Below, one piece after another: positions 1-14,634 of a stretch of DNA of 14,634 nucleotides. Under the pieces are notes generated by a model, which did not search any database, was not told the origin of the DNA, and saw only the letters and a list, made by a program, of their open reading frames with translations. The stretch is taken from the NCBI RefSeq assembly GCF_006345805.1, contig NW_021825785.1, positions 1 to 14,634 of the forward strand, read 5' to 3'. The translations under genes were made by a program, and so were the position numbers. Source of the stretch: Octopus sinensis. Its lineage: Eukaryota. Numbering within the stretch: the stretch's first letter is position 1; each line of letters opens with the position of its first letter.

Positions 1-173
1 CTACCATACTCACATATATATAGTTATATATATGCGCATATCGCACATGGAATTAAGAAGCGGGCATTTTAAACTGGTCATGTTGCATACGTGCATATAT
101 ATGTATGTATACGTTCGTATATGTAAGTAGTCGTATGTTGTATGTTTATGTATTTATGTTTCTCTCTGCGCAT

Positions 174-232
174 ATTCCACTGATGAGGCAAAGCATTTCT
201 AAATGCAAAGACAGAAATCCGGGATCTGGAAT
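174..232 (+). ncRNA. Type I hammerhead ribozyme-like motif (family A, copy 1)
   Basis: Stem I ATTCCA(174-179)/TGGAAT(227-232); core CTGATGA 180-186; stem II region GGC-AAA-[GCATT-TCTA-AATGC]-AAA-GAC-A; GAAA 214-217; minimal stem III ATC-CGG-GAT; predicted cleavage after AUC (C226). Base of stem II is imperfect. Confidence 0.75.
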
Positions 233-466
233 TATCCAGTAATTTTTTACTAGTTTTATTTTGTCGTTTTGTCTTCTCTCCTTGTGCTATATGAACACTT
301 AATGTGGTTTTAGAGTCAGATCCTGGCTGCTATTTTCAGCATGGCGGTATCTCGTAGATACCCTAATTTATAATTTTAATAATAATCATTACTTTTGAAT
401 GTTTTTATTTCCATGCTGGCCACTTGATAAGATCGTTATTTAATTTAAATTAACGATCTTATCCTT
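174..466 (+). mobile_element. Non-coding hammerhead-bearing repeat, family A copy 1 (Penelope pLTR/retrozyme-like)
   Basis: Colinear motifs and helices shared with 3590-3875; ends in a 13-bp hairpin next to (TA)n. The 5' boundary is uncertain. Confidence 0.6.
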
Positions 467-467
467 T

Positions 468-469
<2 letters not shown>

Positions 470-533
<64 letters not shown>

Positions 534-627
534 GTGTGTGTGTGTGTGTGTTTGTGTATGTGTGTATGGTGTGTGTATGTGTTTGTGTATATGTGCGTGT
601 GTGTGTGTGTTGTGTGTGTGTGTGTAT
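470..627. repeat. Compound microsatellite (TA)n(TG)n
   Basis: Directly visible dinucleotide repeats. Confidence 0.97.
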
Positions 628-628
628 A

Positions 629-995
629 GGCGCAGGACTGGTTTTGTCGTATCTTGCTTAACGACCAGGGTTCAGTCCCACTGCGTGACATCTTACGTAG
701 GCGTCTTCTACTATAGCCTCGGGCCGACCAAAGCCTTGTGAGTGGATTTGGTGGACGGAAACTAAAAGAAGCCTGTCATATATATATTTATATATGTGTG
801 TGTGTGTCTGTTTGTCCCCCTACCATCGCTTGACAACCAATATTGGTGTGTTTACGCCCCCGTAATTTAGCGGTTCGGAAAAGCGGAATGATAGGATAAG
901 TACTAGGCTTACAAAGAATAAGTCCTGGGGTTGATTTGTTCGACTAAAAGCAGTGCACCAGCATGGCCGCAGTTAAGTGGCTGAAATAAAAGAAT
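629..995 (+). mobile_element. tRNA-derived SINE with internal (TA)/(TG) tract and LINE-derived 3' tail
   Basis: Starts GGCGCAGG; decayed A box; B-box-like GGTTCAGTCCC 669-679; internal microsatellite about 779-807; 950-986 matches the LINE 3' end (5509-5545, -) at 28/37 nt; A-rich end. Confidence 0.85.
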
Positions 996-1247
996 ATATA
1001 TATATATTTATATATATATATACATACACGCATACACATATACATATATACATATGTACATATATATGTATATATATATACATATTTATATTTATTAATA
1101 CGTATATATAAATATATTCAGAAACGTGTATAATTATATAGATACTCTATATATACCCTTATATATATACACACACACACACACATATATAAATATGTAC
1201 ATTTTTATATATACACATACAAACTTATATATATTTTATATTTTTAT

Positions 1248-1296
<49 letters not shown>

Positions 1297-1390
1297 ATAT
1301 ATATATATACGTGCGTACATATGATATAAATACACAAGCGCACAAACACACACACACACATATCTATGTATGTACGTATGTATGCATGTA
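994..1390. repeat. Compound TA/CA/TATG microsatellite field
   Basis: Directly visible. Confidence 0.95.
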
Positions 1391-2679
1391 TATATGTATG
1401 TATGTATAGTTCTCCCTTCAAACGTATCCAATCTCCAGAAAATTAGGTGCCATTATTTATGATACACGTGTTTGCATGAATGATTCGCTTCAGTATCTGC
1501 TCGGCTTTGCCACAACATTTTTAGAAGCTAAAAAGTAACAAAGAACAAAAATGTAAACAAATCTAAAAAGAATATACAGTGTCTATTGTCTTATTAATGT
1601 TTACCAAGGAAAAAGGAATAAAGATTGGACAGTCTTTCCTTTCTTTTCAAACTGTTGCTTATTATTATTATTTTCATTTTTATTATTGTTAATGTTATCA
1701 CTATTATTATAAGTTCTTCTTCTCATTATTATTATTATTATTGGCAAGTTATTCCCATATTAAGTACCGGCCCTAACTTTGTTTGACATGTCACATGCGA
1801 GGAGAGCTAAGGGTTTGAGGGAAATTTTTGTAATCAGTAACTCGTAAAATGAAATCCCTCACTCTCTCTCTCACACACATACATACACACATACACCTTA
1901 ATACACAAATATATAGCTATACATTCTTTTTTAGATATTTCTGGTTAAATATAGTATAGTATGAAAAGCCAAAAATAAAGAAATATTACTGAAATAATAG
2001 ATATAAATAGGAAAATTTTATTCAGAAATTGCATGTTGATAGCAAAAAGAAAACCATGAGAACAAACCACAGCATTAATCGTTGATTCCTCTGTTGAACA
2101 ATTTATGTCAGCTTTGCCAATCTAGCAGAAACGTTGCCAGGAAGAACATCCAACCAATATCTGAAGTGGAAACTACTCCACCTAACAAAGCTTAGTGCCA
2201 GGCGCGACACCCTAATCCAGACCTAGGAGGAACGCCTTATCCGGGAACCGACTGTTTCGGAGGTTTCAACAGCGATGGGAAATAATGTTATATTAGCTGT
2301 GAGTGAAGAAGAGCAACTTACAGCTGCGAGAGGAAATTGAAAGTATCGAGGCTGCTTTTAATGGTGTCCTTCAGAGTTGAGTGGGAAGGTGTTCATTTCG
2401 ACAAAGAAGAGCGTGGATGCTGTTCTAAGTCTTTGCTAGTAGATTCACGATAGCATTTATGTGGCTGACGGACGCGGAGACCGAATAACAAGGTAACTCC
2501 GATGTGTGTGTACTACTAGTCGAGAAGCTCCGCACGGCGAACAGGGTCCCGTGTCCATCCAGGTCCTACTGTTTTGTTGCAATGCAGTTTCTTGACAGGA
2601 GAAGTGGTGTTATTTGGTGGAAGACTGAATCGTCATCTTGGCGGAAGTATACTGAAAAAATTGACCCATCGCATTGATT

Positions 2680-3450
2680 GGGCATGTCTAAGAGGTCTAT
2701 TATGAACAGTAATGGCCCCAGAACAGTTCCCTGGGGGACGCCACTTAGGAATTCAGTTTCCTCAGAAAGGGCACCATTGGTTGTAACTACCTGACATCTG
2801 TCTTTGAGGAAATCATGTAGCCACTCTCCCAGTTTACCAACAATGCCTAGTTCTCGTAGCTTATGACTTATCATGCCATGATCTACCTTATCAATTGCTT
2901 TTGCAAAGTCAAGATATATCACGACGACTTCCGAATGGTCAAGCAGCTGTTTCAAAACCCAGTCATAATGCTGTAGGAACTGTGTGAGGCAGTTTTTACC
3001 GGGACGGAAGCCTTGATGTGTATTGTTCAGCGGGTCATTTTCTTCTAGGAATATTATCAGCTTCTTTCTGATGATTCGCTCCATGACTTTACTGATATGC
3101 GAAGTCATAGAGATGAGTCTGTAGTTTTTGGCCTCTAATCTGCTTCCACCTTTGTAGATCGGGCATATAATGCTTTCTTTCAGCTTTTTTGAAAGTCTAC
3201 CACTTGCAAGGAAACTTTGGAAAAGTATCTGAAGTAGTTTCGCTAAAGCCTGCTTACATGACTTTAGGAGAATAGCTGGGAAGTCATGAGGAGCAGTTGC
3301 GGAGCATGAACTCATTTCATCAATGACCACTGATACATCTGTCTCCTCAATTTTAATTTAATCGACGATTGGGTCTTCCTTTTTTAGAGCTGCAATATCG
3401 AAAAATTCAACCGGATTTTTTTATTTGCATGTATCCAAGGCGGGAAGTGA
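2680..3450 (-). mobile_element. CR1-group LINE reverse transcriptase fragment (N-terminal RT motifs; stops before YADD)
   Basis: ORF 2566..3330 has PIYKGG, NYRLISMTS..SKVME, QGFRPG, YLDFAKAIDKVDH, SGVPQGTVLGPLLF; homology ends at DMP (2680-2688). Its N-terminal part aligns with 6485-6700 of the larger LINE. Confidence 0.92.
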
Positions 3451-3875
3451 AGATACTTACTCACGTGTCTTGAATGGGCTGGAGTGTTTCTATTTTGGAT
3501 GTATTTGGGGTACTTAATTGTGCTTATGACTTAGTGTTTGCTTCTTCCATGGGTATGAGTAAGTATCTCATTTATTTCTTTTACCACATTTATCACTGAC
3601 GCAGGGAGGGCTCTTATGAGCTAACCCTGAAATCGGTCCGATGTAGTAATAATGGAATTTTTTAGAAATTTCTGTCGACTTTTTTCGAGTAGCATGCATA
3701 GTGTGAAAAAATTATATGGTTAATGGACAATATGTCCAATTTTTCGGCATATTTGGCATTAGGAATTTTTTCGTTTGCCCTTATTTATGAGTTATATAAA
3801 TTTAACATTTAAAGGAATTTTTAACATGCTGGCCATTGATGAAATTTTTTTTGAAAAAGAAAAAAATTTAATCCT
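3451..3875 (+). mobile_element. Non-coding hammerhead-bearing repeat, family A copy 2
   Basis: Same order and spacing of motifs as 174-466 (core CTGA to CATGCTGGCCA: 229 vs 232 nt); terminal hairpin then (TA)n. Confidence 0.6.
3590..3649 (+). ncRNA. Degenerate type I hammerhead ribozyme-like motif (family A, copy 2)
   Basis: Stem I TTATCA/TAGTAA (1 mismatch); core CTGACGC 3596-3602 (variant of CUGANGA); stem II AGGG-AG-[GGCTC-TTAT-GAGCT]-AA-CCCT; GAAA 3629-3632; palindromic stem III ATCGG-T-CCGAT; position 17 is G3643, so probably inactive. Confidence 0.65.
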
Positions 3876-3884
3876 ACATTAGAT

Positions 3885-3940
<56 letters not shown>

Positions 3941-3981
3941 TATAATGTATGTATGTATATACGATTTAATATATACGATTT

Positions 3982-4077
3982 AATAAGAAATGCTGAGGTC
4001 GATCCATTGCACTGAAATTCTTGAAGGCGGTGCTCAGCTCGGGCGTAGTCTAATGAGTGAAATATATAAAAGATAAA
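3982..4077 (+). mobile_element. 5'-truncated, diverged SINE 3' tail (same tail family as 629-995)
   Basis: AATAAG..CTGAGGTCGAT..ACTGAAA..AAGGCGGTGCTCAGC..GG.CGTAGTCTAATGAGTGAAA aligns with 917-990. Confidence 0.7.
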
Positions 4078-4109
4078 TAATACAAGATATAGCCTGGAAC
4101 TTATTAAAT

Positions 4110-4170
4110 CATATATATTCACACTTGCATGCATACATACATACACACATACATAACACACAATACATGC

Positions 4171-4235
<65 letters not shown>

Positions 4236-4536
4236 TGTGTGTGTATGTGCATGCATACTTACATGTATAGAGTGACATATGCCTTAATTATTAATGTATA
4301 GAAAGACATAGATCCATACGCCTAAGATATAAGATAGTATATCTATACGCACACACACATACACACACACGCACAAATATATATGCATATGCACACAAAT
4401 ATGTATACACTCATACATACGCCTACATATGTATATACGTACGTATGTATGTATGCATATGTATACGTACAACGTATGTATGCATGTGTGTATCTATCTT
4501 ATCTATTTATCTATATGCATATATATATATACACAC

Positions 4537-4611
<75 letters not shown>

Positions 4612-4760
4612 CTTACAGTCACACATATATACACGCACTAATTAATCATGCAAAACATACACATATATACGTAAAGTTATACACATATCGGCGCACACAA
4701 CTAAACTCACGCGCACACACGAATAAACAGAAATACAGACATACCAACACAAACACATAG
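4110..4760. repeat. Compound TA/CA/TACA microsatellite field
   Basis: Directly visible. Confidence 0.93.
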
Positions 4761-4832
4761 CAATTCACAATTTAACTTTATACAAAATGTCCGAAAAATG
4801 GCGTCGAGCCAATTTGTTGTTATTTTTATTAT

Positions 4833-4933
4833 TCAAAAATTTCCTAAGCAAGTGTCCATTGCAGATGCTGCTAAAAATTCCACTGCAGTATTTCTTGGAA
4901 TCGTCTTACCATTTCTAAGACCATATCTTACAG
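4833..4933 (-). other. Candidate host-gene exon (terminal exon, or 24-nt micro-exon 4910-4933)
   Basis: Minus strand: pyrimidine tract ending TTTTTTACAG, then a phase-1 frame xVRYGLRNGKTIPRNTAVEFLAASAMDTCLGNF* with AATAAA just after the stop; an internal donor-like ATG|GTAAGA lies 24 nt in. No homology recognised. Confidence 0.35.
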
Positions 4934-5001
4934 CTGTAAAAAATAGGAAGCAGTGGTAGGGGAATGAGAGTTTACTGAGGAAACAATTGTGAATTCACAA
5001 T

Positions 5002-5002
<1 letters not shown>

Positions 5003-5053
<51 letters not shown>

Positions 5054-5256
5054 TACATATCTTTATAAGTACATATATTTATAAGTAGATATCTTAATAT
5101 GTAAATACAATTCTTTCATATATGGGTGTGCATGATGTATATATATACACACACACATATATGATGTATATATATACACACACACACACATATATGATGT
5201 ATATATGCATGATGTGCATGATGTATATATATACACACACACACACATATATATAG

Positions 5257-5306
<50 letters not shown>

Positions 5307-5480
5307 ACATATATATATGTATATATAGACATACATTAATATATATATATATATAATATATATATATATATATGTATATATAGATATATATGTATATATA
5401 TATAGACTTACATTAATATATACATATATATATATATATAGACATGCATTAATATATATATATATATTATATATATATAA
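5003..5480. repeat. (TA)n field with higher-order minisatellite units
   Basis: TAAGTACATATmTTTA x3 (about 5050-5097); ATGATG(TA)n(CA)n x3 (about 5131-5250); AGACATACATTAAT x3 (5327-5453). Confidence 0.93.
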
Positions 5481-5572
5481 ACCTATTTTATTTTATTTTT
5501 TTATATAGTTTCAGCTCACGAGCTGTGGCCATGCTGGGGCACCGCCATTTGCTGTTGCCACATGATTTTACT

Positions 5573-7945
5573 TCACGAATGCTTTTTAGCAACTGCCATT
5601 TGGTGCATGAGAGAGTTCGATGCAGCAGCCCTCATCTGCACCTCCTGCGGTGAAGTTGGTTCATCCGAGACACCTGACAGGATGAGATCCAGTCCTACTT
5701 TAAAGACATCCACATCCACCCTATGCAAGTCCCTCATGTTCTTCTGGAGGATATTGAAGAGCTGTGGGCCTCTGAAGCCCAGGCTATCACAGTATCTTGT
5801 CCTACATATTGATGGCAAATTTGGAGTCCTTGGCACCACGCAGTGGCGCCCAGTTCTGGCATTTGTGTAACTCTCGATGCCAAAGTTTGGGACAAGTCCT
5901 TCCAGGATCTTCCAGATGTATATTATGGCATATCTCTCTCGCCTACGCTCCAAGCTCTTGAGTCTTTCCCAGTTGCTTATATGCTATCTTCGTGTAGCTT
6001 CGTTGGATCGCCTCAAGTTCTGTGATCAACTTGACACTGGATGGTGACCATAGCCGAGAGCAATAGTCAAAGTGGCTTAGGACAAGTGTCCTCCAGAGGA
6101 CCATCATGTTTTCTTGTTCTCTTGTTCTAAAGGTTCTAAGAATCCATCCAGCCAGCCGTCTACATTTCATTGTCAGTTTAGCAACATGTACATGAAAGGT
6201 CGCGTCATCACTCATGTGAATACCCAGGTCACGCACTGATTGTGCCTCTGGGATTGCAATCCCTCCGGGTCCAGTGTATTCCTTGGGTATTGCATTCAGT
6301 TTTGCATGCTGATAGTATAAAGCTTGAAACTTTTCAGCATTGAACTGCATGCTATTCTTTTCAGCCCACTTGTATACTTTGTCCAGCTCACATTGCAGGT
6401 GCATAGTGTCTTCAGGGTTCTGTATTACATGTGAGACTTTTGTATCATCCGCATAACTTGTGATCGTGGCTCTCTGCGTGACTTTAGTGGTCTTGCTAGG
6501 AATCTTTTACATACTTTTAGAAGGATTGCCGGGAATCCATCGGGGCCAGTAGCTGAGTTTGTTTTCATTTCATCTATAGCCTTTATTACATCGTCTTCCT
6601 TTATATTGATGTAATCAATCATCGCCGCCTCTGATTTTATATCTGCAGTGGTAAAGAAGTCAGTTGGATTGCTGATTTGGAAATGCCCTAGGGGTGGAGT
6701 GAAAACACTCTTGAATTGCTCATTCAGTATTTCACTTACCATCATTGGATTTCCTGTGAGTGTGCCATCCTTTTCAAGAGTGGCCCTATCCTGCAGTGCA
6801 CCGTAGCTGTTTCTTTGGCATACCTGCAGAAAGCTCTGGGGTTAGATTTTATGTTGTCTATAGCCCAGGCTTCTTTGTCTGCTCTTTCCTTTTCATGGGA
6901 GAGTTGCAGACATTTTTCAATTTCCAACAGTTTTATTTTCAGGCGGGACTTTTCACTGCTTTCAATTTGTTTGTTTAGGCGATTTGAAATTTTTGTACGC
7001 CGTCTCATTAGAATTTTCCTCTCTCTGGGGATTTTGTTCTTGTGTACAGTGGCCTTTCTCTCTGGGACACATTTGTAGCATATGGCTTGCATTACAGACA
7101 TGAATTGTTGAAGTTTCACGTCGATGTCTGGTGAGGAGAGACATTCAGGCCAGTTTTGTTTGAGGATCTCTTAATTTGTTTCCAGTTTGCCTTATGGATG
7201 TTCAAGCTGGAAAGATTCTGAGAGTTTCTTGTAGGCTGCATGTCCATGCTTTCCTTTGGCCCGTACATGGTCAGCTCTACCATGTTGTGATCCGAGAGTA
7301 GTGTCGGTGTCACTTTCACATTATGTATGAGATCCATATTATTTGTGAAGCAGAGATCCAGTGTGTTACCTGCCCTGGTTGGTTGGAGTATTACTTGCTC
7401 CATGTACAGGGTGTTGATGAGGTTCAGGAGGGACCTCGCCTGTCCTCGTTCACATCGTGTCATTCCTGGGAGAGAAAGGCCTCGGGCCATCTGACATTGG
7501 GTAGATTGAAGTCTCCCATAAGAAGTACACTTATGTGTTGTTCTAATGTGACTAGAACTTCTTCTATTTTTATAAGGCAGTCTTCAAACTTGCCTACATG
7601 GCTTGGGGCATCTGGAGGGTGATATGTAGCACACACAACTACACCAAGCTGCCTTAGATGTACAATTAGTGTGTCACACACCGAGTTTGAGTATGACAAA
7701 AAAAACTGGAGTGTGAGGTCCTCACGGATGTACATAGCAACTCCTCCATGACTCCTTTCTTTTCTGTCGGTCCGTAGTACAACATACTGTGGTATGTGTA
7801 ATTCCGCATCTACTATGTCCGGTTTCAAGTGTGTTTCCGTAAGTGCTATGCATAAGGCTTGATTGCATGCAACAAAGTCTCCCAAGAACGGGATTTGTGT
7901 CCTGTTACTGAGTGTTAGTAGTCCTCTGATGTTCAGTAGGAGCAT
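5573..7945 (-). pseudogene. LINE ORF2 (APE endonuclease + reverse transcriptase), frameshifted and deleted
   Basis: APE motifs NIRGL, LTETHL, GGVAMY, YHPP, GDFNLP, TLDLCF, SDHNMV across ORFs 7460..8029 and 7116..7490; RT pieces in 6425..6745, 5943..6404 and 5573..5953. Confidence 0.92.
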
Positions 7946-8445
7946 CGAGGTGAGGTGTATGCTGTTGCTGGTGGTGTCCACCTTGGGTCTATTTGCTGTG
8001 GTGGTCTTGTGTATTGTGGATAGTCCCACCTGCGAGCTTGAGTTTGATGGAGCCAGGTTAGCTGCTGTACAATCTTTTGTGCCATGCCCAAAAAAGATTC
8101 TTGTCCAGCAGCTGCCCTTTCAACAACATGTTGGCGGTTTGTGGCACGCACCACATCTGCGTACCTCCGTTTTGGGGCAGGCGGTGCGTGGTCCATCCCT
8201 TTTCCTTTTGGTAGTTGGTTTCTGACCTGTTTCGTGTCTCTGCGGCAGGGTCCCCGATGTGCAAAACGGCAGCCTGCACCTTCCTCTCAATGCCAGCAGG
8301 CACCTCTCAGGTAGAACCTACACACCCGTGTGCGCTGTCTGTTTCCATCCTTTTTGGTATATGGATAGTCAGGTTTGCTTCTATCCTTGGCTGTTTCATT
8401 TTTTGGTTTTGTTTGAGTTTTAGTTTTAGTTTTTCCTCCTTTTAT
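7933..8445 (-). pseudogene. LINE ORF1 remnant with CCCH-type zinc finger
   Basis: Manual translation in the frame of ORF 7933..8196: VCRFYLRGACWH*EEGAGCRFAH (C-x7-C-x8-C-x3-H, 8322-8257); the frame ends overlapping the putative ORF2 ATG at 7945. Confidence 0.7.
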
Positions 8446-10260
8446 TTATTTTTTGGCTCTTTCATCTCCATGGCTTTTGGTGCTGGTAGGAGCACTTGCC
8501 CTTGGGTTTACTTCCCGGGCAGGTTTCTCCCTTGAATCTTCTTCCTGTGTGTCTACCAGTTGGGGGTGACTTCTTTCATCAGCACCCGCGTCTCCATCCT
8601 TGCCATCTTTACTTTGTTGGTTGTCAAAGATGGCATCAAGCGTGCCAATATGAGATCTTATAAGTGCATAAGAGCGTATAAACTCCTGCTTCTTCCGCTC
8701 TATCTGAGCTATCGTCCTTTTATATCCACTGCTCTTCAGCGCAGCTGTAATTATGTTGTTCGGATTATCTCCGTCGGCGAATTGTCAGGCTCTTACGAAC
8801 GACGCCAATTCGTCACGTCTCCAGGTTCTGGACATGTTGGATATTTTATTTATTTATCTATCTAATTATATTTAAAATTTAATAGTGTGATAGAGGGTAG
8901 AGAAGAAATACAGAAAGAAAGTGACTGTGTATTTAGAGAGATTGAGAGCTGAGAGAAGATAAGAAGAGAGTAAGAGAGGAAAGTTCGCGACTATATATTT
9001 AGAAAAATTGAGACGCTGAAAGAGGAAAGATTGTGTGACAGAAGTGAGTTAATGAACTTATGTAGACACGCAACCAAATTTAAAATGTCAAATATAAATA
9101 CACCATATGGATAGAGTATATATTTTGTATTTTTGATTTTTAAAATTTTGATTTTGACTCTTGGACTAGTATGTAAACGCGACGATGGATTTGTTTCGCG
9201 CTATGCAGATTTCATTCCGTATAGCAAAGTCTCATGCATATATTTTGTTTATTTTGTTTATATTTCTACATATACATTAGGAAAAACCTTCGGATTTGTT
9301 TATTTCATGTTATTGTATTGTATAGGTATAACTTGATTTTTAATTTATAGATGATCCAAAATAGGGTGTTATATTTTATATGTCTTTCGTATATTTTTCA
9401 TTATTGCACTCACCTTTTTTTAAAAAGCAATTTTGTCAAAAATTAGAATATTGATGTAAATATGTGTATAGCCATGGATATGTATTTGTAAGCATGCGTC
9501 CCTGTGTATGTGTAAGTGAGCGTATGTTTGTGCTTAAGCACACACATACACGACTGTATGTGTATGTATCCATTCGAACTTATGTATTTGTGTACTTGTC
9601 TCCATATATGTCAATAACGTGGTTACACAGCTTGTATACATAATTTTTCTTATTTCGTTTTTTCCCCCACCCCTCCTTTTTCTTTTTTCCTTCCCCTTCT
9701 TCGTTCCTTTTTTCTCTCTCTTCCTTTCTTTCGTTTTTTTCTCTAACTGATACTGGTACATACAACTTTACGTCCCCCTTACTTAAGCTGTACTCCGTAA
9801 ATAAGAAACGCTACATTAGCATCGATGATTTTAACTTGCGTGCGAGATAGATTGCGTACATATATGTATGCATGCATTTGTGTGTATATTTTATATTTAT
9901 ATTTATACGTCTGTATATGTATGGCGTTTGCACGCATCCTTCTGTGTATGTTGATATATATATGTACACTTTAATATGAATATGTATTGCAGTGTAATAT
10001 TTATAATGCTTTTAATTTCCATGCATCAATTATATTTCCTTCATTAATGTCAATATGTATTTTATTCAATGTCAGGTTTTTTTCCTCGAATTTTATAATT
10101 TTTATAATTTTTATATATATACATATATTTTTGAGCTCATTTTTTTGTTTATCGCTCGAAGATTGACCGTTATTTCTAAAGGGCCAATCAAACAAGTCCA
10201 TTTTTTAAAGGTGTAGCGTTTGTAAGAGTCTGGATTGAATTGATATATCGGTTCCATTCT

Positions 10261-10314
10261 AGCAAAAACTATCTGATGAACGGCAACGAGAAACTCAGAG
10301 TAACAGATTTTGTT
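10261..10314 (+). ncRNA. Minimal type I hammerhead ribozyme-like motif (family B, copy 1)
   Basis: Stem I AGCAAAAACTAT/ACAGATTTTGTT (10 of 12 pairs); CTGATGA 10273-10279; stem II A-CG-GCAA-CG-A; GAAA 10290-10293; palindromic stem III ACTC-A-GAGT; predicted cleavage after GUA (A10302). Confidence 0.8.
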
Positions 10315-10410
10315 GAATTTTCTGCTGCTTTAAATAAAGCATATTACTCTACCACTGGTATTTGAGTACTCTTTTTTCCACCTTGTTTCACATTTATGTG
10401 TTTACTCCGG
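10261..10410 (+). mobile_element. Hammerhead-bearing short repeat, family B copy 1
   Basis: Similar to the reverse complement of 12157-12234 through ..GCTTTAAATAAAGCATA; ends at (TA)n. The 5' boundary is uncertain. Confidence 0.65.
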
Positions 10411-10575
10411 TATATGTATATATATGTAGACATACATTAATATATATATACTTATATATATATAGACATACATTTTATATATATATGTCTATGTAGGCGT
10501 ACATTAATATATATATATATATACATACTTATATATATAAAGACATACATTATATATATATATATATATATATTA
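10411..10575. repeat. (TA)n field with AGACATACATT units
   Basis: Directly visible; units start at 10428, 10464, 10495 and 10541. Confidence 0.93.
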
Positions 10576-10881
10576 TTTATGCGCCCTTTTCAAGCCTAAC
10601 CAGGCTTATGGGCCCGGTTTCCGGGTTTTTATGGCGTATGTGTTCCCCCCAGCTGGACGGGACGCCAGTCCATCGCAGCGTTACTCAAGAAACAGGAAGA
10701 AAGAGTGAGAGAAATTTGGGACGCAAGAGTACAGCATAGGTTGTCACCACCCCCTGCCAGAGCCTCGTAGAGCCTTACGTGTTTTCGCTCAATAAACAGG
10801 CACAACGCCCTGTCTGGGAATCGAAACCGCAATCCTTCTACCGCGAGTCCGCTGCCCTAACCACTGGGCCATTGCGCCTCC
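10576..10881 (-). mobile_element. tRNA-derived SINE (second family)
   Basis: Minus strand starts GGAGGCGCAA; A box TGGCCCAGTGG (10871-10861); B box GTTTCGATTCC (10827-10817); about 300 nt, ending in ATAAATAATA and (TA)n. Confidence 0.88.
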
Positions 10882-10909
10882 ACACACACACACACGCACA
10901 CATATAAGA

Positions 10910-10954
<45 letters not shown>

Positions 10955-11000
10955 ACACACACACACATACACATATTAACGTGTATGTGTGTGTGTGTTT
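10882..11000. repeat. (CA)n/(GA)n/(TG)n microsatellites
   Basis: Directly visible. Confidence 0.95.
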
Positions 11001-11295
11001 CATTCCACATGTATTACACACGCAAATAATAGTTTCACCTACACGACAAGTACGTTCATCGGGCGCTGATTATTTTATGAAACTAAGACGTTTGAATAGG
11101 AAACCGTGCGAGAGGTGATGATTCTAAAGCAAACCATATTTAATGGAAGATTCCTCTAAATATGGGTTGCTTTAGAATTACTTCTCGCACGGTTTCCTAT
11201 TTAAACTTCTTGGTTTCATAAAATAATCAGCGCCCGATGGACGTACTTGTCATGTGGGTGAAACTATTAGTTGCGTGTGTAATACACGTGGAGTG
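11001..11295. mobile_element. Foldback palindrome / probable MITE
   Basis: Arms 11001-11148 and 11151-11295 are reverse complements with about 14 substitutions and one 3-nt indel; 2-nt spacer; TA directly outside the right end (TT on the left). Confidence 0.85.
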
Positions 11296-11403
11296 TATTA
11301 ATACATTAATATTGGACTTTCATGAGATGGAGTATTCTTTTTGTTGAATATTGCACACAGATCACTTTGCTATATATATACGTACATACATACATACATA
11401 CAC

Positions 11404-11998
11404 ACAAAGGAATACTGGTGGAAAATACCACTGAAAACTTCAATAAAATGTAAGCACAACAGGCCTTATATAATGATTTGGGTTAAAGAAGAGAAACTGC
11501 ACAGTTGTGGAAACCAGCTGCCCATTGGATGTCAACATAAAGCTGAAGATCAGTGAAAAAGAGAACACCTATGCTGAACTATTGAGAAATCTGCAGTTAC
11601 TCTAACCAGATTACAAGTTCAGATTTACACCTGTAATTATCGGGGCCCTGGGATATGTAACACGCTGCCTAAATACCAATCTTGAGAAATTAGGCTTCTC
11701 AAAACCAGAAAAGAGAAAGTTAATTCGAAGACTACAGATCCAATCCATCACTGGAACTGTAAAAATCAGTAAAACTTTCCAGAAGTTTATCATTTAAATA
11801 TATATGAGCGTGTTTAGATATGTAACTATATGCATGAGAATACATACATAAAACATACAAATCTGCACATACATACATACAAACAAAAATATCCTGTTGC
11901 TGATGTTGAAATTCCAATGAAGGAAGTTTAGGTTAGGAATCTAGGTTAGAAACCAGTTCTTTCGCTATTGGCAAGAAATCTTGAAATAAACTGAATGA
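11404..11998 (+). mobile_element. 5'-truncated RLE-type (R4/Dong-like) non-LTR retrotransposon 3' end
   Basis: Translation across one frameshift (about 11500) and one stop (11603-11605): EYWWKIPLKTSIKCKHNRPYIMIW..TVVETSCPLDVNIKLKISEKENTYAELL..PVIIGALG..FII* (stop ends 11797), the RPD..E..K..Y layout of a restriction-like endonuclease; then about 200 nt of 3' UTR. Confidence 0.85.
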
Positions 11999-12000
11999 CG

Positions 12001-12013
12001 CACGCACACACAC

Positions 12014-12048
<35 letters not shown>

Positions 12049-12124
12049 TAAAAATATATATACTATACATATATATATGTATGTATAGTATAGTATATAT
12101 ATATATATACAAATATATATACAA

Positions 12125-12156
<32 letters not shown>
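12001..12156. repeat. (CA)/(TACA)/(TA)/(TG) microsatellites
   Basis: Directly visible. Confidence 0.95.
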
Positions 12157-12192
12157 AGGTATACTTTTATTAAAGCTGCTAAATTATCACAA

Positions 12193-12234
12193 AACTGTTA
12201 CTCATAGTTTCACGTTCCCTCTCGTTGGACAGTT
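12193..12234 (-). ncRNA. Degenerate minimal type I hammerhead-like motif (family B, copy 2)
   Basis: Minus strand reads AACTGT-CCAACGA-GAGGGAACGT-GAAA-CTATGAG-TA-ACAGTT: perfect 6-bp stem I and spacing identical to 10261-10314, but the core is mutated (CCAACGA). Confidence 0.7.
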
Positions 12235-12344
12235 GAGACAAATACATATCACAACTGAGTATATATATATATATATATACATGTGTGTGTATTATGTATG
12301 TATTATATACACATATATGTATGTATGTGTGTGTGTGTGCGTGC

Positions 12345-13490
12345 ATCAATCCAAAGAAGGCCCCTACCCTTCTACGTTAGGACAGAATACAGAATAGACA
12401 CCATTTTCTTTGAGATGTAGTCTCCTCCCTACATGTTTGTACCAGATATCCCAACAATCAACCTTTTAGTCGGCCACCTTCTCCGGTACCACCAGCATCA
12501 CCTCCTCTTCCACCACCTCTCTTTTGCTCTCACCCCCTCAAAAATGTTCCTCTGCCTAAGTATCACATTCGTCCAGTCTAATGGCATTCTTTTCAAACAG
12601 ATCCCAGTCCTGCCGTTGTGCCTTTGCCTTTCAATCCTTCTGGTCAACATCAGTATGGACCTAATTCTGTCTTCCCCTCGAGAGGCAGCTGCCAACTACA
12701 TATAAATTCATCAATGTTGCGGGTCACATTACTTTTGAGGCCGAACATCAAGACGACCCTCAATCCCTCGCTCTAATTAATTACCAACTCAAGATTACAG
12801 AAGAGGGATTCATCTATACAAACTTCTGCTTGTGAGAGGCCTGCAAGGGACACATTTATGCTCTACAAAATGGCGCTTCCTACCAGAGTCACATAGACCT
12901 ACGACCAAAACAAAATTTACCTGATACGCAATAGGTTGCAGAGAGGTAGTAATATAGCTGCTAATACGAAAGGACTTCAAAAGTTTTTACAAACATCGAT
13001 TTTTACCATTTTTACTGAACACCGGAAAGCTATTATGGATGGGTGAGATACCCACGTTTTCAAAGATGATATTTATATTCTGAGACGATCATTTTAATGA
13101 TAGAGCCGCTGCTGCAATCCACAGAGAGGTACCGAATACACAGATGATACCGAGTTCTTTCTGACTCGAAATCGACCAAAGAACAGCAACAAGTCAGACA
13201 CACTGACCTATTGTACTAACAACAATATATATAGTCTTGCGTTGAAGAGCCCACATAATGTACCAAATTGTCCGCAGTAAATGTGGTGATTGATTTGTAG
13301 GAGCCACCGACCAAAAGCTGTAATATCCTGATCCAGGAACACGAGTAATATATGAGGATTTCAATCAATAGACGTCCAAAGGAATGCTACAATTCAGAAT
13401 TTAGAGTTACCATTAATACAGCGGAATGCAACATCGGTAATTTCAGGATCAAACTAAACCTTTACATTAATTAACTAAGACCATCTATTA
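12345..13490 (+). mobile_element. Heavily degraded Penelope-like element (RT + GIY-YIG endonuclease)
   Basis: Manual translation: PFSL/DVVS (12401-12425, RT motif A); FKQIPVLPL..SILLVNISMD (motif B-like); HITFEAEH..SLALINYQLKI; DTFMLYKMALP; IMYQIVRSKCGD*FVGAT (13255-13308) then IQEH; FRIKLNLYIN*LRPSI (to 13489). The order matches PLE ORFs. Confidence 0.78.
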
Positions 13491-13709
13491 GAAACAGACA
13501 ATGGGCTGATTGTTTAGTGTAGCAAAAACCATTCTGCACGTGTCACATTCCCAACAGCTTCCCATACAATTGAGCAAAATATACCAATCAACCACTTCCG
13601 TATTATACTCCATTTTTGTTTTTTTCGATGAAGGGCTATTAATCCCAATATTTCGAAGTGAAAAGTATGAGGAAATACGTTGTTCTGTCTTCTTTGCTTC
13701 CATTTTCAT
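13490..13709 (-). mobile_element. Possible hAT-like transposase N-terminal remnant
   Basis: KKTEQRISSYFS..SKKTK followed by DW(L)YF..WECDTC..F, resembling the W..CxxC..F start of a TTF-type zinc finger; weak and frameshifted. Confidence 0.3.
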
Positions 13710-13759
13710 TCCTATATTTCAATTTGCATTGAATTGGTTTTCTAACTATCAATTTAAGC

Positions 13760-14029
13760 CTTATCTATCTATCTCCATCCATCCATCCATAAGTAAGTAA
13801 GTAACTATCTATTTATCTCTACATACAAAATATATTTTACACATATACACATATGTATGTACACATACATACATATATATAGATAGATACATACATATAT
13901 ATATATTTATATATAGATATATGTATGCATAAGTAACTTAATGTATGTGTATTTACATATATGTAGATACATGCATGCGTATCTATCTATTTGTATATCT
14001 ATCTATACATACACACACGTGTATGTATT

Positions 14030-14065
<36 letters not shown>

Positions 14066-14145
14066 TAAGTTGATCCTTACATATGTGTGTACATACATTC
14101 ATACACATATATATACACGAACATATATATATATATATATGTCTG
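13760..14145. repeat. Compound TATC/TACA/TA/GA microsatellite field
   Basis: Directly visible. Confidence 0.92.
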
Positions 14146-14634
14146 TGTGCAGGCGAATATCTCTGAATGCATATGAGTGCGGGAACGCAATTGTTTGTAA
14201 AATAAAAAGAGTAAAAGGGAGATAACCGATGGCAAACAATCCAGCACAATGCCAGCAATCTTATCCACCATTGTAGGAAAGAAAGTAAGTAAAGAAGTAG
14301 AAAGAGAGAAAAGAAAAAGAAAGAAGGAAACAAGGAAAAAATAAAATATGAACATTACAAACTGACATTGTCCAAATGGGAAATGATTGTACAAATAAAC
14401 AATAAAACGCCAATACAAAATGCTTATTTTTCAATGGAAGGCGTTAAAACAAATTTTGTCTCACTTCGTTCGCCATTTTCTTTTCATATTAATTCCGTTT
14501 CTTAAGCACAAATATGTACACATAGATGGCAAAATATATGTGTGTATATGTTTATGTATGCATGTAAGAATATAATGATATACATATACATAGGCATAAA
14601 TCTTTGTATGCATGCAGCTAACTCACTTTCTCTC

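What the first reader, a model, noticed from the sequence alone, without database searches (positions are those of the whole stretch)
174..232. Family A hammerhead with extended bulged stem II, heading a non-coding element of about 290 nt
Seen: intact CUGAUGA/GAAA/AUC core, 6-bp stem I and a tiny stem III. Stem II has a purine-rich internal loop capped by a 5-bp hairpin, an architecture repeated with different sequence at 3590-3649. Both copies can be read with one extra unpaired base before GAAA. Established: minimal type I hammerheads occur in Penelope-like element pLTRs and non-autonomous retrozymes. Inference: a ribozyme-processed non-autonomous retroelement family that inserts at (TA)n.
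Basis: partly seen in the sequence, partly recalled or inferred. Interest (0 to 1): 0.78.

Follow-up and report, generated by a model that had tools for sequence, protein, structure and literature searches.

The report
Octopus mini-repeat with Penelope-type hammerhead
This is one slightly damaged copy of a very abundant 310-base non-coding repeat in an octopus-like genome that begins with a self-cutting hammerhead RNA motif of the type carried by Hydra-group Penelope-like jumping genes; it is a real but modest variant of a known kind, and cutting has not been shown.

Summary
The motif is real. A strict type I hammerhead descriptor finds only this site in the window; with its perfect palindromic stem III it appeared in 0 of 300 shuffles. 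It heads a ~308-nt element (158-465) homologous end to end to a second copy, 3575-3875 (z=10). Public contigs of three organisms show a very high-copy family (roughly 10^4 by depth) ending at (TA)n. The mismatch at the base of stem II (A211) is private to this copy; >99% of depth reads C or T, both pairing. The core and the unpaired A before GAAA are invariant, and variation falls in loops. The 4+1+4 palindromic stem III, extra base before GAAA and (TA)n target match hammerheads of Hydra-clade Penelope-like elements (PMC8557442; 16 and 15 of 25 families), which occur in Octopus. Best reading: a non-autonomous Hydra-type PLE derivative whose ribozyme works, if at all, as a dimer. Distinctive: internal-loop stem II, one-sided extra A, conserved 3' hairpin. 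Not shown: cleavage, circles, tandem arrays, the parent element. Copy B's core has two departures from consensus.

The parts
158..465 (+). Element A: non-coding, 33% GC repeat unit headed by the hammerhead
   Evidence: Aligns with element B from 159 to 465, 195 of 284 aligned columns identical, z=10, 0 of 200 shuffles; folds at z=-4.21, 0 of 100 shuffles; covered throughout by contigs of 4 of 4 runs laid
174..232 (+). Type I hammerhead motif, Hydra-PLE type
   Evidence: Sole strict descriptor hit; architecture compared with File S2 of PMC8557442
180..186 (+). 5' core CUGAUGA
   Evidence: only N7 (184) and an A put in behind 185 (3-7% of depth) vary
187..212 (+). Stem II: 3-bp base, 3x3 purine internal loop, 5-bp cap with 4-nt loop; A211 is a private mismatch of this copy
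   Evidence: C or T at 211 in 94,081 of 94,235 depth in X1, likewise in the other 3 runs; with C the base pairs reach probability 0.99 or more, with U only 0.23
213..217 (+). Unpaired A213 followed by core GAAA
   Evidence: No substitution or deletion listed at 213-217 in any of 4 runs (tables 3 and 4; 40 of 52 substitution rows shown)
217..226 (+). Stem III, a 4+1+4 palindrome, and predicted cleavage site after C226
   Evidence: Self-duplex -9.9 kcal/mol, no monomer hairpin; the only listed variant is the central G221A
426..463 (+). 3'-terminal 13-bp hairpin
   Evidence: 13 of 13 pairs; B has a hairpin at the same place with different sequence
470..500 (.). (TA)15 microsatellite after the 3' end, probable target
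   Evidence: loose ends behind 443 run into TA or CA repeats in 4 of 4 runs
3575..3875 (+). Element B: diverged sister family, hammerhead 3590-3649 with 5+1+5 palindrome and two core departures; (AT)n from 3883
   Evidence: of 17 hand-matched stem pairs 8 same, 6 changed on both sides, 1 on one side, 2 broken

Best explanation
A high-copy non-autonomous retroelement derived from the hammerhead-bearing 3' end of a Hydra-clade (or Hydra-like) Penelope-like element in an octopod. SHOWN: motif, family, conservation pattern, (TA)n at the 3' end. INFERRED: copies are transcribed by read-through. The weak stem III keeps single RNAs largely inactive; two RNAs pair through the 9-nt palindrome (or are helped by PLE protein) and cut after C226. 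A PLE RT/GIY-YIG protein supplied in trans nicks (TA)n and primes reverse transcription at the 3' end next to the terminal hairpin, mostly on uncut RNA, since copies keep the whole hammerhead. This window's copy is a decayed offspring with a weakened stem II.
For:: 3381, 313, 2060 and 1838 contigs laid; peak summed depth over typical single-contig depth is about 9,500-14,000 in three runs (rough; the tool warns depth is no copy number). Variable sites inside 174-232: 5 of 13 unconstrained versus 2 of 46 constrained positions (Fisher p=0.004; sites are inherited, not independent). A versus B: 6 of 17 pairs changed on both sides; 16 of 25 Hydra families have a 4+1+4 stem III; 15 of 25 have an unpairable extra base before GAAA; 26 of 27 listed Hydra families prefer (TA)n; Hydra-1_Obim exists in Octopus bimaculoides. 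Host is octopod-like: among named hits of a neighbouring LINE RT, the highest identities are Octopus sinensis 70% and Argonauta hians 61%. 7 of 15 listed joints join opposite strands, as in PLE inverted insertions. The listed upstream loose ends (place 147, runs X1 and X2) are (TA)n, and A and B homology starts at the same point, about 15 nt before stem I. Uncut RNA is the main substrate for an anole PLE in vitro and its hammerhead is protein-assisted (PMC11167929 passages).
Against: No parent found: four of six family motifs had 0 matches in the PMC8557442 supplement and the other two matched unrelated elements; the Hydra-1_Obim 3' end differs by eye and stops about 37 nt after its hammerhead. 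Hammerhead-to-end distance (about 310 nt) is longer than in most Hydra consensi (about 90-210, my subtraction). In all 15 Hydra cases the extra 3' base faces an extra 5' U; family A lacks that in over 90% of depth, and a one-sided insertion beside G12 could impair catalysis (inference). G228A breaks a stem I pair in 11-30% of depth, with no compensating change listed. The commoner base at 211 (U) gives a poorly populated fold (0.14-0.31). Only 24 of 625 loose ends were shown, so longer copies could be hidden. Joints at 80% likeness may come from other repeats.
Confidence: 0.6

Rival explanations
1. The copies are simply 5'-truncated tails (solo pLTR-like ends) of an autonomous Hydra-type PLE whose full-length copies are rare or lost; there is no independent non-autonomous family.
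For: Most PLE hammerheads occur as single motifs related to truncated PLEs (PMC4209133). Depth falls steadily towards the 5' end (50,319 at 184, 17,669 at 171, 7,406 at 161 in X1). Earlier scan notes reached this verdict for similar elements in other genomes (unchecked leads).
Against: No non-microsatellite upstream extension among the 24 best-supported loose ends; only 1-4% of laid contigs run on into unlike sequence. Two families at 69% identity begin their homology at the same place.
Confidence: 0.2
2. A classical animal non-LTR retrozyme: tandem source arrays make abundant circular RNAs by double cleavage, and the window copies are solo offspring.
For: Size (150-450 bp) and low GC fit (PMC7229834); solo monomers are common in retrozyme families (bioRxiv 2026.07.22.740005); stable fold.
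Against: Both window copies are single and start before the hammerhead rather than at the cut; no end-to-start joint among 15 listed of 20. A. millepora retrozymes carry canonical hammerheads with tertiary contacts. A (TA)n spacer would break contigs, so arrays are not excluded.
Confidence: 0.12
3. The hammerhead is a fossil: a once-active PLE end became a SINE-like passenger, now catalytically dead, and the conserved structure serves only protein recognition or reflects a few master copies.
For: One-sided A213; uncompensated G228A; B's core is altered at two positions; PLE hammerheads are weak in vitro and dispensable for insertion.
Against: Core positions are invariant while neighbouring loop positions vary; stems covary between A and B.
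Confidence: 0.08

Closest known systems
Hammerheads of Hydra-clade Penelope-like elements (Craig et al. 2021, PMC8557442; e.g. Hydra-1_Obim, Penelope-3_HM)
   Same: Type I, near the 3' end; 4+1+4 palindromic stem III (16 of 25 families); extra base before GAAA (15 of 25); (TA)n target; present in Octopus.
   Different: No ORF here. Stem II is tabulated without an internal loop in 25 of 25 families (two have self-pairing loops that give a similarly long helix, by eye). The extra 3' base always faces an extra 5' U there. No sequence match to the Octopus consensus.
Minimal PLE hammerheads (Cervera and de la Pena 2014, PMC4209133)
   Same: Dispersed, heterogeneous, high-copy type I motifs; palindromic helix III; dimer mechanism; 1 of the 56 core entries in Fig. 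S3 reads AGAAA (species not assignable from the PDF text).
   Different: Those typically lack helix III and carry the extra base between A9 and G10.1; here it lies between C11.1 and G12.
Animal non-LTR retrozymes (PMC7229834; bioRxiv 10.64898/2026.07.22.740005)
   Same: Non-coding, about 300 bp, low GC, type I hammerhead, proposed PLE derivatives.
   Different: Defined by tandem units and circular RNAs, neither seen here.
CChMVd(-) viroid hammerhead (PMC2632901)
   Same: Domain II with an internal loop capped by a hairpin; that loop is presumed to make the tertiary contact.
   Different: A viroid hammerhead whose domain I is closed by a hairpin loop, with an asymmetric 2:6 loop; a structural analogy only.

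Membership tests
Type I hammerhead ribozyme | Core CUGANGA, GAAA, UH | tested here: met
   invariant across the family among rows listed
Type I hammerhead ribozyme | Stems I, II, III around the core, open end at stem I | tested here: met
   stem II base broken in this copy, intact in the family; stem III stable only as an intermolecular duplex
Type I hammerhead ribozyme | Stem II closes directly on G12 (no base between 11.1 and 12) | tested here: not met
   A213 unpaired; precedents with two-sided extra bases
Type I hammerhead ribozyme | Match to an Rfam hammerhead model | tested here: not met
Type I hammerhead ribozyme | Self-cleavage | not testable with these tools
   Needs an assay; only contigs were available
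Hydra-clade PLE | ORF with Hydra-type RT and C-terminal GIY-YIG | tested here: not met
   No ORF of 80 aa or more with such content in or beside the element; so not an autonomous member
Hydra-clade PLE | Hammerhead with short palindromic stem III near the 3' end | tested here: met
   One search compared
Hydra-clade PLE | Insertion into (TA)n | tested here: met
   3' side in 2 of 2 window copies and in loose ends; 5' side degenerate for A, absent for B; empty sites not examined
Hydra-clade PLE | Sequence homology with the 3' end of an autonomous family | tested here: inconclusive
   Exact-motif searches negative; one Octopus consensus differs by eye; no genome held
Hydra-clade PLE | Partial tandems, inverted 5'-truncated pieces, 30-40-bp tail | tested here: inconclusive
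   7 of 15 listed joints join opposite strands, each seen in one contig per run; tail not examined
Non-LTR retrozyme | Head-to-tail tandem units each with a hammerhead | tested here: inconclusive
   Absent in the window; not among listed joints; arrays elsewhere not excluded
Non-LTR retrozyme | Abundant circular RNA | not testable with these tools
   No run on record as RNA; no raw reads

The most novel reading that the evidence does not exclude
An octopod-wide superfamily of about 310-nt structured RNA parasites of Hydra-type PLEs, at roughly ten thousand copies, with an active hammerhead variant that tolerates a one-sided insertion next to the general base G12 and uses a purine internal loop in stem II as its tertiary dock, plus a covarying 3' hairpin that is the recognition signal for the PLE reverse transcriptase. 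This would give a compact natural template to test what PLE hammerheads do and how PLE proteins pick RNA in trans.
Probability: 0.2. Interest if true: 0.62.

Novelty: new variant of a known kind. Interest (0 to 1): 0.4.

Why it matters
The role of hammerheads in Penelope-like elements is open: they are weak in vitro and dispensable for insertion in the one reconstituted system read here. A non-coding family that amplified massively yet kept the core and covarying stems suggests selection on the RNA structure in the source copies, and offers a short testable substrate. The one-sided base before GAAA and the internal-loop stem II also escape Rfam, so such motifs are undercounted. Against that, PLE-derived hammerhead repeats are widespread and published, so this extends a known kind.

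Tried and rejected
No whole genome was held, so copy boundaries, arrays and a parent could not be examined directly. Rfam: no hammerhead. Pattern scans for the family: 0 loci in viral contigs, prokaryote genomes and metagenomes. A looser pattern gave 22 viral loci, of which 0 of 22 had both stems: chance. No RNA holder on record; run X8 is only guessed to be RNA and holds contigs, so it says nothing on expression or cutting. The lower depth over the 5' half of the hammerhead was considered as a sign of copies starting at the cut and rejected: the step lies at 200-212, not 227, and equally deep dips occur at 257 and 398-407. An apparent likeness of B to the 3' end of a PLE-like remnant (13510-13770) was not significant (z 0.5 for B, -1.7 for A). 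That remnant got 0 Pfam families in 3 of 3 frames and no protein hit among 143 candidates. Element C is not homologous to A or B. How far the LINE piece reaches towards B's 5' end was not resolved. Literature: no description of this family in searches for hammerhead ribozyme + octopus (5 papers), hammerhead + Penelope + octopus, retrozyme + cephalopod, Hydra + Penelope-like + hammerhead + nonautonomous, Octopus + Penelope + non-autonomous + repeat + SINE; a search on an extra nucleotide at G12 gave 0. Lunse et al. 2017 (about small PLE hammerhead variants) was not held and may include such motifs; Repbase and Dfam could not be searched; the supplements of the 2026 preprint were not seen. Earlier scan notes: none for this genome or sequence.

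Full report
1. Observation. The window is AT-rich, microsatellite-rich animal DNA with broken LINE pieces. The highest identities among named hits of the LINE RT at 2566-3357 are Octopus sinensis (70%) and Argonauta hians (61%), so the host is most likely an octopod (120 of 1136 hits listed, most unnamed). At 174-232 the sequence gives a type I hammerhead: 6-bp stem I, CUGAUGA, stem II (3-bp base, 3x3 A loop, 5-bp cap), an unpaired A213, GAAA, a 9-nt palindrome 217-225, and C226. It is the only strict descriptor hit; 8 of 300 shuffles give one, 0 of 300 when the palindrome is required. Rfam does not recognise it. On its own the 59-mer does not favour the hammerhead fold.

2. The family. 20 of 24 listed runs, from 10 studies and 4 coded organisms, hold part of 165-468. 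I laid 4 of them (organisms A, A, B, D) at 80% likeness: 3381, 313, 2060 and 1838 contigs. Peak depth over the median depth of the 8 listed contigs per run is about 14,000, 9,500 and 9,700 in the three larger runs, and about 900-1,300 at position 184 (rough, not a copy number). Position 211 reads C or T in over 99% of depth in all four runs, so the G188-A211 mismatch is private and the family keeps the pair. No substitution at 6% or more is listed for core positions or A213 (40 of 52 rows shown, best supported kept), and no deletion of A213 is listed. Variation inside the motif falls on N7, the cap loop (198, 201), the internal loop (208) and the palindrome centre (221): 5 of 13 unconstrained against 2 of 46 constrained sites (p=0.004; sites are inherited along lineages). 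Against this, G228A breaks a stem I pair in 11-30% of depth; copy B has a C-A mismatch at the same pair.

3. The element. A (159-465) and B (3575-3875) align end to end (195 of 284 columns, z=10; hammerhead part z=4.9, 3' part z=5.9), and both end in ATCCT a few bases before (TA)n. Of 17 hand-matched stem pairs, 6 change on both sides, 1 on one side, 8 are the same and 2 are broken. B has C at position 9 and G at 17 and is probably dead. A folds at z=-4.21 (0 of 100 shuffles), B at z=-2.32 (3 of 100). Both end in a hairpin of different sequence. In the family T436 is mostly A (83% in X1), and the loose-end consensus of three runs has the complementary change on the other arm but also a new mismatch opposite G431 (read by eye, not phased). 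Listed upstream loose ends are (TA)n. 7 of 15 listed joints join opposite strands; none runs from end to start; no common start or end of molecules is listed.

4. Mechanism. Stem III does not form in a monomer (probability at most 0.01) but pairs with itself at -9.9 kcal/mol, the arrangement for which dimer cleavage is described (PMC4209133; PMC6765202). I infer a non-autonomous element copied by a PLE RT/endonuclease into (TA)n, mostly from uncut RNA, with slow dimer- or protein-dependent cutting after C226. My odds: real PLE-type hammerhead repeat 0.85; Hydra-type origin 0.65; non-autonomous rather than truncated tails 0.6-0.7; majority sequence cleaves in some format 0.55; this copy cleaves 0.3. 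No step of cutting, circularisation or mobilisation is shown.

5. Comparison. File S2 of PMC8557442 lists hammerheads for 25 Hydra families (26 rows, one duplicate, my counts): 16 have a 4+1+4 stem III and 15 have an unpairable base before GAAA, always opposite an extra U after CUGANGA. 26 of 27 families in File S1 list (TA)n preference, including Hydra-1_Obim. What remains distinctive is the internal-loop stem II (a known analogy exists in CChMVd(-)), the extra A without a 5' partner (an A is put in there in only 3-7% of depth), the lack of an ORF and the abundance. No parent was found. It works like a Hydra-PLE end; it is not shown to be a member of a named family, nor a retrozyme in the tandem and circle sense.

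6. What I read. PMC4209133: parts 1-2 of 4 and supplement parts 1-2 of 3. PMC8557442: passages, section 11, supplement searches and parts 2 and 52 of 59. PMC7229834: passages and part 2 of 6. bioRxiv 2026.07.22.740005: parts 1-2 of 5. Passages only: PMC11167929, PMC6765202, PMC2632901, PMC6962438 (235 Rfam hammerhead-1 hits in giant squid), PMC6155905, PMC7936874, PMC8967140, PMC10886601. Lunse et al. 2017: not seen. Hammerhead position numbering and the SINE label for 626-992 are from my own knowledge.

7. Verdict. A real, selected-looking RNA motif in a very abundant repeat; a new variant of a known kind; interest 0.4.

Noticed in passing
window 10267-10410 (+): A third hammerhead-headed short element, not homologous to A or B: core at 10273, short GCAA-capped stem II with an extra A on each side, 4+1+4 palindrome identical to that listed for Penelope-3_HM, 3' half nearly identical to Hydra-2_Amil; (TA)n from 10411. 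Stem I is decayed (4 of 6).
   Followed up: partly
window 12700-13770 (+): By eye a heavily broken PLE-like RT C-terminus and GIY-YIG remnant followed by a decayed minimal hammerhead at about 13626-13655; not confirmed by Pfam or protein search.
   Followed up: partly
window 5510-5545 (-) and 950-990 (+): The 3' end of the long broken LINE (APE + RT, 5573-8119 minus) resembles the 3' end of the SINE-like repeat at 806-992 (no shuffle control): a likely LINE-SINE partner pair; a further worn SINE tail at about 3985-4075.
   Followed up: partly
window 11001-11295: Long inverted repeat, 119-nt arms at 91% with 57 nt between: MITE-like or fold-back element.
   Followed up: no
window 11410-12000 (+): Broken C-terminal piece resembling a restriction-like-endonuclease non-LTR element (resemblance recalled; 0 Pfam families in 3 frames); its 3' UTR has a GAAA-led near-palindrome at about 11945-11962 after a hairpin, faintly hammerhead-like but without the CUGANGA box.
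   Followed up: no
loose ends, run X8, place 288: Three contigs have (TA)n plus a short leader just before 288, suggesting shorter copies that hold only the 3' 180 nt of the element and lack the hammerhead.
   Followed up: no
window 236-253, 308-329, 337-418: Further hairpins in element A; listed variants there mostly fall in loops or keep G-U pairs (A249G, G354T, C322T, C323A, by eye).
   Followed up: partly

Follow-up and report, generated by a model that had tools for sequence, protein, structure and literature searches.

A branched RNA fold downstream of the hammerhead in retrozyme-like repeats of Octopus sinensis and its probable part in Penelope-type copying

Non-coding repeats of Octopus sinensis contain a real branched RNA domain, located downstream of a hammerhead ribozyme, as the first-pass annotation of this DNA had proposed for a conserved domain with a three-way junction. 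The element that hosts the domain is a member of a described class, the non-LTR retrozymes and Penelope pseudo-LTRs; the fold itself is apparently undescribed so far. Because the fold carries both of the fixed points at which copies end, it is a likely handle by which a Penelope-type enzyme would grip the RNA and start copying. We consider it probable that the fold is an RT-binding and double-initiation element for a borrowed Penelope-type RT.

The repeats and their features in the window

The window is a stretch of 14,634 nt (contig NW_021825785.1, positions 1 to 14,634, forward strand) from the 2.7-Gb genome of O. sinensis. The two segments of interest, 304-465 and 3716-3875, are decayed copies of abundant, dispersed, non-coding repeats of about 490 nt with a type I hammerhead, referred to as families A and B. 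The features of the two copies, all on the plus strand, are as follows.

37-466 (+): retrozyme-like copy of family A, truncated at the 5' end; full unit about 492 nt; (TA)n follows; 95% to the family majority
175-231 (+): type I hammerhead of family A, cut predicted after 226; core at 180-186 and GAAA at 214-217; helix III near-palindromic
283-293 (+): 5' strand of the outer rod P0, family A; predicted only, from the minimum free energy (MFE) fold of the whole unit
304-423 (+): branched core of the family A copy, from sequence and MFE fold
304-308/419-423, 314-328, 333-336 and 337-344/411-418 (+): P1, P2, U-run and P3 of family A
346-362, about 370-389 and 391-402 (+): P4, P5 and P6 of family A, P6 decayed in the window copy
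378-386 (+): site 2 (inner copy-end) of family A, in the AT-rich P5 hairpin; unused by the window copy
426-466 (+): terminal hairpin P7 of family A; strands 426-438/451-463; site 1 (outer copy-end) at about 466
3462-3880 (+): family B copy, 5'-truncated; unit about 486 nt; 94% to the family majority
3591-3648 (+): type I hammerhead of family B; predicted cut after 3643
3716-3836 (+): branched core of the family B copy, from sequence and MFE fold
3716-3720/3832-3836, 3724-3738 and 3745-3753/3823-3831 (+): P1, P2 and P3 of family B
3755-3779, 3784-3800 and 3805-3816 (+): P4, P5 and P6 of family B, P6 decayed in the window copy
about 3790-3804 (+): site 2 of family B, at P5
3838-3880 (+): terminal hairpin P7 of family B; strands 3838-3851/3860-3873; site 1 included

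The predicted cut sites lie 77 nt (A) and 72 nt (B) before the outer helix, a correction to an earlier estimate of about 70 nt. The window copy of the family B hammerhead has two core changes, including a G at the cut position, and judged by these changes is probably inactive. A LINE fragment adjoins this copy upstream, and (TA)n lies downstream. In family A the partner strand of P0 is predicted to be the sequence corresponding to 37-47 in the following unit, so P0 would be possible only in a multimer or a circle. A splice-donor-like GTAAGT occurs shortly upstream of both hammerheads (123-128 and 3559-3564); a splice joint was not seen in contigs of four runs guessed to be RNA.

Several other elements were observed in the window. 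A disrupted LINE with endonuclease and RT frames occupies 5480-8830 (minus strand), and its 3' tail (about 5510-5560) resembles the tail of a repeat at 630-990; this resemblance suggests that the two are a LINE/SINE pair. We take the repeat to be SINE-like. A 263-aa open RT fragment of a second LINE lies at 2566-3357 (minus strand), and the family B copy abuts it at 3461. An inverted repeat at 11001-11295 is MITE-like, with 119-nt arms that are 91% complementary.

A first look at the genome yielded 3437 (A) and 2422 (B) candidates, totals that are not copy numbers, and 40 candidates of each family were scored. In the flanks of the repeats, partial tandems recurred about every 490 nt, truncated copies lay in inverted orientation, and (TA)n adjoined the 3' end. 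Family A sequence was also found in sequencing runs under four organism labels and in assembled contigs of the guessed-RNA runs; those contigs show presence, not circles, strand or expression. Two patterns derived from the structure, their spacings chosen so as to leave out A and B, matched 116 and 49 times, versus 1 and 6 for the reversed control. Most matches were variants of A or B, and families C to G were revealed among them. For each of C, D, E and F, DNA searches then yielded 30 loci. Families B, C, D and E served to build a covariance model, R1, which revealed families H and I inside other loci, after which I was sampled. The list of families is a lower bound, with seven sampled (A-F and I) and G and H known from 1-2 loci. 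In scans of metagenome contigs (at least 120 stretches) and viral contigs (7 stretches) the patterns were too loose, and R1 had no match in any of the 87 of those loci to which it was applied.

Pairwise core identity among A-F was 53-77%. By motif reading, a hammerhead core with a palindromic helix III was present in 7/7 family majorities, and the core was intact in 21/23 parsed copies of family A (cut base included) and 24/27 of family B. Unit length was 486-537 nt, as determined from junction segments in five families plus I; none was found for F. No attached ORF was found in 180 loci of A-F, and PLE fragments near these loci were set apart by (TA)n or inverted, where inspected. At 10260-10410 (plus strand), the window contains a third, short hammerhead-bearing repeat with (TA)n at its end; R1 has no match there, so this third repeat lacks the fold.

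Evidence for the fold

The helix strands and the CTwATTTAT motif listed in the first-pass annotation are all present at the stated coordinates, and unconstrained MFE folding of both segments gives the same fold, which bears out the proposed common topology. The description was incomplete in extent: P5 and P6 inside the inner helix, P7, and the outer rod have been added. In each family majority, folded without constraint, P1 encloses P2, the U-run and P3; P3 encloses P4, P5 and P6; and P7 follows. The two segments, called poorly alignable in that annotation, are not unrelated. The cores of families A and B are 62% identical, and the likeness is therefore one of homology plus covariation.

Stability of the fold depended on the copy that was examined. 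Copy A folds at -49.5 kcal/mol (z -6.7), and 0/200 shuffles were as good, whereas copy B alone (3716-3875) has a z score of -1.3, with 18/200 shuffles as good. Copy B is a decayed member of its family, the majority of which folds at z -5.2. The majorities of A-F have z scores of -6.7, -5.2, -4.3, -7.1, -6.2 and -3.7, and that of family I, in which P6 is absent from the MFE fold, has a z score of -3.4 (0/200 shuffles as good for each of the seven). The plus strand was more stable than the minus strand in 7/7 cores, and G-U pairs numbered 17 on the hammerhead strand versus 5 on the opposite strand over six families.

Covariation evidence comes from seven related families and represents few independent events. 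In P1, P3 and the basal part of P7, where anchors in the sequence fix the register, 116/119 cells paired; distinct two-sided changes kept the pair in 5/5 cases, and one-sided changes kept it in 4/7 and broke it in 3/7. P4, P6 and P7 still pair despite differing sequences among families. In D and I, the three-pair stem of P6 is a different one, capped in I by a C(UUCG)G loop. A plain MAFFT alignment of 19 natural copies had 83% of cells paired versus 37-45% for slid partners, and its covariation score was 0.188 versus 0.156 +/- 0.010 when shuffled (1/500 shuffles). Pairs with a two-sided change showed no excess in this alignment (9 versus 8.5 in shuffles). R1, which was built without family A, found the window A copy at 65 bits, and the next match in the window was at 21 bits. 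The model-fitted alignment of 49 matches, which is biased towards structure, was 85% paired with a covariation score of 0.353 versus 0.182. RNAalifold on plain alignments recovered P3 only, or P1, P3 and P7. P2 was poorly supported (51-56% paired); its closing pair was G-A in 9/33 copies of the A lineage, and a within-lineage test of that pair gave no support.

Conservation was highest in the fold (61%, versus 53% and 55% in the flanking parts of the unit and 48-49% when shuffled). Thirty positions of the fold are invariant, of which 23 are paired and 7 are unpaired and scattered, and the sequence of P1 and P3 is conserved beyond what pairing needs. The suggestion that the fold belongs to no described family was upheld. 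A whole-window Rfam scan gave no match on the fold at gathering score, scans of the two segments alone had best E-values of 0.89 and 3.1, and there were 0 Rfam matches in 16 family loci; the hammerhead models did not score in the segments or in these loci. ARAGORN was likewise negative for the fold. The possibility of a SECIS element was dismissed, as family A has no AUGA/GA quartet by eye.

Copy ends and probable function

Copies with a complete fold stopped within 22 nt of P7 in 35/40 cases for family A and 34/43 for family B, and nearly all of the remainder continued into the next unit. The 5' ends were scattered, with no fixed 5' site in the fold. Copies extending well past the cut site made up 6/10 (A) and 5/12 (B) of a sample that was not selected for ribozyme coverage, and 14/83 copies overall were longer than one unit. 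Since copies run through the cut site, the template would be an uncut multimer or a re-ligated circle. The domain had been described as coupled to the ribozyme; the hammerhead is indeed upstream, but the many copies that run past the cut site do not fit the coupling as first worded. The motif (TA)3 was found 25 nt or less from the 3' end in 21/40 A and 34/43 B copies, a raw rate in a TA-rich genome.

Two-armed insertions were present at 91/210 loci, or 86 after removal of five duplicates (L213, L247, L276, L278 and L303). Ends were binned relative to the end of P7 as site 1 (0 to -33) and site 2 (-59 to -92), bins drawn after inspection of the data. One end fell at each site in 54/86 insertions, both ends at site 1 in 4/86, both at site 2 in 1/86, and one end at neither site in 27/86. 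These loci were the best BLAST matches to queries ending at P7 and not a random sample; the choice of query favors site 1 on one arm, and the other arm was unselected. Site 1 is the foot of P7. Site 2 is 59-92 nt upstream, in the inner loop, in or beside the AT-rich P5; for family A it is based on inverted arms that stop 80-88 nt before the end of P7 in 3/5 two-armed loci. Arms ending at site 2 often continue directly into (TA)n. Both sites are AT-rich, and the ends are thus blurred by similarity to (TA)n.

Because copies end at two fixed sites, the Penelope "tail" here corresponds to the 3' half of the fold. The insertions have an inverted, 5'-truncated arm and a tail on a single end, and the partial tandems and back-to-back arms at (TA)n are a Penelope-like footprint.

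The following route would account for these ends. Multimeric RNA would first arise by tandem or read-through transcription. The hammerhead, which likely works as a dimer by way of its palindromic helix III, may cleave this RNA, and circularization by a host ligase may follow. The stack of P1 and P3 with its U-rich linker would be the binding place of an RT/GIY-YIG protein, whose nuclease would cut both strands of (TA)n. One DNA end would then prime at the AU-rich stretch just past P7 and the other at the AU-rich P5 region in the inner loop; a single dimer on a single RNA would probably supply an active site for each. Each cDNA would extend in the 5' direction past the ribozyme site, over a variable length, with the two products then joined back to back. 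The outcome would be one arm with and one arm without a 59-92-nt "tail" that comprises P6 and P7 together with the 3' strands of P3 and P1.

Three functions had been offered for the domain, namely an RT-recognition signal, a stability element, and a second catalytic motif. The RT-recognition signal is favored since both fixed copy ends map onto the fold. As to stability, the fold could contribute to a general scaffold that stabilizes or packages a circular RNA, with ends set solely by AU-rich patches annealing to cut (TA)n. Whole-unit folding gave a layout common to 6/6 families with a known junction, in which the fold and the stretch directly behind P7 sit within a long predicted outer rod whose strands can pair only across the unit junction. 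Circular units fold strongly (z -4.9 to -8.4, 12 shuffles each), with the plus strand better by 27-48 kcal/mol in 6/6, and the circles of published retrozymes are reported to be highly self-paired (accessible text of PMC7229834). Structure extends over the whole unit of about 490 nt, so the branched domain may be just a component of a general scaffold; the two sites are both AU-rich. However, other AU-rich patches of the unit were rarely ends among the loci examined, the pairing of site 1 with site 2 outnumbers same-site pairing by 54 to 5, and the excess conservation of P1 and P3 is more than a pairing scaffold calls for. We regard this alternative as unlikely.

The element might instead act as DNA, as a promoter or as a GIY-YIG nuclease site, with the hairpins forming in single-stranded cDNA. 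The strong conservation of the helix sequences would suit a DNA site, and for the Penelope nuclease of D. virilis a requirement for the "tail" sequence on plasmid DNA has been reported (cited in the accessible text of PMC11167929); the G-U pairs, the lower energy on the hammerhead strand, and the two-sided long-range changes all fit RNA, and a DNA role is very unlikely. For a second catalytic RNA, self-cleaving or ligating, one could point to the compact multi-way junction, the conserved sequence, the adjoining ribozyme, and the C(UUCG)G loop on P6 in one family. Most invariant positions are paired, which makes catalysis unlikely, the seven unpaired ones are scattered, Rfam has no ribozyme family match, and the spread of 5' ends leaves no fixed site in the fold; we judge such an activity most improbable. 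Neutral drift of repeats with shared ancestry, with helices arising by chance, draws on the homology of the families and on the window B copy, which alone is no better than shuffles. It is scarcely credible any longer and already largely refuted, as 7/7 majorities beat all 200 shuffles and P4, P6 and P7 pair on with different sequences. An RT-binding and initiation element thus remains our preferred reading.

A candidate enzyme for such an element is present in the host genome. Intact PLE ORFs of about 811 aa have an RT domain, and inspection by eye suggests a GIY-YIG-like region at the C terminus, behind a Cys linker; we take this family to be of the Neptune type. Its copies end at (TA)n with an optional two-site 40-nt tail, which was on one arm only in L091 and L094. 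At the 3' end the element folds differently, forming a rod of its own around both ends, and the branched fold is absent. No coding partner bearing the fold was found in 49 Neptune-type loci or 180 family loci, which counts against the RT-binding reading; the protein search for one was dominated by a single Neptune-type family, whose intact 3' end lacks the fold. R1 matches in the 49 Neptune-type loci were considered as a coding partner and rejected as separate repeat insertions, where inspected; copies of B, C and D beside PLE ORFs (L109, L034, L036, L217 and L104) were separate insertions as well. By exact text search, the core motifs were absent from the Naiad/Chlamys/Hydra supplement of PMC8557442.

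Other PLE sequences were also observed. At 12340-13770 (plus strand) the window has a decayed PLE-like ORF, in which a GIY-YIG-like remnant is discernible by eye and a hammerhead-like motif lies at about 13626-13666; only 7 short relatives of this stretch were found, all at the 3' end. L093:1188-3623 and its relatives form a young, intact Neptune-type PLE family, the 3' UTR of which has by eye a hammerhead-like motif (U3-A8 core variant) about 130 nt before the end. A TTCTGT-like motif starts the 5' strand of the outer rod in the Neptune 3' UTR of L101 and in families B, C and E. This very short motif possibly reflects remote kinship of the Neptune element and the repeats.

Relation to known systems

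Metazoan non-LTR retrozymes are units without coding sequence that measure a few hundred nt, contain a type I hammerhead and are dispersed as monomers and short tandems, and their mobilization by Penelope-like elements has been proposed (PMC7229834; bioRxiv 10.64898/2026.07.22.740005). The octopus repeats resemble them in all of these features of the unit. They differ in having units of 486-537 nt with longer helices II and III, and the accessible text of those reports gives MFE drawings of single sequences, with no covarying cis-domain or RT starts described. Penelope pseudo-LTRs have partial tandems, an inverted 5'-truncated copy, a one-ended tail, (TA)n targets, and a hammerhead with a palindromic helix III (accessible text of PMC3846280, PMC8557442 and PMC4209133). 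The insertion pattern, one-ended tail, (TA)n and ribozyme are shared with the octopus repeats. In contrast, the tail in the accessible text of these reports is 30-40 bp, whereas in the octopus repeats it measures about 59-92 nt and makes up the 3' half of a conserved fold; unlike the pseudo-LTR of an autonomous PLE, the repeats had no attached RT and GIY-YIG ORF in the 49 Neptune-type and 180 family loci.

The closest experimental comparison is with the anole Poseidon element PAc, for which the accessible text of PMC11167929 describes RT starting at two internal sites that bracket the tail, a minimal RNA just downstream of the hammerhead, uncut RNA as template, and a protein predicted to be a dimer that cuts both strands. 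Both systems have two starts around a tail downstream of a hammerhead. However, the PAc sites are in one AC-rich stem-loop inside the start of the ORF, and no conserved branched fold is described in that text. Nor was a conserved branched fold carrying both start sites described in the literature covered, with figures, supplements and subscription journals outside that coverage.

Telomerase RNA has TERT-binding domains, including the CR4/5 three-way junction, and a template boundary. The likeness would be that of a junction-bearing domain that holds a related RT by an internal start, with a short target-like alignment sequence. This is analogy and not homology, as there was no sequence or model match and no Rfam match. 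More tentatively, and with more doubt than we attach to an RT-binding role as such, the fold could be a dedicated scaffold with a telomerase-RNA-like role, where a single, probably circular RNA offers its two starts to the two active sites of a Penelope RT dimer, spaced by the stack of P1 and P3.

If so, Penelope-type retrotransposition would have its first defined cis-acting RNA domain, one that would also be a portable tag for double-ended insertion into (TA)n. It would address the questions of how Penelope-like RTs, the sister group of telomerase, choose their RNA and why tails are one-ended, and it bears on the borrowing of Penelope enzymes by retrozymes, which has been proposed and is unproven. 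With 155-170 nt, two mapped sites and compensatory variants supplied naturally by seven families, the fold is a ready substrate for work on binding, priming and structure.

What the first reader, a model, noticed from the sequence alone, without database searches (positions are those of the whole stretch)
10261..10314. Second hammerhead family: two copies reconstruct a minimal, probably dimer-dependent ribozyme
Seen: ACTAT-CTGATGA-ACGGCAACGA-GAAA-CTCAGAG-TA-ACAG (+) and ACTGT-CCAACGA-GAGGGAACGT-GAAA-CTATGAG-TA-ACAG (-, 12233-12195) have identical spacing. Each copy repairs the other's defects, giving ACTGT-CTGAyGA-ACG-GsAA-CGT-GAAA-CTCwGAG-TA-ACAGT with a GNRA-capped 3-bp stem II. Stem III is a palindrome with a 1-nt loop. 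Established: such hammerheads cleave efficiently as dimers. Four hammerhead relics in 14.6 kb suggest a very high genomic density (inference).
Basis: partly seen in the sequence, partly recalled or inferred. Interest (0 to 1): 0.7.

Follow-up and report, generated by a model that had tools for sequence, protein, structure and literature searches.

The report
Decayed hammerheads from a Penelope-like retrotransposon
These are two worn-out copies of the small self-cutting RNA that sits at the tail of a known group of jumping genes (Hydra-clade Penelope-like elements), most likely in an octopus-type genome, so the feature is real but of an already described kind.

Summary
Observation confirmed. 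The two copies (10268-10307 +, 12233-12194 -) align without gaps over 40 nt (29 identical), and homology continues about 36 nt downstream (77 nt, E 1.7e-6). Copy 1 has all 11 core bases and beats 150 of 150 shuffled windows; copy 2 has lost U4 and G5 and is recognisable only through copy 1. A motif scan of 596 Gb gave 4 matches, all the 3' hammerhead of one Hydra-clade Penelope-like element, matching the published coral element Hydra-2_aMil. Stem II of the reconstruction has no such check. Folding energies support dimer dependence: the monomer buries the catalytic CUGA against the stem III arm, and the double hammerhead is 11.6 kcal/mol better than two active monomers. 'Cleave efficiently as dimers' is overstated: published Penelope hammerheads are slow even as dimers, and one needs its protein. 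The copies face opposite ways, so they cannot pair in one transcript. Genome-wide density could not be counted. New member of a known kind; both copies probably dead relics.

The parts
10268..10307 (+). Copy 1, type I hammerhead: core 11 of 11 intact, GUA site (cut after 10302), palindromic 4-bp stem III with 1-nt loop, 10-nt stem II region with GCAA loop; mismatches at 10271 (stem I), 10280/10289 (base of stem II) and 10268/10307
12194..12233 (-). Copy 2, same family, catalytically broken: core changed at U4 (12227) and G5 (12226), stem II middle pair and inner stem III pair broken; stem I perfect (5 bp)
10308..10343 (+). 3' flank shared with copy 2, U-rich, ending after an AATAAA-like stretch
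12160..12193 (-). 3' flank of copy 2; the copy ends here at a microsatellite (short form)
10344..10410 (+). Further 3' extension present only in copy 1 (long form); weakly collinear with the long-tailed copy of the outside relative
   Evidence: 20 of 5,000 shuffles for the first 70 nt after stem I; 1,210 of 5,000 for 40 nt; 198 of 5,000 for 92 nt
10140..10267 (+). Sequence upstream of copy 1, probably the element's 3' UTR (5' limit approximate); no coding remnant; its last 17 nt can extend stem I
   Evidence: stem extension 124 of 3,000 shuffles
10411..10573 (.). (TA)n-rich array directly after copy 1, the reported Hydra-clade target
   Evidence: PMC8557442 section 11
12260..12326 (.). (TA)n-rich array on the 5' side of copy 2; a (TG)n run (12132-12156) and a TA-rich array lie on its 3' side
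9016..9114 (+). Remnant of the C-terminus of a Hydra-type GIY-YIG endonuclease, same strand as copy 1 but 1.16 kb upstream; linkage to copy 1 not shown
   Evidence: iE 5.3e-4; best control hit 0.9; E 0.004; iE 0.1

Best explanation
Both copies are 5'-truncated, decayed 3' ends of a Hydra-clade Penelope-like retrotransposon (PLE) family inserted into (TA)n arrays. In the active ancestor the hammerhead lay about 130 nt after the endonuclease stop codon. A single copy could not form stem III (a 1-nt loop leaves 3 bp closed by 3 nt) and instead paired its catalytic CUGA with the 3' arm of stem III, an 'off' fold. In a tandem transcript two palindromic stem III segments pair with each other (8 bp around one mismatch), which frees both cores and allows slow, probably protein-assisted, cleavage after GUA that trims the element RNA out of the precursor. 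The inserted copies span the cut site, so they were copied from uncut or rejoined RNA. Today copy 2 is dead (G5 lost) and copy 1 is at best very weak (2-bp stem II, stem I mismatch, no same-strand partner). Shown: sequence, homology, relative's ORF linkage, computed energies. Inferred: PLE origin of these particular copies, dimer cleavage, processing role.
For: 4 of 4 motif matches in 596 Gb are the same hammerhead; 3 of the 4 follow the 3' UTR of a PLE whose ORF ends ...SELISKCRHENKFYLRNN, and the fourth is a truncated inverted copy joined to it. It equals Hydra-2_aMil in File S2 of PMC8557442 (by eye). Outside stem II copy 1 matches 27 of 30 and copy 2 24 of 30 bases; a profile of the relatives' 3' ends finds copy 1 at E 1.7e-5 and copy 2 at 0.034, with nothing else under E 5. 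17 of 26 Hydra rows in that table have the 4-bp stem III with a 1-nt loop, 5 of 26 the same ACUC/GAGU stem (counted by eye). Relatives end about 27-31 nt (3 of 4 copies, at microsatellites) or about 90 nt (1 of 4) after stem I, as copy 2 (about 38) and copy 1 (about 104) do. Energies: two-copy composite active monomer -2.7, core-trapped monomer -8.4, double hammerhead -17.0 against -5.4 for two active monomers; relative -6.3, -11.2, -26.5 against -12.6; stem III hairpin +2.1 against -7.4 as a duplex. A Hydra-type endonuclease remnant lies in the window. The best-identity named hits of a neighbouring LINE are octopods, and a Hydra-clade element is known from Octopus bimaculoides.
Against: No RT or endonuclease sequence is attached to either copy, so clade membership rests on the ribozyme and its context. 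The 5' flank of copy 1 does not resemble the relative's UTR (988 of 1,000 shuffles as good), and the 3' flank is not significant unanchored (345 of 1,000). Part of the 27-of-30 identity is forced by the search pattern (22 fixed bases) and by the hammerhead core itself. No covariation in the 4 distinct rows aligned. The double-hammerhead fold is not the computed minimum for the dimer (-17.0 against -18.6, composite; -26.5 against -32.2, relative) and only ties two trapped monomers for the composite (-16.8); the energy model ignores core contacts. Some hammerheads with a 3-bp stem III may work as monomers (recalled). No cleavage or expression data.
Confidence: 0.8

Rival explanations
1. The family is a non-autonomous PLE derivative (mini-element or solo retrozyme-like unit of roughly 100-300 nt) that keeps only the ribozyme-bearing end and borrows RT and endonuclease from a Hydra-clade helper.
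For: No coding remnant next to either copy; the two 5' flanks differ from each other and from the relative; animal retrozymes are proposed to derive from PLE ends (10.64898/2026.07.22.740005).
Against: Ordinary 5' truncation within 130 nt of the ribozyme gives the same picture, and one of the 4 relative copies keeps only about 15 nt upstream of the core. No tandem array here.
Confidence: 0.25
2. The copies come from two related subfamilies with different stem II and outer stem I sequences, so the first reader's reconstruction is a hybrid that never existed.
For: Stem II region only 6 of 10 identical; 5' flanks unalignable, yet each can pair with its own 3' flank (124 and 440 of 3,000 shuffles); PLE hammerheads are reported as highly variable within a genome (PMC4209133).
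Against: Identical spacing; 27% divergence fits old copies of one family; the flank pairing is weak and does not survive correction for 9 tests.
Confidence: 0.25
3. Copy 1 is a working, host-retained ribozyme that cuts a read-through transcript.
For: Its core is fully intact while copy 2 has decayed.
Against: Three broken pairs; computed probability of the active monomer fold 2.5e-8; double-hammerhead energy 0.0 against -8.4 for two trapped monomers; no same-strand partner in the window; the region is a pile of transposon remnants.
Confidence: 0.04
4. Chance arrangement of short motifs in AT-rich DNA.
For: Copy 2 alone scores at chance level (120 of 150); no Rfam hammerhead hit (none among the 150 of 208 rows shown).
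Against: Copy 1 0 of 150; pair E 1.7e-6; intact relative found; Rfam also misses all intact relatives.
Confidence: 0.01

Closest known systems
Hydra-2_aMil hammerhead (Hydra-clade PLE of the coral Acropora millepora; Craig et al. 2021, PMC8557442 File S2), and its near-identical copies in L001-L003
   Same: Type I; stem I CUGU/ACAG, CUGAUGA core, stem III ACUC-N-GAGU, cleavage after GUA; microsatellite ends; short and long 3' forms; same core-trapping alternative fold in silico.
   Different: Stem II region 10 nt (3 bp, GNRA) against 12 nt (4 bp, G-C at the base); stem III loop base A/U against G; upstream UTR unrelated; no ORF attached here.
Hydra-1_oBim hammerhead (Octopus bimaculoides Hydra-clade PLE, same table)
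   Same: Same clade, probably the same host group, 4-bp palindromic stem III with 1-nt loop, (TA)n preference.
   Different: Different stems I, II (7 bp) and III and a U at the cleavage site: a different family.
Minimal PLE hammerheads (min-HHR; Cervera and de la Pena 2014, PMC4209133) and the small dimeric PLE hammerheads of Lunse et al. 2016 (title seen only)
   Same: PLE-linked type I ribozymes with a palindromic, unstable helix III, thought to work as dimers; many solo truncated copies.
   Different: min-HHRs mostly lack helix III, have a bulged base after A9, G10.1-C11.1 and a longer helix II; this family has a 9-nt helix III and a very short helix II.
Non-LTR retrozymes (Cervera and de la Pena 2020, PMC7229834)
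   Same: Animal type I hammerheads, dimer-assisted in axolotl.
   Different: Tandem repeats of a few hundred nt with canonical loop 1-loop 2 contacts; here solo, inverted relative to each other, non-canonical helix sizes.

Membership tests
Type I hammerhead ribozyme | Core CUGANGA, GAAA, UH | tested here: met
   Copy 1 11 of 11.
Type I hammerhead ribozyme | Core in copy 2 | tested here: not met
   9 of 11; U4 and G5 changed. It is a relic, not a ribozyme.
Type I hammerhead ribozyme | Three helices around the core, ends in stem I | tested here: inconclusive
   Copy 1 forms 9 of 12 pairs, copy 2 10 of 12 (one G-U); 8 of 2,048 chimeras form all 12; no covariation in 4 distinct rows.
Type I hammerhead ribozyme | Site-specific self-cleavage | not testable with these tools
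   Needs an assay.
Type I hammerhead ribozyme | Rfam hammerhead model at gathering score | tested here: inconclusive
   0 hits in the window and 0 in L001-L003, which hold 8 intact-scoring hammerheads: the models miss this kind.
Hydra-clade Penelope-like element | 3'-end hammerhead of the clade's pattern (palindromic 4-bp stem III, 1-nt loop) | tested here: met
   27 of 30 to Hydra-2_aMil-type copies; pattern in 17 of 26 table rows.
Hydra-clade Penelope-like element | Insertion into (TA)n | tested here: met
   Arrays at 10411-10573 and on both sides of copy 2. Weak, as such arrays fill the window (74 TRF rows).
Hydra-clade Penelope-like element | Single ORF with RT (RWK, DKT motifs) and C-terminal GIY-YIG lacking CCHH, ending about 130 nt before the ribozyme | tested here: inconclusive
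   Nothing adjacent to either copy; a C-terminal remnant 1.16 kb upstream of copy 1. Absence is expected after 5' truncation.
Hydra-clade Penelope-like element | Pseudo-LTR, tandem or attached inverted arrangement | tested here: inconclusive
   The copies are inverted but 1.8 kb apart with unrelated elements between and share only 77 nt; solo truncated copies are the usual state.
min-HHR in the strict sense (Cervera 2014) | No or 1-2 bp helix III, bulged base after A9, G10.1-C11.1 | tested here: not met
   9-nt helix III; 10.1:11.1 is A.A or G.U; no room for a bulge with 3 bp (definition).
Non-LTR retrozyme | Head-to-tail repeats, each with a hammerhead | tested here: not met
   No such array among 74 TRF rows; the family profile finds only the two copies under E 0.4.
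Non-LTR retrozyme | Circular RNA made in vivo | not testable with these tools
   No transcript data.

The most novel reading that the evidence does not exclude
An uncatalogued, very high-copy octopod family of Hydra-clade PLE ends carries the most compact ribozyme of the clade (10 nt between the two core halves, against 12 or more in all 26 published rows), with a built-in conformational switch: the monomer hides its own catalytic CUGA in the stem III palindrome and only tandem pairing frees it. The switch is kept between a coral and an octopod family, through selection or a past horizontal transfer, and octopod genomes hold hammerhead relics by the hundred thousand.
Probability: 0.25. Interest if true: 0.5.

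Novelty: new member of a known kind. Interest (0 to 1): 0.25.

Why it matters
It marks an apparently uncatalogued Penelope-like family in a probable octopod genome and shows that hammerhead relics can flag such elements where Rfam and protein searches see nothing. If the core-trapping fold holds up, it gives a concrete, testable reason why these ribozymes are silent as monomers, which bears on the open question of what PLE hammerheads do. The class, its link to Penelope elements, dimer action and high copy numbers are all published, so a specialist would not be surprised.

Tried and rejected
Rfam: 0 hits at gathering score; the E-value run showed 150 of 208 rows, none a hammerhead, mostly microsatellite hairpins. 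Pfam on three frames each around copy 1, 11320-11830 and 12360-13560: no informative family in 9 of 9. Copy 2 as the inverted end of the PLE-looking remnant at about 12400-13500: rejected, no shared DNA, and that remnant was not confirmed by any search. Copy 2 as part of a short tandem unit (5' flank like its own 3' flank): 69 of 1,000 shuffles, dropped. Coding remnant directly upstream of copy 1: none. Extended stem I: 124 of 3,000 (copy 1) and 440 of 3,000 (copy 2) among 9 tested, kept only as a hint. Single-strand folding z-scores are unremarkable for copy 1 (-0.72), copy 2 (+1.07) and the intact relative (+0.15). The 17-nt window motif is absent from the Craig 2021 supplement (0 hits). The two copies acting as each other's dimer partner: rejected, opposite strands. 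MAFFT alignment of 8 mixed hammerheads was out of register, so no covariance model was built. Lunse et al. 2016 is not held, so its kinetics are unseen. Unchecked: any animal genome, Repbase and Dfam (not on hand), and the metagenome and viral contig collections.

Full report
Observation. Both strings are in the window as quoted. Copy 1 occupies 10268-10307 (+) with its cut site after 10302; copy 2 occupies 12233-12194 (-). They align without gaps, 29 of 40 identical. A masked self-BLAST joins 10267-10343 to 12234-12160 (77 nt, 72.7%, E 1.7e-6), and 0 of 2,000 shuffles reach the alignment score. The 3' flank alone is homologous (5 of 5,000), the 5' flank is not (4,442 of 5,000). So these are copies of one repeat, not two independent motif matches. 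With a scored type I descriptor, copy 1 is reached in 0 of 150 block-shuffled windows and copy 2 in 120 of 150. A plain core pattern finds 2 matches in the window (180-226 and copy 1) against 0.17 expected; 3 of 200 shuffles reach 2.

The reconstruction. Copy 1 has all 11 core bases and three broken pairs. Copy 2 has a perfect 5-bp stem I but has lost U4 and G5 and two pairs. Of 2,048 possible chimeras, 8 are complete with Watson-Crick pairs only. Random letters at the same 11 sites allow this in 11% of trials, at random sites in 1%, so mutual repair alone is suggestive, not proof. The outside check is stronger. A motif from copy 1 (22 fixed bases) gave 4 matches in 3 loci in 596 Gb of bacterial and archaeal assemblies, all on two contigs of one MAG record (CBDDTI010000061.1, CBDDTI010000225.1). 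These contigs look like animal DNA: microsatellites and several PLE ORFs with RT and GIY-YIG domains. All 4 carry the same intact hammerhead. Outside stem II it matches copy 1 at 27 of 30 and copy 2 at 24 of 30 bases. At the 7 sites there where the copies differ it sides with the repairing letter at 5 and has a third letter at 2 (stem III loop; fifth stem I pair). The pattern fixed the letter at 3 of those 5 sites (U4, G5, one stem III base), so the independent support is the stem I base and position 7. Two hints favour it: the same 10-mer is the tip of stem II in Penelope-2_NV (by eye), and an intact hammerhead with a 3-bp GNRA-capped stem II occurs in L003.

What carries it. In L001-L003 the ribozyme lies about 130-150 nt after the stop of an ORF ending ...SELISKCRHENKFYLRNN in three copies; the fourth is a truncated inverted copy. 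It equals Hydra-2_aMil, a Hydra-clade PLE from the coral Acropora millepora, in the supplement of Craig et al. 2021 (PMC8557442). That paper defines the clade by a short ORF, a C-terminal endonuclease without CCHH, canonical hammerheads and (TA)n insertion, and lists an Octopus bimaculoides member whose ribozyme is a different family. In its table 17 of 26 Hydra rows have a 4-bp palindromic stem III with a 1-nt loop, 5 of 26 have ACUC/GAGU, and none has fewer than 12 nt between the core halves, against 10 here (counted by eye). A profile of the relatives' 3' ends finds only copy 1 (E 1.7e-5) and copy 2 (0.034) below E 5. Relatives stop about 27-31 nt after stem I at a microsatellite (3 of 4) or run about 90 nt (1 of 4); copy 2 stops after about 38 nt, copy 1 after about 104. 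Two alternative 3' ends are a PLE trait tied to two reverse-transcription start sites (PMC11167929), though the reported tail is 30-40 nt and the difference here is about 65. Flank similarity to the relative is weak: anchored, 20 of 5,000 shuffles at 70 nt but 1,210 at 40 nt and 198 at 92 nt; unanchored, not significant. No ORF is attached to either copy. A Hydra-type endonuclease C-terminus lies at 9016-9093 (+): iE 5.3e-4 with a profile of 150 relatives, best control hit 0.9, but only 0.1 with the long profile; it is 1.16 kb from copy 1 and may be another insertion. Host: of 120 listed hits for the LINE at 2566-3354, 7 are named; the 4 octopod ones are 60-70% identical, the 3 crab ones 46-51%. 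Penelope elements are reported as expanded in coleoids (PMC8967140).

How it works. A 1-nt loop cannot close, so a monomer has 3 bp and a 3-nt loop (+2.1 kcal/mol); two copies form 8 bp around one mismatch (-7.4). In copy 1, the composite and the intact relative, the best monomer fold pairs UCUGA of the core with the 3' part of stem III (pair probabilities 0.5-0.99), 5-6 kcal/mol below the active fold for the composite and the relative. The double hammerhead is 11.6 (composite) and 13.9 (relative) kcal/mol better than two active monomers. It ties or beats two trapped monomers (-17.0 against -16.8; -26.5 against -22.4) but is not the minimum for the pair (-18.6; -32.2). With 20-nt flanks and cores held unpaired, copy 1 as a dimer forms the intermolecular stem III (-20.8 against -19.4 for two free monomers). 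These are nearest-neighbour estimates that ignore core contacts. They support 'probably dimer-dependent'. The likely job is to trim element RNA out of tandem precursors (inference, as proposed in PMC4209133). Both copies span the cut site, so they were copied from uncut or rejoined RNA, as found for PAc, where the ribozyme was dispensable for insertion in vitro. The two window copies are on opposite strands and cannot pair within one transcript. Native copy 1 has a double-hammerhead energy of 0.0 in the 40-nt form, and copy 2 lacks G5 (its essential role is established hammerhead knowledge, recalled): relics.

On efficiency. [quoted passage not shown] Efficient dimer cleavage is reported for axolotl retrozymes, which have canonical tertiary contacts (PMC7229834). 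Lunse et al. 2016 could not be read, so a higher measured rate for such variants cannot be excluded.

On density. Four relics hold up and two weaker ones lie in a fold-back. One window, itself picked for interest, cannot give a genome figure. High numbers are already published: over 6,000 in A. millepora, 126,247 in axolotl, about 4,000 and 9,000 in coelacanth and Xenopus. L001-L003 hold 8 intact-scoring hammerheads in 15,963 nt, although they were selected around a match. For cephalopods I found only 235 Rfam hammerhead hits in giant squid (PMC6962438) and Hydra-1_oBim.

Novelty. Six searches showed no paper on this family or on the core-trapping fold; only one search paired hammerhead, ribozyme and octopus (8 papers, 7 listed), none was aimed at the fold itself, and the library lacks most subscription journals, Repbase and Dfam. 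It works like a dimer-dependent PLE hammerhead; as a family it is best filed as a probable Hydra-clade PLE end, with the ORF criterion inconclusive. It fails the strict min-HHR and retrozyme definitions. Verdict: real, new member of a known kind, interest 0.25.

What was seen of each paper. PMC4209133: main text parts 1-2 of 4, supplement parts 1-2 of 3. PMC8557442: passages, section 11, supplement search hits and part 2 of 59. PMC6765202, PMC11167929, PMC6466107, PMC7229834, PMC6962438, PMC8967140: passages. 10.64898/2026.07.22.740005: part 1 of 5; its supplements were not seen and might list related families. Lunse et al. 2016: title in reference lists only. Hammerhead numbering and the labels R4/Dong and Neptune are recalled.

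Noticed in passing
window 175-231 (+): Best hammerhead in the window: intact core, 6-bp stem I, palindromic 4-bp stem III with 1-nt loop, C at the cut site, long imperfect stem II; 0 of 150 shuffled windows reach its score. A separate family.
   Followed up: partly
window 3591-3643 (+): Hammerhead relic with a long strong stem II (fold z -3.3) and a damaged core (A9 changed); 7 of 150 shuffles.
   Followed up: partly
window 11001-11295: 295-nt fold-back (arms about 88-91% complementary). Each arm holds a hammerhead-like motif (11234-11272 +, 11062-11024 -) with U4 changed to C and an ACUA/UAGU-type stem III like Penelope-1_HM; 63 and 13 of 150 shuffles.
   Followed up: partly
window 9016-9114 (+) and 9187-9212: Hydra-type endonuclease C-terminus. 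About 75 nt after its stop is a 5-bp inverted pair around a CGATGGA...GTT stretch that might be a hammerhead with its middle deleted (by eye only).
   Followed up: partly
window about 12400-13500 (+), 13624-13662: By eye a heavily broken canonical PLE (RT thumb, GIY-YIG-like stretch, endonuclease end) followed by a possible deleted min-HHR. No search confirmed it.
   Followed up: partly
window 11500-11995 (+): By eye the C-terminus and 3' UTR of a restriction-like-endonuclease LINE (R4/Dong-like, recalled), ending at a (CA)n run; no Pfam hit.
   Followed up: no
window 2566-3357 (-) and about 5570-8300 (-): Two related LINE remnants (RVT_1; endonuclease/exonuclease/phosphatase domain), 64% alike over 228 nt; best-identity named hits are octopods.
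   Followed up: partly
window 625-780 and 806-990 (+); 5500-5570; 10575-10880: Short non-repetitive blocks between microsatellites that look like SINE copies; 950-986 and 5509-5545 are 82% alike in inverted orientation.
   Followed up: no
L001-L003 (CBDDTI010000061.1, CBDDTI010000225.1): Contigs filed under a bacterial MAG but packed with Hydra- and Neptune-like PLEs, 8 intact-scoring hammerheads and microsatellites: probably animal DNA in the bin.
   Followed up: partly
   Followed up: no
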